From: a virus
IMG/VR virus record: IMGVR_UViG_3300045988_010248
Span: 1-42,801 of that record
Length of the DNA stretch: 42,801 bases
Strand: one strand, 5' to 3'
The translations under genes were made by a program, and so were the position numbers. Below are positions 1 through 42,801 of this stretch, one piece after another. Each line of letters begins with the position of its first letter. Positions within the stretch are counted from its first letter, which is position 1. The notes under the pieces are model-generated. The model was not told the DNA's origin, did no database searches, and was given only the letters and a program-made list of their open reading frames with translations.

Positions 1-54
1 CTAGTGAACTAGCTTCTGCTAGTGAACTAGCTTCTGCTAGTGAACTAGCTTCTG
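1..54. repeat. 18-bp tandem repeat (ctagtgaactagcttctg) x3. The first 49 nt are identical to the last 49 nt of the window.
   Basis: Direct reading. Units lie at 1-18, 19-36 and 37-54. The same string ends the window (42753-42801). On the minus strand it encodes ASSLAE hexapeptide repeats. Confidence 0.95.
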
Positions 55-511
55 CCTCAGCTATCTGTTCAGGTGTCTTCTGAGGAGGAGCTTTCTTAGC
101 AAACTTATTGTCATCGCCAAGATTGCTAATGTAGTTGTAGGTCTCCTTAGGGAGATCCTCATAGCGACCTTCCATGTATGCAATTCTAGCTTTAGTACCA
201 CCGTTGTACATAGCCAATGCACCATTGTAGTCGCCCTTGGTCATCACCAAGTTATCCTTCATGATCCTAGCAGAGAGATCAAGGTTCACTGAAGGATCTG
301 TAAGGGTCTTTGGATCAATACCATAACGTTTTGCAGTCTTAGGGTTGATCTGACCAAGACCTACGCAATTAGCCTTGGATACTGCATCAGGTCTGAAGCT
401 AGATTCCTGAAAGATCTGTCTACGAAATCTATCAGGATCTAGCCCGTACTTAGTAGCAGACTGCAAAATAAGATCATCAAACTGTGAAGTGAGGTTGTTA
501 TTATCTGCCAC
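1..511 (-). CDS. N-terminal part of the gp16-like internal virion protein (lytic transglycosylase/SLT domain). It continues across the window junction into 38926..42801.
   Basis: GTG start at 511, preceded by AAGGAA and an in-frame TAA 9 nt upstream. Translation is VADNNNLTSQFDDLILQSATKYGLDPDRFRRQIFQESSF...GLGQI...AMYNGG, which matches SLT motifs. T7 gp16 also carries an N-terminal transglycosylase. The frame runs open off position 1. Confidence 0.85.
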   Translation of the reverse strand, partial: MADNNNLTSQFDDLILQSATKYGLDPDRFRRQIFQESSFRPDAVSKANCVGLGQINPKTAKRYGIDPKTLTDPSVNLDLSARIMKDNLVMTKGDYNGALAMYNGGTKARIAYMEGRYEDLPKETYNYISNLGDDNKFAKKAPPQKTPEQIAEAEASSLAEASSLAEASSL

Positions 512-520
512 TTTTATTCC

Positions 521-2677
521 TTATTTATCGTTGTACTGTTGATCACCGCCAAAGGTAAGACTAGTGTACTTCTCCTGAAGCATTTCCTGTCTTTCAACTC
601 TATTGTAGATTTCATCGCCAATGCTTTCAACAAGGTTTGAAGCTTCAGCTTGATTCATTGAGAAGATAGAGTTACCCGCACGGTCAGCTACAGTAAGCAC
701 ATTACTAGAGTTGTCAAAACTCAATGTAACATTCTTATCGACATCCTCAAGGTATTTACTCGGAATCTCCTTCTTGATTCTAGCAAGAAGTTCTTTATCA
801 GGTACTGTGAGACCACTCCACCCAGTAAAAAATGAAGACGGAACTGAAGTGCCCATAAGGTTCTTAAAGGACTTATTGTACTCAGCCTCGGCCAAAGCTA
901 CAGCTTTCTCAGCAGTCTCACCCATACTTCTAAAAGCAAACGTTAAGGTAGTCACAAAAGCCTTGCCATTGTAGTCAATATCTTTAGAATCCCCTAACAT
1001 AGGATCTTGAATAGCCTTAATAGCCTTATCTCTGATCTTGGTGATTTCCTTAGTATTACCTTCATCCTTAAGCTTCTGAATCTCAGCCTTACCTCTAATG
1101 ATGTCTTCGATAGGTCTGCCTGAGTCCAACATGAGAGCCAATGCTCTAGCATCCTCTAAGTTCTTATCGGCACTAGAGCCAACAATGCTACTGAAATTAG
1201 AGGGGTCTGCTTTATACACTTCAATCAGGGTTTTTACAGAATCCTTAATTTCCTTAGGGAAAGTCTTACTGGTCATAAACTCCTTAGTGGAGTTATTGAG
1301 CCAGTTAAGTGCATCATTGGCCTGATTAGTGAAATGCTTTCTAGCAGGATTGTCCTTAAACGGAAGGTGTGGATTCTTAGCAATAGCTAACTGATCCTTG
1401 AAAGTGATTGCACCAGTATCTGCAAGGAACTGATAGGCTGTCTCGATATCCTTGTTAGTAATACCTGCGACATCTTTAGAAACTACAGGTTCACCTCGGG
1501 CAACCGACTGTACAAAAGCTCTAGACACTGAAGTCTTTAAAAGCTCATCCTGCTGTTTCTTAAGTGCTATCGCATTCTTCTTAGCATTAGCTATCTGAAC
1601 CTTTACTGCCGCATCGTAAGCCTTCTCAACGTCCTCGACTTCATCAGTAAGAAGACCACCTGACTCTTCAAACTTAGAGTTTCTAAGAGCAAGCAGTTCT
1701 GCCGCCTTACCATTGTTGGCCATAACGTTAAGGCCATTCTGGAAATCCAACTTAGCCTGAGCATCAGAAGCATACCTGAAATTAGCATTCTTAATGACAA
1801 GATTCTTATAGCCTTCTTCACCTAAGACCTGACCAAAAGTAACACCATCAAGGCCGGGGATTTCCCTATCCTTAAGGTCTCTAATAGTCTGACCTGCGTT
1901 AGGATTAGCAGAAAGAATCTCCAAGGTAGAAGACACCTTCTTAAGGGTATCCTCAGGCTTCTCGTGGGCACCTGTAGTGAGCGTCTGTTCGGCAAGCTTA
2001 CCAACAAGAAGATCTGCAGAGACATTCTTACTAGAGCTAATAGCGCTAAGTTCAGCGGCACTAGAGATCAAGTCCTGACTTCTCTGATAGGAATCCTCAA
2101 CAGTCTTCTGTCTCAGCATCATCTTAACACGCTGATTAGGAGAATCTGAGTAAATACCCTTATTGAAGAAGTAGTCATTATCAGCATAACCAAAGGCTTT
2201 AGATGCACCTGCAGATTGTTCCTTCATGTACCTGAAGAACTCTGCATCAACCTGTTCAGGGGCCATACCCTTGAACTCATTGGCATCTACACGAGCCTGA
2301 AAGTCCTGAGCAATATTACTGAAGAGAATCTTACCATGCTTCTGCTTAAGGGCGCTCATAGCAAGAGGGTCATCTTGGAATGGGACTTTACCCTCAGTCA
2401 TCTGTTGCTTGTACTCTTCAAGGGAGTGAGTCTGAAGGTACTCATCAGCAACACTTTCAGCTAATTCCTTACGTGCCTCATAGACACCCTGAATACCCTT
2501 AAAGGCCGCCTCAACAGCACCAAACCAGTCATCAGCTTCTTCAATAGTCTTCTGAGGTTTGATCGTAGGAGCAGTAGCTTTGGATTCCCCTAGCTTTGTC
2601 ATAGCAGAGTTAAAGTATCTCCACTGCCCCCACTCATTCGCAATAGATGAATTCCCGTCTGAATTTTTATAAGCCAT
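521..2677 (-). CDS. Internal virion (core) protein, T7 gp15-like by size and position
   Basis: 718-aa ORF between the gp14-like and gp16-like genes. No catalytic motif was recognised, so the call is positional. Confidence 0.7.
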   Translation of the reverse strand: MAYKNSDGNSSIANEWGQWRYFNSAMTKLGESKATAPTIKPQKTIEEADDWFGAVEAAFKGIQGVYEARKELAESVADEYLQTHSLEEYKQQMTEGKVPFQDDPLAMSALKQKHGKILFSNIAQDFQARVDANEFKGMAPEQVDAEFFRYMKEQSAGASKAFGYADNDYFFNKGIYSDSPNQRVKMMLRQKTVEDSYQRSQDLISSAAELSAISSSKNVSADLLVGKLAEQTLTTGAHEKPEDTLKKVSSTLEILSANPNAGQTIRDLKDREIPGLDGVTFGQVLGEEGYKNLVIKNANFRYASDAQAKLDFQNGLNVMANNGKAAELLALRNSKFEESGGLLTDEVEDVEKAYDAAVKVQIANAKKNAIALKKQQDELLKTSVSRAFVQSVARGEPVVSKDVAGITNKDIETAYQFLADTGAITFKDQLAIAKNPHLPFKDNPARKHFTNQANDALNWLNNSTKEFMTSKTFPKEIKDSVKTLIEVYKADPSNFSSIVGSSADKNLEDARALALMLDSGRPIEDIIRGKAEIQKLKDEGNTKEITKIRDKAIKAIQDPMLGDSKDIDYNGKAFVTTLTFAFRSMGETAEKAVALAEAEYNKSFKNLMGTSVPSSFFTGWSGLTVPDKELLARIKKEIPSKYLEDVDKNVTLSFDNSSNVLTVADRAGNSIFSMNQAEASNLVESIGDEIYNRVERQEMLQEKYTSLTFGGDQQYNDK

Positions 2678-3570
2678 TAGTAATAGTATCCTCTACGTCG
2701 TTGAGTCGCTTGTTGTACCATGTTGCCATAGTTAGCAATCTGGTTAAAGAACTTGAGTTGCTTGTCATAGGAATCCCAGTTAGCAATGACTCTATCCATG
2801 AAGCCCATCTTAGATCCCGCAGAAGTTGCCGCATTAGCAGTTGCCACACCTGTGGACGCATTAGAGGTAAGAGCGGCAACACCACCTGCACCTCCTGTAA
2901 CTTCAAGTGCAGAGACACCACCTGCGACATTAGCTCCAGTGATCGTAGGAGCGGCACTACTGATAGCATCAACACCTGCATTAGCCGCTAGCATACCACC
3001 CGTTTGACCGCCAATAGCGCCACCGACAGCACTAGCGGCACCTGCCGTAGCGGCACCCATAGCGGCACCCATAGCAACACCATTGACAAATTGACCGAAA
3101 GCCTGAGAACCATGGATGTAGGATGCACTAAGCTGATCCTTAGCTTGTTCAACTTCAGCCTTAGTAGAGATGTACAGAGCTTCCTTCTGTCCCCTGATGT
3201 TCCACACATCATTGAGATAAGCTTCCTTGTAGGAAGTCACCTGTCTAGCCGTCTGACCCCTAACAGTCTGCATGATCTTTTCTGAAGATCTACCTTCGGT
3301 GCCTGTTTCAGCTAACGCGGCTTCAAGCTGAGAGTTGTTCTGATATGAATTAAGGGACATCGTAAACAAGTCCACAAGGGCTGAGTCATATCTAGATCTC
3401 TCTTGTCTATCAAGAGCCGCTTGGTTATAGTTATAGTTCCTCTGCAGATACTCCATCTGCTTTAGGAAGGCTTTAGTCTTTTGCTTATTCTGTTTGGAGA
3501 TGCTATTAATTGATGAGCCACCACCGATGACACCACCAATAATAGCACCCGCAACAATCACGCTACTCAT
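2677..3570 (-). CDS. Internal virion protein, T7 gp14-like
   Basis: 297 aa with a hydrophobic Gly-rich N-terminus (MSSVIVAGAIIGGVIGGG) and a Gly/Ala-rich C-terminal half. It sits between the gp13-slot and gp15-like genes. Confidence 0.65.
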   Translation of the reverse strand: MSSVIVAGAIIGGVIGGGSSINSISKQNKQKTKAFLKQMEYLQRNYNYNQAALDRQERSRYDSALVDLFTMSLNSYQNNSQLEAALAETGTEGRSSEKIMQTVRGQTARQVTSYKEAYLNDVWNIRGQKEALYISTKAEVEQAKDQLSASYIHGSQAFGQFVNGVAMGAAMGAATAGAASAVGGAIGGQTGGMLAANAGVDAISSAAPTITGANVAGGVSALEVTGGAGGVAALTSNASTGVATANAATSAGSKMGFMDRVIANWDSYDKQLKFFNQIANYGNMVQQATQRRRGYYY

Positions 3571-3988
3571 TCTTTAGTAATTCCTCTCTATTAGTTGTTA
3601 AGAGAATCCACTCATCAGTAAACTCTTTCTCAGCTTCCTTAACATCCTTAGAGTCAGTCCTAAAACACATCGTGATGTAAGTATCAGTAATAGCCCTAAA
3701 TGCCTGTCTACGCCCTGCCTCAGCTTTGATAACGTTGTACCCCTCAAGTCTCCCGATGGTATTACCTAAGGTAACATAGCAATCCCCACTAACAATAACA
3801 GTAGTAGGGATCTTAACTAGAGCTCCAATAATAGCAACACCTTTAGGGACAAAACAAGTCCTATAGTAAACACCTTCGTGAATGAAATGCTCAAGAGGAA
3901 TGTCTACCTCATCACAATGTTCAATTGCATACTTAGCCATCTCACAAAGGATGTTATTCTGTTCTGGAGTGAGGGGTAGTAACGTCAT
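3563..3988 (-). CDS. Virion-assembly protein in the T7 gp13 slot
   Basis: 141-aa ORF with an ATGA-type overlap with the tail tube B stop. The call is positional only. Confidence 0.5.
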   Translation of the reverse strand: MTLLPLTPEQNNILCEMAKYAIEHCDEVDIPLEHFIHEGVYYRTCFVPKGVAIIGALVKIPTTVIVSGDCYVTLGNTIGRLEGYNVIKAEAGRRQAFRAITDTYITMCFRTDSKDVKEAEKEFTDEWILLTTNREELLKNE

Positions 3989-6483
3989 ACTGCTGAATTC
4001 CTTCTAATATAAAGACCTTCCCAACCACCTGAGATAATGTTAAGCGGCTGAGGGGCGTTTGAGGATACACTAATGGCAACCTCATTGTTAGCATCTTGTA
4101 CAGGGAACTTAAACTTACCTGTGTACAAGTTATTAGCACCAAGCTTAGTTCTGGATTCACCTAGGTTTCTACCTGTGAATGTATACTTGAAATGCTTGTT
4201 CTTGATTTCATTGTTAACGTGACATTCAAAGACACCTGACTTAGAGTAGTTAAACCAATAATACCTAAGCTGTAGTCTTCCTTCGTCTTCCGCAACAACA
4301 CCTCCACTGGCTGTGGATTTCTTAATGTTCTGCTTAGACAGGACAGCGTAGAAGTAATAGGAGATACCTACGAAGACACTCTTACCTCTATGGTCGCCAT
4401 AAAGTCTGATCTTGCCTTCAGATTCATCCCAATCCTCAAATTCCCAAACAGAGCCGTCCTTATCGACTACATAGTATGAATACTCACCTGTATTCTTGGA
4501 AACATATCCATAGACATCCTTAAGTGAGATCTCCGTGTAATCCTCAAAGTCGCTGTATTTAGCATCCTCAGGGATTTTGTATTCAACCTTCCTATCCATA
4601 AAGAGTCTTACAGGCTCTTCAGGAAAATCAATAGTGTTGCCAGTAAGCTGTGCCTTATCAAGGAACAGCCCATTAGGAGAGTTAATAAGGAAGTAAATAG
4701 TTGAGCCTACAAACTCTGCTAGGACTACCTCAGTACCCTTGTATCCAAAGACCCACTTAAACCAAGCCTGCTGTTCACTTACACCATTCTGCAAGATAAA
4801 CTTATAACAGAACACAGTGTTAGGATTCTCAGTATTCACCAACGTAACAACATTCTCAGTTGTATTCCCTGACAACCTAGTGACACCCCTAGGGATATAC
4901 GTAGGCACGTGTGCAGAGACATCTTCAGCGTCCTTAAGGTCTGCTACGTCCTGCAATGAGTAATATCTCATGAGAGAGCTATAGTTAACCTTGTCGTTGA
5001 CAAAGAAGATACTTGGACCGACACTGATAGGCTGAACCACAGGATTATAGTCAAAGTTAGTGATTTGGTCACACTTAACACTCTTAGGAGTCATGACACC
5101 ATCGCTAGACAAGACGAACTGACCTTCTCTAGAGAAAAGCATAAGCTCTCTAGCAAAGGGGACTGCATGTGTAAGTGTAGCTACTTTGTTAGAAGACACT
5201 GAAACGTCAATGGGGTCTGTATCAGTAATTGCGGCTGAGGACTTAAACCAGAAATTAAAGAAGTCGTTAGTCGAACTAAGAATGATAGACTCATCCGCAA
5301 TTACACCTAGTCTGTTTCTATAAAAGAAAATATCATTAATACGTCGACCAATAAAAGACGGATCAGGATTAGTGTCTTCATTACCAGAACCTCGGTCTAC
5401 CCAAGGTAACTTCTTTAGCTTAAAGCTACCGTCAGACTCTCTGACAATGGCATGAGGCATGTTCTTAGGTTCAATCTTATAGGGAATTCTGGGTGCAATA
5501 GTTTCCTTCCAAACCTTATGAAGGCCATCCCACTTAACGTAGAAGTCATCATCCTCTGATTTCTTTTCACCAGAGATCTGCATAATGTAACCTTCAGGGG
5601 CAATCGGAGGGAGCTTATTCACAGCCGTTACTTTGCCCATGTAGGCGATTGCATTCTGATTACCAAAGCCATCCTTGACGAGTACATTAGGAGGTGTCCC
5701 TCCAGATTTGGGTTGAATGGTAAGAATAGAGTCACCAACAAGGCCAATTGTATAGTTACTAACACTAGCACTCGACCTAGAGTACCCCATAGAAGATCTA
5801 CCACCAACCTGATTAAGGAGATCATCGTAAGTTCCCCCTACGTCAGGGTTAGTACCGTCAGGCTTCTTACCCGTAGACATTAGCGAATAAAGAGCTCTTG
5901 CAATAAATGCCGTTGTGGTCTGAACTGCCTGTTTAGCTTCACCACCGTCAGGAGTAATCACACCACAAATATACTTGCCTTCAATGTAGATAGCATAAGT
6001 CTTAGCATACTGTGCATTCTTGATGTAAACAAGAGCAGTGTCGGACTTACCCGCAGGTGAAGTTCCACTTACAGCATCCACAACCTTCTCAGTGTTCAAG
6101 ACAAAGGTGTAGTCAGCGACAGTAACAGCCTTAAGGGATTCCTTTGGGTTATCTGCAGTAATGTATTGCCTATCCTCATCAGTTTCAAAAGAGCAAGATC
6201 TAGCGTTACCTTTAAGGTCAAACACTTGGAACTCACCACTACCTAACTGAAGGATGTACTGCTCTGTCTCATCTCTGTTGATGATGTGGTACTTCTTCTT
6301 ATTGGTGTCTACTTTGTCTGAGATACGCTTAACGTGGGTCGTAGGAGGTCTCTTTTGGAGACCCTCAACCTCATTAGGAAAACCATTGATAAGCTCAGTA
6401 ACCTGATCAGGGAATCTGATAATGTCAGGCTGTTGAGAGACACCACCCTTGAATGAGGGCACACTTTGAGAAACCAAAGGCAT
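3985..6483 (-). CDS. Tail tubular protein B (T7 gp12-like)
   Basis: 832 aa. The N-terminus MPLVSQSVPSFKGGVSQQPDIIRFPDQ...EGLQKRPP parallels the remembered T7 gp12 N-terminus. Confidence 0.9.
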   Translation of the reverse strand: MPLVSQSVPSFKGGVSQQPDIIRFPDQVTELINGFPNEVEGLQKRPPTTHVKRISDKVDTNKKKYHIINRDETEQYILQLGSGEFQVFDLKGNARSCSFETDEDRQYITADNPKESLKAVTVADYTFVLNTEKVVDAVSGTSPAGKSDTALVYIKNAQYAKTYAIYIEGKYICGVITPDGGEAKQAVQTTTAFIARALYSLMSTGKKPDGTNPDVGGTYDDLLNQVGGRSSMGYSRSSASVSNYTIGLVGDSILTIQPKSGGTPPNVLVKDGFGNQNAIAYMGKVTAVNKLPPIAPEGYIMQISGEKKSEDDDFYVKWDGLHKVWKETIAPRIPYKIEPKNMPHAIVRESDGSFKLKKLPWVDRGSGNEDTNPDPSFIGRRINDIFFYRNRLGVIADESIILSSTNDFFNFWFKSSAAITDTDPIDVSVSSNKVATLTHAVPFARELMLFSREGQFVLSSDGVMTPKSVKCDQITNFDYNPVVQPISVGPSIFFVNDKVNYSSLMRYYSLQDVADLKDAEDVSAHVPTYIPRGVTRLSGNTTENVVTLVNTENPNTVFCYKFILQNGVSEQQAWFKWVFGYKGTEVVLAEFVGSTIYFLINSPNGLFLDKAQLTGNTIDFPEEPVRLFMDRKVEYKIPEDAKYSDFEDYTEISLKDVYGYVSKNTGEYSYYVVDKDGSVWEFEDWDESEGKIRLYGDHRGKSVFVGISYYFYAVLSKQNIKKSTASGGVVAEDEGRLQLRYYWFNYSKSGVFECHVNNEIKNKHFKYTFTGRNLGESRTKLGANNLYTGKFKFPVQDANNEVAISVSSNAPQPLNIISGGWEGLYIRRNSAV

Positions 6484-6486
6484 ACC

Positions 6487-7062
6487 TTAGCTCCTCTGAA
6501 TCTGTTGAGAGATAAACGAGTCGCCACTGTAGATATTGTACTCACCAGACATAAGATCATAGTCTACAATGTCTGCATAAGCAGTAGCTTCTTCATACTG
6601 AAGTGAAGCATCAATATCAGCACTAGTCAGGTACTTTACCTGAAAGGTTCTTGCGGCTTTCACAGTGATGTACTTACGGAAGACCACAGGAAGCTCTTCG
6701 AACGGAAGCTTCTTAACAAGTTCCGTAACAGTAAGACCTTCAGGGAACTCATTGGTATCCGTCTCAAGGTCGAAAAAATAGCCCGATCTATTAACTAGCT
6801 TGTAACCTGAAGAAAACACCCTGATATAATCATGGGCAAACGGTACAAGCCCAGTATCAGAATCGGGCGTAAGATAAACGTTATTAAGAGTATTGAAGCG
6901 ATAACCCCTAGATTGAACTTCGGTGCTAACTGCACTAAGGATGCGTTTAGCATTCAATACATCCACATTAAGGTCGTCCTCAAGTGAGTTTACAGGACTT
7001 GAGCCTACGGACGACAGGATTTCATTCACAGCATCAAGTTCATTACTAGGTGTAATAATCAT
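6487..7062 (-). CDS. Tail tubular protein A (T7 gp11-like)
   Basis: 191 aa. ELDAVNEILSSVGSSPVNSLEDD...AKRIL...VQSRGY resembles T7 gp11. It lies directly upstream of the gp12-like gene. Confidence 0.85.
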   Translation of the reverse strand: MIITPSNELDAVNEILSSVGSSPVNSLEDDLNVDVLNAKRILSAVSTEVQSRGYRFNTLNNVYLTPDSDTGLVPFAHDYIRVFSSGYKLVNRSGYFFDLETDTNEFPEGLTVTELVKKLPFEELPVVFRKYITVKAARTFQVKYLTSADIDASLQYEEATAYADIVDYDLMSGEYNIYSGDSFISQQIQRS

Positions 7063-7265
7063 TACTCTTCCTTATTGTTATTGTTTTTAGGCTTTCTAGC
7101 AGGTCTCTTAGTGGGGGTAGCCTTCTCTCCATTAACACGAGCCTTAGGTTCGTCAATAGGGAGACCAAGAGCCTTAGCCTCCTCAAAAGAGAGAGCACTA
7201 CCCCACTTGCTTAACTGACAGAAGAACGTATTGCTATAAGCCTCGTGGATTCTGTCAAGAGTCAT
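7062..7265 (-). CDS. Small protein with a Lys/Pro/Asn-rich basic tail, function unknown
   Basis: 67-aa ORF with an ATG 3 nt after the capsid stops, tightly packed between the capsid and tail tube A genes. Confidence 0.5.
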   Translation of the reverse strand: MTLDRIHEAYSNTFFCQLSKWGSALSFEEAKALGLPIDEPKARVNGEKATPTKRPARKPKNNNNKEE

Positions 7266-7267
7266 TA

Positions 7268-8269
7268 TTAGGACTGAGCTTCCTTAACGAAGACACCAAC
7301 GGCTTCAGGACGAAGACCACCGTGACCCATAGCGTACTTGGCAATGATCTGGTCAGCCTGATACTCAGCACGGCGAGCACGTTCCATAGCAAGATCCTTC
7401 AGCTTGACCGTGCCAACAGCAGAGCGATGGAACACAATACCCTGAAGACCTGCCGTAGAGACCTGCGTGTTGAGCTCATGCTTACCGTCAACTCCTTCAT
7501 TCAGGAGGTGCGGGACTTCAATCACTTCGAAACCGCAGATCGTCTGGAGCTTGCCAGAGTTCGGATCGAAGAGAGCCTGATAGTTAGCTGAGTCGGGCAT
7601 GAGAGCCTTAATAAGAGCAGAGTAGCCTTCAGGCGTGAGCAGGCAGTAGCGGTCACCCATCGGGACATAGTTCTTCGTAAAGGCGGCACGAGCGGCAAGG
7701 AGACCTTCAATGATCTTGTTACCATAGCCAGCGGACTGCGAGAGGCTGAGACCCGTGACGAACTCGAACGGCTTACCCGTACCCTTCACCTTGTCAGCAT
7801 CAGTACCGTTGTCGGGGATGTTTTCCACCGGGGCCTTAGCGGCCATGTTAGCAAGTTCATTAATAATAGCACAGTCAGCAGACTGAGCAAGGGCTTCACC
7901 AAGCTGACGTGAGTATTCGACTCGAACGTCATAGTGGTTCATGGCATCATCAATATCAGTGATGAGGCAGTCAGCAGTAAGAAGGCCATCGATAGCGATG
8001 ACCTTTTCAGTATGCTCAAACTTCTTACGCTGATCGTCAAGGGAGTTGCCCGGTGCAAGATACTTAGCACGGGTACGACCCATGACAGCGAATGAAGCCG
8101 ATTTTCCATGGTCAATCGTTCGAACCTGATGACGAGACATCATCACGGTGTTACGGGCGAAGGCAGTCAGTACTTCACCTGAAAACACCTTCATAAAGAG
8201 AGCAGCACGAGCACCTTCAGAAAGCTTCTGACCAGGATTAGAGATGCCAGTTTCAAGAAGAGCGGCCAT
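7268..8269 (-). CDS. Major capsid protein (T7 gp10A-like)
   Basis: 333 aa. ALFMKVFSGEVLTAFARNTVMMSRHQVRTIDHGKSASFAVMGRTRAKYLAPG closely parallels T7 gp10 (LFLKVFGGEVLTAFAR...SRH...GKSAQFPVLGRT). Confidence 0.95.
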   Translation of the reverse strand: MAALLETGISNPGQKLSEGARAALFMKVFSGEVLTAFARNTVMMSRHQVRTIDHGKSASFAVMGRTRAKYLAPGNSLDDQRKKFEHTEKVIAIDGLLTADCLITDIDDAMNHYDVRVEYSRQLGEALAQSADCAIINELANMAAKAPVENIPDNGTDADKVKGTGKPFEFVTGLSLSQSAGYGNKIIEGLLAARAAFTKNYVPMGDRYCLLTPEGYSALIKALMPDSANYQALFDPNSGKLQTICGFEVIEVPHLLNEGVDGKHELNTQVSTAGLQGIVFHRSAVGTVKLKDLAMERARRAEYQADQIIAKYAMGHGGLRPEAVGVFVKEAQS

Positions 8270-8317
8270 TGTTTATAGTTTCCTATTAAAAATTAAAGAT
8301 TGTTGTTGTTAAATAAA

Positions 8318-9103
8318 TTAAAAGTTAGTTGCCCACATCTGCTGTTCAACCATACGGGTATACCCTGCATCACGACCGTAACGAGGATCAGACATAGCCT
8401 TGATCACGTCAGCCTTGCTATTGTAACCCTTAGGTGAACCATTAGGAGCTGATGCACCACCATGAATAGACTTCTTAGCGGTACCCATCTTGGCAACCAT
8501 CTTAGCCTTCATACCTTCAAGCATAAGAGTGATTGCATTGATGTTGTTGTTGTCGACGGCTCGATTAAAGGCGTCAATAGACTTCTTAGTAAGGTTCTGA
8601 GAAGCCCAATTGACAATGCTACGGTATTCCTTTTCACCACCAACAGACTCATAAATAGCCTTGGTGAAACGCTCCTCCATAGCAACATGACCTTCAATAA
8701 AGGCTTCAATAACTTCAGGCGGGTAGCCTGCCTTATTGAGGGCTTCAATAGTCTCTTCGGAAAGAGAACCCTTGGTCTCATATTCCTTGACTGCACTATT
8801 GAAGTCGACACCCTTACCCTTAAGGTCTTCCTTAATCGAAGAAATTGCCTTACTGTGCTTGTCTACTTCTTCCTGAAGGTCTTTCTCACCTTCTTCCTTA
8901 TTATCTGCAGTAGACTCGTCACCTTCTTCGGCATTGCCTTCGGTATTAGTGGAAGGTTCTTCCCCCTCAGTTTCGACAGGGGGAACACCTTCATTGTCAT
9001 CATACTGAATCTGGTCAGTGCTAGATTCCATGATTTCAATGCCATTAGCCTCAGCTTCCTGCTGAAGAGACGGCGTATCATAAACTTGAGAATTGTCTTC
9101 CAT
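8318..9103 (-). CDS. Scaffolding protein (T7 gp9 slot)
   Basis: 261-aa, strongly acidic protein between the portal and capsid genes. Confidence 0.75.
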   Translation of the reverse strand: MEDNSQVYDTPSLQQEAEANGIEIMESSTDQIQYDDNEGVPPVETEGEEPSTNTEGNAEEGDESTADNKEEGEKDLQEEVDKHSKAISSIKEDLKGKGVDFNSAVKEYETKGSLSEETIEALNKAGYPPEVIEAFIEGHVAMEERFTKAIYESVGGEKEYRSIVNWASQNLTKKSIDAFNRAVDNNNINAITLMLEGMKAKMVAKMGTAKKSIHGGASAPNGSPKGYNSKADVIKAMSDPRYGRDAGYTRMVEQQMWATNF

Positions 9104-9109
9104 TATTTA

Positions 9110-10696
9110 TTATTCCATTTGTGATTTAGCTTCCTCAGTAGCAATCTGTGCAGAAGCATCAATACCCTGCTGTTGTGCATACTGTTCCATAGCGGCCTGC
9201 TGTTCTGCCTGAAGTTCCTCAGGGGTCTTCACAAGACCAGTAGCGTCAATATGAGCCGCCGCAAAGATTCTAGTAGCCAAGTTACCTACGTTAAGAGCCT
9301 GAAGGAATTCAGGGAACTGTTGCATAATCTGCAATGCCTGAGCAAGATTGTTAAGATCCTGACCTCTACCAAGAGCGTCAACACCCGTAATAATCGTAGG
9401 TTCAATCTCAGCAATACTCTCATCAAGCACAGGAAGCAAACCCTGAGACTGCATCTGATTAAAGACACAGCCAACAAGAGGATACTGAAGTTCCTGAGAC
9501 AAGAGAGAATAGACACCACCCAAGGTGTCTTCAAGTTCACCTGCGACGTACCTAATCTCTTCTGCGGTAACTCTGTCTCTACCTGCCGCACCGCTCTGAA
9601 CTGCAGAGTTCAAAAGGAATGCGTAAGACAAGCGAGATTCAATCTGCTGTGCCGTAGTCAACACAGTAGACATGTCCATGCTCTTATTCAACTGCATGGG
9701 AATCACGTCTTCCTGTCGCCCCCTAACGAAGGCACCATTCTCAGCCTTAGCCAAGGCTCTGATGTTCGTCTGACAAGCAGGAGAAACCAAATAGAGAACC
9801 TTAGATGCAACCATAGACATCTCTACAATTGCCTTAGAGAGGTTCTCAAGAGAGACCAAGTCACCCAAATAGTCCTCAACGAAGGATCGGCCATAATGTT
9901 CACCATCCTTCTTAGTGAATCGCAAAGGAATCCAAGGAGTCTTACCTGCAGGGTACTGCTGTTCAGAACCTGCAATGACCTCACTTTCGATTTCCTGATA
10001 GGTTTCCCAATGATAACCTTCACCTTCAGCAACCCTGTAGATATGCGTATAAATATCCACCTTCTCATTGAGAGACTGGTCACCAGTTTCAGGGAGCAAG
10101 GATTGAATGTTATCAGGGAGTGAGCCTCTAGCTACAGTGTCCTTAGCAATAATCTGAAGGACATTGCCAATAGCATCTCGCTGTACCACATACTCTCTAA
10201 GGCTATAGCATCTCATACCACCCTCAGCAGGAGGGAGAAACAAGAGAGCATTACCTGCAATGATCAACTGCTTGATTGCTTCAAAGAGAGTAGGTCTGAG
10301 AGATTGAGACTCCATATACTTGACCATCTGCTGTTCCATAAGTGAAAGACCATACTCAATATTGTCCTTCATCTGGGTATCTCCAGATTCATTCAGCATG
10401 ATGGTTGATTCAGAGTCAAGCCCAAGTCTAAAGAAGGGCTGATTCGGAGGCAGAAGAGCTAAGAGAAGCTTAGAGGCAAGATTATTAAGGCCTCTAGCAC
10501 CTACAGAGTTATATGGGGTAGTGTAGTTCGTACCACCATCATCAGATTCCTTAGGGAAAAGCATAGGAATTGTGTAGGTCGCACACTTCTCTGCTCTCTG
10601 AGTATACGGGTCTCGGTCGGTAGTCAGTTTGTCATAGGTAACCTTAGCACCCTCAAGAGGGATGTTACCTGCAGTATGTTCAGTATTAGTTGCCAT
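9110..10696 (-). CDS. Portal (head-tail connector) protein, T7 gp8-like
   Basis: 528 aa (T7 gp8 is about 536 aa), located upstream of the scaffold and capsid genes. Confidence 0.9.
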   Translation of the reverse strand: MATNTEHTAGNIPLEGAKVTYDKLTTDRDPYTQRAEKCATYTIPMLFPKESDDGGTNYTTPYNSVGARGLNNLASKLLLALLPPNQPFFRLGLDSESTIMLNESGDTQMKDNIEYGLSLMEQQMVKYMESQSLRPTLFEAIKQLIIAGNALLFLPPAEGGMRCYSLREYVVQRDAIGNVLQIIAKDTVARGSLPDNIQSLLPETGDQSLNEKVDIYTHIYRVAEGEGYHWETYQEIESEVIAGSEQQYPAGKTPWIPLRFTKKDGEHYGRSFVEDYLGDLVSLENLSKAIVEMSMVASKVLYLVSPACQTNIRALAKAENGAFVRGRQEDVIPMQLNKSMDMSTVLTTAQQIESRLSYAFLLNSAVQSGAAGRDRVTAEEIRYVAGELEDTLGGVYSLLSQELQYPLVGCVFNQMQSQGLLPVLDESIAEIEPTIITGVDALGRGQDLNNLAQALQIMQQFPEFLQALNVGNLATRIFAAAHIDATGLVKTPEELQAEQQAAMEQYAQQQGIDASAQIATEEAKSQME

Positions 10697-10723
10697 TCCA
10701 ACCTTCCATCATAACCCTCCTTG

Positions 10724-10978
10724 TTAGACAATGTTACGGCCTGCACCAGTAGAAGGCGTATCATCCTTGGTAATCTTCAAGGCTTTCTTACCCTTACGAT
10801 ACTTAATCTTGGCAGGTTCTTCCTTCTGCTCAGCTTCACCTTCCTGATTGGTCAGTTCAAGTTCAGGAGCAGGAGTGGGTGACTCAACTGCACCGCCGCC
10901 ACCATAGCCGCCACGGTAAGCACCAAAACTAGCAACCTTAGCCACCTTCTTAAAGGCTTTCTTAATCGAGAATCCCAT
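10724..10978 (-). CDS. Small virion protein, T7 gp7.3-like
   Basis: 84 aa with a Lys-rich N-terminus, a Gly run, and a C-terminal KGKKALKI...GAGRNIV. This resembles the T7 gp7.3 C-terminus (GGKKSLSV...GGGINI). It is a paralogue of 11472..11663. Confidence 0.6.
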   Translation of the reverse strand: MGFSIKKAFKKVAKVASFGAYRGGYGGGGAVESPTPAPELELTNQEGEAEQKEEPAKIKYRKGKKALKITKDDTPSTGAGRNIV

Positions 10979-11506
10979 TTAAATTTCCTTATAAAATGTT
11001 TTGTATGAAGAATAACCTAGGTGTTTCTCATAGGTATTCTCCAACATCTTTCTATTAGGGAGATTCGCATTAGAGAACATTACCAGTTTAAAACCTTTAT
11101 CTTTGGCAACCTTTTCTAAGACATACGCCAAGGCTCTAGCTAAACCAACACCTCGCTTAAAAGCTACAGTGCATTCTTCGTTAATAACTCGGATACTCGT
11201 AGGTGCATACCAAGGACTCCCCCAAGACACTAGGGATGCACCCACGAGTTCCATATCCTTATCGTAGCAACTGAGTACACAGTAACCACTATCATCTTCT
11301 GATAAGACAATCTGCTTTAGAAAATCATAGACAATATGCTTACTAGAATACTTAGAGACAAACGGAAGGGAATTAGGATTGTATTTAATCAGCTCAATTC
11401 CCTTGTCAAAAATATAATCTAAGATCTTAATGTCTTCTTTACCTTTTAAGACACAAATCTTATAGACCTTACTAGAGGGGATTAGTCCCTCGTGCAGAAC
11501 CAACAT
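10979..11506 (-). CDS. GNAT-family N-acetyltransferase (putative)
   Basis: ATG at 11506 preceded by AAGGA; the track ORF starts 6 nt earlier at TTG. RGVGLARAL fits GNAT motif A (R/Q-x-x-G-x-G/A) and is followed by an FSNAN beta-strand region. It occupies the T7 gene 7 slot. Confidence 0.6.
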   Translation of the reverse strand: MLVLHEGLIPSSKVYKICVLKGKEDIKILDYIFDKGIELIKYNPNSLPFVSKYSSKHIVYDFLKQIVLSEDDSGYCVLSCYDKDMELVGASLVSWGSPWYAPTSIRVINEECTVAFKRGVGLARALAYVLEKVAKDKGFKLVMFSNANLPNRKMLENTYEKHLGYSSYKTFYKEI

Positions 11507-11663
11507 AGTCAATCCTTAAGGCTTTCTTTCCCTTATTCTTTTTGCGTTCTTCAGATTCCTCAGCCCCAAGCTCAGGTGCCTCAGGCTCAAGAACAGGGTT
11601 CTCAATAGCAGGAGCATTGACCTTAATGTCAGGAGTCTTAGGCTTCTTAAAAAGAGCCCCCAT
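11472..11663 (-). CDS. Small virion protein, T7 gp6.7-like
   Basis: 63 aa. FKKPKTPDIKVNAPAIENPVLEP resembles the T7 gp6.7 N-terminus. The C-terminus is KGKKALRI...GTNPL. GGAG RBS. Confidence 0.55.
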   Translation of the reverse strand: MGALFKKPKTPDIKVNAPAIENPVLEPEAPELGAEESEERKKNKGKKALRIDYVGSARGTNPL

Positions 11664-11678
11664 AGTTAGCTATCTCCA

Positions 11679-11873
11679 TTAATTAGTTTGTTTATTATAA
11701 TGATCTTCAAGATAAGAGATAACCTGTTGGATACCCATAAGGAGATTACGGTCATCAGAGTACCAAATCATCTTACGGATATCGAAGTCCTTCTGGATTC
11801 TCTCAAGGAGCTCCTTAGGAATGTACGGGAAATCTTCATCAATATCAACCACGTTATTGTTATCAAGTTCCAT
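11679..11873 (-). CDS. Hypothetical protein (T7 gene 6.5 slot)
   Basis: 64-aa ORF, the first gene after the variant phage promoter at 11888-11910. Confidence 0.5.
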   Translation of the reverse strand: MELDNNNVVDIDEDFPYIPKELLERIQKDFDIRKMIWYSDDRNLLMGIQQVISYLEDHYNKQTN

Positions 11874-11887
11874 AGTGTATGTGTTCC

Positions 11888-11910
11888 TTAGTCTACTAGG
11901 GGATACTAAT
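11888..11910 (-). promoter_or_regulatory. Variant phage-RNAP promoter (late/class III-like)
   Basis: The minus-sense sequence ATTAGTATCCCCTAGTAGACTAA aligns without gaps to the consensus ATTAGTGTACGCTAGTAGAGAGA with about 6 mismatches. It is intergenic between the exonuclease gene and the virion module. Confidence 0.5.
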
Positions 11911-11929
11911 TAAAATTTGTCTTGTTGTA

Positions 11930-12709
11930 TTAGGAGTACATTTTGGGGTTGTACAGAGGAGGGATCTCACCTTCAGTGAACCTAAGGAAGTCCTCCTTAC
12001 GGAGAATCCTAGCCATCGTACACTGCAGAATAGCATCGTCTTCAGTAAGCCCCTGCTTCTCATAAGCCTTGACCACAGCATCCCAATAGGACTCCACAGG
12101 AGTAGCATCAAGGAGCCTCTTAGCCTTTACAGGGCCATACGTAGGACATCCCTTATAGCCATCCGTAGTGTCACCAATGAGAGTCTGATACATGAGCCAA
12201 TACTTTGATTCGTCCTCAGTAATGTCTTTAAATTCACCTCTACCAAAGTCAAAGAATTTAGACGGAATAGTCTTAAAATCCTTATCCATAGACACAATAA
12301 TAGCGTCTTTATAGGTAGTAGCATAAATACCAATTACATCATCAGCCTCAAGATATTTAATGGGTTTAATTACGATATATTCGGAGTTATTATAAACCCA
12401 TTCAACCAAGGCTTTATAACAGGTAGGCTTTCGGGAATTCCTTCGATTACTCTTATATTCAGGAAGATAATGCTTTCTAAAATTATCCTCATCAGAGAAG
12501 AAAAACATCATATCTGAAATAGAATAATCTTCAAGAGTGGTTTCCTTTAGGGCAAACAAAATGTTATCCAAAAGATTCCTAAACTGCTCAACGGCATCCT
12601 CAAGGTAAGCATGACAAGTCCAAAGACCATCACCCCAGTCGATGTCCTTTTGGACACTAGAGGATGCCTTATAGGCAAGGATATCTCCGTCAATCAATAG
12701 CTTGGCCAT
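11930..12709 (-). CDS. 5'-3' exonuclease (T7 gp6-like, FEN/PIN-type)
   Basis: ATG at 12709 with an AAGGA RBS. MAKLLIDGDILAYK is a typical start for a 5' nuclease. The gene lies after DNAP, as in T7. Confidence 0.8.
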   Translation of the reverse strand: MAKLLIDGDILAYKASSSVQKDIDWGDGLWTCHAYLEDAVEQFRNLLDNILFALKETTLEDYSISDMMFFFSDEDNFRKHYLPEYKSNRRNSRKPTCYKALVEWVYNNSEYIVIKPIKYLEADDVIGIYATTYKDAIIVSMDKDFKTIPSKFFDFGRGEFKDITEDESKYWLMYQTLIGDTTDGYKGCPTYGPVKAKRLLDATPVESYWDAVVKAYEKQGLTEDDAILQCTMARILRKEDFLRFTEGEIPPLYNPKMYS

Positions 12710-12914
12710 AGTAGATATCCTTATGGTAGTTATAGAGCTCAAGACCTTCAGTAGTCAGGTGCCACTTGTTGGTAGGCTTACCAAAGCAGAAGCACGTAAT
12801 GTGACCACGAGATGCCGCCTCAGCTACAAGCTTAGCTTTGTATCGACAGAAATCAGACTGAAGCTTAGGGGTATGAGCGTCAATATACCCAAGGAACATA
12901 AGATACTTGTGCAT
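12690..12914 (-). CDS. Hypothetical protein
   Basis: 74-aa ORF. It overlaps the neighbouring genes by 1 and 20 nt. Confidence 0.45.
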   Translation of the reverse strand: MHKYLMFLGYIDAHTPKLQSDFCRYKAKLVAEAASRGHITCFCFGKPTNKWHLTTEGLELYNYHKDIYYGQAID

Positions 12915-13117
12915 TATTCGTAGTCCTCCTCATCGTCACCCCAGTCGTAACCAGTCTCAAGCTCAATGTTGACATCCTTAAGTGCTTCAATAATAGCCTC
13001 TTCAGTAGTCGTGTCATAGAGCTCACGGACTCCATTAGGAGTCTCCAGACGGGCATTAAGGTAACTCCCGTCCTCATCTCGTTCGTACCAGAAAATAATC
13101 TTAATCTTTTTAGCCAT
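12914..13117 (-). CDS. Hypothetical acidic protein
   Basis: 67-aa ORF directly after DNAP, with an acidic C-terminus (DWGDDEEDYE). Confidence 0.5.
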   Translation of the reverse strand: MAKKIKIIFWYERDEDGSYLNARLETPNGVRELYDTTTEEAIIEALKDVNIELETGYDWGDDEEDYE

Positions 13118-13126
13118 AATTACTCC

Positions 13127-15043
13127 TTAGTGGCAAGAATACCAGTTATCTCCAATTTTACCTTCAGTATCCAACTGACAATTAAACTTAAAGAACTCCT
13201 GAGTCTGTCTCATAGACTCCTGAGCAATTCGTACACAGTCTTCTGCAATCTCTTTGGTTCTGCAGGCAACCTGTACTTCATCATGCACCCAAGCCATCAT
13301 GGCAAAGTCTCCGTCCCAACCATGCTTGTAGCCTGCTTTACGCATATTCTCCTCAACAAGGCACACCCACTTCTTACAAATTAGGGCACCTGCAGACTGC
13401 AGGATAGTGTTCAGAGCCGAGTGAGGGCTTCGCACATAAACAAGGCGGCGATCAAGCCCAAGAATATGATGAGAAATATTAAGAGTAGGGCAATCAGGGT
13501 GGACACGTTTCTTCCATTTTACTTTTTGAGTATTACCAATCCATTCGGAAGACTCAACAAGAGCCTTTTCGATGGAGCTACAGAGCTTCTTATATGCAGG
13601 TACAGCCTTAAAGAACCTTTCCTTAAGAGCCTTACCGTCCTTAGCAGTCCCGTTGATGACAGCCCCAAGCTTACCATCACCACCACCATAGAGCATACAG
13701 TAGATCATGGTCTTAGCTTGGTCTCTAGTAGGAAGCCCTGCCATCTTCTGATTATGGGTGTGAATGTCGCCCTCAAGGATTTCCTTTATGTAAGCCCCGT
13801 TGTCAAAAGGATACAGAAAAGACCCAAAACAACGAAGTTCGAGACCAGAAGCGTCGATACCTGCCTCAAACCAGCCTTCAGGTACTGTGAACAGAGACCT
13901 ACACTCCTTACCATATGGAGACCTTCCTGCAGGTACCTGTGCAACATTAGGATATGAATGAGTTGCACGACCAGTAACAGCCCCATTAGGATTGACAGAA
14001 CCATGAATTCTGTAGTAACCATCTTCATCCTCAACCATCAGTTTAAGCCAAGCATTGTCACCCTCAGCAAGCTGTGCAATACGCTTGTTAATCAGCAGGT
14101 ACTCAAGGATCTTAGGTGTCAGTGAGATACCCATAGCAGACTGCAGGGTATCTTCATCAACCTTAGGAGCACCCGTAGGTGTAACCTCAGTAGGTTCCCA
14201 ACCTCTTTCCATAAGAACCTTAGCGATATGGCTACGAGAGTTGGGATTAAAGGTAACCTCTTCATATTGAGGGTAAGGAACACCTGCCTTAATGCCCCTC
14301 TTAGCATTATCTCGCTTGTAGATCTTGTCTCCCTTGTAGACAGTCCAAGGACCTACCTCAGAGACAAGGCTATCATAGATCTCCTGCCTCTTAGCTGAGA
14401 GTTCAGCATAGAGCTTTACTGCCGCATCTTTATCAAAGACAAACCCATTACGCTCCTGCTTAGCCATAACCCAAGCAATGTCATGCTCAAGCTGAATAGC
14501 CTTCAAAGGGTAACCCTTAGACATCAGCTTATTGAAGAGCTTAAGGGTAACCACAACGTCCTGCTTGTTGTACTCATACATCTCAGGAGTGAACTTGTCC
14601 CATGCGTCCTCTTGTTCACCGTAGGTGCCCTTAAGCTCACCCATGCGGTAACCATAAGCCTTCAAGCTATGGGAACCATAGAGAGCCTTAGGGAGCTTTC
14701 CAGTACGCATAAGACCAACGTCAGTGTCCTTGATGTTCGAATAGATCAGACGAGCAAGCACAAGAGTGTCAATACAGACATCTCGAACATCAAACTCAAA
14801 CCTCTCACCCTTGAGCTTCTTAAGAGCAGGGATGTCGAATTTGCAGATATTGTGACCGACGATGTTGTACCCACTAGTACCATACTTATTCAGGGCATCA
14901 AAGAACTCATCAAGATCAGTGTAGCCAGTGTACAAATCAGTATAGGAGTCGTACAACCAACCACACCAAAACCTCTTGGTCGTATCAAGCAACCCATCAG
15001 TTTCAATATCGAATACAATATATTTGTCTTTAATTGTCAGCAT
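13127..15043 (-). CDS. DNA polymerase (family A, T7 gp5-like)
   Basis: 638 aa. It contains exo motif IVFDIETDGL, motif A DASGLELRC, motif B RDQAKTMIYCMLYGGG and motif C WVHDEVQV. Confidence 0.95.
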   Translation of the reverse strand: MLTIKDKYIVFDIETDGLLDTTKRFWCGWLYDSYTDLYTGYTDLDEFFDALNKYGTSGYNIVGHNICKFDIPALKKLKGERFEFDVRDVCIDTLVLARLIYSNIKDTDVGLMRTGKLPKALYGSHSLKAYGYRMGELKGTYGEQEDAWDKFTPEMYEYNKQDVVVTLKLFNKLMSKGYPLKAIQLEHDIAWVMAKQERNGFVFDKDAAVKLYAELSAKRQEIYDSLVSEVGPWTVYKGDKIYKRDNAKRGIKAGVPYPQYEEVTFNPNSRSHIAKVLMERGWEPTEVTPTGAPKVDEDTLQSAMGISLTPKILEYLLINKRIAQLAEGDNAWLKLMVEDEDGYYRIHGSVNPNGAVTGRATHSYPNVAQVPAGRSPYGKECRSLFTVPEGWFEAGIDASGLELRCFGSFLYPFDNGAYIKEILEGDIHTHNQKMAGLPTRDQAKTMIYCMLYGGGDGKLGAVINGTAKDGKALKERFFKAVPAYKKLCSSIEKALVESSEWIGNTQKVKWKKRVHPDCPTLNISHHILGLDRRLVYVRSPHSALNTILQSAGALICKKWVCLVEENMRKAGYKHGWDGDFAMMAWVHDEVQVACRTKEIAEDCVRIAQESMRQTQEFFKFNCQLDTEGKIGDNWYSCH

Positions 15044-15076
15044 TTTCTATTCCTTAAATAGCTTTGCTAAAAGATC

Positions 15077-15331
15077 CTACAGGAACACCAAAAGGAAAGC
15101 TACTGTAATAAAGATCACCCACAGGGCAATCACGTAGATCTTGAATACCAGAAAACTTAGGTCTCTGTACTCAGCAGAATACTCATGCTTAGCGGCTAGA
15201 AGCACAGGGGCAATAGGAAGCAACAGGAGTGTCCAAAAGCATGAGAGGACACGATCCGCAAGAGACATGTCCTTGTCGTAATACCAAAAAGTAAGTGGGG
15301 AAATAAACTCTTTAAAACTCATTTTCTTCAT
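15077..15331 (-). CDS. Small multi-pass membrane protein, function unknown
   Basis: ATG at 15331 or 15322 overlaps the helicase stop. There are about 3 hydrophobic segments. The longer track ORF (to 15406) overlaps the helicase coding sequence. Confidence 0.5.
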   Translation of the reverse strand: MKKMSFKEFISPLTFWYYDKDMSLADRVLSCFWTLLLLPIAPVLLAAKHEYSAEYRDLSFLVFKIYVIALWVIFITVAFLLVFL

Positions 15332-16946
15332 CCTCAAAAGGACATTCAGGATCTGCCTCATAATCAGAGAGCCTACCAGTGTCCTGATCATAGTAAAGGT
15401 GGCCACTCACCCCAGTGTCACCACTGAAGCGGTTCTTAAGGACTCTAAGAGTCAACACATTGGGATTGTCGCCCTGTTGATTTCTCTCAAGGCCAATCAC
15501 CATGTCAGAGAGCTGTGCAATAGCTCCAGACCCTCTAAGTTGACTAAGGGATACCTGTGCCCCCTCTTCGTGTCCCTTCTTCTCAGGACGCTTAAGGTGA
15601 GACACTACGAACATGGTAGCCCCAGTCTCTTCCACAAGGGAACGGAGGTTTGTCATAAGCTTGTCAATTGCTTTACGTTCACCGCCGTCCTCATCGGTAT
15701 CCATGCCAGAGACCACGATGGAGATATGGTCAAGGAAGATACGCTTGCATCCTAGGGACACAATCATGTATCTAAGCTTGCTAAGCAGATTGCCTGAATC
15801 AAGAGACCCAAAGTGGTCGTACAGGAAGAAGTTTCCGTTTCCAATAGTCTCCGAAAAAGCGCGGCTTCGCTCGTCTTCATCTGCACATTCAGGATTGAGT
15901 ATGAGTCGCTTGCTAAGATGAATTGACATGAGTTCCATCCCAGTTTTGCGAGTAGATTCTTCAAGAGCAACGATTCCGCATAGTTCTCCCCTGTGAACGC
16001 CAAAGTAGTATTCGAGTTCTCTGAGAATTGTGGACTTGCCCATACCACTTCCACTTGTGAAGACATACAGTTCACCATGTCTAGCTCCTTTAGTTTTGTT
16101 CTGAAGTGCAACCCAAGGGTACTCTACAGAATCCTTCAGGTCATCAATATCGGTAACACACTTCTCATACAAGTCTGTACCCGCAACAATCCCATCAGGT
16201 CTATAAGGCTTTGCATTCCAGATAGCCTGAATGACCTCACTGCCCTTACCCTCAAGAAGGCACTCATTAGGATCCTTCAAGGGAAGATTAGCAATGAAAG
16301 CTTTACCTGCAGGGAGAACCTTAGCACACTCTTCACAAGCCTTACGACCAGGTTCGTCCATGTCAAACATAAGAACGACTTCTTCAAACTTATCCAGATA
16401 TTCTAGATTAGCTTCAATAGCCTTCTTAGCCGCTTGAGCACCATTAGGGATGCTCACAACAGGCCATTTGTTTGACTGGAGCTGACTCACAGTAAGACAA
16501 TCAATCTCACCTTCAGTAATCACAATCTTCTTACCAGAAGACCACAGCTGAGAACCGAAGAGGTGATTAGCGATCTTACCAAGTACAGCAAAGGACTTGT
16601 CAGGGAACCTAAGCTTCTGACCTACGATGTTACCATTGTCATCATAGTAGTTGGCTACTTGACAGGGAGTACCCTTGTAGTCTCCTACCATGTACTTGAA
16701 CTTGGAACAAGTGTCTTGATTGATCTTCCTTGCAGAAAGATAGGACACATCAAGATCATCAAGGGGAATACATTCCTTACACACAACACTCTCCTTTTGT
16801 TGGATTACTTTCCCATCAGCTCTAAAATACGAATTACAAGAATAACAATACCTATGGCCATCACTAAAGACTCCACAGGCGTCAGAGGAACCACACTTAG
16901 GACAAGACTCATGATAAAGGAACGTACTCTCTTGATAATCTTTCAT
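15312..16946 (-). CDS. Bifunctional primase-helicase (T7 gp4-like)
   Basis: Starts at MKDYQESTFLYHESCPKCGSSDACGVFSDGHRYCYSC (Zn finger as in T7 gp4). Walker A is SGSGMGKST. The track ORF begins at an upstream TTG inside thyX. Confidence 0.95.
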   Translation of the reverse strand: MKDYQESTFLYHESCPKCGSSDACGVFSDGHRYCYSCNSYFRADGKVIQQKESVVCKECIPLDDLDVSYLSARKINQDTCSKFKYMVGDYKGTPCQVANYYDDNGNIVGQKLRFPDKSFAVLGKIANHLFGSQLWSSGKKIVITEGEIDCLTVSQLQSNKWPVVSIPNGAQAAKKAIEANLEYLDKFEEVVLMFDMDEPGRKACEECAKVLPAGKAFIANLPLKDPNECLLEGKGSEVIQAIWNAKPYRPDGIVAGTDLYEKCVTDIDDLKDSVEYPWVALQNKTKGARHGELYVFTSGSGMGKSTILRELEYYFGVHRGELCGIVALEESTRKTGMELMSIHLSKRLILNPECADEDERSRAFSETIGNGNFFLYDHFGSLDSGNLLSKLRYMIVSLGCKRIFLDHISIVVSGMDTDEDGGERKAIDKLMTNLRSLVEETGATMFVVSHLKRPEKKGHEEGAQVSLSQLRGSGAIAQLSDMVIGLERNQQGDNPNVLTLRVLKNRFSGDTGVSGHLYYDQDTGRLSDYEADPECPFEDEENEF

Positions 16947-16948
16947 TT

Positions 16949-17821
16949 TTACAACAGGTAGTTTTCTACGAGATACCGAAGGCTCTTCCAACCGTTCAGA
17001 TTAGCATACTTGCGGTAATCAGGATCTTGAATGCAAGCATGCTCCATAGGAGACAAATGCCTGCCCTCATAGAGGTGATCGTACAGCTTCATATCCTTCT
17101 CAAGGTTAGGCTTAGAACCATCATGATTATTATAGCTCACTCGGGCACATCGTGCGGCAGAGATCTTCATAAGCTGACGGTAGTTATCCTTACCAATCTC
17201 CTTAATGTCCTCATCAGTGATGTACGGAAGGGACACGATAGTATGCACCTTATCTGCACCCATGCGAGCAAAGATATCAGGGCAGTCCTTACGAGGAATG
17301 CTAACCTCAAGAACACCTACTTCCTTGTTACGGTAACGATCCATCTCATCATAGATGACTCTTGCAAGCTGTCGGATTTCAGGCTGTGCATCAGGTGCAA
17401 GCCTAAGGGCAAAGAAGTTGTACCACTCAGTGGCAGTAACGATCACCTTAATGAACTGGAAGGGTTCAAGAATGCGGTTGACGTGTTGCTTATGGATACC
17501 CAAGCGTTCCATCATCTCAGCAGTCTTGCAGGCATTATCTGCGGCTTCCTTCCAAAGAACATGGAAGGCAGTAGTAGTAACTTCATCAGCCTCAGTCTCA
17601 CCTACCATACCCTTCTGATTCATGAAGACCTTAGGAGGCATCACAGGGTTCTCTCGCACCTGTTCAATCACACGCCTCACAGGGATAGCACGTGAGCTAC
17701 TGGCATTACGTGAGAAGACACGATGTGTCATGAACTCACTGTGGATATATCGAGGATAAGTCAACTCGAAAGTCCACAGGTTTTCATAATGGACAAGACA
17801 CTTAGCAGTACAAATATTCAT
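16949..17821 (-). CDS. thyX: Flavin-dependent thymidylate synthase
   Basis: 290 aa. HRVFSRNASSSRAIP matches the ThyX signature (R)HRxxSxxxxSxR. Confidence 0.85.
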   Translation of the reverse strand: MNICTAKCLVHYENLWTFELTYPRYIHSEFMTHRVFSRNASSSRAIPVRRVIEQVRENPVMPPKVFMNQKGMVGETEADEVTTTAFHVLWKEAADNACKTAEMMERLGIHKQHVNRILEPFQFIKVIVTATEWYNFFALRLAPDAQPEIRQLARVIYDEMDRYRNKEVGVLEVSIPRKDCPDIFARMGADKVHTIVSLPYITDEDIKEIGKDNYRQLMKISAARCARVSYNNHDGSKPNLEKDMKLYDHLYEGRHLSPMEHACIQDPDYRKYANLNGWKSLRYLVENYLL

Positions 17822-17952
17822 TCTTCATCGTCCTCATCGTCGTCATCTTCCTCGTCTTCTTCATCAAGAGATTCAAGATACTCCTGATACTCGTCCTCCC
17901 AACGAGCTTCCCAATCAGATTCCATTCGATCAAGTTCCTTCTGAGTTTGCAT
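17818..17952 (-). CDS. Very acidic 44-aa protein
   Basis: An internal ATG at 17952 gives MQTQKELDRMESDWEARWEDEYQEYLESLDEEDEEDDDDEDDEE. The stop forms an ATGA overlap with the thyX start. The longer track ORF reads through the tRNA-Leu gene. Confidence 0.45.
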   Translation of the reverse strand: MQTQKELDRMESDWEARWEDEYQEYLESLDEEDEEDDDDEDDEE

Positions 17953-17978
17953 ATAAGCCTCTGTTTTAAGTAAAAAAT

Positions 17979-18063
17979 TGGTAGGTCGAAGGGGATTCGA
18001 ACCCCTATGCTCTAGGCGGCACATTTTAAGTGTGCTGAGTCTCACCAATTTCTCCATCGACCC
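17979..18063 (-). tRNA. tRNA-Leu (anticodon UAA), class II, CCA encoded
   Basis: Hand-folded, 85 nt. Acceptor GGGTCGA/TCGACCT (G1.U72); anticodon arm GCACA-CTTAAAA-TGTGC; long variable arm; T arm AGGGG-TTCGAAT-CCCCT; then A-CCA. Confidence 0.9.
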
Positions 18064-18538
18064 ATTTAAATGTGCAACCTTTACATCTCTTTTTGTACCC
18101 TCTAATTACTGCTGATACAGCTCCATGAGAGCACTTCAAAAACCTAGCACATTCTCTTAAAGATCTAAACTGCTTAAACCATCCTGATTCGTGAATAGCT
18201 ACAATAGACCTTCCTCTGGTTGAAATGTTGTCCAACGTGTATAGGGAATGCTGTGCATTTTCTTTAGCAGTACACCATTCTAAATTAGACAATTGATTAT
18301 TTTGTTTGTTCCCATCAATATGATTAACTTGCGCATTTTTAAATGAAGGTTTCAAAAAAGAATTTAAAACCGCTTTGTGAACGGCGATACCCTTTCTTTT
18401 TCCATCTATCATTAAGTTAATCATAGGATACCCTCTAGGATTCAAAGAACTCTTAAGGATCTTTCCTTTCTTAGAGTAGACGTTTCCTAAATCATCTACT
18501 GAATATTCATCACTACAAAATAGTTTTACTTTCTTCAT
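18026..18538 (-). CDS. Free-standing HNH homing endonuclease
   Basis: 170 aa. It has a NUMOD4-like N-terminus, the HNH core VNHIDGNKQNNQLSNLEWCTAKENAQH, and a C-terminal helix-turn-helix-like module. AAGG RBS. The 3' end overlaps tRNA-Leu. Confidence 0.85.
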   Translation of the reverse strand: MKKVKLFCSDEYSVDDLGNVYSKKGKILKSSLNPRGYPMINLMIDGKRKGIAVHKAVLNSFLKPSFKNAQVNHIDGNKQNNQLSNLEWCTAKENAQHSLYTLDNISTRGRSIVAIHESGWFKQFRSLRECARFLKCSHGAVSAVIRGYKKRCKGCTFKWVDGEIGETQHT

Positions 18539-18573
18539 ATAAGTACCTTATAACAGAATAGTTGTATTGTTAT

Positions 18574-18661
18574 TGGCGGAAGTAGTAGGATTCGAACCTA
18601 CGAGCCATCTCTGACTGACGGTTTTCAAGACCGTTGCATTAAACCACTCTGCCATACTTCC
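18574..18661 (-). tRNA. tRNA-Ser (anticodon UGA), class II, CCA encoded
   Basis: Hand-folded, 88 nt. Acceptor GGAAGTA/TACTTCC; anticodon arm ACGGT-CTTGAAA-ACCGT; long variable arm; T arm GTAGG-TTCGAAT-CCTAC; discriminator G; CCA. Confidence 0.92.
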
Positions 18662-18802
18662 TGAATTCTGTGGGGGTAACCGTTGCCCCCTTTCGGATCT
18701 AATTCGGTAGACATCCTAGTCAGTAGCGACCTGACACTCTTAAGAGCCGTAGGACTTCCTCACTTCTCTTATAGTGAGAGGAGTACAATCAAACAGCGTA
18801 TT

Positions 18803-18889
18803 TGGTACGGCGTGGAGGAATCGAACCCCTTGGCTCCTTCCCGATGTTTTATGCCGATAGTTTAGAAGACTATTTCGGGGGCACGCCGT
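18803..18889 (-). ncRNA. Aberrant tRNA-like element (UCU anticodon-type hairpin, no recognisable D-arm)
   Basis: Perfect 7-bp acceptor ACGGCGT/ACGCCGT, then A-CCA. T arm (A)GGGG-TTCGATT-CCTC(C). Hairpin ATAGT-CTTCTAA-ACTAT. Only 9 nt separate the acceptor from this hairpin, and 26 nt separate the hairpin from the T arm. Confidence 0.4.
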
Positions 18890-19298
18890 GTAAGTTAATT
18901 ATTGCTTCAAGTCGCCTATTGGTGTCTCTGAGTATCTTAACACCTTCTCCGTGTAGCTCTGCACCTTCTGACAGTAGCTGTCTACATACGACGACTGACT
19001 CTGCAGTAACTCTGTCGGTATGTTGCATGATGGCTTTGTTTCCACTGTTGATGTTGTACTGCAACCTGCTAATCCGCTTATCAAGAGCAGATTGCACAGC
19101 GTCAGTGGTAGCCATGTCTTTAAGAAGTAAGTTAATCGTTGCATCTTTTCCTTTGGTTACCTCATCAATCTTTGCAATGTACTCTTTCTGTGTTGATACT
19201 AGGATCTCCCTATACTTGTTCTCTTCATAGGAAGATCCTAGGTACAAACCAACAAAGAATGCAACACCAATGATAATGGCTTTAACGTATCTAAGCAT
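18870..19298 (-). CDS. i-spanin (Rz-like) candidate
   Basis: 142 aa with an N-terminal TM (AIIIGVAFFVGLYLG), then predicted coiled-coil. It carries an embedded lipoprotein ORF in another frame and is the first gene after promoter 19305-19327. Confidence 0.6.
   Translation of the reverse strand: MLRYVKAIIIGVAFFVGLYLGSSYEENKYREILVSTQKEYIAKIDEVTKGKDATINLLLKDMATTDAVQSALDKRISRLQYNINSGNKAIMQHTDRVTAESVVVCRQLLSEGAELHGEGVKILRDTNRRLEAIINLHGVPPK
18899..19144 (-). CDS. o-spanin (Rz1-like) candidate, fully embedded in the i-spanin gene
   Basis: ATG at 19144 with AAGGA upstream. The signal peptide ends in the lipobox LAGC (MQRLTYFLKTWLPLTLCNLLLISGLAGC). The mature product is about 54 aa with two further Cys. 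Confidence 0.55.
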   Translation of the reverse strand: MQRLTYFLKTWLPLTLCNLLLISGLAGCSTTSTVETKPSCNIPTELLQSQSSYVDSYCQKVQSYTEKVLRYSETPIGDLKQ

Positions 19299-19304
19299 GT
19301 TGCT

Positions 19305-19327
19305 TCTCTCTACTAGCGTACACTAAT
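19305..19327 (-). promoter_or_regulatory. Phage-RNAP promoter
   Basis: Minus-sense ATTAGTGTACGCTAGTAGAGAGA. It is one of four near-identical copies and overlaps the amidase stop. The spanin ATG lies about 12 nt after the predicted +1 G. Confidence 0.75.
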
Positions 19328-19931
19328 AGCCTACATAGACGAGATCGCCCTCTTGTACGTCATCAATGCAACCATTGTATTCCTCAAAGTCTACCTTAGA
19401 TAGACCTGCCTTCTCTAGAAAGGTTTCTTTCTTAGAAAATTTAAGGAACTTAGCACCCTTACCGTACCACGACTTAACATCAAAACAGGGACAGTCCTTA
19501 TGGACTCCGTCAAAATCTCGATGACCACATACAGTGACCTCATCGTTATATACCCCTCTCAGGTAATCAATAAGGACTCTAAGGGAATCCTTCTGCTCCT
19601 TAGTGAAATTGTCAGTGGACTTACCGTTACGATCGATGCCACCGATCAGGCAGATACCTACGGAATCGCTATTGTGCCCTTTGACATGTGAACCAACGGC
19701 ATTCAGGGATCTACCCTCCTGAATAGTGCCATCGGTCTTAATGACAAAGTGATAGCCAATACCGAGCCATCCTTGCTGTCGGTGCATCTGATCAATCGTC
19801 TTCCAATCATAGGAATCTTTGGGTTGTGTAGCAGAGCAGTGAACAACAATGAATTTGGTTTCAGGTCTTGACTTGTAATTGATGAAACTCTTGTGAGTCT
19901 CAATGTAAGGTTTCTTATAGTTAACGGTCAT
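19323..19931 (-). CDS. N-acetylmuramoyl-L-alanine amidase (T7 lysozyme gp3.5-like) with a C-terminal extension
   Basis: Starts at MTVNYKKP (ATG 19931). VVHCSAT...GWLGIGYHFVIKTDGTIQEGR...GHNSDSVGICLIGG...KDCPCFD parallels T7 gp3.5. About 50 extra C-terminal residues are present. Confidence 0.9.
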   Translation of the reverse strand: MTVNYKKPYIETHKSFINYKSRPETKFIVVHCSATQPKDSYDWKTIDQMHRQQGWLGIGYHFVIKTDGTIQEGRSLNAVGSHVKGHNSDSVGICLIGGIDRNGKSTDNFTKEQKDSLRVLIDYLRGVYNDEVTVCGHRDFDGVHKDCPCFDVKSWYGKGAKFLKFSKKETFLEKAGLSKVDFEEYNGCIDDVQEGDLVYVGY

Positions 19932-20391
19932 TTTTACTCTTCTTCTTATCAAGCAAGACACCCCTAGGGATTTTCCTTACAGGCTCTTTTAGCCATTCCT
20001 CAGGGATCTTTTTGTCTGCATAGGGGATCTCATTCTTGTCACAGAATGATGCGTAGGTAGTCTTAGATCCCTTGTAGATAGGAGTAGCTGACCTACTAAA
20101 GACAAAACGAATGTCTAGGTTAGGATGTTGCTCTTTAATGAGCAGGTGTTTCTTTCTATCCTCTGCGTCCCATACTCCTTTGGTCTCAACAATGATTCCA
20201 TTAGGAAGGACGAAATCAGGGGTGTACTTGTGTTTGCTTTCGGGTACTACATACTCAAGATAATATTGCTCGTAGTTAGGTTCAATTGAAAAGGTCTTGA
20301 GAAGATCACTATTGACCTCCTCAAGACCTGACCTGTAAGTACCCGTATTATGCCGCCTCTTGTAGCTGTAGGCGGCCTTGCGGGTTGTCAT
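19921..20391 (-). CDS. Endonuclease I / Holliday junction resolvase (T7 gp3-like)
   Basis: 156 aa. YTPDFVLPNGIIVETKGVWDAEDRKKHLLIKEQHPNLDIRFVF matches the remembered T7 gp3 core. Confidence 0.85.
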   Translation of the reverse strand: MTTRKAAYSYKRRHNTGTYRSGLEEVNSDLLKTFSIEPNYEQYYLEYVVPESKHKYTPDFVLPNGIIVETKGVWDAEDRKKHLLIKEQHPNLDIRFVFSRSATPIYKGSKTTYASFCDKNEIPYADKKIPEEWLKEPVRKIPRGVLLDKKKSKNDR

Positions 20392-20396
20392 GTTGG

Positions 20397-20960
20397 TTAT
20401 TCTTCCTTAGTCTCTGCAGGGATAAACATGAGACGCACAAAGGCTTTAAGGGGGAACTCCTGACCACGAGAGCAAAAGACATAGCCGTCATCGTTGATGT
20501 CAAGATACCCAACACGGTAAGCACGATGACTGCCCGTAAAGTTATCCTTGTATCCCATGCCGTCTGCGCTTGCTTCACAAACCATAACATCATAGGTGTC
20601 CTCAAGGGCGTCCTCAATATCGTACTCCCCGTTGATGATGTCTTTGACATCGTACCAGACACCCGTAGTGATCTTCTTGAGTTCCTTGGGGAACTCTTCT
20701 TCTTCAAGATCCTCACTATAGACTTGGAACTTGTAGGAGTTCAGGATACCGAACAGCTTATTCATATCAGGATCCTTGAAAACAACATCAATACGAGAGA
20801 GTTCAACAATCACGCGAACAGGAACAGGAATAAGGGCACCGTTATTTACTCTTTCCTCAATAACCTCATTGACCCTGAGGTTAATCATGTCGATAGTGAG
20901 ACCACAAAGCATGTCGAACTTTTCAGCAATAGCCTTTTCAGTAAGCTTGTACTTGGTCAT
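20397..20960 (-). CDS. Hypothetical protein
   Basis: 187-aa ORF with a good RBS (AAGGAA) between SSB and endonuclease I. No motif was recognised. Confidence 0.55.
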   Translation of the reverse strand: MTKYKLTEKAIAEKFDMLCGLTIDMINLRVNEVIEERVNNGALIPVPVRVIVELSRIDVVFKDPDMNKLFGILNSYKFQVYSEDLEEEEFPKELKKITTGVWYDVKDIINGEYDIEDALEDTYDVMVCEASADGMGYKDNFTGSHRAYRVGYLDINDDGYVFCSRGQEFPLKAFVRLMFIPAETKEE

Positions 20961-20982
20961 TTTTATGTTCCTTAATTAGAGA

Positions 20983-21594
20983 TTAGAAGTCAGACGGGTT
21001 TTCATCGTCCTCAAGTTCCTCCCACGGTTCCTTAGAGGGAGCCTCATAGCCTTCCCCTTCATCACCGAAACCATAGGATTCTGCAGTACCACCGCCAGAG
21101 AATTCATTGAGCTGAATCACCTGAATGGCCACAGGGCGGAGCGAGAGGCCGCAAGTCTTGGTAGTCGGGAGGTAGTACGGACGAACAGAGAAGTTAACCT
21201 TGATGACAGAGTCACGACCAATGTTAGCCGCTTCCATGGGCTTGCCACGGGAGTCAAACTGCGGGAGCTTGATGTTAATCTTTTCACCGTTCTTCTTGGT
21301 GATCTTGGCCTTCTGCTTGAACTTCAAGACAATACGGCCTTCTTCGTCATTCTCGTAGATGTCAGACATGATAACCTTGCGGCCCTTGGCAACAGCCTTA
21401 GCAACTTCCTCATCGTTGTCATAAAAATCTTCAAGCGTTTCCTGAAGCTTTGCGATCAGCTTGCCAGTGGCTTCGTTATCGTCCATAGCAAGGTTTACCT
21501 TGTAGTCACCGTCAGGGTTGAACTTGGTGTCAGGATCCTTAAGGTACGGATACTGTGCATAACCCTTGGGGGTGGTGAGTCGAATATCGTTCAT
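20983..21594 (-). CDS. ssDNA-binding protein (T7 gp2.5-like)
   Basis: ATG at 21594 (MNDIRLTTPKGYAQYPYL) with AAGGAA upstream. The acidic C-terminal tail ends in ...DDENPSDF; a terminal Phe is also found in T7 gp2.5. Confidence 0.8.
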   Translation of the reverse strand: MNDIRLTTPKGYAQYPYLKDPDTKFNPDGDYKVNLAMDDNEATGKLIAKLQETLEDFYDNDEEVAKAVAKGRKVIMSDIYENDEEGRIVLKFKQKAKITKKNGEKINIKLPQFDSRGKPMEAANIGRDSVIKVNFSVRPYYLPTTKTCGLSLRPVAIQVIQLNEFSGGGTAESYGFGDEGEGYEAPSKEPWEELEDDENPSDF

Positions 21595-21649
21595 AGTATG
21601 TGTTTCCTTTGTGTGTACTTGGGATGTCAATCCCTTCTTGAGAGATCCT

Positions 21650-21672
21650 TCTCTCTACTAGCGTACACAATT
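21650..21672 (-). promoter_or_regulatory. Phage-RNAP promoter (downstream member of a tandem pair)
   Basis: Minus-sense AATTGTGTACGCTAGTAGAGAGA. The predicted transcript starts GAGAGAAGGAUCUCUC, which forms a 6-bp 5' hairpin. Confidence 0.75.
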
Positions 21673-21733
21673 GATTTTTTTGTTGGTTTTGTTAGCTTAG
21701 ATATGAAAGTAGAGAGGAGAACCCTAAGGCTCT

Positions 21734-21756
21734 TCTCTCTACTAGCGTACATTAAT
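21734..21756 (-). promoter_or_regulatory. Phage-RNAP promoter (upstream member of a tandem pair)
   Basis: Minus-sense ATTAATGTACGCTAGTAGAGAGA, immediately after the RNAP stop. This parallels the T7 phi1.1A/1.1B arrangement. Confidence 0.75.
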
Positions 21757-21775
21757 TGGGTTTAGTCATAGTGTA

Positions 21776-24412
21776 CTAGCTAAATGCGTACATAGACTCT
21801 TTAGCACATTCAAGGTCGAGGTCACCCTTAGTAGGCACTTCAGGGAGATCCTTGAGCATCTTAGGAGACAGGAGGTTGCAAATATGATCATGAAGATCCT
21901 GCAAAACATCGTTCTCCGTGTAGGTACTTACAAAGACTTCTCGAACAGTTGTGAACATGACAGAGCCATGACCTGCGGGTACTCCATAGGAGTCGTGAAT
22001 CATGGCAAAAGCATTAACACCCTTGTCAACACATGCACAGACAGTAAGCATCAAGTGAGAAGCGTCCATGCTGTGAACAAAGTTAGGTGCAATACCCTGC
22101 TTCTGCTTTCGACTGTCAATCTCTCCTGTAGGTTCCATAAGGTTAGGACGGAAGAACGCACCCTCTTGAACATCCTCAGATTCACCAGAGGTTGTGTCAA
22201 AAATCTTGATAGACCCAGAGAGGACAGACTTGAGACGCTTGATCTTCATCTTGGGGTACTTCTGCTTTACGGGGAAACCTGCAGGGGTAATCCAAGTAGT
22301 AGGAAGATTTTTACCTTCAATGTTCTTGTCCTTTGCAAGGAGTCCCGAGGCAGTCTGAAGCCATTCCATGGCCTCAACAGCCTTGACCACGACACCCTTC
22401 AGGGAATCCCAGATAAGACCTGCCATATAACGAGCAGACTGGGAGGGTTTTGAGAAAGACAAAGGCTTATGAGCAAGAGCAGGATAAATGGTATCCTCAA
22501 GGATCTGGTCTGCAAAACCGAACTTACTAGCACCATAGCAAAGAGTCATCGTGGGACGCTTGGTGACACTACGGGAAACCCCATGATCGAGCCATTCCTT
22601 GGCAAGGCTCTTGGTGCCCTTCTTTAGGTAGCTAGAGCCATCCTCAAGGGTTTCCATAGTGTCCCCTGTGCCTTCCTGCAGGTCCCTCTTAAGGATCTCC
22701 CTTACCTTCTCCGCAACGATGCCGTAAATGTCATGTACATGATCATCAGGCTTGAGGTTGACGGCTTCCCCACCAACAGAGTCACGAAGCATAGCAGAGA
22801 AGTGTTGCAAGCCAGAGCAGGAGCCGTCAAAGGCTACAGCAAGCCTAGACTTGAAGGATTCCCCGATTTTGAGGTACTCGTTCCACTCGAAACAGAATGC
22901 AAGGAATTCCCAAGGGCTATCCGCCTCAGTCCATTGCAGATTATCCAGAGGTTTCTCTGCAATGCTCACAATCATGTCGGAGTTGGTATAGACCCACGCA
23001 ATACGCTCCTCAAAGGGCTTTTTATCAAGACCCCACATGTTGGCACCTTGAAAGGCAAGCCACGTATGGCCATCCTTACCTAATTCAACACCTTCGGAGA
23101 ACTCAAGCATTGATTTCATAAAGTCATTGCCTTGAGGGTGAATCAGAGTCACAGGATAGACACGCCCACGGAAATCAAGGTTATGCGGGAAATAAATCGC
23201 TTCATCATCCTTGAAGTCGTTGGCAAGCTTGAGGATGCAGTTGACTAGAATCCTCTTGGCCTTACGCTTATTGTCATCCTGATAGTAGTGCGTCATAGCC
23301 TGCCTCCACTCGCGTTGTACGGCTTCGTCGGTATCTGCCTCAATAGGACGCACAGGAGGCTCCGCGGGATTCTCCGTAGGCATCTCTAGAGCCTCAGGGA
23401 TGTGCTCCCAAGAGCATACGGCGTTAGCTACTTCAAGCACCTTAGAGTTGATATGCCACGCAGTGTTCTGAATAGCATTTACAGCCTTGTAAACGTTCGG
23501 CATGTCAACATCGGAATACAGAGCATCACAATCTCTAGCAGACATACGGACAAGCTGTAAGGGTTTCTTGAGGTTGATGTAGTAACCGCCATCAAACGGA
23601 TTAGTCCAGGGCTTCGGAGGGATAACCATGGGGCGGTGTTCCATCATGAGATCTGCGAGGTAGGTGTCTTGATGTTCAATGTACGTAGCAATCTCATCAT
23701 CAAGTTCAACGGAATACTGAATGTTCCCATTAACGAAGTTTTTTACGATATGAATGAGCTTAGTATGGACTGCGAACAGTTCAACCATTTTCATACCGAC
23801 AATACATTTCTCAGTGCTACCCCACTTGTCCCACAGCTTGAGCCGGCCTTCCTCTGCCAAATACTTCTCCTTCTGAATGGCGTATCTCTTTTTAAACTGA
23901 AAGGCGATACGCTTATCCATGCCGGCCTTAAACGATTGGACTTCCCTAGGGGACATAGAGGAAAGGACAGCGTTAAACCTTACTTCGTCCTCAATGGCTT
24001 CGCCTACTTTCATCGAAAGATGGGTAAGGCCGACACGAGACATGGAATTAGACAGGATAGTTTTAGACACGATAAAGGCAATTTCATCTGCCTTCAGGGT
24101 GTTGATAAGAGTAGCCGCAGTGTGCTTTCTACCGCTCTTGCCGTTATTGACTTTATCGAACCAGTCCTGCAAGCCCTTAGCCATAGCAGGAATAGATTCA
24201 GACAAAAGAATTTTAGCAGTGCCGATGTTGGTAAGGTTATTGTCTGCAATGGCCTTATTTCTCTTAGACATGAAAGCGTTAAATGCGTTATCTTTGCTTT
24301 CAAGTTCTAAGGCTACTTCGCGGTCTACCCTATGTTTCCCATAGGTAAGACACAGGTCATCGTAGGAGTTCTCATCAATAGAGAACTTATCCATGTTTTC
24401 ATAGTAAGACAT
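21776..24412 (-). CDS. Single-subunit DNA-directed RNA polymerase (T7 gp1-like)
   Basis: 878 aa. RPTMTLCYGASKFGF, PNFVHSMDASHL, MIHDSYG and the C-terminal ...MYAFS parallel T7 RNAP motifs (MTLAYGSKEFGF, PNFVHSQDGSHL, LIHDSFG, ...FAFA). Confidence 0.97.
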   Translation of the reverse strand: MSYYENMDKFSIDENSYDDLCLTYGKHRVDREVALELESKDNAFNAFMSKRNKAIADNNLTNIGTAKILLSESIPAMAKGLQDWFDKVNNGKSGRKHTAATLINTLKADEIAFIVSKTILSNSMSRVGLTHLSMKVGEAIEDEVRFNAVLSSMSPREVQSFKAGMDKRIAFQFKKRYAIQKEKYLAEEGRLKLWDKWGSTEKCIVGMKMVELFAVHTKLIHIVKNFVNGNIQYSVELDDEIATYIEHQDTYLADLMMEHRPMVIPPKPWTNPFDGGYYINLKKPLQLVRMSARDCDALYSDVDMPNVYKAVNAIQNTAWHINSKVLEVANAVCSWEHIPEALEMPTENPAEPPVRPIEADTDEAVQREWRQAMTHYYQDDNKRKAKRILVNCILKLANDFKDDEAIYFPHNLDFRGRVYPVTLIHPQGNDFMKSMLEFSEGVELGKDGHTWLAFQGANMWGLDKKPFEERIAWVYTNSDMIVSIAEKPLDNLQWTEADSPWEFLAFCFEWNEYLKIGESFKSRLAVAFDGSCSGLQHFSAMLRDSVGGEAVNLKPDDHVHDIYGIVAEKVREILKRDLQEGTGDTMETLEDGSSYLKKGTKSLAKEWLDHGVSRSVTKRPTMTLCYGASKFGFADQILEDTIYPALAHKPLSFSKPSQSARYMAGLIWDSLKGVVVKAVEAMEWLQTASGLLAKDKNIEGKNLPTTWITPAGFPVKQKYPKMKIKRLKSVLSGSIKIFDTTSGESEDVQEGAFFRPNLMEPTGEIDSRKQKQGIAPNFVHSMDASHLMLTVCACVDKGVNAFAMIHDSYGVPAGHGSVMFTTVREVFVSTYTENDVLQDLHDHICNLLSPKMLKDLPEVPTKGDLDLECAKESMYAFS

Positions 24413-24422
24413 AGGGGATACC

Positions 24423-24448
24423 TTTAGTAAGTCTTTAGTAAGTCTTTA
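24423..24448. repeat. 11-bp direct repeat (tttagtaagtc) x2 plus a partial third copy, just upstream of the RNAP RBS
   Basis: Direct reading: 24423-24433, 24434-24444, then ttta. Confidence 0.8.
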
Positions 24449-24534
24449 TAAGGTTATATAAAGATAATTGTTATAGGTGTTAATGTAAGAGTACCTAGGT
24501 TAACACTGTTAGTTAACCTTAGGTATCTCTCTAC

Positions 24535-24557
24535 TCTCTCTACTAGCGTGCACTAAT
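24535..24557 (-). promoter_or_regulatory. Phage-RNAP promoter located upstream of the RNAP gene
   Basis: Minus-sense ATTAGTGCACGCTAGTAGAGAGA, differing from the consensus at one position. It is followed by the hairpin TACCTAAGGTTAAC...GTTAACCTAGGTA. Confidence 0.7.
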
Positions 24558-24595
24558 TGGAAGCTCCTTAAGGGTACACTAAGCGTTAGTCTATC

Positions 24596-24853
24596 TTATT
24601 TGATCTTTCCACCATGTTGGTAGTTGTGGAGCCACTGAGAATAGACAAGAAATTTGGTTTTGTCTTTCTCCGCAGATTCGCCTGCTTTCCTGCCTGCCCT
24701 GAAGGCATACTTGATAGCATTTCCCTTTAGAAATCCTTTGAACTCCTCAGGCGTTAGGATAGATTGCATGAGTTCAATAGGTTCCACAGCACCGTGATAA
24801 TGCACGGCCTCCTCAGGAGTTCCCTCTGCAGGTGTCTTTTTATTTTCATCCAT
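24596..24853 (-). CDS. DUF3310-like small protein
   Basis: 85 aa. HYHGAVEPIELM...GNAIKYAFRAGRKAG...DKTKFLVY fits the remembered DUF3310 pattern (HY..IE.I...GN.IKY.WRAGRK). Confidence 0.6.
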   Translation of the reverse strand: MDENKKTPAEGTPEEAVHYHGAVEPIELMQSILTPEEFKGFLKGNAIKYAFRAGRKAGESAEKDKTKFLVYSQWLHNYQHGGKIK

Positions 24854-24886
24854 ATTTAATGCCTTCCTAAATGAAAGTTTATGTAG

Positions 24887-24994
24887 TTAATAATAGATTC
24901 CGATAAGCTTGCAAAACATTACTAATGCGGGGAAAAGTCCAAGAATGATTGCAATTCCAATGAATACAATCAGGTATTCTTTAAGATTAAGCAT
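24887..24994 (-). CDS. Possible 35-aa membrane peptide
   Basis: The ATG overlaps the upstream stop (AATGCTTAA). The product MLNLKEYLIVFIGIAIILGLFPALVMFCKLIGIYY is one hydrophobic helix. It is below the ORF-track size cut-off. Confidence 0.35.
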   Translation of the reverse strand: MLNLKEYLIVFIGIAIILGLFPALVMFCKLIGIYY

Positions 24995-25271
24995 TCTTTT
25001 CAATCTCCTTAATGTGGTTATTCCACATGGACAGAATCGCATTCATAACACTGCCGTGCATGGAGGCCTGTCCGATGAGATCCATAGAGCCCCCTTTCTT
25101 GAATTTGTAGAGCTTTCCCTCTACATCCTCACCCCCTGAATATTTACCGGCGAAAGTGTAGATAGACTCGCAGTCCGTAAAGGTGACTGCATATGCCCCG
25201 TCTTTCCAACGATAAAAGAGAATAGAGGCTACGTCAGAGCGTTCGATGACGGTGGTGGTGAGAGTATACAT
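24987..25271 (-). CDS. Hypothetical early protein
   Basis: 94-aa ORF with an AAAGGAG RBS. No motif was recognised. Confidence 0.5.
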   Translation of the reverse strand: MYTLTTTVIERSDVASILFYRWKDGAYAVTFTDCESIYTFAGKYSGGEDVEGKLYKFKKGGSMDLIGQASMHGSVMNAILSMWNNHIKEIEKNA

Positions 25272-25306
25272 GTTATCTCCTTTGCTAGCTTGCTAGCCTT
25301 TGGACG

Positions 25307-25339
25307 CCCCTAGGGCTTTCTATTGCTTTCCTAGGGGCA
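25307..25339 (-). promoter_or_regulatory. Intergenic 9-bp-stem hairpin (GCCCCTAGG...CCTAGGGGC)
   Basis: Direct reading, between the GP88-like gene stop and the next RBS. There is no U-run after it on the minus strand. Confidence 0.45.
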
Positions 25340-25364
25340 TTCCTTTAGTTGTTTGTCGTGGTTT

Positions 25365-26129
25365 CTAGAGCTTAGCTAGGTTACTAGACTTTGCCCTATG
25401 AATCTGGATATCCTTTCGAGCTTTGCCCTTGTGGGCACCATGGATACCAAAGATAATTACAACCTTGCGATTCTTAACACAGAGTTGACAATGATTGCAG
25501 TCCATGCCTTCCTTGACTTGAGCAGGACACTGTGCACCATACAAGCCCACAGCCTTAAGCTCCTTTTCGGTTTCCTTAGGGTCAACAGAGGCAATGACTG
25601 CGTTTATACCTAAGGCTTTAGCATGCTTGACCTCCTCTACAGTCTCACACGAGGCGTTGATAAGAAAGCCCTTACAGGCCGCATCATGGATGATGTCCGA
25701 TGCGTGTAGGTCAATCATGCAGTGAGTAAAGGTGTAACCCTTGATGATCTCACCTACTACCTTGTTAGCCCCTTCAATGGCTCCTGCAATGGTGTCTACT
25801 CTGTTGACATCAATTAGGCTTGTGCCCTCGATTGCAATGTCTCCTGCCACATTGTGACGGAACAGGATAGAGTCACGAGTCGGGTTCTTACGGAGCTTGT
25901 TAAAGGCACCTTCAAGGAGGCCAATTTTCAGGTGTTCACCATTGATAACATAGCGAGCATCGTTTTTGTCTTCACAGCGATCCCACACCATCTTCGTGTG
26001 ACAGCCTTCGGCATAACACCCGTTGTTCTTAAAGACACAGGATTTGGGGCAGGTGCTACGAGAGCTGTAAGTCTGCATGATATCGCCCGTTTTCTTGTTG
26101 GAACTTGTGGGCAGAAAGATCATTTTCAT
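25365..26129 (-). CDS. Cys-rich early protein, GP88-like (function unknown)
   Basis: ATG at 26129 with an AAGGA RBS; the track ORF starts further upstream. The N-terminal TCPKSCVFKNNGCYAEGCH and C-terminal CPAQVKEGMDCNHCQLCVKNRKVVIIFGIHG resemble the remembered GP88 family pattern. Confidence 0.55.
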   Translation of the reverse strand: MKMIFLPTSSNKKTGDIMQTYSSRSTCPKSCVFKNNGCYAEGCHTKMVWDRCEDKNDARYVINGEHLKIGLLEGAFNKLRKNPTRDSILFRHNVAGDIAIEGTSLIDVNRVDTIAGAIEGANKVVGEIIKGYTFTHCMIDLHASDIIHDAACKGFLINASCETVEEVKHAKALGINAVIASVDPKETEKELKAVGLYGAQCPAQVKEGMDCNHCQLCVKNRKVVIIFGIHGAHKGKARKDIQIHRAKSSNLAKL

Positions 26130-26191
26130 GATGGGGATTCCTTTTGCTAGGTAGGTGTTACTGGGGCACCGATGGGCACCCCTTAGGGTTA

Positions 26192-26479
26192 CTAGGCGAG
26201 CCAGATACGGACGCACTCGGCATAGGTGCCTGTGATTTCGTCTTTGCAGAAGATCGGGTTAATCGTCCCATCTTCCTCTTCGTCTACGATTATAGCACGC
26301 CCGTCAACTACCGTTTCCGCAAACTGGGAGACGAGAGACGCCTCACCACAACTATCGGAATCCTCCGGATCAAGGATGCCAGTGTAGTCACCATTGATGA
26401 GGGCGGGCAGGCTCCACTCCGCCACCATGTAAGACGGACATGCGTCCATCATCTTGCGTACTTGTGCATTCATCTTCAA
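26192..26479 (-). CDS. Strongly acidic early protein
   Basis: 95 aa with 18 Asp/Glu against 6 Lys/Arg. It is the first sizeable gene downstream of the sigma70-type promoter. Confidence 0.55.
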   Translation of the reverse strand: MKMNAQVRKMMDACPSYMVAEWSLPALINGDYTGILDPEDSDSCGEASLVSQFAETVVDGRAIIVDEEEDGTINPIFCKDEITGTYAECVRIWLA

Positions 26480-26536
26480 TACTCCGTGTTGTGGAGGCTA
26501 GAGGGCTACTATGGGCACCCCCTAGCCCCTTATGGT

Positions 26537-26676
26537 TTAGCAGTTGGCAAGCTCCTTGTATTTCTGGGAAATCCCCTTAGTATCAATCATGTACACCCCG
26601 TAAAGCGTGGTGATCGTGTCACCACCGTTCTCTTTCCAGAGGGCAGGGAAACGATATTGTCAAAACGCATCATCAT
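26537..26676 (-). pseudogene. Small first early ORF, apparently frame-broken
   Basis: AAGGAGATAAATC-ATGATGATG opens a 29-codon frame ending at 26587. A second, protein-like frame (FPALWKENGGDTITTLYGVYMIDTKGISQKYKELANC) without a start codon continues to 26537. Confidence 0.3.
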
Positions 26677-26726
26677 GATTTATCTCCTTAAGAATATCGG
26701 ATCAATTCGTTCGATCCATGCCCTGA

Positions 26727-26755
26727 ACTATAAAGCACCCAAAGGCATCTGTCAA
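26727..26755 (-). promoter_or_regulatory. Host sigma70-type early promoter
   Basis: On the minus sense, TTGACA (26755-26750), a 17-nt spacer, then TATAGT (26732-26727). An A/T-rich stretch lies upstream. It sits about 45 nt ahead of the first early RBS. Confidence 0.55.
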
Positions 26756-26824
26756 GACCCATCGTGAAAAATACCGTAAACATGGTATCCCCTAGCCCTA
26801 GCATTCTTTATATAGGCAGAGAGC

Positions 26825-26880
26825 CACCACAGCTAGCACAGCTAGTTAACTAGCACAGCATCACCACAGCTAGCAATAGG
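26825..26880. repeat. Short-repeat array (caccacagctagc x2 plus cacag variants)
   Basis: Direct reading: caccacagctagc at 26825 and 26862, with gcacagctag and agcacagc between them. Confidence 0.8.
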
Positions 26881-27167
26881 CAGGGTTTGGGTGACGCCTA
26901 TACAGCATAGCGGTGTGATGAGGTGCACCACAGGGCAACCCACAGATCATATGCCATATGTCGACAAGTGCCCAAAGCGCCCCACAGTTAACCCAATGCA
27001 CCCCAAAGGCACCACCTTCGGCTCAAACCTTGCAACACGGCGGGAAATCGGCGGCTGTCGTTCAAACGCGATGCGTGAGGCGATCATGAGGTGCCCCCAC
27101 GGGGGTAACGCACGCGATCTTTTATTAATGTGAGGGTTCATAAATTTGCTCCATTTTTTCAATCGGG

Positions 27168-27232
27168 GTTATCCACAGGACACCACAGCTAGCCTAGCTA
27201 GCACAGGCTTATCCACAGGCTTATCCACAGGA
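27168..27232. repeat. Short-repeat array (ttatccacagg x3, caccacagctagc x1)
   Basis: ttatccacagg occurs at 27169, 27209 and 27221. The last two form a 12-bp tandem. caccacagctagc occurs at 27181. Confidence 0.85.
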
Positions 27233-27236
27233 ATCG

Positions 27237-27282
27237 AAAAAAAAGCCCTAGACAATCCACACTTAAGGGAGAGTCTAGGGCT
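27237..27282 (-). terminator. Intrinsic (rho-independent) terminator at the end of the late transcription unit
   Basis: On the minus sense, a 10-bp stem AGCCCTAGAC...GTCTAGGGCT is followed directly by eight T residues. Confidence 0.7.
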
Positions 27283-27520
27283 ATTACGTGACACACTATG
27301 GAAATCTTAAAGGGTAGAGTCAAAGACTCTATAAGGAACTCACAAGAGTCCTTAAGACAGCATCAATCATACTTAAGTCGCCATTCATCAATGACATGAT
27401 AAATAGGACAATGATGATGATTATCTTTATGGTGATAAACACCTTGCTAGTTGTACTAGCCTTGTTTTTAGTTCAATTCATCTATGTTCTTATTATTATA
27501 ATTGTTAATGATGTTCACCC

Positions 27521-27596
27521 CTATAAGGGATCTGTAGGACTCCTATAAGGGAACCCTAGGATCCCCATAAGGGAACTATAGTACACCTATAAGGGA
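27521..27596. repeat. Four copies of c(t/c)ataaggga phased exactly 22 bp apart
   Basis: Copies start at 27521, 27543, 27565 and 27587. The sequence between copies is not conserved. Confidence 0.85.
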
Positions 27597-27687
27597 CTAT
27601 AGTATACTGATACCTGATACCTTGATATATTGTCTTTAGAGGAGAGCTAGTGCATGAGCTACATACACCTATATATAACCTTTCTCA

Positions 27688-27712
27688 CCCCCTACTAGGA
27701 GAGTACACTAAT
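27688..27712 (-). promoter_or_regulatory. Degenerate phage-promoter-like sequence downstream of the terminase (phiOR-like position)
   Basis: Minus-sense ATTAGTGTAC-TCTC-CTAGTAGGGG matches both halves of the promoter consensus, but TCTC replaces the single G (a net 3-nt insertion). Confidence 0.3.
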
Positions 27713-27813
27713 TAAAAAAGTGGTATGTCGTCATTTAAAGGTACACTAATTACCCAAAGATTACCCCTAAATATAACTATAGGGTATTATTTAGGTATCA
27801 CTTATCAGTATTT

Positions 27814-28317
27814 CTACTTAAGTTTGTACCCTGAAGTCTCTCTTTTGATTCCTTTAGTAGTGTTTCTAGAGCCAGTCTTAGTGTCTTCAGTAACGATTAT
27901 TCCACCGGTACCTACACGGCTAGTAACGAATCCATAGAAAGACTCCATAGACTCCTCTAACCACTCTTCAGTAAGTTCCTCAATTCCAGTGTCTGCATCG
28001 ACACCCATGAAGTCCACAAGGTACTTAACTCCGATTGCCAGAGCATCCAGACGGTCATCATGAACAAGGGCACCCCTGTCAGTAGTGATACGAGTAAGCT
28101 GATAAAAGCAAGCATATTTGTAATCCGATTCAGGGACTGTAGAGAAGTCATTCCTGATACATTCAGGCGTGACACACATTTTATGGTTAGAGATTACAGG
28201 TTCAAGAGTGTCGATGATTCGGAGTTCTTTTTGCCCTGAGGATTTAACTTCAGTTAATCCACAGTTAGGGTAAGTTTTCTTCAATACTGGCTCAAAGAGC
28301 TTAAGGTACATACCATC
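27814..28317 (-). CDS. Large terminase subunit, exon 3 (C-terminal nuclease part)
   Basis: Begins DGMYLKLFEPVL. ...FYQLTRITTDRGALVHDDRLDALAIGV parallels the T7 gp19 C-terminal region. 504 nt including the stop. Confidence 0.9.
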   Translation of the reverse strand, partial: DGMYLKLFEPVLKKTYPNCGLTEVKSSGQKELRIIDTLEPVISNHKMCVTPECIRNDFSTVPESDYKYACFYQLTRITTDRGALVHDDRLDALAIGVKYLVDFMGVDADTGIEELTEEWLEESMESFYGFVTSRVGTGGIIVTEDTKTGSRNTTKGIKRETSGYKLK

Positions 28318-29033
28318 CATTATGTTTACACAAGTTCGTTACGCTTATGCCATGGGGCTACACATTGCTGTGTAGATCGGACTATATCTTAACAATAGCT
28401 AATCTTCCAACCTCTTCTACCACGAATACCTTTATAGAGGAGGTTTCTTATGTTAGCTCTAGCAAATCCTAGAGCTTCTGCACATTCTTGTATTGAGTTA
28501 AACCTAAACTGTCTGCCGTCAAGGTGTTCTGCCAAGACACCTTTAGCGTTGTGGGCTACCTTACCGTATGCGTGGTTATTTTCACCCCACTGGTTCTCAA
28601 CACCCATGCCGCCCTCTTGAAGATTATAGGTATCTTGTCTAGAGGCAAATTCTTTATCTACCAGCAAGGACTCTACTTCTCTAGCTTCTTCCCTGTTGGA
28701 TAGGACTAACAGAACCTCTCTTTTAAAGTTTTCTCTACCGTACTTCTTTATAGCAGACTTAAGCACCCAACCACTACCTAAATATCCATCGTAAATATTA
28801 TCCGTAGAGTGTAGCCCTACGTATATTTTACCATTTATTAGGTTTGTTGTTTTATAGATTATATGAAATTTGTATTCGTGCATATTATTGTTATTTTAGC
28901 TATTGTTCCCACTTTTTCAGACCACTTGGTCTTACAATTAGTCTCTACACCTTCCTATTTCTAGGCTTGGCTCGGTATTGTCCCTGAGGGAGTTTCACCG
29001 AATTTAATGGGTTTTGTTTCGGCAATATGGTTT
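28318..29033 (-). mobile_element. Group I intron 2 (td-like, IA2-type) in the terminase gene
   Basis: The 5' exon TTCGGT pairs with the internal guide GCCGAA (U.G at the splice site). The intron ends ...ACATAATG. The core blocks AAATTCGGTG, GACAATACCGAGCC and AAGATATAGTCCG are shared with intron 1. The ORF lies between the GAAAAAGTGGG and GATATAGTC elements (P8 loop). Confidence 0.8.
28389..28883 (-). CDS. Intron-encoded GIY-YIG homing endonuclease
   Basis: 164 aa. IIYKTTNLINGKIYVGLH...YLGSG...GRENFKREVL matches the GIY-YIG module. The C-terminal FNSIQECAEALGFARANIRNLL region is helix-turn-helix-like. Confidence 0.85.
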   Translation of the reverse strand: MHEYKFHIIYKTTNLINGKIYVGLHSTDNIYDGYLGSGWVLKSAIKKYGRENFKREVLLVLSNREEAREVESLLVDKEFASRQDTYNLQEGGMGVENQWGENNHAYGKVAHNAKGVLAEHLDGRQFRFNSIQECAEALGFARANIRNLLYKGIRGRRGWKISYC

Positions 29034-29825
29034 ACCGAAGTTTCCTTCAATGACTACTTCATTGACTTTGTACTTCTTAGCTACCTTAGCTAACTTATTG
29101 AGAACTACATCTGAATAACCTCCTAAAAGACCCCCTACTTCCATGACGTAGATATACCCATTTAGGTAGTACAAGACTGCATAACCCGACTCATCACGTC
29201 CACGGCCCGACGGGTCTATACATAGGATCTTATGGGCATAGGGAACAACCTCATTGGATGAGGCATGATAGTAGAAGTAAGAGTCTCCCTTAAGGCCCAT
29301 CGTAGGACACTCGTCAACTGGAACCCTCTTAGAAGGCTCAGGGAGCCACGTGAGCTTCATCGGAGCCTCGTCTAAGGGGAACATACCTACGATGAGGTCA
29401 CGAAGCCGCAGAGGGTATTTATCGGCGTCTGAGAGGGTCGTATCAAGCATGAACTGCAGAGCGAAGCCTGCCTTACGATAAGATAGTTCACGCTTCTGTA
29501 GATCATCTTCAGAGAACCTAAGGGGGTCTGTAGGTTTACCTGCCCAATGTTTAGGATCCTTGTCGTACTTGTCAGCAATGATAGGGGCCAATCTATCGCC
29601 ATAGGAGGCTCTATGAGAGTCATCATAGGGGTACCTAGCGGGATAGATTACAGCCGTGTATCCGCGCTCCTGTAGCTCGTTATAGAGACTCATTTCATTC
29701 TGAGGGGTTCCCAGATACAGGATCTTCTTACCTGCACCTGGCTTTAGGACAGCGTCGAGCTCCTTCACGAGCTCGAATAGCTGATCCCTGAGCACCTGAG
29801 TAAATGAATTAGATGGAACTTCCAC
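29034..29825 (-). CDS. Large terminase subunit, exon 2
   Basis: Begins VEVPSNSFTQ...ILYLGTPQNEMSLYNEL and ends ...VVIEGNFG. 792 nt (264 codons). It parallels the T7 gp19 central region. Confidence 0.9.
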
Positions 29826-30605
29826 CTTTATGTTAAGGCAAGGGCGTTAGCCTTACCCCATCGTCTTTTATTTGAGTCCACTGCGTTTTCAGTAGCAGTA
29901 ACAAACTTACAATGATCCCTAGAGTAGAGTCCACAGTTGCCCTTCTTGATGTCCTTATCAAGGTGCATGCTAGAGTCCTTTTCCCATTCTTCATAGCCTT
30001 CTACCTCGTGAATAGTATTCAAGAAGGTAGTAAAGTTATGCCACCTAGGATCTACCTTACAGCCTACATAGCTAGTTTTGTAGTTACCATAAGCTCTCTT
30101 AAGCATGTTAGCCCACAGGTCATAGATCTTGCGGATGATACTATTAGAGCCTCTAGCAGGGATTCTAATAGGAGACCCAAGGAACCCTACACCATAGACC
30201 GTAGGTTCCATAAAGTCTTCAAACTTACCTGCCTTAATGTTGCAGGTCTGAACATCAATGACTGTACCAGTCTTGACAAACTGAATGACAGCCCTAGGAT
30301 GCTTAACTTTACCATTAGGAAGTTTCTGCTTCTTAGTTCTAGACAGGATCTTGATAAGGCCCTTAGGAGTTTCGTAAGTTTTGTTAATTTCGTACATAGT
30401 TATGTTCCTTATAATTGACGATGCTTCATATCTCTATGAAGACCAGACTATATCTTATACCAAAAGGTATCCCCATTTTTCGAGTCACTTGACCCTACAT
30501 AATAGTCGTTACACCTGCTAAATAGCTCGGCTCGGTATTGTCTTTCCTAGTTAGGACTGAGTTCCACCGAATTTAAGGGGTTTAGAGACGACATGGTTAA
30601 AGTTT
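29826..30605 (-). mobile_element. Group I intron 1 (td-like, IA2-type) in the terminase gene
   Basis: The 5' exon AGACGAT pairs with the internal guide GTCGTCT (U.G at the splice site). The intron ends ...ACATAAAG. The complete core (…GTAGGGTCAAGTGACTCGAAA…AAGATATAGTCTG…) precedes the ORF, which fills the 3' (P9) region. Confidence 0.8.
29828..30397 (-). CDS. Intron-encoded putative homing endonuclease (not GIY-YIG; family uncertain, HNH-associated type suspected)
   Basis: 189 aa with an AAGGAA RBS. VYGVGFLG...YDLWANMLKRAY...LDKDIKKGN..YSRDHCKFVTATEN resembles patterns I recall in phage HNH-type endonucleases, but no clean HNH motif is visible. The stop lies 2 nt before the 3' splice site. 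Confidence 0.5.
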   Translation of the reverse strand: MYEINKTYETPKGLIKILSRTKKQKLPNGKVKHPRAVIQFVKTGTVIDVQTCNIKAGKFEDFMEPTVYGVGFLGSPIRIPARGSNSIIRKIYDLWANMLKRAYGNYKTSYVGCKVDPRWHNFTTFLNTIHEVEGYEEWEKDSSMHLDKDIKKGNCGLYSRDHCKFVTATENAVDSNKRRWGKANALALT

Positions 30606-31088
30606 ATCGTCTGCGACAATGATGTCTGCACGGGAACCCGTAAGCTGACCTTTGATACCCACAGACTTAACTGAAGGCGAATGGTCGGGTTTAGCAGGGC
30701 CAACATCAAAAAGGTTCTGAGTGTCTCTCTGACCTTCACGAGCCTTCAGGTGATCCAAGAAAGGGAGTTCATTAATGATCTTCTTAATGAAGGTAGCATT
30801 AGCGTCAGCTCTTTCCTTATTAGCTGAGACAACCATAATCTTAGTCTGAGGGTCTCTCCAAAGACACCAAACCACGTAGGCACACGTAATGAATGACTTA
30901 GCTACCCCTCGGAAACCCATAAGGATCATACGGTCATTAGGGGGATCTTGGAGTAGCTTTGCAATATCAGACTGCAACGGCGTAGGAGACGGAAGACCAA
31001 TTGCACGCCACACAAGAGCAGTAAAGAGAGGAAAGCTCTCAAAATAAGGTAAAAGAAGCTCTGCTTCCTTAGTTGATGCTTGAGCCAT
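30606..31088 (-). CDS. Large terminase subunit, exon 1 (ATPase N-terminus)
   Basis: ATG at 31088 after [53 protein letters not shown]...[25 protein letters not shown] parallels T7 gp19. 483 nt (161 codons). Confidence 0.9.
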
Positions 31089-31317
31089 AGTCCTCCTCAA
31101 ATCTCTGCTTAGTAGCCTTCAGGAGTCTGCTAAGGGCATTCTCGTCTCCATCACCTGCCTTAGGGATGCAGTTAATACCATTACGTTCAAGCTCCTTAAT
31201 GATGGCATTGTAGAGCTGTGGGGATCTCTTCTCAGGGTTGTTAAGGTCTTCAAGCATATTGTTAAGCAACTCATTCTGCAGGTTGCCCAAAAGTTCTTCA
31301 AGATCGTTGTAATTCAT
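31069..31317 (-). CDS. Small terminase subunit (T7 gp18-like)
   Basis: ATG at 31317 in an ATGA overlap with the holin stop. [19 protein letters not shown] parallels T7 gp18 ([18 protein letters not shown]). Confidence 0.8.
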
Positions 31318-31523
31318 TTCTTTCTCTTCTTCTCTAACCAAGGGTCTATCCAGTGTTTCTTAATCATTGTGCAAATACCTACGAAGGTATAGACAATAGT
31401 AACTATGTAGACCCAATCACTTAAGGGTAAACCTAGGAATGCCGCACTAGACACTGCTAATGATGGAGTGATTTGTGCGATATTCTCTAGGATGGTGTTC
31501 TGTTCATCAGCCACGCTGTTCAT
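31314..31523 (-). CDS. Holin (class II-like, T7 gp17.5 slot)
   Basis: 69 aa with two hydrophobic segments and a charged C-terminus ([15 protein letters not shown]), directly upstream of the terminase genes. Confidence 0.65.
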   Translation of the reverse strand: MNSVADEQNTILENIAQITPSLAVSSAAFLGLPLSDWVYIVTIVYTFVGICTMIKKHWIDPWLEKKRKK

Positions 31524-31921
31524 CAGCCACGCCTCATCAACCTCTCAAAGTTAGCCTTCTTAAAGTGATCACCCTTAAGGAGCTTACCATCTTCCCTATA
31601 GGTTGCACAGAAGTTACCTTCGTCATCCCACAGCTTGCTAGAATACTCCTTGATAAGCTCATTCATACCTACCTCAATGTCATAGCCACAGGCATTAGCA
31701 TACTGAACACAAACCCAAATGAGGTCGCAAAGTTCCTTAAAGTCCTCGTGGGTATTAGAATCCTCATCAAGGAGTTCATTGAACTCTTCACTGATGCACT
31801 TGCGATAAATAAGCTTAAGATCCGACTGGTCTCCCGAGTGGGTAATCTTGAACAAAACCTTCAGCTTCTCCTGAAGATCTCCAATAGACACGTTGGTTAC
31901 TCGATCCATAGTATTTTCCAT
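31523..31921 (-). CDS. MazG-like nucleotide pyrophosphohydrolase (putative)
   Basis: ATG at 31921 after AAAGGAAG. CISEEFNELLDE...FKELCDLIWVCVQYA fits the paired acidic-helix pattern of MazG-like proteins. It overlaps the nrdG 3' end by 107 nt. Confidence 0.6.
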   Translation of the reverse strand: MENTMDRVTNVSIGDLQEKLKVLFKITHSGDQSDLKLIYRKCISEEFNELLDEDSNTHEDFKELCDLIWVCVQYANACGYDIEVGMNELIKEYSSKLWDDEGNFCATYREDGKLLKGDHFKKANFERLMRRG

Positions 31922-32321
31922 TACATTTCTTCCTTTCAATAAACGGTTCTGTGATCAGCACATCCACATACTTAAGGAGTGCTAGATCTTTAATTTGTTC
32001 GTACTTTCTACCTGTCCACAACCAAATGGTCTTGGTAGGACACAACTGCTTCACCAGAGCTACTATATAGCTCACTGTGGGAATGTTATATGCCTCCAAG
32101 GGGTCACCCCCAAGGATACTCAGTCCATTGATCCACGGGCTTCTGAGAGCCTCCAAGAGGGTATCCATAGTCTCCTCAGTGAACTCCTTACCATAGTTCT
32201 TATCCCAAGCATCCTTGTTGAAACACCCCTTGCAATGGAGAGAGCATCCTGAGACAAACAAGGATACTCTCAGTCCATCACCATTAGTTGAATCACAGGT
32301 ATTCAAACCTGAATAATTCAT
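31815..32321 (-). CDS. nrdG: Anaerobic ribonucleotide reductase activating protein (radical SAM)
   Basis: 168 aa. The cluster CSLHCKGCFN (CxxxCxxC) follows DSTNGDGLRVSLFVSGC. Confidence 0.9.
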   Translation of the reverse strand: MNYSGLNTCDSTNGDGLRVSLFVSGCSLHCKGCFNKDAWDKNYGKEFTEETMDTLLEALRSPWINGLSILGGDPLEAYNIPTVSYIVALVKQLCPTKTIWLWTGRKYEQIKDLALLKYVDVLITEPFIERKKCNGKYYGSSNQRVYWRSSGEAEGFVQDYPLGRPVGS

Positions 32322-34417
32322 TACATGCTCTTCCTGTCTTTGATCTCTGCCATCTTGGCGTCATTCATTCGGGTCTTTCCATTGACATTACTGTAACCCA
32401 AGTACCCACAAACACGAGAAATAATAGAGAGGTTGTGAGACCCACAATGAGGACAGGTGTTACCAACATTAGTGCTATGCCTGCCACAATCCTCGCAATA
32501 AGCCGCATCAAAGTTGACACCTTGGTAGAAACCCATCGACATGCCTCTCTGAACAAGGGCTTTAACTGCATTGACCTTATCAGGGTTATCCACTCGTACA
32601 TACTGAATGTGACCCCCATTACACTTGTGAAAAAGTTCATATTCCTTATTCTGCTTCTCAAAAGGGGTTACATCTTCACTAACGTGGAGGTGAAAGGAGT
32701 TCGTGAAGTAATCTCCGAAGCGATTGTCTCCTGTATATTCATGGTATTGTCTAGCTTGAGTCCCACACAGAGATTCTGCAGGAGTACCATAAAGAGCATA
32801 AAGGTAGCCATCTTCTTTCTTAAATTCCTCAATCTTTTCGTTAATAAAATCAACAACAGTATTAGCAAAGCAGCTAGACTCTTTCAAAGTCTTGCCAGTA
32901 GCTAGGATAGACAACTCATTCAATGCAGTGATTCCAAAGGATGCAGTCATGTATTCTACAAGATCCCCAATCTCATCATCAGGATTCAAGTAGCCATTGT
33001 AAAGACCACCCTGAGTGAAACACATGGGGTTAGTACAAGCCTTAGTGTGACGAATCATGTCGTAACGTTTCTTAAGGAACTCACGGATGACCTGCATTCT
33101 ATCCTCAAGCACAACAAAGAAGTCTTCGCCTTCATTCTCAGCAACCTTCCAAATCAACGGAAGATTAAGAGAAACAGCACCAATGTTACAACGACCGATA
33201 GTAATGGCTTCGTTTGTCTTAGGGTCATGCCACTCAGTGAGATATGCACGGCAACCCATAGGGCTCGTGATAGCACCAGTGCGCTGATAGATATCGCCCA
33301 CCTTGCCATGGTTCAAGCTAAGGTAGTCAGGGTACATACACTTACTAGAACATTCCACAGCCTTATGGAAGAGTTCCTCATGATCCTCATCAGCTTCAAT
33401 CTTATCTTCATCATAGAGGAAGACGAGCTTGGGGAAGACAACTTGCTTACCACCATGGCCCTTCATACGGGTATCGAGGATAACTTCACCGATCAGCTTC
33501 ATGATGTCTCTGTCAAGATCATCCATCATGATGTCCCAAGTACCAAAAGTAAGCGTAGTAAACGCAAAGTCACCACGAGAACACGGGACAGTATTCAACT
33601 TCAACTCAAGAGACTGGAATCCCTGCTCAAGTTCACGCTTGAGATCCCCCATAGCCATTACATAGGATTCATTATACTCCATATTGCATTGTTCGAAATA
33701 CTTCCTAAAGGCGTTATCGTAGGTCTTCTCAGCATACGGAAGGAGAACCTTGTCGATCTCTGCAATGGTAAAACCGCCGAACTGCTGTGCAGTAGCTACA
33801 AGAGTAATGTCGCCGATAACCTGAAGGGCACTAAGGACACTCGTAGGTTCAGTGTACTTCACATTAGACATCTCAAAGCCACCCTTAAGGACATTGCCAA
33901 TGTCAAAGAGACAACAATTGAATGAATTAAAGATCATGTCTCTAAGGTCGTGGATGTAGATGTCACCACGCTTAACAAGCTCCTTCTCTTTCTTAGAAAG
34001 GTAGAACTGCTTGAACAATTCCTTAGTGAGGTACCCCTTAATGAGAGAACCCTTAGTAGAGATGAGGGAGCTATCAAAGTTAGCATTCTCACGGTCTCCC
34101 AAGAGAAGCGCCGTATCAGCTTCACTCTTGACAGACTCAAAGGCTTTAGCATAGGTGTTCTTGTAATCTCGATATTCCTGATAAGCCTTGCCTACTTCAG
34201 GGAGATATCTGTTAAGAGCATCAATAACGTGGTCATGAAGAGCCTCAGTAGTGACTTCAGTCTTGTGATAAAGGATGCCCTCGATGTAACCTTCGATCTG
34301 CCAAAGCTTCCATTCAGGATACTTAGCATTAGCTCTCTTAGTAGCCTTATCAATAGCTACCTTGATCTTATCAAAGCACCAGTCTTCACGAGTGCCGTCT
34401 TTCTTAATAACGTTCAT
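32321..34417 (-). CDS. nrdD: Anaerobic ribonucleoside-triphosphate reductase (class III)
   Basis: 698 aa. It has a C-terminal Zn site CEDCG...CPHCG, followed by the glycyl-radical motif SRVCGYLGY. Confidence 0.95.
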   Translation of the reverse strand: MNVIKKDGTREDWCFDKIKVAIDKATKRANAKYPEWKLWQIEGYIEGILYHKTEVTTEALHDHVIDALNRYLPEVGKAYQEYRDYKNTYAKAFESVKSEADTALLLGDRENANFDSSLISTKGSLIKGYLTKELFKQFYLSKKEKELVKRGDIYIHDLRDMIFNSFNCCLFDIGNVLKGGFEMSNVKYTEPTSVLSALQVIGDITLVATAQQFGGFTIAEIDKVLLPYAEKTYDNAFRKYFEQCNMEYNESYVMAMGDLKRELEQGFQSLELKLNTVPCSRGDFAFTTLTFGTWDIMMDDLDRDIMKLIGEVILDTRMKGHGGKQVVFPKLVFLYDEDKIEADEDHEELFHKAVECSSKCMYPDYLSLNHGKVGDIYQRTGAITSPMGCRAYLTEWHDPKTNEAITIGRCNIGAVSLNLPLIWKVAENEGEDFFVVLEDRMQVIREFLKKRYDMIRHTKACTNPMCFTQGGLYNGYLNPDDEIGDLVEYMTASFGITALNELSILATGKTLKESSCFANTVVDFINEKIEEFKKEDGYLYALYGTPAESLCGTQARQYHEYTGDNRFGDYFTNSFHLHVSEDVTPFEKQNKEYELFHKCNGGHIQYVRVDNPDKVNAVKALVQRGMSMGFYQGVNFDAAYCEDCGRHSTNVGNTCPHCGSHNLSIISRVCGYLGYSNVNGKTRMNDAKMAEIKDRKSM

Positions 34418-34446
34418 ATAACTCCTAGTTTTATATTTACTAAGGA

Positions 34447-34476
34447 GTTATCTAAAGCAAAATAGTTTTAGATAAC
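34447..34476 (-). promoter_or_regulatory. 10-bp-stem hairpin between the tail gene and nrdD
   Basis: GTTATCTAAA...TTTAGATAAC. No U-run follows on the minus sense, so it is not called as an intrinsic terminator. Confidence 0.4.
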
Positions 34477-34484
34477 CCCATATA

Positions 34485-36890
34485 TTATTTAGTAAGTTCC
34501 TTGTAGTTCACGATTGTTTCAATCAAAGGATTCAATCGAGAGTTACTTTGGAGATAGCAACCGTCTTTCTTATCCGACTTGAATTGAATACCGATCATAT
34601 CCTTAGCCTTTATATTGATTCCCTTAGCACGTAAAGTAACGATGCTTCCAACACTTCCCCCTGCGATCTTAACAGACACAGCATCTGCCTTAATGTCAGT
34701 GACAGTCCCGGCATTAGTAACATTCACGAGCTTAGCAGTAAATAGACTTTCATCCTTCTGCTCATTAAATACACGGAATGTAACTGAGATGTCCGCAGTA
34801 CCATCATTCGGGAACACTAGAGCACCCTCACCCCCTGTAGCACTTGATCCAGGGATTACCTGAACCTTATCATTCAAAGTAACATCTCCTTGATCCTTAG
34901 AGAACCCTACAGGGCAGTTACTCCATGTATCGTTCACTGTGTACCGCAGGGCAGAGTACCCATCATTATCTTGAATGAAGCGTTGCATACCCTCTTTGAA
35001 GAACAAACGATCCTCCACAACTCCCGTAGGAGCATGAATATGTGTAGTGAACGGAGTCTTAGCATCACACTGAAGTTTGCTAATTCGTAACGTACATGGA
35101 GTTTGAGCATCCACGGGATAAATACAGACAGCGAATTGCTTTGCATCTGTTGGTACTGTGAATTCATTAATAATCGTTTGGGAGCCTTGTACATTCTCTG
35201 AGACAAAGAAGGATTCAGCCTTAACCCATCCCTGAGAGAACGTAGGAACGGTGTTGTTTCTACTAGCTAGAATCTTAGGATTAGCTTTACCATCACCCAC
35301 CCACTTCATCAAGGCTACCTCAAAGCCACAATCAGGTGTCTCACCTACAAAGGATACTGAAAGAGCTTTACCTCTCAATAGAGCAGTCTTTTCAGGAGAC
35401 ATGATCTTATGGAAATCAAAGTCAACAATATCCGTGCCATTGGATAGAATTTGAATCTTACCATCAGCTACACCCGCCTTAAGGTTGCTCAAGGCATTCA
35501 AGCCCCAACCATCAGCCATTGTAGATGCGTCTCCTGCTGTACCATCAGCAATTGGAATAGTCATCTGTGTGAGCCAAGAGGTCGTGATAACACCAGTTCC
35601 AAAGTAGTGTCGAGTACTCTTTAAAGCAATACCCGAATCCAATTGGAATTGCAAGCCACCCTCACCAGTACGAGACTTCTTGGTACTTTCTTGGATTAAC
35701 AGACAGGTATTACCTTCAGTTCTATCCTCAAGCAACAACGGATCATCGAAACCATTGTCAACCATAACACGGAAATAGGTCAGGGCTTTAGCATTTACAA
35801 AGCGGTCAATGACTAGACGATCTAACGTATCACCCGCCTTGTAGTGCTTTTCGACAGCCATAGGATTACCGTTCTCATCAGTTAGAATACCCTTTGGTTT
35901 ACGAAGCTGATCTAGTGCTTGAATCCAAAGGCGTACCTTACCGTCTGAAGGGGCAACACCAGACATAGCGGCTACTGCTACTATATTGAAAGAGCTACCC
36001 CCTGTAATATTCGGGTCTTTGTCATCAGTTTCCTGAATACCGTATGCCTTATGGATACGATCTACTTCAAGATAAGCTCCACCATGAGTCAATTCATCAT
36101 CAAAGAACAATGCACCTGACTCTTTAGGAACAACTTCAAGAGGTTCATCCATACAGGCGTAATAGCTGATTCCACGAGTAGGCAAGATCAGGTCTACTGC
36201 TACATCACCATCGTGATAGTCATCAAGATGGATGTATGGAGAACGGAACAGGATGCTTGTGACATTGTCATAGGCTTGATTTCCGGTAGTCTCTATGTGA
36301 ATACCCCGCCCTTCGCCTGAAGATAGGTTACTCATAAGAGCGACCTGATCTAGCGTATCAACTGCTATAGGTGCTGTAGGAGACTTAAAGGTAATATCAA
36401 TAGCGTCTAACTCATCTTTAGTAGTAGCCGCTTCAATAGCCTTATTCATAGCCCATTTTTGAGCATAAGAGTTTTCACCAGTAGCAATAATTTCTAGAAG
36501 AAGCGTTCCTAGTTGTTCTCTAGTAATCTCGTGGAAGGTATTGTCTGAAGCTCTGAAAGTGACCTTCTCACCCTCAGGGGCAGATTGAGCCTTAGTAACA
36601 AGACCCATCACATCCGTCCATGCCCTAGTGTTCGCATCAGCAGTGAAGCCTAGGGATGAGGGAACAGTAGCTTCATTATTGTGATAGTTCAAGTAAGCTG
36701 ATTTAACAGCCTCATCCTTTGCTATCTTAAGTTCGGCAAGAGATACCTCAGGAATAGCTTTAATCTGAAACCGACGTACGCCGTTCTGCGGCTCGATCTC
36801 GTCGATGTAGCAGTCGCCGCGTGAGTTGCAGAAGACTGCCGCCTCGGGCGGATATTCGCCCTCGAAAATTTGTCCGATTTCAAAATTCAT
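34485..36890 (-). CDS. Large tail-associated protein (putative second receptor-binding protein), DUF4376-like N-terminal region
   Basis: ATG at 36890 after AGGAGGGA; the track ORF starts 42 nt upstream, inside the fibre gene. 801 aa. Residues about 60-190 (LKIAKDEAVKSAY...GFTADANTRAW...HEITREQLGTLLLEI...ATTKDELDAIDITF) fit the DUF4376 pattern. The remainder was not recognised. Confidence 0.6.
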   Translation of the reverse strand: MNFEIGQIFEGEYPPEAAVFCNSRGDCYIDEIEPQNGVRRFQIKAIPEVSLAELKIAKDEAVKSAYLNYHNNEATVPSSLGFTADANTRAWTDVMGLVTKAQSAPEGEKVTFRASDNTFHEITREQLGTLLLEIIATGENSYAQKWAMNKAIEAATTKDELDAIDITFKSPTAPIAVDTLDQVALMSNLSSGEGRGIHIETTGNQAYDNVTSILFRSPYIHLDDYHDGDVAVDLILPTRGISYYACMDEPLEVVPKESGALFFDDELTHGGAYLEVDRIHKAYGIQETDDKDPNITGGSSFNIVAVAAMSGVAPSDGKVRLWIQALDQLRKPKGILTDENGNPMAVEKHYKAGDTLDRLVIDRFVNAKALTYFRVMVDNGFDDPLLLEDRTEGNTCLLIQESTKKSRTGEGGLQFQLDSGIALKSTRHYFGTGVITTSWLTQMTIPIADGTAGDASTMADGWGLNALSNLKAGVADGKIQILSNGTDIVDFDFHKIMSPEKTALLRGKALSVSFVGETPDCGFEVALMKWVGDGKANPKILASRNNTVPTFSQGWVKAESFFVSENVQGSQTIINEFTVPTDAKQFAVCIYPVDAQTPCTLRISKLQCDAKTPFTTHIHAPTGVVEDRLFFKEGMQRFIQDNDGYSALRYTVNDTWSNCPVGFSKDQGDVTLNDKVQVIPGSSATGGEGALVFPNDGTADISVTFRVFNEQKDESLFTAKLVNVTNAGTVTDIKADAVSVKIAGGSVGSIVTLRAKGINIKAKDMIGIQFKSDKKDGCYLQSNSRLNPLIETIVNYKELTK

Positions 36891-36904
36891 GTTCTTCCCT
36901 CCTT

Positions 36905-38926
36905 TCAATATCCGCAGGCGAACCAATCCCAACCTTGGTTTCCACCCGAGTAATACGTGATTGACGTTTTCGCCGTTGTTCTGCTTGGGCGGTGCTCGTA
37001 TGCCGCAATCCAGTCAGGGTGATCCGTATACCCATTCGACGGTTGCACTTTGAACGTGTAATTTGTATTAGAAAATGTCTTATTAAAAGAGCATGTGCCA
37101 CCAGTACCGTGTCCACCTTGCTCAATCCATCCATCAGACCATACGCGATACCACCCTGTCCCGCTTCTCCACGTTTTAGTGACGTAAGCGTTCGGCCGTG
37201 GGATCGCATCAACGTCCGCTTGCACCTGCGTAACAGCCGTCAAAACATCGGCCATATCCACAGAACCGAGGTTCGTCGCTTGGCCTACCACGACAACGCA
37301 AATCATCCATTCGTTCGACCCGGGTTGAACGGTACTGGAGCGACCGTAGATGGCGTTCGAGCCGGAGGCTTTAAATCCTACTTTAATTGCGTAATCACTC
37401 CCGCCTGACGAACCTCCGTCAATATGCCCCTTTTTTAGCGTGTAAAATCCACCGGTATTTTCATTTTTAGACTCATCACTAGACTGTGCACTAATTGTTC
37501 CCGCTATTTCAGGAAGCCCCGCCTTGTGGTACGTACCCACGCTCGAACCCGCAATTGCGGTCTGCATGAAAGGCGTGAACTTAGGCGTGCGGAATGTCGT
37601 AGAGCCGTTTCCGTCCGAGTAGTACGGGCAATAGCCGCCGTTGGCAGAAGCAATGCTTTGCCATTCGGCTTCAGTCTTCACCCATCCTTTCGAGTTTGCA
37701 TAGGCGAAAAAGTCCGCGTACAGCGTGCGGTTGTACGTCGCCCCGTTGCATTGAATAGTCCCGTCTGGCGGAGTTTTGAAAGGCCACGCGAACAAGTGCC
37801 CCAACGGAAGCCCCGTCGGCTTGATGTCACTGCCTATCAAGAACCCCGAGTCATTAGTAAGCTGAGACGTTTTTGTCGGAATCGTCGGCTTATTCTTGAT
37901 GTAGTCTTTCTGAGTGCTATCTGTCTGACGCCAGTCTGCCTGAACCTGACCTTTGAAAGCTTGCCCTGCATAAACCTTAGCTCTATCAGCTTCACTCTTA
38001 GCTCGATCAGCTTCACTCTCAGCCCTATCAGCCTCTTGCGTAGATTTAATCTCAGAAGTCTTAGAGGCGGTCTCAGAATCCTTAGAAGCCGTCTCAGAGG
38101 CTTTTGCCTTGTCTTCAGATACCTTAGCATTACCTGCACTCGTAACTGCATTAGAAGCACTGTTTTGAGCCGATTGTGCACTACTCTTAGCATCTGCCGC
38201 CTGAGCCGTAGCATTTTTCTCTGCTTCCTTAGCCTGAGTCCCTGCATCACTTGCTACCTTAGCACTACTAGCCGAGCTATTTGCGTAGTACTTAGACGAG
38301 TACTCAGAACCATCGACAGTATCATCTAGCTTGATTGCCCAATCCTTAGCTAAAAGAGCACTATCGGAAGCACTAATCTCAGAAGCCTTAGCGTTAGCCT
38401 CTGAGACCTTAGCGGCATCTCTAGCTTTCTCCGCATTTAGCCTAGCCTGATAGACACCTTCTACATCTTCTTTGTAGTGCTTAAGGGTAACAGCATCGTT
38501 GTCCTTAATAGGAGTCCCTACGTTGGTGATACGGTGTCCCTTAGCATCCCAATTGCCCTCTTTGTCACCAGTAATGGCGTCATTGATGACTTCTCTAGCT
38601 TCTTCAGCAATATGGCATGCCTGCACTGAAGACACATCAAGGTCAATAGCCTTAAGGACTGAAGCATCCTTAAAAGACACCACACGATCAGTAGCTGACG
38701 TATAGCGTCTGATGGTTAACACCTCTCCTACCTGAGGAGGGACTTTAAGTCTGACTTTGGTTTTGTCTAGAAAGTAATAGTCCTTTGAGGTGTCCCCATA
38801 GTCACCACCCTTTAAGATGGTGACGCCAAGGGACACTCTTATGAACTTCTTTGCTAGATAATCAAAGGGGACAGCGAAGTCAGTAGTAGCACCGTCACCT
38901 GTATAAAAAGCAATAGTAGAAGCCAT
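36905..38926 (-). CDS. Tail fibre (T7 gp17-like N-terminal adaptor; Ala/Ser-rich shaft; tail-collar-like C-terminal domain)
   Basis: The N-terminus MASTIAFYTGDGATTDFAVPFDYLAKKFIRVSL parallels T7 gp17. The motif TSQLTNDSGF is present, followed by PLGHLFAWPF...PDGTIQCNGATYNRTLYADFFAY, which is a collar-domain pattern. Confidence 0.85.
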   Translation of the reverse strand: MASTIAFYTGDGATTDFAVPFDYLAKKFIRVSLGVTILKGGDYGDTSKDYYFLDKTKVRLKVPPQVGEVLTIRRYTSATDRVVSFKDASVLKAIDLDVSSVQACHIAEEAREVINDAITGDKEGNWDAKGHRITNVGTPIKDNDAVTLKHYKEDVEGVYQARLNAEKARDAAKVSEANAKASEISASDSALLAKDWAIKLDDTVDGSEYSSKYYANSSASSAKVASDAGTQAKEAEKNATAQAADAKSSAQSAQNSASNAVTSAGNAKVSEDKAKASETASKDSETASKTSEIKSTQEADRAESEADRAKSEADRAKVYAGQAFKGQVQADWRQTDSTQKDYIKNKPTIPTKTSQLTNDSGFLIGSDIKPTGLPLGHLFAWPFKTPPDGTIQCNGATYNRTLYADFFAYANSKGWVKTEAEWQSIASANGGYCPYYSDGNGSTTFRTPKFTPFMQTAIAGSSVGTYHKAGLPEIAGTISAQSSDESKNENTGGFYTLKKGHIDGGSSGGSDYAIKVGFKASGSNAIYGRSSTVQPGSNEWMICVVVVGQATNLGSVDMADVLTAVTQVQADVDAIPRPNAYVTKTWRSGTGWYRVWSDGWIEQGGHGTGGTCSFNKTFSNTNYTFKVQPSNGYTDHPDWIAAYEHRPSRTTAKTSITYYSGGNQGWDWFACGY
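37975..38037. repeat. 21-bp tandem repeat x3 inside the fibre shaft (heptads SEADRAK)
   Basis: Direct reading of cttagctc(t/g)atcagcttcact units. The protein reads EADRAESEADRAKSEADRAK. Confidence 0.8.
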
Positions 38927-41900
38927 TAGTAATCTTCATTCATTAAGTTGTAAACACCCCATTTAAAGAAGGGAACGTTAGAGAAACTTCTAACAGACTT
39001 AGCAAATCTAGTTCTAGCTTGTTCAGCCTGTTTCTCTGTGTAGTCATCACTAATACTAGACATGACCACATCCTTCCCATAGCCGCCAATGTTAGCTAAG
39101 GAAGCAACCGTAGAGTATGCAGGGAACATAGCTCTAAGATACTTGTCAGCATCAAAACCCTGATAAGTCTCTGCCTTGTTAGCAAAGTAATCAATATCAG
39201 CAGTAGTCTTAACGCTAGGGTTGTAACCTGCAGTAGAAGCTACGAGAGCAGGGAACGCCAAGACAGAAGATCTCATGACACCATTGATACCAACCTGAAA
39301 GAGAGTGTCCATAGTGACACCTTCATTCTTGTCATAAGCAACGGTCTGCTTAAGGTACTCTTCTCTCTGTTCTTCAGTCATGCCTGCCATACCAATACAA
39401 GTATTAGCCATAGCACCCACAGTACCAAGAGCAGTAGACAAGAAGATGCTGTAAGCCTGACCCAAGGCATCGCCTTCAGCGGCTCTATTCATCATCTTTC
39501 TAATTCTCTTGTCATAGGATCTAATAGCAAAGGTCTTGAACTGCAGTAGCATCTGCATGAAAGGATTTCTCTTAGAACCCTCCCAAAGGAAAGTATCGCC
39601 GATGGTGTTCTTCTGGATCACTTCATGAGCAACATAGTCACCAAGCCTTCTGAGAGTAGCAAGGCCCATAACGTCACCTGACATGAGATGCTGTAAGTTA
39701 GTAATGGAGATAGCACCGTTCTTATCAACAGTAGTGCTTTCTCTAAGGAGCTTAAGCATCTTATCGAAGTTCTCAACAGAGACCCCGTTTCTAGCTAAGG
39801 TCTCCTTAGTAAGGAACCCCTTAGGTCTAAGAGACTTGTTGTGAGCATACTGAATGAGTTCACCTAAGAACATCCCCTGTGAACCCTCAACAATAGAGTT
39901 CTCAGTAGACTGAAGGAATTTAGTAAAGGGAGATGCCTGTGCCAAAGACTCACTAGCGGCAACCAACATAGCCTTAGCCTTGTTACCTTGGAATCTATGA
40001 AGTTGTCTCTCATACGACTCCTGAGCAATGTCTCTGAAGACACCTGCGTTCTTAACAGACAAGCCAAAGATAAGTGACTGAGCATGACGCACATCAGCAT
40101 TAGACATACCGTTCTTAGTCCAGTTATCAAAGAGCTCTCTGACAAGAGGAGTGTTCCTAAGAATCTGCACAGCACCATAGTGCTTTACAGCTTCACCCTG
40201 TTCAAAGATGTTAGCTACACCCATAAGAGCATTCTTAGAAAGGAACGTAAGGTTTCTCACTACATCAGCTACAGCACCAAGCCATGAAGTATTAATGTCA
40301 GCTCTACTACCGTACTTACCGTAGATCATATCTGCAGTAAGATTAAAGGCTCTCTGAATCTGTTCCTTCTTGAGACCCTTGCCAACAGACTTGTTCATCT
40401 CATCAACAGCAAGCTGATTAAGATGTTCTCTAAAGGCTTGCTCTGAGTCAAAACCAAGACCCTGTACAATGCTATCACCAGTCTTCTTATTGACATAGGT
40501 TCTGATAGCTTCAATAGGATTAGCTCTGAAGTCATCAATACCAACACCACTAGCTCCTCTCTGAGTGGTATCCCAAGGGATTCTAGTGACATTAGGGTCA
40601 TACTTGGTATTACCAGTACCGTAGAGATTAAGAGTGCTAGGATTAGACTGATTCTGGTCTACCCAACCATAAGCATCACTACGAGCATTCTCTCTAACCC
40701 ACTGATTGATCTCAGCCTGTGAGGGCTTCTCAGGGAGAGGTAAGGGAGCCTTATCGTACTTGTAGTTACGAATGGCCGTAGCTTCTTCCTTAGCACCCTT
40801 CTTCTGGATGTCACTGACTTCCTTCTTGAGCTTGTCTGTGGACTCCTTAGCTTTAGCTTTGGTCTCCTCAATCTGCTTCTTGTAGCTTTCCTTCTTCTTA
40901 GCAATCCTGTCTGAAGCTTCTTGCTTTCTGAGCTTTTCCTTCTCAGTGAGTTCAGCAATAGCCTTGTCTTTCTTAGCTTCAGCTTTCTCAAGGTCTTCGT
41001 AGGTCTTAGCCTTAGCTACGTTCTTCTTGTAAGCTTCGTTAATTTCATCAAGCTTTGCATTAACCTTCTTGTCAATCTCTGAATGAGCTTTCTTAAGTTC
41101 ATCAGGAAGGTCATCAATCTTAGCTTGAATCTCAGACACTCGATCTCTAGCATTTGATTCAATGTTCCTAATTCTATTAAATCTGTCTGAGGATTTCCTA
41201 GAGACTTCCTTACGGATAGTCTTTACCTCATTGACAGTCTCAGGTACAGCCTTCTTTTGGTGCTCTTCAATCTCTTTCTTATTAGCTTCGAGCTTAGGCT
41301 TATACACCTTGTCATAGTAGTATTGGTCAATCCTAGCTTTAACTGCAGGATTGGTTTCGTAGCCCTTAATAAGAGACTCAGCAATCTGATCGGTAAGAGT
41401 GTTAACTACATCACCTCTCTGACCCTTAGTGCCCTGTATAGCTTCAATTCTATCAGACACCTTAACAGGGTCCGCAACTCTTGGGAAGAAATCCTGTACA
41501 CCACCTTCAGTTGTGTAAGGGGCAATCATATCAAGACATTCTTTCTTGAAGGCTTCAAACTCAGCATTACCGTCAAGCTTAGTCTTAGCTCCACCAATAG
41601 ATCTGTAGAAGCAATCCATGACATCAACATCAGAGTAACCTTCCTTACGGAGATTACCCACATGATCCCTAGCCTGAACCTCAAAGTTAGTGAGCTTGAT
41701 CTCTGCATCCCTAAGCTTTTCCTGAGCAGTAATACCATCAAAGGTAGTAGCTACGTAATGACCTTCAGCATCCTTAGTACCAGAACCTCTATCAACGAAG
41801 ATCTTCCTAAAGAGATCTACGGATTCTGAGTTCTGAAGTCTCTTTACGACACCCATAACAGAACCTACAGGAAGCCTTGCTTCAAGGTTCTCTCTAAAGG

Positions 41901-42801
41901 TGTTAATGGTCTTAGCCGCTTCAGTAGAACCTCCAATGCCATTAAAGACTTCTGAAGGTAATTCTTTACCGCCAAGCTCATAGTCTCTGATGATATTAGC
42001 ACGTCTAGCACTATCACCTACATAAGTACCTGCCTTACCCATACCCTTAAAGGCAAACTCAATACCTGCACCAAACATGCCACCAACAATCATGTCTTCA
42101 ATAAGGTCATGCTCGGCACCTGAGGTATAGGTTTCCAACTGGTTAGACACGGCACCCAAGACAGCGCCCGTGGCAACTCTACCTGCCATGCCATAAGCAC
42201 CCACTACAGGTACATAAGACAAAGGATCAGAGACACCACTACCAATAGAGGACATAAAGGATGAGAACATGTCAGCATTAGCTTCAGCCATCTTGTAATC
42301 AAGGTACTCGTTATTGACCTTGACACGCATCTTAACGTCATCCATACTGCCCGCACCATTGAGGACAGCTTGGTATCTATCGGAGTCATATCCGACCATC
42401 TGAAGGATCTCAGCTCTCTGATTAGCATCAGGCTTAAACTGTTCACCAAAGTAGTCCTGTGAGGCTCTACCCATGTTGATGCTATTGATAAACCAGTTAT
42501 GAGTCAAGCCAGAGAAGAAGCCGACATCAGGGGCTTCCGTTTGATCCGTAGCAGGATCATAGACATCAGACAAACTAGCCCAACGCTTGCTACGAAAACC
42601 CTGACCCAAGAGGGTACTCCTAGAGGTATTCGTTAGAAGCTGACTCTTGACTACATCCCTGTACTGATCGTTAGTGAGATCTTTAACATCAAAAGCCTCA
42701 AGAGAACTCTGAACACCTTGATCGTTGGGTTGCTCAGGTTTCTTTACTTCTGCTAGTGAACTAGCTTCTGCTAGTGAACTAGCTTCTGCTAGTGAACTAG
42801 C
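38926..42801 (-). CDS. gp16-like internal virion protein, C-terminal 1291 codons (the frame is open to the window end and joins 1..511)
   Basis: The frame stays open from 42609 up to 42801 (ASSLAE repeats, then VKKPEQPN...). GVSDPLSYVPVVGAYGMAG parallels T7 gp16 (GVDPLSYVPMVG). A long Lys/Glu coiled-coil segment is present. Confidence 0.9.
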   Translation of the reverse strand, partial: ASSLAEASSLAEASSLAEVKKPEQPNDQGVQSSLEAFDVKDLTNDQYRDVVKSQLLTNTSRSTLLGQGFRSKRWASLSDVYDPATDQTEAPDVGFFSGLTHNWFINSINMGRASQDYFGEQFKPDANQRAEILQMVGYDSDRYQAVLNGAGSMDDVKMRVKVNNEYLDYKMAEANADMFSSFMSSIGSGVSDPLSYVPVVGAYGMAGRVATGAVLGAVSNQLETYTSGAEHDLIEDMIVGGMFGAGIEFAFKGMGKAGTYVGDSARRANIIRDYELGGKELPSEVFNGIGGSTEAAKTINTFRENLEARLPVGSVMGVVKRLQNSESVDLFRKIFVDRGSGTKDAEGHYVATTFDGITAQEKLRDAEIKLTNFEVQARDHVGNLRKEGYSDVDVMDCFYRSIGGAKTKLDGNAEFEAFKKECLDMIAPYTTEGGVQDFFPRVADPVKVSDRIEAIQGTKGQRGDVVNTLTDQIAESLIKGYETNPAVKARIDQYYYDKVYKPKLEANKKEIEEHQKKAVPETVNEVKTIRKEVSRKSSDRFNRIRNIESNARDRVSEIQAKIDDLPDELKKAHSEIDKKVNAKLDEINEAYKKNVAKAKTYEDLEKAEAKKDKAIAELTEKEKLRKQEASDRIAKKKESYKKQIEETKAKAKESTDKLKKEVSDIQKKGAKEEATAIRNYKYDKAPLPLPEKPSQAEINQWVRENARSDAYGWVDQNQSNPSTLNLYGTGNTKYDPNVTRIPWDTTQRGASGVGIDDFRANPIEAIRTYVNKKTGDSIVQGLGFDSEQAFREHLNQLAVDEMNKSVGKGLKKEQIQRAFNLTADMIYGKYGSRADINTSWLGAVADVVRNLTFLSKNALMGVANIFEQGEAVKHYGAVQILRNTPLVRELFDNWTKNGMSNADVRHAQSLIFGLSVKNAGVFRDIAQESYERQLHRFQGNKAKAMLVAASESLAQASPFTKFLQSTENSIVEGSQGMFLGELIQYAHNKSLRPKGFLTKETLARNGVSVENFDKMLKLLRESTTVDKNGAISITNLQHLMSGDVMGLATLRRLGDYVAHEVIQKNTIGDTFLWEGSKRNPFMQMLLQFKTFAIRSYDKRIRKMMNRAAEGDALGQAYSIFLSTALGTVGAMANTCIGMAGMTEEQREEYLKQTVAYDKNEGVTMDTLFQVGINGVMRSSVLAFPALVASTAGYNPSVKTTADIDYFANKAETYQGFDADKYLRAMFPAYSTVASLANIGGYGKDVVMSSISDDYTEKQAEQARTRFAKSVRSFSNVPFFKWGVYNLMNEDY
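42747..42801. repeat. 18-bp tandem repeat, second copy of the window-start repeat block
   Basis: 42753-42801 equals 1-49 exactly. Confidence 0.95.

Follow-up and report, generated by a model that had tools for sequence, protein, structure and literature searches.

Several described RNAs depart from the canonical tRNA cloverleaf in ways that bear on the locus analyzed here. One group comprises the allo-tRNAs and the (8/4) tRNA-Ser and tRNA-His species (Mukai et al. 2017, PMC5389517), which have in common a 12-bp acceptor/T domain divided into 8 and 4 bp. The allo-tRNAs also have a 6-bp anticodon stem, a long variable region, an occurrence in phages and a weak likeness to the tRNA-Sec model, and they retain a D stem-loop with a long stem and a tetraloop, together with a free variable-arm hairpin. 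Their anticodons match 35 different codons, in E. coli they place Ser or another residue at non-cognate codons, and 8/4 tRNAs work in E. coli translation (PMC5389517). A second group is formed by mitochondrial tRNA-Ser(AGY) and the synthetic 'mini HisT' (PMC11551756), in which the D arm is simply missing, the variable loop is short and the molecule is Y-shaped and has no D/T elbow. As stated in PMC11551756, arm-less tRNAs occur naturally in mitochondria only, and E. coli HisRS, EF-Tu and the ribosome all accept the synthetic D-arm-less tRNA. Finally, tRNA-Sec (RF01852) has an extended acceptor stem, a 6-bp anticodon stem and a long variable region, and the T4 RNAs rnaC and rnaD (species 1 and 2) are small non-tRNA RNAs that adjoin a phage tRNA-Arg gene.

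We analyzed the 42,801 nucleotides of IMG/VR virus record IMGVR_UViG_3300045988_010248 (positions 1 to 42,801, hereafter the window), whose minus strand carries at positions 18803-18889 an 87-nt element, encoded CCA included, that reads ACGGCGTGCCCCCGAAATAGTCTTCTAAACTATCGGCATAAAACATCGGGAAGGAGCCAAGGGGTTCGATTCCTCCACGCCGTACCA. We consider it roughly 75% probable that this element is the gene for a translation-competent tRNA-Arg(UCU) that reads AGA and has a rewired core, for which we infer expression, processing, a 3D fold, arginylation and use by the ribosome. Among the features of the canonical cloverleaf (RF00005), the element has an acceptor stem, a discriminator base, a CCA end, a GTTCRANY-type T loop and an anticodon arm. 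Specifically, the 5' acceptor strand (ACGGCGTG, 8 nt, 18882-18889) pairs with the 3' strand CACGCCGT (18807-18814), which is followed by the discriminator A (A84 in the window copy) and the encoded CCA (18803-18806). The first-pass annotation had described the ACGGCGT/ACGCCGT part of this stem, the discriminator and the CCA; all are present, and the stem extends to 8 bp with G8-C76 pairing as well. Note that the pairing of position 8 leaves no U8 and hence no U8-A14 tertiary pair, a point against the tRNA-Arg reading. The T arm (18815-18829) has the TTCGATT loop recorded earlier and a stem of only 4 bp (GGGG/CCTC, with one G-U); a fifth position would be an A/C mismatch. The anticodon arm (AATAGT-CTTCTAA-ACTATC, 18856-18874) contains the ATAGT/ACTAT hairpin and CTTCTAA loop that had likewise been seen, and the anticodon TCT (18864-18866), which reads the Arg codon AGA, is accompanied in this loop by U33 and A37. 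The outermost position of the arm is an A/C mismatch in the window copy and A-U in most relatives.

The element has no D hairpin between its acceptor and anticodon arms. A 2-nt connector, CC (18880-18881), leads from the acceptor stem to CCCGA (18875-18879), the 5' strand of a helix that we call S1. This strand abuts the anticodon stem directly, occupies the place of the D-stem strand and pairs with TCGGG (18840-18844) within the variable-arm loop. The 7-nt gap between acceptor and anticodon stems (CC plus CCCGA) is thus engaged in pairing with the variable region, and the additional CCCG/CGGG helix previously raised as a possibility is real and has 5 bp. The unusual spacing reported with it is confirmed too, with 9 nt preceding the hairpin and 26 nt following it; when the anticodon stem is taken as 6 bp, 26 nt separate it from the 4-bp T stem. 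A 2-nt connector is present in 56 of the 67 distinct family sequences described below and a 3-nt one in the other 11. A second helix, S2, forms the stem of the variable arm; GGC (18853-18855), located immediately 3' of the anticodon stem, pairs with GCC (18832-18834) and in the window copy crosses S1, which creates a pseudoknot. This variable-arm stem is 2-3 bp long and closes an 18-nt loop, of which five bases pair in S1. The same loop holds an A-rich linker (ATAAAACA, 18845-18852), the columns of which contain 239 A among 413 bases family-wide, and a conserved AAGGA motif (18835-18839).

The pairings of the element covary in close relatives as well as across 67 distinct family sequences, indicating that it is more than a chance arrangement. 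In an alignment of these 67 sequences, made with a model from which S1 was left out, 92.9% of cells pair relative to 66.2% in shuffles, and double-sided changes are present in 26 of 27 pairs. The covariation score is 0.695, as compared with 0.178 in shuffles (0 of 500 reach the observed value) and 0.07-0.11 for slid partners. All eight acceptor pairs exhibit double-sided changes, the eighth being G-C in 54 of the 67 sequences and T-A in one (L065). The six pairs of the anticodon stem are 96% paired and covary, and the T-stem pairs are 98.9% paired. For S1, each of the five pairs is at least 92% paired and shows double-sided changes, and RNAalifold predicts this helix de novo. S2 covaries too, and an alignment-free test found that 50 of 104 sequences are fully complementary at fixed offsets, whereas shifted registers give 1-9% in most cases and 20-30% in two that fit members with longer spacers; eleven different pair combinations were seen. 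The GGA of the conserved motif is present in 58 of the 67 sequences, a set that was not chosen by this motif. Folding the window copy as a single sequence gave a minimum free energy of -28.7 kcal/mol (z = -2.49) and a structure with a local CCCG/CGG helix beside the hairpin and a disrupted T arm. That local helix is only 51.7% paired family-wide, and S1 is preferred over it.

Existing tRNA search tools overlook this architecture. ARAGORN made no call on the element in its standard, relaxed/lowered-threshold, mitochondrial (D-replacement) or intron modes, none of the four finding a standard cloverleaf there, and it calls just 1 of 62 family members. Rfam at gathering thresholds yielded no match on the element, RF00005 included, and with a permissive E-value its sole match was tRNA-Sec at 25.8 bits, relative to a gathering score of 47. 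Our covariance model R1 scores the element, which is among its training sequences, at 96.9 bits, and family members at 28-104 bits. In unrelated viral contigs, pattern scans together with the covariance model recovered 106 distinct sequences that share this architecture. Common to them are the 8-bp acceptor stem, the 4-bp T stem, the absent D hairpin, the 5-bp S1, the 3-bp S2 that crosses it and the GGA. The CCA is encoded in 81 of the 106. BLAST matches occur in several hundred cultured-phage records; carriers include E. coli phage Av-05, Salmonella phage Arash, Acinetobacter phage KARL-1, Acinetobacter T4-like phages and many Vibrio phages. The element is located at 7394-7477 in Av-05 (NC_025830), at 33435-33520 in Arash (OQ632216) and at 109460-109544 in KARL-1 (NC_049441). 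In Av-05 the element lies inside a cluster of 14 canonical tRNAs, none of them Arg, and in Arash and Vibrio D419 it stands alone in an intergenic gap. Of 100 pattern matches from a genome scan that were checked with the model, some 90 were chance matches; eight loci were members, each on a MAG or draft contig. Against cultured phages, megablast with the 1.5 kb around the window copy matched only two unannotated faecal contigs. Among the GenBank phage records inspected none labels the element as a tRNA, but some (Av-05, KARL-1) annotate no tRNAs whatsoever, so that a missing label means little. The family has no Rfam entry and the literature that we searched holds no account of its architecture; thus these D-hairpin-less phage tRNAs are apparently undescribed so far.

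When compared with the systems introduced above, the element resembles the allo-tRNAs in its 8/4 domain, 6-bp anticodon stem, long variable region, occurrence in phages and weak likeness to tRNA-Sec. However, it has neither a D stem-loop nor a free variable-arm hairpin, its variable loop pairs with the 5' connector, and its family is essentially limited to Arg plus Tyr anticodons. It resembles mitochondrial tRNA-Ser(AGY) and mini HisT in its absent D hairpin. However, it differs from this type by a connector that is paired in S1, by a 26-nt variable region and by the negative result in ARAGORN's mitochondrial mode, and its family occurs in phages of bacteria and keeps a D-stem-like helix plus a GG motif with which the elbow could be rebuilt. 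The features cited for tRNA-Sec are common to the element as well, which differs in having 5 nt at the model's 16-nt D-arm segment, a UCU rather than a UCA anticodon and 12 rather than 13 bp in the acceptor/T domain. The T4 rnaC and rnaD RNAs were considered as relatives and rejected, as the T4 cluster scores no higher than 16.9 bits with R1, which is in the range of ordinary tRNAs.

The most direct comparison is with canonical tRNA-Arg(UCU), which in sister genomes (for example the L012, L024 and L036 copies) takes the same genomic slot. Both have the loop CUUCUAA (C35, U36, A37), the T-loop consensus, the CCA end and a presumed role in reading AGA. Relative to the canonical gene, the element lacks the D hairpin and U8, has an 8/4 instead of a 7/5 division and has a long variable loop that provides one strand of the D-stem-like helix. 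About half of the closest relatives carry the element and the other half an ordinary tRNA-Arg(UCU) at the same site. None of the 17 contigs with a full element has a canonical tRNA-Arg(tct), whereas all 16 contigs without one do, although in L001 only the 5' start of the gene is present because the contig ends there. Where the sequence was read (L024, L027, L032, L036), the canonical gene is located between the same flanks. Mutual exclusion is also evident across the wider family; a canonical Arg(tct) is present in only 2 of 123 viral-contig loci with family members (roughly 500 canonical tRNAs), and at both the family member is of the CCU type. The suggestion from the first pass that this is a D-armless tRNA-Arg therefore comes closest, in view of the Arg anticodon, the positional allelism with canonical tRNA-Arg(UCU) and the covarying, nearly all-Arg family. 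The term D-armless is incomplete, as a D-stem-like helix is formed via the pseudoknot, a GGA stands where G18, G19 and A20 of the D loop would be expected and the domain is divided 8/4 rather than 7/5.

The close relatives also document how the element changes. In the acceptor stem there are two double compensatory changes, ACGGCGT/ACGCCGT versus ACAACGT/ACGTTGT, as well as one G-U change (strands ACAACGTG/CACGTTGT and ACGGTGTG/CACGCCGT), which is the covariation of the acceptor pairing among related phages that had been named earlier as a check. The T-stem G-U of the window copy is replaced by A-U in L003-type relatives, and S1 is CCCAC/GTGGG in most relatives. Four relatives, which we term B-type (L001, L008, L012, L016), retain only the 5' two-thirds of the element, fused at GGTT to the start of an ORF; these copies show that recombination does occur within the element. 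Among the sequences compared, two changes are confined to truncated copies, namely a G to T substitution within the GGA motif in L016 and, in L001, a G8 to T substitution by which the eighth acceptor pair is lost. The truncated copies are the derived state. The inverse possibility, suggested by the relative MT836968.1, was that the full element is a deletion junction where an intergenic hairpin and a ribosome-binding site became fused to the 3' end of a tRNA. This was rejected in view of the full-length copies that carry compensatory changes and of the family at large.

Family anticodons comprise UCU, CCU, UCG and ACG, all of which are Arg, and a few GUA (Tyr), a spectrum that is only partially known since most family sequences were found by patterns that fix either the UCU loop or a GGAWGGA motif. 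A scan without a fixed anticodon gave 27 UCU and 4 CCU members, and one GUA member in the same loci was found by the covariance model rather than by the pattern. Bacterial Arg identity consists of A20, C35 and U or G36, with A20 being the main determinant for E. coli ArgRS (PMC9976931). C35 is constant across all Arg-type members, and AWGGA is absent at the motif position in the three Tyr-type members. By its position, GGA may correspond to G18, G19 and A20 of the D loop. The discriminator base is T in 38 family sequences, A in 34, G in 31 and C in 3. A or G73 is usual in bacterial tRNA-Arg, and U73 is also listed for bacteria (PMC9976931 Table 1). This variability at the discriminator counts against the tRNA-Arg reading. 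In the window AGA is the commonest Arg codon, with 37.6% of Arg codons (15.7 per 1000), and AGG accounts for 17.7%; Pfam domains are recovered normally under the standard code.

A functional tRNA-Arg(UCU) could be built from these parts as follows. The 12-bp coaxial acceptor/T domain would be kept, split 8/4, with its discriminator and CCA, as would a standard anticodon arm. CCCGA and the TCGGG of the variable-arm loop would form S1 as a D-stem-like helix able to stack on the anticodon stem, and the variable-arm stem S2, by crossing S1, would give a pseudoknotted core. The A-W-G-G-A sequence directly 3' of S1 can be read as the counterpart of D-loop A14, G18, G19 and A20; its GG would dock on the T loop and preserve the L-shape, and the A of GGA together with C35 would make up the main ArgRS identity element. 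Cleavage by RNase P and trimming at the 3' end would release the RNA from a late transcript, host ArgRS would charge it, and the charged RNA would decode AGA, the commonest Arg codon, for a T7-like gut phage.

The best-surviving alternative is that the element is a tRNA mimic acting outside decoding, either as a decoy or sponge for an anticodon nuclease or some other tRNA-directed host defence that acts on tRNA-Arg, or by binding ArgRS or the ribosome as a regulator. Defences that cleave tRNAs are known to be countered by phage tRNAs, and the unusual core and variable discriminator base would suit such a mimic, as would Arg and rarely Tyr anticodons if particular targeted tRNAs were being copied. 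We nevertheless judge this improbable, given that in sister genomes a canonical tRNA-Arg(UCU) occupies exactly the site of the element and the two are never found together, that the element keeps the features of decoding (the 12-bp acceptor/T domain, CCA, U33, A37 and GGA) and that the phage makes heavy use of AGA.

Below this we place a tRNA-like processing or stability signal, a substrate of RNase P or the CCA-adding enzyme that separates the lysis mRNA from downstream tRNAs and has no adaptor role, as the first-pass annotation had also entertained. An acceptor/T minihelix alone is an RNase P substrate, and the location at the end of the lysis cassette, overlapping the end of an ORF, would agree with such a signal. 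However, a signal of this kind needs no Arg anticodon loop, S1/S2 core or GGA, all of which are conserved or covarying, with the anticodons being nearly all Arg. Elsewhere the element occurs alone (Arash, Vibrio D419) or within tRNA clusters (Av-05), and in relatives its place is taken by a real tRNA-Arg with which it does not co-occur. A signal without an adaptor role is thus highly improbable.

We rate as marginally less probable again a functional UCU tRNA that recodes AGA by carrying a non-Arg amino acid, for instance Ser acquired via the long variable arm. The 8/4 domain and long variable region do resemble those of allo-tRNAs. This is opposed by sister phages, which have spanins 92-100% identical to that of the window over the aligned part and yet exchange the element for an ordinary tRNA-Arg(UCU), by the normal Pfam domains under the standard code with AGA as the commonest Arg codon, by a variable-arm stem of only 3 bp whose loop is sequestered in S1, and by the four non-Tyr anticodons all being Arg. 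Finally, a tRNA gene in decay or a recombination scar, its acceptor-like complement being fortuitous, the former also proposed at the first pass, would agree with the recombination seen in B-type copies, but it has a negligible probability given the compensatory changes in close relatives, the conservation of 106 distinct sequences in unrelated phages with 26 of 27 pairs covarying, and the confinement of GGA-motif and G8 changes to truncated copies among the sequences compared.

If the tRNA-Arg(UCU) reading is correct, then bacterial translation systems would include, in this family, a widespread natural exception, an adaptor core with a different strand topology that appears nonetheless to serve as an ordinary tRNA-Arg. 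Since the family is missed by Rfam, ARAGORN and annotation, phage tRNA counts and codon-usage analyses are probably biased, mainly for AGA and AGG. The family would also constitute a natural test of which tRNA features are needed by ArgRS, RNase P, EF-Tu, modification enzymes and the ribosome, as well as a natural scaffold for tRNA engineering, and the claim is directly testable because cultured phages of E. coli, Salmonella, Acinetobacter and Vibrio are among the carriers. A further and rather doubtful proposal is that the fold is a second natural route to the tRNA L-shape that is kept because it escapes recognisers of the canonical D-arm/elbow core while being accepted by ArgRS (TyrRS for GUA members), EF-Tu and the ribosome. 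The evaded recogniser could be a tRNA-targeting defence nuclease of the host or of a competitor, or a degradation pathway, and phages would in that case carry a hidden set of defence-resistant tRNAs that is invisible to current gene finders.

In regards to the genomic context, the 5' part of the element overlaps the last six codons and stop of a minus-strand ORF at 18870-19298 (C-terminal end ..H G V P P K *), as noted at the first pass, with the 5' acceptor strand lying inside the final codons. The i-spanin label given to this ORF, which lies outside the RNA, is putative; it is based on a weak PHROG match to Rz-like spanins (E=7e-4), an embedded lipobox ORF and a position after an Amidase_2 endolysin. 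Because the 5' end of the element is inside the ORF, an RNase P cut would remove the stop codon from that copy of the mRNA, a further point against the tRNA-Arg reading. In relatives, the ORF stops earlier (..NLHK*) or a different ORF precedes the element.

The window is a T7-like podophage sequence with a GC content of 44.3% that codes for a single-subunit RNA polymerase, a T7-type primase-helicase, DNA polymerase A, nozzle, connector, tail fibre and endonuclease I, as well as NrdD and ThyX. Every ORF in a non-overlapping set of 36, each 80 codons or longer, is encoded on the minus strand. The tRNA-like element on this strand reads, from 18889 to 18803, ACGGCGTG-CC-CCCGA-AATAGT-CTTCTAA-ACTATC-GGC-ATAAAACA-TCGGG-AAGGA-GCC-AA-GGGG-TTCGATT-CCTC-CACGCCGT-A-CCA. 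The acceptor stem, T arm, UCU hairpin and CCA described by the first-pass annotation are all found in this sequence, as is the overlap with the ORF at 18870-19298, whose last six codons and stop lie inside the element. The i-spanin label given to this ORF stands as putative, based on a weak PHROG Rz-like match (E=7e-4), an embedded lipobox ORF and a location downstream of an Amidase_2 endolysin. In the window ARAGORN detected just two tRNAs, tRNA-Ser(tga) at 18574-18661 and tRNA-Leu(taa) at 17979-18063; the element went uncalled in its standard, relaxed, mitochondrial and intron modes, none of which gave a standard cloverleaf there. Rfam at gathering thresholds returned the same two tRNAs and one group I intron, with no match on the element, and at permissive thresholds the sole match on the element was tRNA-Sec (25.8 bits versus a gathering score of 47), in an alignment that points to a lengthened acceptor stem and a T stem of 4 bp, with only 5 nt opposite the 16-nt D-arm segment of the model. 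No family in Rfam 15 matches the architecture of the element.

Scanning viral contigs with TCTTCTAAA-N(29-41)-GGTTCGATTCC, filtered on acceptor complementarity, recovered about 60 very different sequences from many environments that share a common layout. ARAGORN calls one of 62 family members. Twenty-seven of the first-scan sequences were used to build a covariance model (R1) that omits S1, the helix joining the strand 5' of the anticodon stem to the variable-arm loop. R1 gives members 28-104 bits versus at most 27 bits for canonical tRNAs. A second scan, in which only GGAWGGA and the T arm were fixed and the anticodon was left free, added at least 32 further distinct members, for a family total of at least 106 distinct sequences.

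Pairing in five helices was counted in the R1-derived alignment (A3, 67 distinct rows). The acceptor stem (8 bp), anticodon stem (6 bp) and T stem (4 bp) are paired in 97.4%, 96% and 98.9% of cells, respectively; S1 has five core pairs that are at least 92% paired and a sixth pair in one subfamily, and S2, the 3-bp variable-arm stem, is paired in 82% of cells. Over all helices 92.9% of cells are paired versus 66.2% in shuffles, 26 of 27 pairs exhibit double-sided changes, and the covariation score is 0.695 versus 0.178 for shuffles (0 of 500 attain the observed score) and 0.07-0.11 for slid partners. Since S1 was absent from R1, its covariation owes nothing to the way the alignment was made, and RNAalifold also predicts S1 de novo. 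S2 was part of R1 and was therefore tested alignment-free, with its strands placed at constant distances from the anticodon loop and the T loop. It is fully complementary in 50 of 104 sequences, with most shifted registers at 1-9% and two registers suiting members with a longer spacer at 20-30%, and it occurs in eleven pair combinations (e.g. AGC/GCT, GGC/GCC, GAC/GTC, ACG/CGT and CAC/GTG). A helix from the single-sequence fold of the window copy was rejected, being only 51.7% paired across the family. At its eighth position the acceptor stem has G-C in 54 of 67 sequences, and L065 has T-A there, which makes the acceptor/T domain 8/4. The strand order S1-5', S2-5', S1-3', S2-3' makes the core a pseudoknot.

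The 5' strand of S1, running directly into the anticodon stem, may stand in for D-stem strand 22-25 and position 26. The 3' strand of S1 is located in the loop of the variable arm, of which S2 is the stem, and the A-W-G-G-A following it would correspond to the A14...G18 G19 A20 that follows D-stem strand 10-13 in a normal tRNA, such that the 5' half of the D arm would in effect be relocated to the variable loop. S1 (5 bp) and the anticodon stem (6 bp) would provide 11 stacked layers, near those of a normal D stem, position 26 and anticodon stem. The 8+4 acceptor/T stack amounts to the normal 12 bp, which makes an L-shape whose elbow joins GG and the T loop plausible.

The nearest described tRNAs are the 8/4 allo-tRNAs which, unlike the family, retain a tRNA-Sec-like D stem-loop and a free variable arm, while mitochondrial D-armless tRNAs have no D-stem substitute such as S1. 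T4 rnaC and rnaD were considered as relatives and are unrelated by the R1 model. Known bacterial tRNAs were described in 2024 as all cloverleaf, with natural arm-less tRNAs exclusively mitochondrial (PMC11551756). No description of the family architecture was found in the literature searched, an earlier report beyond the searchable library being possible. Given these differences, and no match in Rfam 15 or the searched literature, we rate the architecture as a new structural variant of tRNA. A 'D-armless tRNA-Arg' was the nearest of three options offered by the first-pass annotation, but that description leaves out the D-stem substitute with its pseudoknot, the 8/4 geometry and the large family.

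BLAST with three query sequences hit 55, 337 and 26 cultured-phage records (overlapping sets), from phages of Acinetobacter (T4-like, e.g. KARL-1), Vibrio (~300 records), Aeromonas (AhSzw-1), E. coli (Av-05), Salmonella (Arash), Pseudomonas (Rembedalsseter), Nitrincola and Salicola. None of the cultured-phage matches listed has a tRNA label on the family member, which is weak evidence because some of those records annotate no tRNAs. R1 scores are 97.4 bits in Arash, 96.2 in Av-05, 95.2 in Vibrio phage D419 and 89.3 in KARL-1. The Arash and D419 members exactly fill an otherwise empty intergenic gap, and the Av-05 member lies within a tRNA cluster, flanked by tRNA-Thr and tRNA-Cys. Among prokaryotes (one representative genome per species), the first 100 pattern-matched loci contained eight members, all on MAG or draft contigs; judged from this small sample, the family seems to reside chiefly in phages. 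Several phages carry two neighbouring members with different Arg anticodons (UCU+CCU, UCU+ACG, UCU+UCG), often directly adjacent, as at loci L088 (3491-3577 and 3645-3732, minus), L167 (1449-1536 and 1543-1627, plus), L108 (6418-6504 and 6506-6592, minus), L082 (5794-5876 and 5879-5961, plus) and L112 (7005-7095 and 7150-7236, minus), which suggests duplication and an anticodon shift within the fold. Av-05 also has an annotated tRNA nucleotidyltransferase (CCA-adding enzyme; L322 37094-38338, minus) and, at L200 2203-2296 (plus; NC_025830), a ~94-nt tRNA-like sequence with a D arm, the loop TTTATAA (UAU, perhaps Ile) and a long variable region. The latter is uncalled by ARAGORN, scores only 14.5 bits with R1, and may be another unannotated non-canonical (allo-tRNA-like) tRNA.

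Close relatives of the window comprise ~33 IMG/VR contigs obtained by exact-pattern scans and a spanin-based search, with full element copies present as five sequence variants. The acceptor covariation that the first-pass annotation proposed to look for is present as two double compensatory changes between ACGGCGT/ACGCCGT (window type) and ACAACGT/ACGTTGT. These changes turn an overlapping Gly codon into Asn, which argues that RNA constraint dominates protein constraint. One variant has acceptor C5 changed to T, forming a U-G pair, and a T-stem G-U is replaced by A-U among variants. 'B-type' relatives keep only the 5' two-thirds of the element, ending GGGGTT, followed by an 85-aa ORF, a canonical tRNA-Arg(UCU) and the same downstream flank (AATACGC...); in further relatives a canonical tRNA-Arg(UCU) directly occupies the slot. 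Overall, a canonical tRNA-Arg(tct) is found in none of 17 contigs with the full element and, without exception, in all 16 contigs lacking it (counting L001, a contig that ends just within the 5' start of this gene). This strict either/or indicates that both behave as alleles of one function.

The 106 distinct sequences carry UCU (95), CCU (4), UCG (2), ACG (1) and GUA (Tyr; 3) anticodons and one unclear loop, many of the UCU members having been picked by a scan with UCU fixed; the matches listed from the anticodon-free scan include 27 UCU and 4 CCU. C35 is invariant among Arg types, and in a set chosen without reference to the motif, 58 of 67 sequences contain GGA. Bacterial Arg identity consists of A20, C35 and U/G36, and E. 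coli ArgRS relies chiefly on A20 (PMC9976931). The three GUA members (L129 1957-2047, plus; L137 3908-3997, plus; L258 2978-3067, minus) have the rewired architecture, the loop CTGTAAA and discriminator A, and all three lack AWGGA at the Arg-type position; one GUA member, in a locus of the anticodon-free scan, was found by the covariance model and not by the pattern. The fold is thus not strictly Arg-specific. The 123 viral-contig loci with family members contain ~500 canonical tRNAs; just two of these loci have a canonical Arg(tct), in both cases alongside a CCU-type member. The first 50 kb of Av-05 has 14 canonical tRNAs, none for Arg, with the family member inside the cluster. In addition, 8/4 tRNAs function in E. 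coli (PMC5389517), and the translation machinery of E. coli accepts even a synthetic tRNA fully lacking the D arm (PMC11551756). Jointly, the anticodons, C35, GGA, Arg(tct) exclusion, the Av-05 cluster and these precedents support a predicted decoding role, and we put the probability that the element is a functional tRNA-Arg(UCU) at roughly three in four.

A non-decoding mimic or decoy is a less economical explanation, as the element exactly replaces a canonical tRNA-Arg in a phage with heavy AGA usage (AGA is the top Arg codon of the window, at 37.6% of Arg codons and 15.7 per 1000 codons; AGG has 17.7%). Mischarging of the element with recoding of AGA is unlikely because either allele serves closely related phages. 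A pure processing signal, another first-pass option, leaves the anticodon loop, S1, S2, GGA and the allele swap unexplained. Finally, the covariation excludes the remaining option, a decaying tRNA gene, and likewise a recombination scar.

The spanin-to-tRNA interval is a mosaic hot spot among the relatives (L001 3528-3850; L012 and L008 downstream of the truncated element; L024 and L027). It contains an optional ~107-aa ORF between copies of the repeat ATTAACTTACAC and an optional cassette of the 85-aa ORF (no Pfam or PHROG match) and canonical tRNA-Arg that substitutes for the 3' third of the element. At 3420-3700 of the relative L031, a canonical tRNA-Arg start (CTCTCCTTA) is followed by ~250 nt of unrelated sequence and then tRNA-Ser, and may be an interrupted or intron-containing gene. 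The group I catalytic intron (RF00028) lies at 28358-29043 of the window (minus; 52.1 bits versus a gathering score of 50). An HNH/I-HmuI-NUMOD homing-endonuclease ORF at 18026-18538 (minus) separates tRNA-Ser from tRNA-Leu, with its 3' end overlapping tRNA-Leu; in L008 and L012 the two tRNAs are adjacent and this ORF is absent. Between the element and tRNA-Ser, ~135 nt of conserved non-coding sequence (18662-18802, minus; no Rfam match) is kept in relatives with either tRNA-Arg allele. RNAalifold predicts four hairpins in this stretch, the second existing in two unrelated sequence versions (GUCAGGUCGCUACUGAC and GUCGGGUAGCUCCCGAC) that both fold, and the stretch is a candidate for a further small RNA or for a processing site.

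Follow-up and report, generated by a model that had tools for sequence, protein, structure and literature searches.

The large terminase gene (terL) of a T7-like gut phage, carried in the window (the whole stretch of viral DNA analysed, 42,801 nucleotides), is very probably interrupted by two related td-like group I introns, with splicing predicted to restore TerL and the intron-borne endonuclease open reading frames (ORFs) predicted to drive homing. Once the two inserts are removed, the three minus-strand exons (Table 1) join into a frame of 592 codons plus a stop, reproducing every exon and insert length, junction and frame given by an earlier sequence-only reading, which had taken the three ORFs as pieces of one T7 gp19-type terminase. 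The phage is absent from the GenBank phage collection, where only fragments 88-96% identical to it, from a Mexican faecal virome, were found.

The joined 592-aa product matches T7 TerL (PDB 8dgc) with an E-value of 6e-197, the match to 8dgc_E covering residues 7-566 (560 residues) and running ungapped across both junctions, ADD/VEV and NFG/DGM (a slash marks a splice site). A second structural match is 4bij (E 6e-175), and the PF22530 (Terminase-T7_RNaseH-like) profile is divided between exon 2 (positions 1-65) and exon 3 (63-108). These matches identify the predicted spliced product as a T7 gp19-type large terminase with ATPase and RNase H-like nuclease domains. The two interruptions come straight after the Walker B-type ADD and between the catalytic motifs of the RNase H-like nuclease fold, the Walker B label being based on the hhhhDD pattern and the alignment to T7 TerL; the literature searched yielded no usable published assignment of Walker B for T7 gp19.

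Intron 1 is bounded by ...GCAGACGAT/AAACTTT and ...ACATAAAG/GTGGAAG, and intron 2 by ...AACTTCGGT/AAACCAT and ...ACATAATG/GATGGT. The predicted spliced-junction sequences are GCAGACGATGTGGAAGTTCC and AACTTCGGTGATGGTATG. Internal guides GTCGTCT and GCCGAA (intron 2 positions 11-16), both pointed out by the sequence-only reading, pair with the exon ends AGACGAT and TTCGGT and place a U.G pair at the 5' splice site, the extended P1 of intron 2 being UUCGGU(AA)/(UU)GCCGAA. Each insert ends in G, as had been stated, and the terminal hairpin of intron 1 is followed by TTAACATAAAG and then the 3' splice site. The first in-frame stop lies 2 codons inside intron 1 (...ADDKL, then stop) and 10 codons inside intron 2 (...GNFGKPYCRNKTH, then stop); an intein reading was rejected on these TerL-frame stops.

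Table 1. Coordinates of the terL exons, introns, ribozyme elements and endonuclease ORFs in the window
Feature	Position	Strand	Remarks
TerL exon 1	30606..31088	-	483 nt, aa 1-161, ATPase N-terminal part; aligned from 8dgc residue 8
Intron 1	29826..30605	-	780 nt, td-like group I, site A; last base G at 29826
Intron 1 P1 exon strand AGACGAT	30612-30606	-	final 7 nt of exon 1
Intron 1 ribozyme core	30424..30596	-	helices backed by covariation
Intron 1 P10 guide CCAT	30596-30593	-	within ribozyme core
Intron 1 P1 guide GTCGTCT	30592-30586	-	intron positions 14-20; pairs with AGACGAT
Intron 1 P3	30580-30577 with 30474-30471	-	3' strand set by hand
Intron 1 P4	30570-30565 with 30537-30532	-	core helix
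Intron 1 P5	30561-30540	-	core helix
Intron 1 P6	30531-30513	-	core helix
Intron 1 P7	30507-30503 with 30450-30446	-	core helix
Intron 1 P7.1	30495-30482	-	core helix
Intron 1 P8	30470-30457	-	core helix
Intron 1 P9	30441-30424	-	core helix
Intron 1 endonuclease ORF (putative)	29828..30397	-	189 aa, 3' of P9; AAGGA at 30410-30406 precedes
Intron 1 3'-terminal hairpin GGTAAGG-CTAACGC-CCTTGCC	29837..29857	-	inside end of endonuclease ORF
TerL exon 2	29034..29825	-	792 nt, aa 162-425, VEVPSNS...VVIEGNFG
Intron 2	28318..29033	-	716 nt, td-like group I, site D; last base G at 28318
Intron 2 P1 exon strand TTCGGT	last 6 nt of exon 2	-	U.G at splice site
Intron 2 5' core	28896..29031	-	Rfam match and drawn structure
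Intron 2 P10 guide ACCAT	29031-29027	-	5' core
Intron 2 P1 guide TTGCCGAA	29025-29018	-	5' core
Intron 2 P3	29011-29008 with 28911-28908	-	5' core
Intron 2 P4	29001-28996 with 28977-28972	-	5' core
Intron 2 P5	28992-28980	-	5' core
Intron 2 P6	28971-28949	-	5' core
Intron 2 P7 5' strand	28943-28939	-	5' core
Intron 2 P7.1	28932-28919	-	5' core
Intron 2 P8	5' strand 28905-28896; 3' strand 28402-28393	-	ORF in loop
Intron 2 endonuclease ORF (predicted)	28389..28883	-	164 aa, GIY-YIG and NUMOD-like, in P8 loop
Intron 2 3' core	28318..28402	-	Rfam match and drawn structure
Intron 2 P7 3' strand TAGTC	28384-28380	-	placed by hand
Intron 2 P9	28375-28358	-	3' core
Intron 2 terminal hairpin	28349-28329	-	then ACATAATG at 28325-28318
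TerL exon 3	27814..28317	-	504 nt including stop, aa 426-592, DGMYLK...; nuclease-domain remainder and C-terminus

Both inserts match the Rfam model RF00028 (Intron_gpI), intron 2 at 52.1 bits (E 1.3e-11), above the gathering score of 50, and intron 1 at 43.4 bits (E 5.5e-9), missing that score by 6.6 bits. The Rfam alignment of intron 1 extends as far as 30683, inside exon 1, and puts P1 in the wrong place; the true P1 is the GTCGTCT/AGACGAT pairing. Among relatives of intron 1, the ORF-less homolog L070 scores 48 bits and the intron of Klebsiella phage ZH4 at the same site 67.7 bits, and related introns at the same sites reach up to 74 bits. The covariance model, P1 with its U.G pair, the terminal omega-G, the empty sites and the compensatory changes in relatives together bear out the earlier assignment of both inserts to group I. 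The likeness to the T4 td intron (IA2, I-TevI) proposed in that reading was also found, with about 71% identity over the 3' 129 nt (P7.1, P3', P8, J8/7-P7', P9, terminal hairpin, ACAUAAUG); in the intron 1 form that has no ORF, positions 108-236 align with td of T4, T6 and RB5. T4 td shares with the window introns the U.G pair at the 5' splice site, the terminal G and the early in-frame stop, and carries a GIY-YIG endonuclease, the type predicted for intron 2, in a peripheral loop. It differs in its host gene, td, and in having its ORF in P6a, whereas the window introns interrupt terL, have the ORF in P8 in the case of intron 2 and downstream of P9 in that of intron 1, are without a recognisable P2, and are predicted to splice. 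One covarying hairpin (P7.1) stands between P7 and P3', where introns of subgroup IA2 have the extra elements P7.1/P7.2.

Splice boundaries were set by DNA alignment to the nearest intron-less allele with motif anchoring; a gap-free brute-force boundary search, which misplaced junctions at indels in relatives, was abandoned. Each of the 42 introns whose boundaries were mapped, spread over five sites, has T at position -1 and G as last base, and P1 hairpins fold in all five intron families. Covariation was assessed in 20 mini-introns on a hand-drawn structure of 56 pairs in 11 helices, with 94.2% of cells paired versus 33-40% when the partners were slid. Two-sided changes occur in 27 of the 56 pairs and the covariation score was reached by 0 of 500 shuffles, many of these double changes representing few events between four intron families because the alignment consists of hand-made, ORF-deleted constructs of related sequences, from which the structure was also derived. 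P4 and P7 are invariant across the mini-introns, and the terminal hairpin of intron 1 (helix 11), homologous to the td 3' end and kept in the 238-nt ORF-less derivative L070, shows two-sided changes in five of six pairs. RNAalifold by itself did not recover P1, P7 or P8, owing to the pseudoknot and the site-specific guides. P10 is only 4-5 bp long and is not conserved in every site-D variant. The pattern indicates that the predicted P3-P9 core, including the P3/P7 pseudoknot, is kept by compensatory changes, and ORF-less and part-deleted derivatives have the ribozyme intact.

The same features bear on whether the inserts are decayed, non-splicing relics, with terL a pseudogene in a defective or helper-dependent phage. 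The score of intron 1 under the Rfam gathering threshold would fit decay, but the core helices are all intact and maintained by compensatory changes, the three exons and both endonuclease ORFs are open, and the exons remain 91% identical in protein to intron-less relatives. Moreover, the same introns occur in many near-complete genomes of ~42 kb, and the -1 T and P1 strand are strictly kept only where the intron is present, which argues for selection for splicing. We consider decay highly improbable. An assembly chimera was rejected separately: a Logan assembly made independently contains an identical stretch of 6.8 kb, and dozens of contigs carry the same introns. Six contigs of 20-50 kb carry the identical exon-2 ORF, although the one locus shown (L086) matches the window at 100% identity over 6,822 nt.

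The ORF of intron 1, whose TAA stop ends 2 nt upstream of the 3' splice site, matches PHROG 2081 ('HNH endonuclease') at E 7e-40, the sole support for an HNH label. Searches of Pfam, NCBIfam (HNH models included) and PDB sequences gave no match. Its 120 homologs are mostly unnamed, with D147, K148, D149 and N171 invariant and H145 variable across them. The AF2 model (pLDDT 91) has a beta-beta-alpha-like C-terminus, and Foldseek against the PDB gave no nuclease or other match at E<=0.001, with a weak match to the N-terminal barrel only. Because the sequence searches were empty and Foldseek reached only that barrel, the HNH label is not endorsed, and the product is a putative endonuclease of an uncharacterised family. 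The ORF of intron 2, whose final codons form the 3' strand of P8, matches PHROG 314 ('homing endonuclease') at E 2e-34 and TIGR01453 (group I intron endonuclease) at E 2e-12 and 47.4 bits, below the cutoff of 56, with weak Pfam matches to GIY-YIG (18.5 bits, cutoff 22.6) and I-HmuI_NUMOD-like (24.4 bits, cutoff 27). The TIGR01453 and Pfam matches each lie under their curated cutoffs and are mutually consistent.

Exact empty sites exist for both introns. The intron-less relative MT835695.1 (81-92% nucleotide identity) is colinear with the window, breaking exactly at 30606/29825 and 29034/28317, so that its TerL, like that of T7, is continuous at both junctions, and 44 IMG/VR TerL alleles without introns are likewise continuous there. 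In an alignment of 80 related TerL coding sequences (MAFFT, fast setting), these 44 alleles carry none, and the others carry introns at A (15), D (7), C (6), B (4), E (1), CD (1), AE (1) and AD (1), giving five group I intron sites in terL, four of them in recognisable catalytic motifs. The sequence-only reading had placed intron 1 in the ADD/VE motif as a homing-type target; both introns indeed lie in conserved motif-coding sequence and carry endonuclease ORFs. Site A is occupied in 17 related alleles and site D in 9, the site-D introns including a deletion series of 215-716 nt. At site A, the -1 base separates the alleles completely, with T in 17/17 that bear the intron and C in 63/63 that do not. 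AGACGAT as P1 exon strand is found in 17/17 of the former versus 0/63 of the latter, and GTGGA at the start of the 3' exon in 17/17 versus 7/63. The intron-less targets read ...GCAGACGAC/GTTGAGGT... and ...AACTTYGGT/GATGG....

The perfect T/C split at -1 is synonymous (GAT/GAC) and so is not a protein-level constraint, which weighs against a fractured gene whose three pieces are translated separately and assemble non-covalently, the inserts being mere endonuclease cassettes. Such pieces are annotated as separate CDSs in GenBank, and possible starts are offered by a GTG at exon 2 codon 1 and by an ATG from the last three intron bases before exon 3, but neither internal start has a spaced Shine-Dalgarno. 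Breaks directly after the ADD motif and between nuclease catalytic motifs also speak against separate pieces, and the conserved ribozyme structure would be left unexplained; a fractured gene is, in our judgement, barely credible.

Exon mosaicism accompanies the introns. The nearest lineage of window exon 2 differs from that of exons 1 and 3; measured downstream from the junctions, the breakpoints lie at 24-50 nt and at about 70-150 nt. Two distant phages that lack the intron have the intron-type flank as their native sequence. Intact ORFs, presence/absence polymorphism and co-converted flanks point to mobile (homing) introns.

Under the intron reading, terL would be transcribed as one pre-mRNA with two related td-like (subgroup IA-type) introns, each folding into a P1-P9 ribozyme. 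The internal guide would pair with the last 6-7 exon bases, presenting the U.G pair at the 5' splice site, and guanosine attack followed by exon ligation after the terminal G would restore the TerL frame. The early stops would bar ribosomes from the ribozyme cores, with the endonuclease genes held in peripheral positions. In mixed infection, endonuclease cleavage at the conserved target would open TerL alleles that lack the introns to repair, which would copy intron and flanking exon sequence into the recipient. Within this scheme, the anatomy, the exact empty sites, the structural covariation, the presence/absence polymorphism, the flank association and the exon mosaicism are observed, and catalysis of splicing, endonuclease activity and specificity, and timing are what we infer. 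Splicing may need helpers, since some Bastillevirinae introns splice in vivo and not in vitro (PMC11878797). It is conceivable, although unlikely, that splicing in vivo depends on the upstream exon being translated or on an RNA chaperone from host or phage, and that, two similar ribozymes being present in the same transcript, some molecules skip exon 2; exon skipping is known from SIOphi TerL (PMC11878797). Both GUGG of exon 2 and AUGG (+2..+5 of exon 3) are possible partners for the P10 guide of intron 1, CCAU, but nothing in the sequence requires such help or skipping, and TerL without aa 162-425 would be missing the first nuclease motifs and the bulk of the ATPase lid. Skipping would run from the intron 1 5' site to the intron 2 3' site, joining GCAGACGAT to GATGGTATG in frame (483 + 504 nt).

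The intron cores at sites A, C, D and E are homologous and 59-70% identical. At these four sites each guide is matched to its own exon, and the endonuclease genes differ from site to site, as do the peripheral positions that they occupy. Sites A and E have in common a 6-nt target, GACGAU/, both at Asp-Asp codons, and homologous endonucleases of the uncharacterised family, the footprint expected of site switching by guide-directed reverse splicing. A recent A-to-E transposition is not supported, the A and E cores being the least similar pair (58.8%). We tentatively suggest that a single td-like ribozyme lineage may use terL as a multi-site landing pad in this clade of T7-like gut phages, whose introns might switch sites by guide-directed reverse splicing with the endonuclease retargeted later, and might delimit recombination blocks and act as allele-exclusion devices between phages that co-infect a cell.

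Split TerL genes have been reported before in two T7-like phages (Autographiviridae), Escherichia phage K1E (40A/40.5/40B) and Lelliottia phage phD2B (Nowicki et al. 2014, PMC4246154). As in the window, the TerL insert of these phages carries a homing endonuclease gene; it was reported as no more than an inferred intron. In K1E the insert belongs to the same core family of group I introns (Rfam 63.6 bits). Each of these phages has a single intron, compared with two in the window, that of K1E lying at site C (DPAGK/). Klebsiella phage vB_KpnP_ZH4 (PV872879) has a doubly interrupted T7-like TerL like that of the window, recorded as 'DNA maturase B' in three CDSs, with Intron_gpI scores of 67.7 and 59.6 bits. 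Its first intron, without an annotated ORF, occupies the same Walker B site (LLIPDD/IETT), whereas its second lies at site C rather than D, and its TerL is ~33% identical; the introns are unannotated in the record. Bastillevirinae TerL genes carry 2-3 group I introns, with splicing shown by RT-PCR and nanopore sequencing (PMC11878797). Bastillevirinae TerL and polymerase genes and Twort orf142 resemble the window in holding several group I introns in one essential phage gene, and Bastillevirinae endonucleases include PHROG 2081, as for the intron 1 ORF. The viruses concerned are large myoviruses of Bacillus and Staphylococcus whose TerL families are unrelated and, unlike them, the window is read from its DNA. 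An intron in a different gene, that for DNA polymerase, is known from the T7-like phages PhiI and W31 (Bonocora and Shub 2004, as cited in PMC11878797). Given K1E, phD2B, ZH4 and the Bastillevirinae, the earlier description of a doubly split packaging ATPase as unusual was overstated, and the window terL is a fresh example of a known phenomenon rather than an unprecedented one.

Existing knowledge of group I intron function is unchanged by this case. A T7-like TerL called as two or three 'terminase' or 'maturase B' CDSs with a 'hypothetical protein', as in the window, ZH4, K1E and BOESR1, is an intron-containing gene. TerL is a standard phylogenetic and detection marker for tailed phages, and unrecognised introns, which truncate it, matter for that reason. 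The clade is a dense natural experiment in intron homing, with five sites in one essential gene and about three further intron sites in nrdD, and it shows full, decaying and ORF-less introns side by side, together with synonymous target differences and intron-adjacent breakpoints. The intron/endonuclease life cycle and site switching are addressable here with existing metagenomes and simple splicing and cleavage assays.

At the large terminase (TerL) locus of the window, the ORF scan returned five consecutive minus-strand ORFs (table). Joining the exons at the two proposed junctions yields one 592-codon frame, whose product aligns with the T7 large terminase 8dgc_E over residues 7-566 (E 6e-197) without a gap at either ADD|VEVPSNS or VVIEGNFG|DGMYLK, confirming that the three pieces form one T7-type TerL. 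The second junction splits the Pfam T7 terminase RNase H-like profile: piece 2 covers positions 1-65 and piece 3 positions 63-108. An empty-site comparison is provided by the faecal-virome contig MT835695.1, which is colinear with the window and carries an uninterrupted terL of 81-92% identity; the window breaks from it exactly at 30606|29825 and 29034|28317. Exons, inserts, junctions and frame are as described in the sequence-only reading.

Features of the window (exons and introns cut at the proposed junctions) and intron sites in related TerL alleles, numbered on the spliced protein
Feature	Position	Strand	Remark
nrdD	32321-34417	-	intact, 698 aa
nrdG	31815-32321	-	
ORF, TerL region	31100-30597	-	167 aa
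TerL exon 1	31088-30606	-	483 nt
Intron 1	30605-29826	-	780 nt
Intron 1 ORF	30397-29828	-	189 aa
TerL exon 2	29825-29034	-	792 nt
ORF, TerL region	29825-29004	-	273 aa
Intron 2	29033-28318	-	716 nt
Intron 2 ORF	28883-28389	-	164 aa
ORF, TerL region	28320-27814	-	168 aa
TerL exon 3	28317-27814	-	504 nt
tRNA-Leu(TAA)	17979-18063	-	
tRNA-Ser(TGA)	18574-18661	-	
Terminal repeat	42772-42801		final 30 bases, duplicate of 2-31
Site A	after aa 161		IIVADD|VEV
Site B	within codon 181		LFELV|KE
Site C	after aa 370		DPSGRG|KDE
Site D	after aa 425		EGNFG|DGM
Site E	after aa 512		VHDD|RLDA

A terminal repeat of this kind is what a complete genome assembled as a closed circle should show. This T7-like genome has a G+C content of 44%, and a Logan assembly contig (L086, ERR1620282, 42,757 nt) is 100% identical to it over the 6.8 kb compared. 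Anaerobic ribonucleotide reductase genes sit just upstream of terS/terL.

The Rfam Intron_gpI model matches both inserts, intron 2 above the gathering threshold of 50 (52.1 bits) and intron 1 below it (43.4 bits, E 5.5e-9); these are the only non-tRNA Rfam matches across the 42.8 kb. As noted, a T directly precedes and a G ends each intron. The intron 1 guide GTCGTCT (positions 14-20) pairs with the exon end AGACGAU, and the intron 2 guide UUGCCGAA (positions 9-16) with UUCGGU(+AA), each placing a U.G pair at the splice site, and a P1 hairpin folds for both. Identity between the two cores is about 70% over P3-P9, and both have a 3'-terminal hairpin with ACAUAA(A/U)G after it. The noted likeness to the T4 td intron was borne out, with positions 108-236 of the ORF-less form of intron 1 aligning at about 71% to the td intron of T4, T6, RB5 and many further phages.

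Across 80 related loci from an IMG/VR scan, onto which TerL was mapped, insertions occur at five sites (A-E), all identified by Rfam as group I introns (29-74 bits), and each of the 42 introns whose boundaries were mapped has a T at -1 and a final G. No intron is present in 44 alleles, while 15 carry one at A, seven at D, six at C, four at B and one at E; C+D, A+E and A+D occur once each, the last being the window. The site B intron (L054/L055/L074/L075) is a fifth, different type, a phase-2 insertion scoring only 28.8 bits, with a classic HNH ORF near its 5' end (PF01844, E 1.6e-8) and a P3-P6 region that presumably resembles the td intron. Elsewhere in these relatives, NrdD is interrupted in 22 loci (e.g. 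L081, L010, L035, L065) at roughly three positions (following aa ~388, ~547 and ~672); the one insert examined (L081, 474-734) matches Intron_gpI at 46 bits. Two strong Intron_gpI matches (2234-2414 and 2943-3123, 77-78 bits) occur in the marine T7-like Chosvirus KM23C739 (KT997847.1), positioned at and between its two 'capsid protein' CDSs, which suggests that unannotated group I introns, free of ORFs and from the core family seen in terL, divide the major capsid gene.

Mini-introns were made from the A, C, D and E families by removing the ORFs, and 20 distinct ones were aligned and fitted with an explicit structure (P1, P3-P9, P7.1, terminal hairpin). Paired cells reached 94.2%, against 33-40% with partners slid by 1-3 columns, for mini-introns trimmed by hand and a structure drawn from the sequences on which it was scored. 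Both sides changed in 27 of 56 pairs and none of 500 shuffles scored as high as observed, this covariation stemming largely from divergence among four families, not from many separate events; P4 and P7 are invariant.

The exons also carry the imprint of the introns. At site A, all 17 intron-bearing alleles have T and all 63 intron-less alleles have C at -1, a synonymous third position of an Asp codon (Fisher 1e-17, related alleles counted as independent). The P1 exon strand AGACGAT follows the same division (17/17 vs 0/63), and GTGGA opens the 3' exon in 17/17 vs 7/63. Dead introns, or TerL fragments translated separately, are unlikely, since neither accounts for the conserved ribozyme or for the synonymous constraint at -1. 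Two intron-less T7-like phages that are more distant (TerL identity 52-68%) contain the site A flank 20-mer GCAGACGAT|GTGGAAGTTCC without interruption; the intron-associated flank would therefore be native elsewhere, which fits co-conversion during homing, with precise intron loss in these two phages a possible alternative to a native flank. At site D, TTCGGT occurs in 9/9 intron-bearing and 30/71 intron-less alleles, some of the latter sharing identical flanks with intron-bearing ones. Judged by the nearest lineage of each exon, the window terL is mosaic: L003/L007/L008 is the best-matching lineage for exons 1 and 3 (91-94%) but only 81-83% identical in exon 2, which is nearest L047/L016/L014 (92-94%). 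Downstream of the first and second junction, the switches fall at 24-50 nt and at ~70-150 nt.

The intron 2 ORF matches PHROG 314 (E 2e-34) and TIGR01453 (E 2e-12), with Pfam matches under cutoff, and is predicted to encode a GIY-YIG/NUMOD-type protein; it lies in the P8 loop, its last codons forming the P8 3' strand. The intron 1 ORF matches PHROG 2081, labelled 'HNH endonuclease' (E 7e-40), and no Pfam or NCBIfam model. Its family is widespread in phages, without a solved structure; the 120 database homologs are nearly all unnamed, and the site-E ORF is 35% identical. D147, K148, D149 and N171 (an L-D-K-D...N signature) are invariant, and the histidine preceding D147 varies, leaving the HNH label without the backing of a conserved histidine. 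Its confident AlphaFold model (pLDDT 91.4) begins with a beta-barrel, continues through helices and closes with a beta-beta-alpha-like C-terminal part; it matched nothing in the PDB at E<=0.001, and predicted viral structures gave 63 matches, most of them uncharacterised. A homing endonuclease of unverified catalytic class is probable.

The site D introns form a decay series (716, 429, 359, 356, 310 and 215 nt) in which the GIY-YIG ORF within P8 is internally deleted and the ribozyme is intact; those of L062-L064 and L080 keep both ORF ends. At site A, a 238-nt ORF-less form retains the ORF's final ~40 nt as the terminal hairpin, and L049 has an ORF shortened to 169 aa beside an intact ribozyme. 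Such graded decay is as the intron/endonuclease life-cycle model predicts.

Annotated TerL genes of cultured Autographiviridae contain the same core as well: at site C in K1E (genes 40A / 40.5 'putative homing endonuclease' / 40B), at site D in Ralstonia phage BOESR1, and, as two unannotated group I introns at sites A (Walker B) and C (DPxG), in Klebsiella phage vB_KpnP_ZH4 (PV872879.1), where the region 936-3938 has 'Putative DNA maturase B' spread over three CDSs, plus a hypothetical protein. Nowicki et al. inferred an endonuclease-bearing TerL intron in Lelliottia phage phD2B, naming K1E as the sole other case in the group (PMC4246154). In Bastillevirinae, two or three introns have been reported in TerL genes, with splicing shown, exon skipping included (PMC11878797); helper-dependent or exon-skipping splicing is considered unlikely for the window. 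Literature searches found no paper on a T7-like phage whose TerL is interrupted twice, nor on five-site TerL intron polymorphism. Independent lines of sequence evidence support the group I interpretation, and we infer that the window TerL introns splice and home; the mechanism is already known, and the contribution of this case is its population context.

Follow-up and report, generated by a model that had tools for sequence, protein, structure and literature searches.

The large terminase (TerL) gene of an uncultured T7-like gut phage very probably (about 85%) carries two mobile group I introns that are old, site-specific lineages, acquired separately and not duplicated here. The gene lies on the minus strand of the 42,801-nucleotide stretch of viral DNA analysed (the window) and consists of three exons and two introns, denoted A (upstream) and B (downstream), Table 1. 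The T7-like affiliation is drawn from the genome context. Each intron holds its own putative endonuclease gene, and both are found, intact, decayed or ORF-less, in related contigs.

Anatomy of the split terminase gene

The insert boundaries of the preliminary description hold: on the minus strand, the upstream intron begins with base 30605 and the downstream one ends with base 28318 (omega-G). In silico excision of both introns at the junctions GACGAT/...AAAG/GTGG (intron A) and TTCGGT/...TAATG/GATGG (intron B) restores the TerL frame exactly. The resulting continuous protein of 592 aa is 91% identical over its full length (1–592) to the uninterrupted TerL of MT835695.1. The A-D-D motif just before the site of intron A is presumably the ATPase Walker B motif. 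The exon frame entering intron A stops at the third intron codon (K-L-stop) and that running into intron B at the tenth. Inteins were rejected on these stops (3–10 intron codons) and because the ORFs are out of frame with TerL. No group I introns besides A and B were found elsewhere in the window.

Table 1. Exons, introns and intron features of the TerL gene, by position in the window.
Feature	Positions	Strand	Description	Basis
TerL exon 1	30606..31088	-	161 codons; ATG at 31088, GAGGAGG before it; ends GCA GAC GAT (A-D-D)	
Intron A	29826..30605	-	780 nt, group I, phase 0, inserted after GACGAU	
Intron A internal guide	30587..30596	-	CCAU then GUCGUC	sequence; pairing predicted
Intron A ribozyme core	30424..30580	-	P3, P4, P5/P5a, P6/P6a, P7, P7.2, P8, P9	Rfam alignment, covariation, folds
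Intron A ORF	29828..30397	-	189 aa, putative homing endonuclease, HNH by PHROGs only; P9.1 loop	
Intron A P9.1 3' strand and P9.2 hairpin	29836..29865	-		covariation with intron B; ORF-less L070
TerL exon 2	29034..29825	-	264 codons; VEVPSNS...VIEGNFG	
Intron B	28318..29033	-	716 nt, group I, phase 0, inserted after UUCGGU	
Intron B internal guide	29018..29027	-	UAUU then GCCGAA	sequence; pairing predicted
Intron B 5' core	28896..29011	-	P3, P4, P5, P6/P6a, P7 5' strand, P7.2, P3', P8 5' strand	Rfam alignment, covariation, folds
Intron B ORF	28389..28883	-	164 aa, putative GIY-YIG homing endonuclease, NUMOD-like C-terminal region; P8 loop	
Intron B 3' core	28328..28402	-	P8 3' strand, J8/7 and P7 3' strand, P9, P9.2	
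TerL exon 3	27814..28317	-	167 codons and stop; DGMYLKLFEP...	

The internal guide of intron A is predicted to pair through GUCGUC with exon GACGAU (P1, with a U·G wobble at the splice site) and through CCAU with GUGG at the start of exon 2 (P10). In intron B, GCCGAA would pair with exon UUCGGU (P1) and UAUU with GAUG at the start of exon 3 (P10). The core of intron A lacks P2 and P7.1 and has one U-U mismatch in P3. Its P5 consists of two pairs (UC/GA), invariant in both introns, and the hairpin earlier cited as 'P5' is an extension, P5a. P8 folds as AUACC-UUUU-GGUAU, the short hairpin already recognized, and the P9 loop is GAGA. We use P7.2 as the name of the sole hairpin between P7 and P3'. 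In P9.1, GACGAUG pairs with CAUCGUC at 30423–30417; the same helix is the hairpin CAUCGUC-AAUUAUAAA-GACGAUG in the ORF-less contig L070. P9.2 is GGGUAAGG/CCUUGCCU with the loop CUAACGC, and the intron ends ...AAAG. Intron B has P5 as UCCC-UCA-GGGA, a P6a loop GAAA and P7.2 as AGACC-AAGU-GGUCU. The strands of its P8 are AACAAUAGCUAA (5') and UUAGCUAUUGUU (3'), J8/7 plus the P7 3' strand is AAGAUAUAGUC, P9 is CUACACA-GCAA-UGUGUAG and P9.2 is GCAUAAG/CUUGUGU. The intron ends ...AAUG.

The two ORFs are unrelated (blastp E ≥ 0.67 only) and occupy different peripheral loops, as the preliminary description had it. That of intron A lies 3' of P9 and ends in a TAA stop followed by AG, that is 2 nt before the splice site; the P9.1 3' strand, P9.2 and the tail that follows double as the coding sequence of its 13 final codons and stop. 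It matches phrog_2081 (E 7e-40) as well as phrogs 953 and 374, annotated HNH, and is 44% (tblastn) or 45% (MAFFT) identical at the amino acid level to the product of a gene annotated HNH that Klebsiella phage vB_Kp_Z1 (Z1) carries in its site-A intron. No match was found in Pfam, NCBIfam or the PDB sequences (the last queried both with the ORF alone and with a profile of three sequences). Across the three aligned sequences, LDKD...YS..C.F....N is invariant, and the position before LDKD is H, A or D, so the expected HNH active-site His is not conserved in the two closest aligned homologues. We annotate the product as a putative homing endonuclease, of HNH type by PHROGs only.

The intron B ORF sits between the two P8 strands and runs into the 3' one, which holds its five final codons; the stop is formed by the closing base of this strand together with the first bases of J8/7. 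It matches phrog_314 'homing endonuclease' (E 1.8e-34), and inspection of the sequence shows the motifs IIY...(I)YVG, followed further on by an Arg, a Glu and an Asn. The Pfam matches to GIY-YIG (18.5 bits, cutoff 22.6), SegE_GIY-YIG (21.5, cutoff 25) and an I-HmuI_NUMOD-like family are below the curated cutoffs, as is that to TIGR01453, group I intron endonuclease (47.4 bits, cutoff 56).

Splicing and endonuclease activity are predicted from sequence. Each intron would fold on the pre-mRNA, its guide pairing with the last six exon bases (GACGAU-GUCGUC; UUCGGU-GCCGAA). An exogenous guanosine bound at P7 would attack just 3' of the U in the wobble pair; the intron's terminal G would then take the guanosine site, P10 would align the next exon, and joining of the exons would give the 592-aa TerL. 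The site-specific endonuclease encoded by each intron, in a loop that is presumably dispensable for catalysis (P9.1 or P8), would in mixed infections cut intron-less TerL alleles, and repair from the intron-bearing allele would copy the intron and some flanking exon, i.e. homing. As both introns are phase 0, skipping of exon 2 would give an in-frame product of 328 aa.

Homology and covariation of the two cores

The proposal that the inserts are homologous group I ribozymes with base-pair-preserving differences is borne out by the Rfam matches and the paired double differences, and all the shared blocks listed for it are present in both inserts. Against RF00028 (gathering score 50), intron B reaches 52.1 bits and its ORF-less relative L061 73.5 bits; intron A, at 43.4 bits (E 5e-9), stays below gathering, as does its ORF-less form in L070. 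At the gathering threshold only B-type and E-type introns are found in representative loci, and A, C and D types are missed. With the ORFs removed, the cores of A and B are about 71–75% identical (75% from P3 to P9). Blastn of insert against insert gives three collinear blocks, 83/118 (E 6e-9), 27/35 and 25/34, a similarity that exceeds chance.

In the window pair alone, 41 base pairs are comparable: 30 are identical, one is changed on one side, eight differ on both sides and still pair in 8/8 cases, and two are each unpaired in one of the two introns. Across 13 cores (seven A-type, six B-type) 96.4% of cells pair, versus ≤ 44% when the partners are slid, nine pairs are changed on both sides, and none of 500 shuffles attains the covariation score. 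An independent RNAalifold prediction contains P3, P4, P6, P7.2, P9 and P9.2. Pairing, covariation and RNAalifold agree on a common group I core, with the core helices P3-P4-P5-P6 and P7-P8-P9. Clean compensatory changes are located in P3, P7.2, P9 and P9.2, the last with two compensatory pairs between A and B. P5, P6a and P8 are outside the formal pair counts, because MAFFT misaligned them owing to their different hairpin lengths; they were checked by segment folding and form hairpins in both introns. The P5- and P6-like hairpins earlier singled out for covariation are present, but they are the weakest cases, and as written had impossible 2-nt loops; those of intron A fold as UCCU-AACU-AGGA and GCU-AUUU-AGC.

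A and B have several non-consensus features in common: no P2, no P7.1, a P7.2 loop AAGU, GNRA loops on P9, a P9.2 hairpin with a UAACG loop and the 3' end ...AACAUAA(A/U)G. Their guides and P1 loops differ (11/22). Exact matches to the common 3' tail were confined to the A and B families in a regex search that covered the other sampled introns. A looser tail, GGUUAGG-AGUAACGAA-CCUAAUC, is seen by eye in L176 and L132, and the tail is therefore not unique to A and B.

Subgroup IA2 (T4 td-like) was reportedly defined by Michel and Westhof in 1990 by two extra hairpins, P7.1 and P7.2, between P7 and P3'. Both are present in the relatives Z1 and L186 and in the site-D and site-E introns, whereas A and B have one hairpin at this place. 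For this reason we do not assign A and B to IA2 itself but to a P7.1-less derivative of an IA2-like family. They belong to one widespread phage intron family, subgroup-IA-like and without P2.

Mobility and origin of the introns

Across more than 90 related TerL loci, the number of introns per gene ranges from 0 to 3. The intron sites in these other loci are five (161/162, 181/182, 370/371, 425/426 and after HDD), and the occupancy combinations include A+B, A+E, C+B, A+C+B and D+C+B. A search of related contigs turned up both intron-less genes (46/82 loci) and ORF-less introns at both sites (A in L070 and L214, B in L061), and four B introns carry different internal ORF deletions. The same intron occupies site A in 16 other loci, and site B in eight loci of a first set and 18 stretches in a specific scan. 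Because the core of L070 is the same as that of the ORF-containing L048, and L062–64 and L080 retain ORF remnants, the ORF-less variants look like secondary deletions and not ancestral states. Ribozyme and endonuclease gene behave as separate modules, as had been suggested, with ORF-less and decayed-ORF variants at either site.

Intron A is 91–98% identical in alleles whose exons 2–3 are 73% identical at the protein level. The first 60 nt 3' of site A (+1 to +60, gapped alignments) match the window at 90–93% in divergent intron-bearing alleles, but at 62–78% in intron-less ones. Site B gave no clear signal of flank co-conversion. Presence and absence at an identical site, together with flank co-conversion at site A, mark a mobile intron.

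The two lineages, as judged from their relatives, separated long before this genome and were most likely acquired separately by homing. The cultured phage Z1 has a site-A intron with the same guide sequence as intron A and a homologous ORF (44% aa), in a TerL only 31–36% identical. At site B, the TerL gene of contig L186, only about 42% identical, contains an intron whose P8 holds a GIY-YIG ORF homologous to that of intron B (59% aa identity). Because TerL genes only 31–42% identical to the present one already contain introns at sites A and B with the respective endonuclease families, the A/B split predates the clade. We compared both introns with a capped sample of about 120 phage introns by identity distances over segments of about 130–170 nt. 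In the 5' core segment A and B are absent from each other's 12 nearest neighbours. From P3 to P7, B is closer to L186 (81%) than to A (12 nearest all ≥ 75%), and A is closer to L176, a DNA-polymerase intron (77%), than to B (12 nearest all ≥ 68%). Over the whole core, L176 alone scores above B against A, and the best outside neighbours of B score 102–103, compared with 88 for A against B. For both window introns, the sample contains a relative that is no more distant than the other member of the pair.

The preliminary description had derived the pair from one intron, duplicated or transposed within the TerL lineage, each copy then being invaded by a different endonuclease gene. Such an origin would be in keeping with unrelated endonuclease genes in different loops, with A–B cores that are as alike (75%, P3 to P9) as A and the same-site intron of Z1 (75%), and with the absence of P7.1 from the A, B and C introns of the phage clade when their counterparts at the same sites in Z1 (site A) and in L186 (site B) possess it. 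However, the guides and P1 loops differ, the P3–P7 nearest neighbours lie elsewhere (L176, L186), and introns at the same sites with the same endonuclease families reside in the distantly related TerL genes. We consider this origin improbable and favour separate acquisition. It is also doubtful that the likeness of A and B reflects nothing but the generic conservation of phage group I cores, which would make them no closer kin than any subgroup-IA phage introns. The P4 motif AATTCGGTG...AATACCGAGC does recur in a wide range of viral contigs, those of jumbo phages among them (at least 120 stretches); AAGATATAGTC and GACTA belong to the Rfam consensus; and Staphylococcus, Pseudomonas and Campylobacter phages give blastn matches of 68–78%. 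Against this stand the score of 88 for A versus B, most of the 120 sampled introns scoring 40–70, and the non-consensus features that the two have in common.

That the inserts are an assembly artefact (chimeric or duplicated reads), or are not introns but, for example, free-standing endonuclease genes splitting TerL so that its parts are translated separately, is barely credible, even though database annotations of relatives give the pieces as separate 'terminase large subunit' CDSs. The inserts are only about 71–75% identical to one another across the cores, sit at precise codon boundaries and both contain complete ribozyme cores with covariation. Exon fragments would have no start signals of their own and would break up both the ATPase and the nuclease fold. 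The A+B arrangement recurs in at least five other contigs (L206, L208, L209, L214 and L215) from at least two samples, which excludes an assembly duplication.

Sites A and E make a better case for transposition inside TerL than A and B do; site E is empty in the window, whose exon 3 reads GAUGAC there. Introns at sites A and E share the 5' exon hexamer GACGAU, the guide GUCGUC and a similar P1 loop (16/22), and have homologous ORFs in a covarying P9.1; their DNA targets are otherwise little alike. The catalytic core of intron A, by contrast, is 75% identical to intron B and 67% to the site-E intron. We speculate that the family might spread within TerL by RNA-guided ectopic insertion (reverse splicing), with parts reshuffled between co-resident introns, an idea that we consider unlikely. 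The circumstantial cases of reverse splicing cited so far are from rDNA only (PMC3984707), and the site-A/site-E pair offers a test case for reverse-splicing transposition in a protein-coding gene.

Significance and comparison with known systems

The intron pair neatly illustrates a familiar type of selfish element and is no new kind of system; nothing here alters the known workings of group I introns. Annotation easily goes wrong where TerL is cut into three ORFs that are separated by two endonuclease ORFs. TerL is the marker by which tailed phages in viromes are routinely identified and classified, so that introns at five sites will fragment gene calls and trees, here in an abundant gut clade of T7-like phages. 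The related contigs cover the whole homing cycle (empty site, intact endonuclease gene, decayed, ORF-less, double or triple occupancy) at several sites of one essential gene, a series that could be used to study the population dynamics of introns and endonucleases and the choice of catalytic motifs as targets.

The introns of T4 td, nrdB and nrdD and of the HMU phages are related subgroup-IA ribozymes with unrelated GIY-YIG or HNH genes in different peripheral loops, and are the classic evidence that ribozyme and endonuclease are separable modules. In 1994 Goodrich-Blair and Shub, whose paper is cited in PMC10580990, reportedly described the HMU-phage DNA polymerase introns as 'similar introns with highly divergent ORFs'. 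T4 has three introns in three genes, whereas here two (in relatives up to three) lie in one gene, and the present core differs in lacking P2 and P7.1.

Split TerL genes have already been reported, in K1E, phD2B and Bastillevirinae. Bastillevirinae and Twort-like phages have two or three group I introns per essential gene (TerL, DNA polymerase, Twort orf142) with different endonuclease families, and phrog_2081 is intron-encoded there too. Splicing has been shown experimentally in these phages, including exon skipping (PMC11878797), which is documented for Twort orf142 and SIOphi TerL. They are, however, Gram-positive myoviruses with an unrelated TerL and other insertion sites, and the studies include no T7-like phage and no population series of presence, absence and decay.

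In cultured Autographiviridae, TerL is split in Escherichia phage K1E (genes 40A / 40.5 / 40B) and in Lelliottia phage phD2B and relatives, where a T7-like TerL is likewise interrupted by an intron with a homing-endonuclease gene (PMC4246154). The 2014 paper called the layout uncommon in the group and knew it from K1E only (PMC4246154). We found no published report of two or three introns per TerL in Autographiviridae. Over 143 nt the K1E ribozyme and intron B share 77% identity, and P7.1 is absent from K1E as well. The K1E ORF resembles by eye that of the clade's site-C intron, with a near-identical C-terminal motif. K1E and phD2B differ from the present gene in having one intron, close to site C (after IDPAG) and not at A or B, with the endonuclease gene 3' of P9 instead of in P8 as in intron B.

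The insertion point of intron A, directly after LADD, is shared by the intron of vB_Kp_Z1 (also in RCIP0053, RCIP0089 and the Edwardsiella phages with the prefix vB_EtA_). The Z1 gene is annotated as two TerL CDSs and an 'HNH endonuclease', with no intron annotated. The Z1 intron and intron A have the same start, AAACTTTAAC.ATGTCGTC, the guide GUCGUC and the same extended P5, and the related ORF likewise lies 3' of P9 in the P9.1 loop. The Z1 intron differs in possessing both P7.1 and P7.2 and in its P6a, P8 and P9.1 sequences, of which P9.1 covaries.

The split terminase gene and its two ORFs

The window represents a T7-like genome that is circularly permuted; its minus strand codes for a single-subunit RNA polymerase, a T7-type primase-helicase, a family A DNA polymerase, portal, a gp10A-like capsid protein, nozzle and tail fibre. 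In the databases it is closest to uncultured phage scaffolds from human faeces and to IMG/VR contigs of about 42 kb. The large terminase (TerL) gene is divided into three exons by introns A (upstream) and B (downstream). Joining the pieces at GACGAT/GTGG and TTCGGT/GATGG yields a 592-aa protein that is 91% identical, over residues 1-592, to the TerL that MT835695.1 encodes without interruption; at the nucleotide level, too, the alignment crosses both junctions. The limits proposed in a preliminary description made from the sequence alone (28318-30605) are exact for both inserts. Both introns are phase 0 and end in G, and the exon frame meets a stop within 3 (A) or 10 (B) codons beyond the 5' splice site. 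The Rfam group I model found no further group I intron in the window.

Features of the window, TerL intron insertion sites and intron combinations (L numbers denote compared loci)
Feature	Position or loci	Strand	Details
TerL exon 1	31088-30606	minus	TerL sequence
Intron A	30605-29826	minus	780 nt; Rfam group I, 43.4 bits, E 5e-9
Intron A ORF	30397-29828	minus	189 aa; last 13 codons and stop form P9.1 3' strand, P9.2 and tail beyond
TerL exon 2	29825-29034	minus	TerL sequence
Intron B	29033-28318	minus	716 nt; Rfam group I, 52.1 bits (above gathering score, 50)
Intron B ORF	28883-28389	minus	164 aa; in P8 loop
TerL exon 3	28317-27814	minus	TerL sequence
Site A	TerL 161/162
Site D	TerL 181/182
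Site C	TerL 370/371
Site B	TerL 425/426
Site E	TerL, after HDD
A+B (as in window)	L206, L208, L209, L214, L215		B-specific scan
A+C+B	L211 (3300045988_015623), L220 (_090907)		three TerL introns; IMG/VR contigs
D+C+B	L213 (3300045988_011348)		three TerL introns; IMG/VR contig
C+B	L080/L170
A+E	L081
Site-E introns compared with A	L036:4504-5261, L081:5284-6041

The two intron ORFs are unrelated to one another, and their placement is as first described. The GIY-YIG ORF of intron B lies between the P8 elements; its 3'-terminal five codons fall in the P8 3' strand, and the stop reaches into J8/7. It matches phrog_314 'homing endonuclease' (E 1.8e-34) and also the GIY-YIG, SegE, NUMOD-like and TIGR01453 models, each with a score short of the curated cutoff. 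The ORF of intron A occupies the 3' P9 region (P9.1 loop) and stops 2 nt short of the splice site. It has no sequence match in Pfam, NCBIfam or PDB; its only matches are to PHROGs annotated HNH, with phrog_2081 (7e-40) being a family that is intron-encoded in Bastillevirinae polymerase genes (PMC11878797). The catalytic His expected for HNH is not conserved among its relatives. The HNH label of this putative nuclease comes from PHROGs and is tentative.

Between the tail-fibre and terminase genes (31815-34417, minus strand) are 698-aa and 168-aa ORFs whose sequences, by eye, suggest NrdD, the anaerobic ribonucleotide reductase, and NrdG, its activase; for a T7-like genome, both the putative cargo and its position are unusual. 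The non-coding gap from the TerL 3' end to the RNA polymerase gene holds GG(G/C)TTATCCACAGG three times in 67 bp (27166-27232, plus strand); TTATCCACA is the DnaA-box consensus. A four-unit array with a period of about 22 nt, its units containing CCTATAAGGGA or CCCATAAGGGA, lies immediately downstream of TerL (27519-27612, plus strand), where there are no convincing ORFs. It may lie near the physical genome end, or be a promoter/repeat array as found beside T7 terminal repeats.

Covariation in a common group I core

Every core block listed in the preliminary description is present in both inserts, which blastn aligns in three collinear blocks (83/118, E 6e-9; 27/35 over P7'/P9; 25/34 at the 3' end), the last of which had been missed. 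Introns A and B have in common P3, P4, P5, P6/P6a, P7, P7.2 (our label for the single hairpin with an AAGU loop between P7 and P3'), P8, P9 with a GNRA loop and P9.2, a 3' hairpin whose loop contains UAACG. P2 is absent from both. Intron A has an additional P9.1 (CAUCGUC/GACGAUG) that encloses its ORF. Each intron carries one contiguous guide. In A (CCAU/GUCGUC), CCAU is predicted to pair with exon 2 GUGG (P10) and GUCGUC with exon 1 GACGAU (P1), with U.G at the splice site; in B (UAUU/GCCGAA), the predicted partners are exon 3 GAUG and exon 2 UUCGGU.

Seven distinct A-type introns and six distinct B-type ones, taken from the window and from contigs related to it, were stripped of their ORFs and aligned with MAFFT, and 39 pairs in P3, P4, P6, P7, P7.2, P9 and P9.2 were counted in that register. 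Across the 13 introns 96.4% of cells are paired, versus 28-44% with partners slid by 1-3 columns. Two-sided changes occur at nine of the 39 pairs, and the observed covariation score was reached by none of 500 shuffles. RNAalifold, with no structure supplied, arrived at the same helices and found 10 pairs changed on both sides. Because of length differences P5, P6a and P8 were folded separately; all fold into the expected hairpins. Between the window introns alone, 30 of 41 pairs are identical, one differs on one side and eight differ on both, all eight still paired; of the other two, A fails to form one and B the other. Variation inside each family (P8 of A: AUACC/GGUAU, AUGCUC/GAGCAU, GUGCUC/GAGCAC; P7.2 of B: AGACC, AGGCC, AGAUC and AGGGC, each with a matching partner) adds support for the predicted structure. 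The shared core with pairing-preserving differences that had been proposed is supported by the double changes and RNAalifold. The P5- and P6-like hairpins originally cited for it are real, but they are the least clean cases: 2-nt loops are impossible as written, and the 'P5' hairpin of A extends a P5 of just two pairs, which does not vary between the introns.

The 3' strand of P9.1 in intron A and the bases that follow (AGACGAUGGGG, 29855-29865, minus strand), directly 3' of the ORF insertion point, match the ligated exon junction AGACGAU/GUGG (30612-30606/29825-29822) at 10 of 11 positions. This recalls an idea of Loizos and Belfort, in which pseudo-target sites are the entry points for endonuclease genes invading introns. 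The match, which may therefore be chance, is not kept in the site-E intron or in that of Klebsiella phage vB_Kp_Z1 (Z1). Since both introns are phase 0, skipping of exon 2 would yield an in-frame 328-aa exon 1-exon 3 fusion, and in exon 3 the P10 guide CCAU of intron A can find a second partner, AUGG (positions 2-5). Twort orf142 and SIOphi TerL are known cases of exon skipping (PMC11878797).

Distribution and origin of the introns

A search of IMG/VR gave 80 TerL loci, 82 with two GenBank scaffolds; 36 contain inserts, which occupy the five sites of the table, and 46 are uninterrupted. Besides these intron-less genes, the ORF-less variants for which the preliminary description had proposed a search occur at both sites: a 238-nt site-A form in which P9.1 is a simple hairpin (L070) and a 215-nt site-B form with P8 AACAAU-AGCU-AUUGUU (L061). 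At site B, four forms have different internal deletions of the GIY-YIG gene. The ORF-less forms look like recent deletions: L070 and L048, which does contain the ORF, have the same core, and short direct repeats mark the deletion endpoints. Scanning specifically for intron B gave 18 stretches, among them the A+B, A+C+B and D+C+B loci of the table. The recurrence of A+B in other contigs makes the A+B arrangement reproducible across assemblies and samples, which contradicts an assembly duplication as the source of the similarity.

Copies of intron A match at 91-98% in alleles that share just 73% identity in their exon 2-3 proteins. Over nucleotides 1-60 of exon 2, divergent alleles with the intron have 90-93% identity to the window and alleles lacking it 62-78%, one of the latter being 93% identical overall. 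On these alignments, the flank pattern at site A is the co-conversion signature expected of homing; at site B the flank signal is not clear.

The preliminary description, correct in its observation and sound in its structural inference, was only partly right on origin: homologous ribozymes with endonuclease genes acquired independently in different loops stand, but duplication within the gene is not supported. The P4 motif common to A and B occurs in at least 120 stretches of very diverse viral contigs. Set against the matches listed, where most introns score 40-70, A and B score 88 with each other and are relatively close. Over the P3-P7 segment, among the matches listed, the nearest outside relative of A is L176 (77%) and the nearest of B is L186 (81%), and A and B are each missing from the 12 nearest of the other. 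L186 occupies site B of a TerL only about 42% identical and carries a GIY-YIG ORF in P8 (59% aa identity to that of B). Such same-site introns with the same ORF families in distant TerL genes (L186, Z1) make both lineages, each with its endonuclease gene and insertion site already set, far older than the window genome. The comparison argues against A and B being each other's duplicates, and separate acquisition by homing is the simplest account. The intron L176 (IMGVR_UViG_3300012308_000002, a 140-kb contig) lies in a family A DNA polymerase gene and contains no ORF; it hardly differs from A over P7-P7.2-P3' but does in P5 and P6a, which suggests core segments common across genes and phage types.

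A better candidate for ectopic transposition within TerL is the pair of site-A and site-E introns. They have in common the guide GUCGUC, the exon hexamer GACGAU and the ORF family, with similar P1 loops (16/22). Both introns have homologous ORFs (33% aa identity) within P9.1, a helix that covaries (CAUCGUC/GACGAUG in A, CAUCAAC/GUUGAUG in E, CAUCUCUU/AAGAGGUG in Z1). The core of A is 75% identical to B versus 67% to the site-E intron, and site E of the window (GAUGAC) is empty. P7.1 is absent from the A, B, C and Escherichia phage K1E introns and present in the same-site relatives Z1 and L186, implying either that P7.1 was lost repeatedly or that introns exchanged parts of their cores. The P7.1 and A/E patterns are suggestive of ectopic transposition, by reverse splicing perhaps, and of module shuffling as well. 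According to a review, reverse splicing has circumstantial support only, from rDNA (PMC3984707).

Comparison with known systems

Introns in terminase genes have long been known (LL-H, cited in PMC9610469; reviewed in PMC3984707). In Bastillevirinae, a TerL or polymerase gene can hold two or three introns, the endonuclease families are mixed and exon skipping occurs (PMC11878797). In Autographiviridae, split TerL has been reported for K1E and phD2B and termed uncommon (PMC4246154). Our literature search found no account of two- or three-intron TerL genes, nor of a five-site series, in T7-like phages, and the related loci form a useful population series of TerL introns.

Both lineages are also present in cultured phages. 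At site A, Z1 and its relatives, and Edwardsiella phages, carry an intron that agrees with intron A in its guide and its extended P5; its ORF is 44% identical to that of A, in TerL proteins 31-36% identical to the window's. An intron near site C is found in K1E (genes 40A/40.5/40B), phD2B and Salmonella, Klebsiella and Vibrio podophages, and its core is 77% identical to that of B over 143 nt. The site-C introns of our series (L057:4099-4886; L058-60, L078-80) apparently lack P8, with GAAAA and the P7 3' strand coming straight after P3' (AGGGGU), which would be an unusual group I core if splicing occurs; the homologous K1E intron, in contrast, has P8 (AGGC-GCAA-GCCU). The K1E-type ORF lies 3' of P9, whereas that of B lies in P8, so that the ORF-bearing loop differs even at nearby sites.
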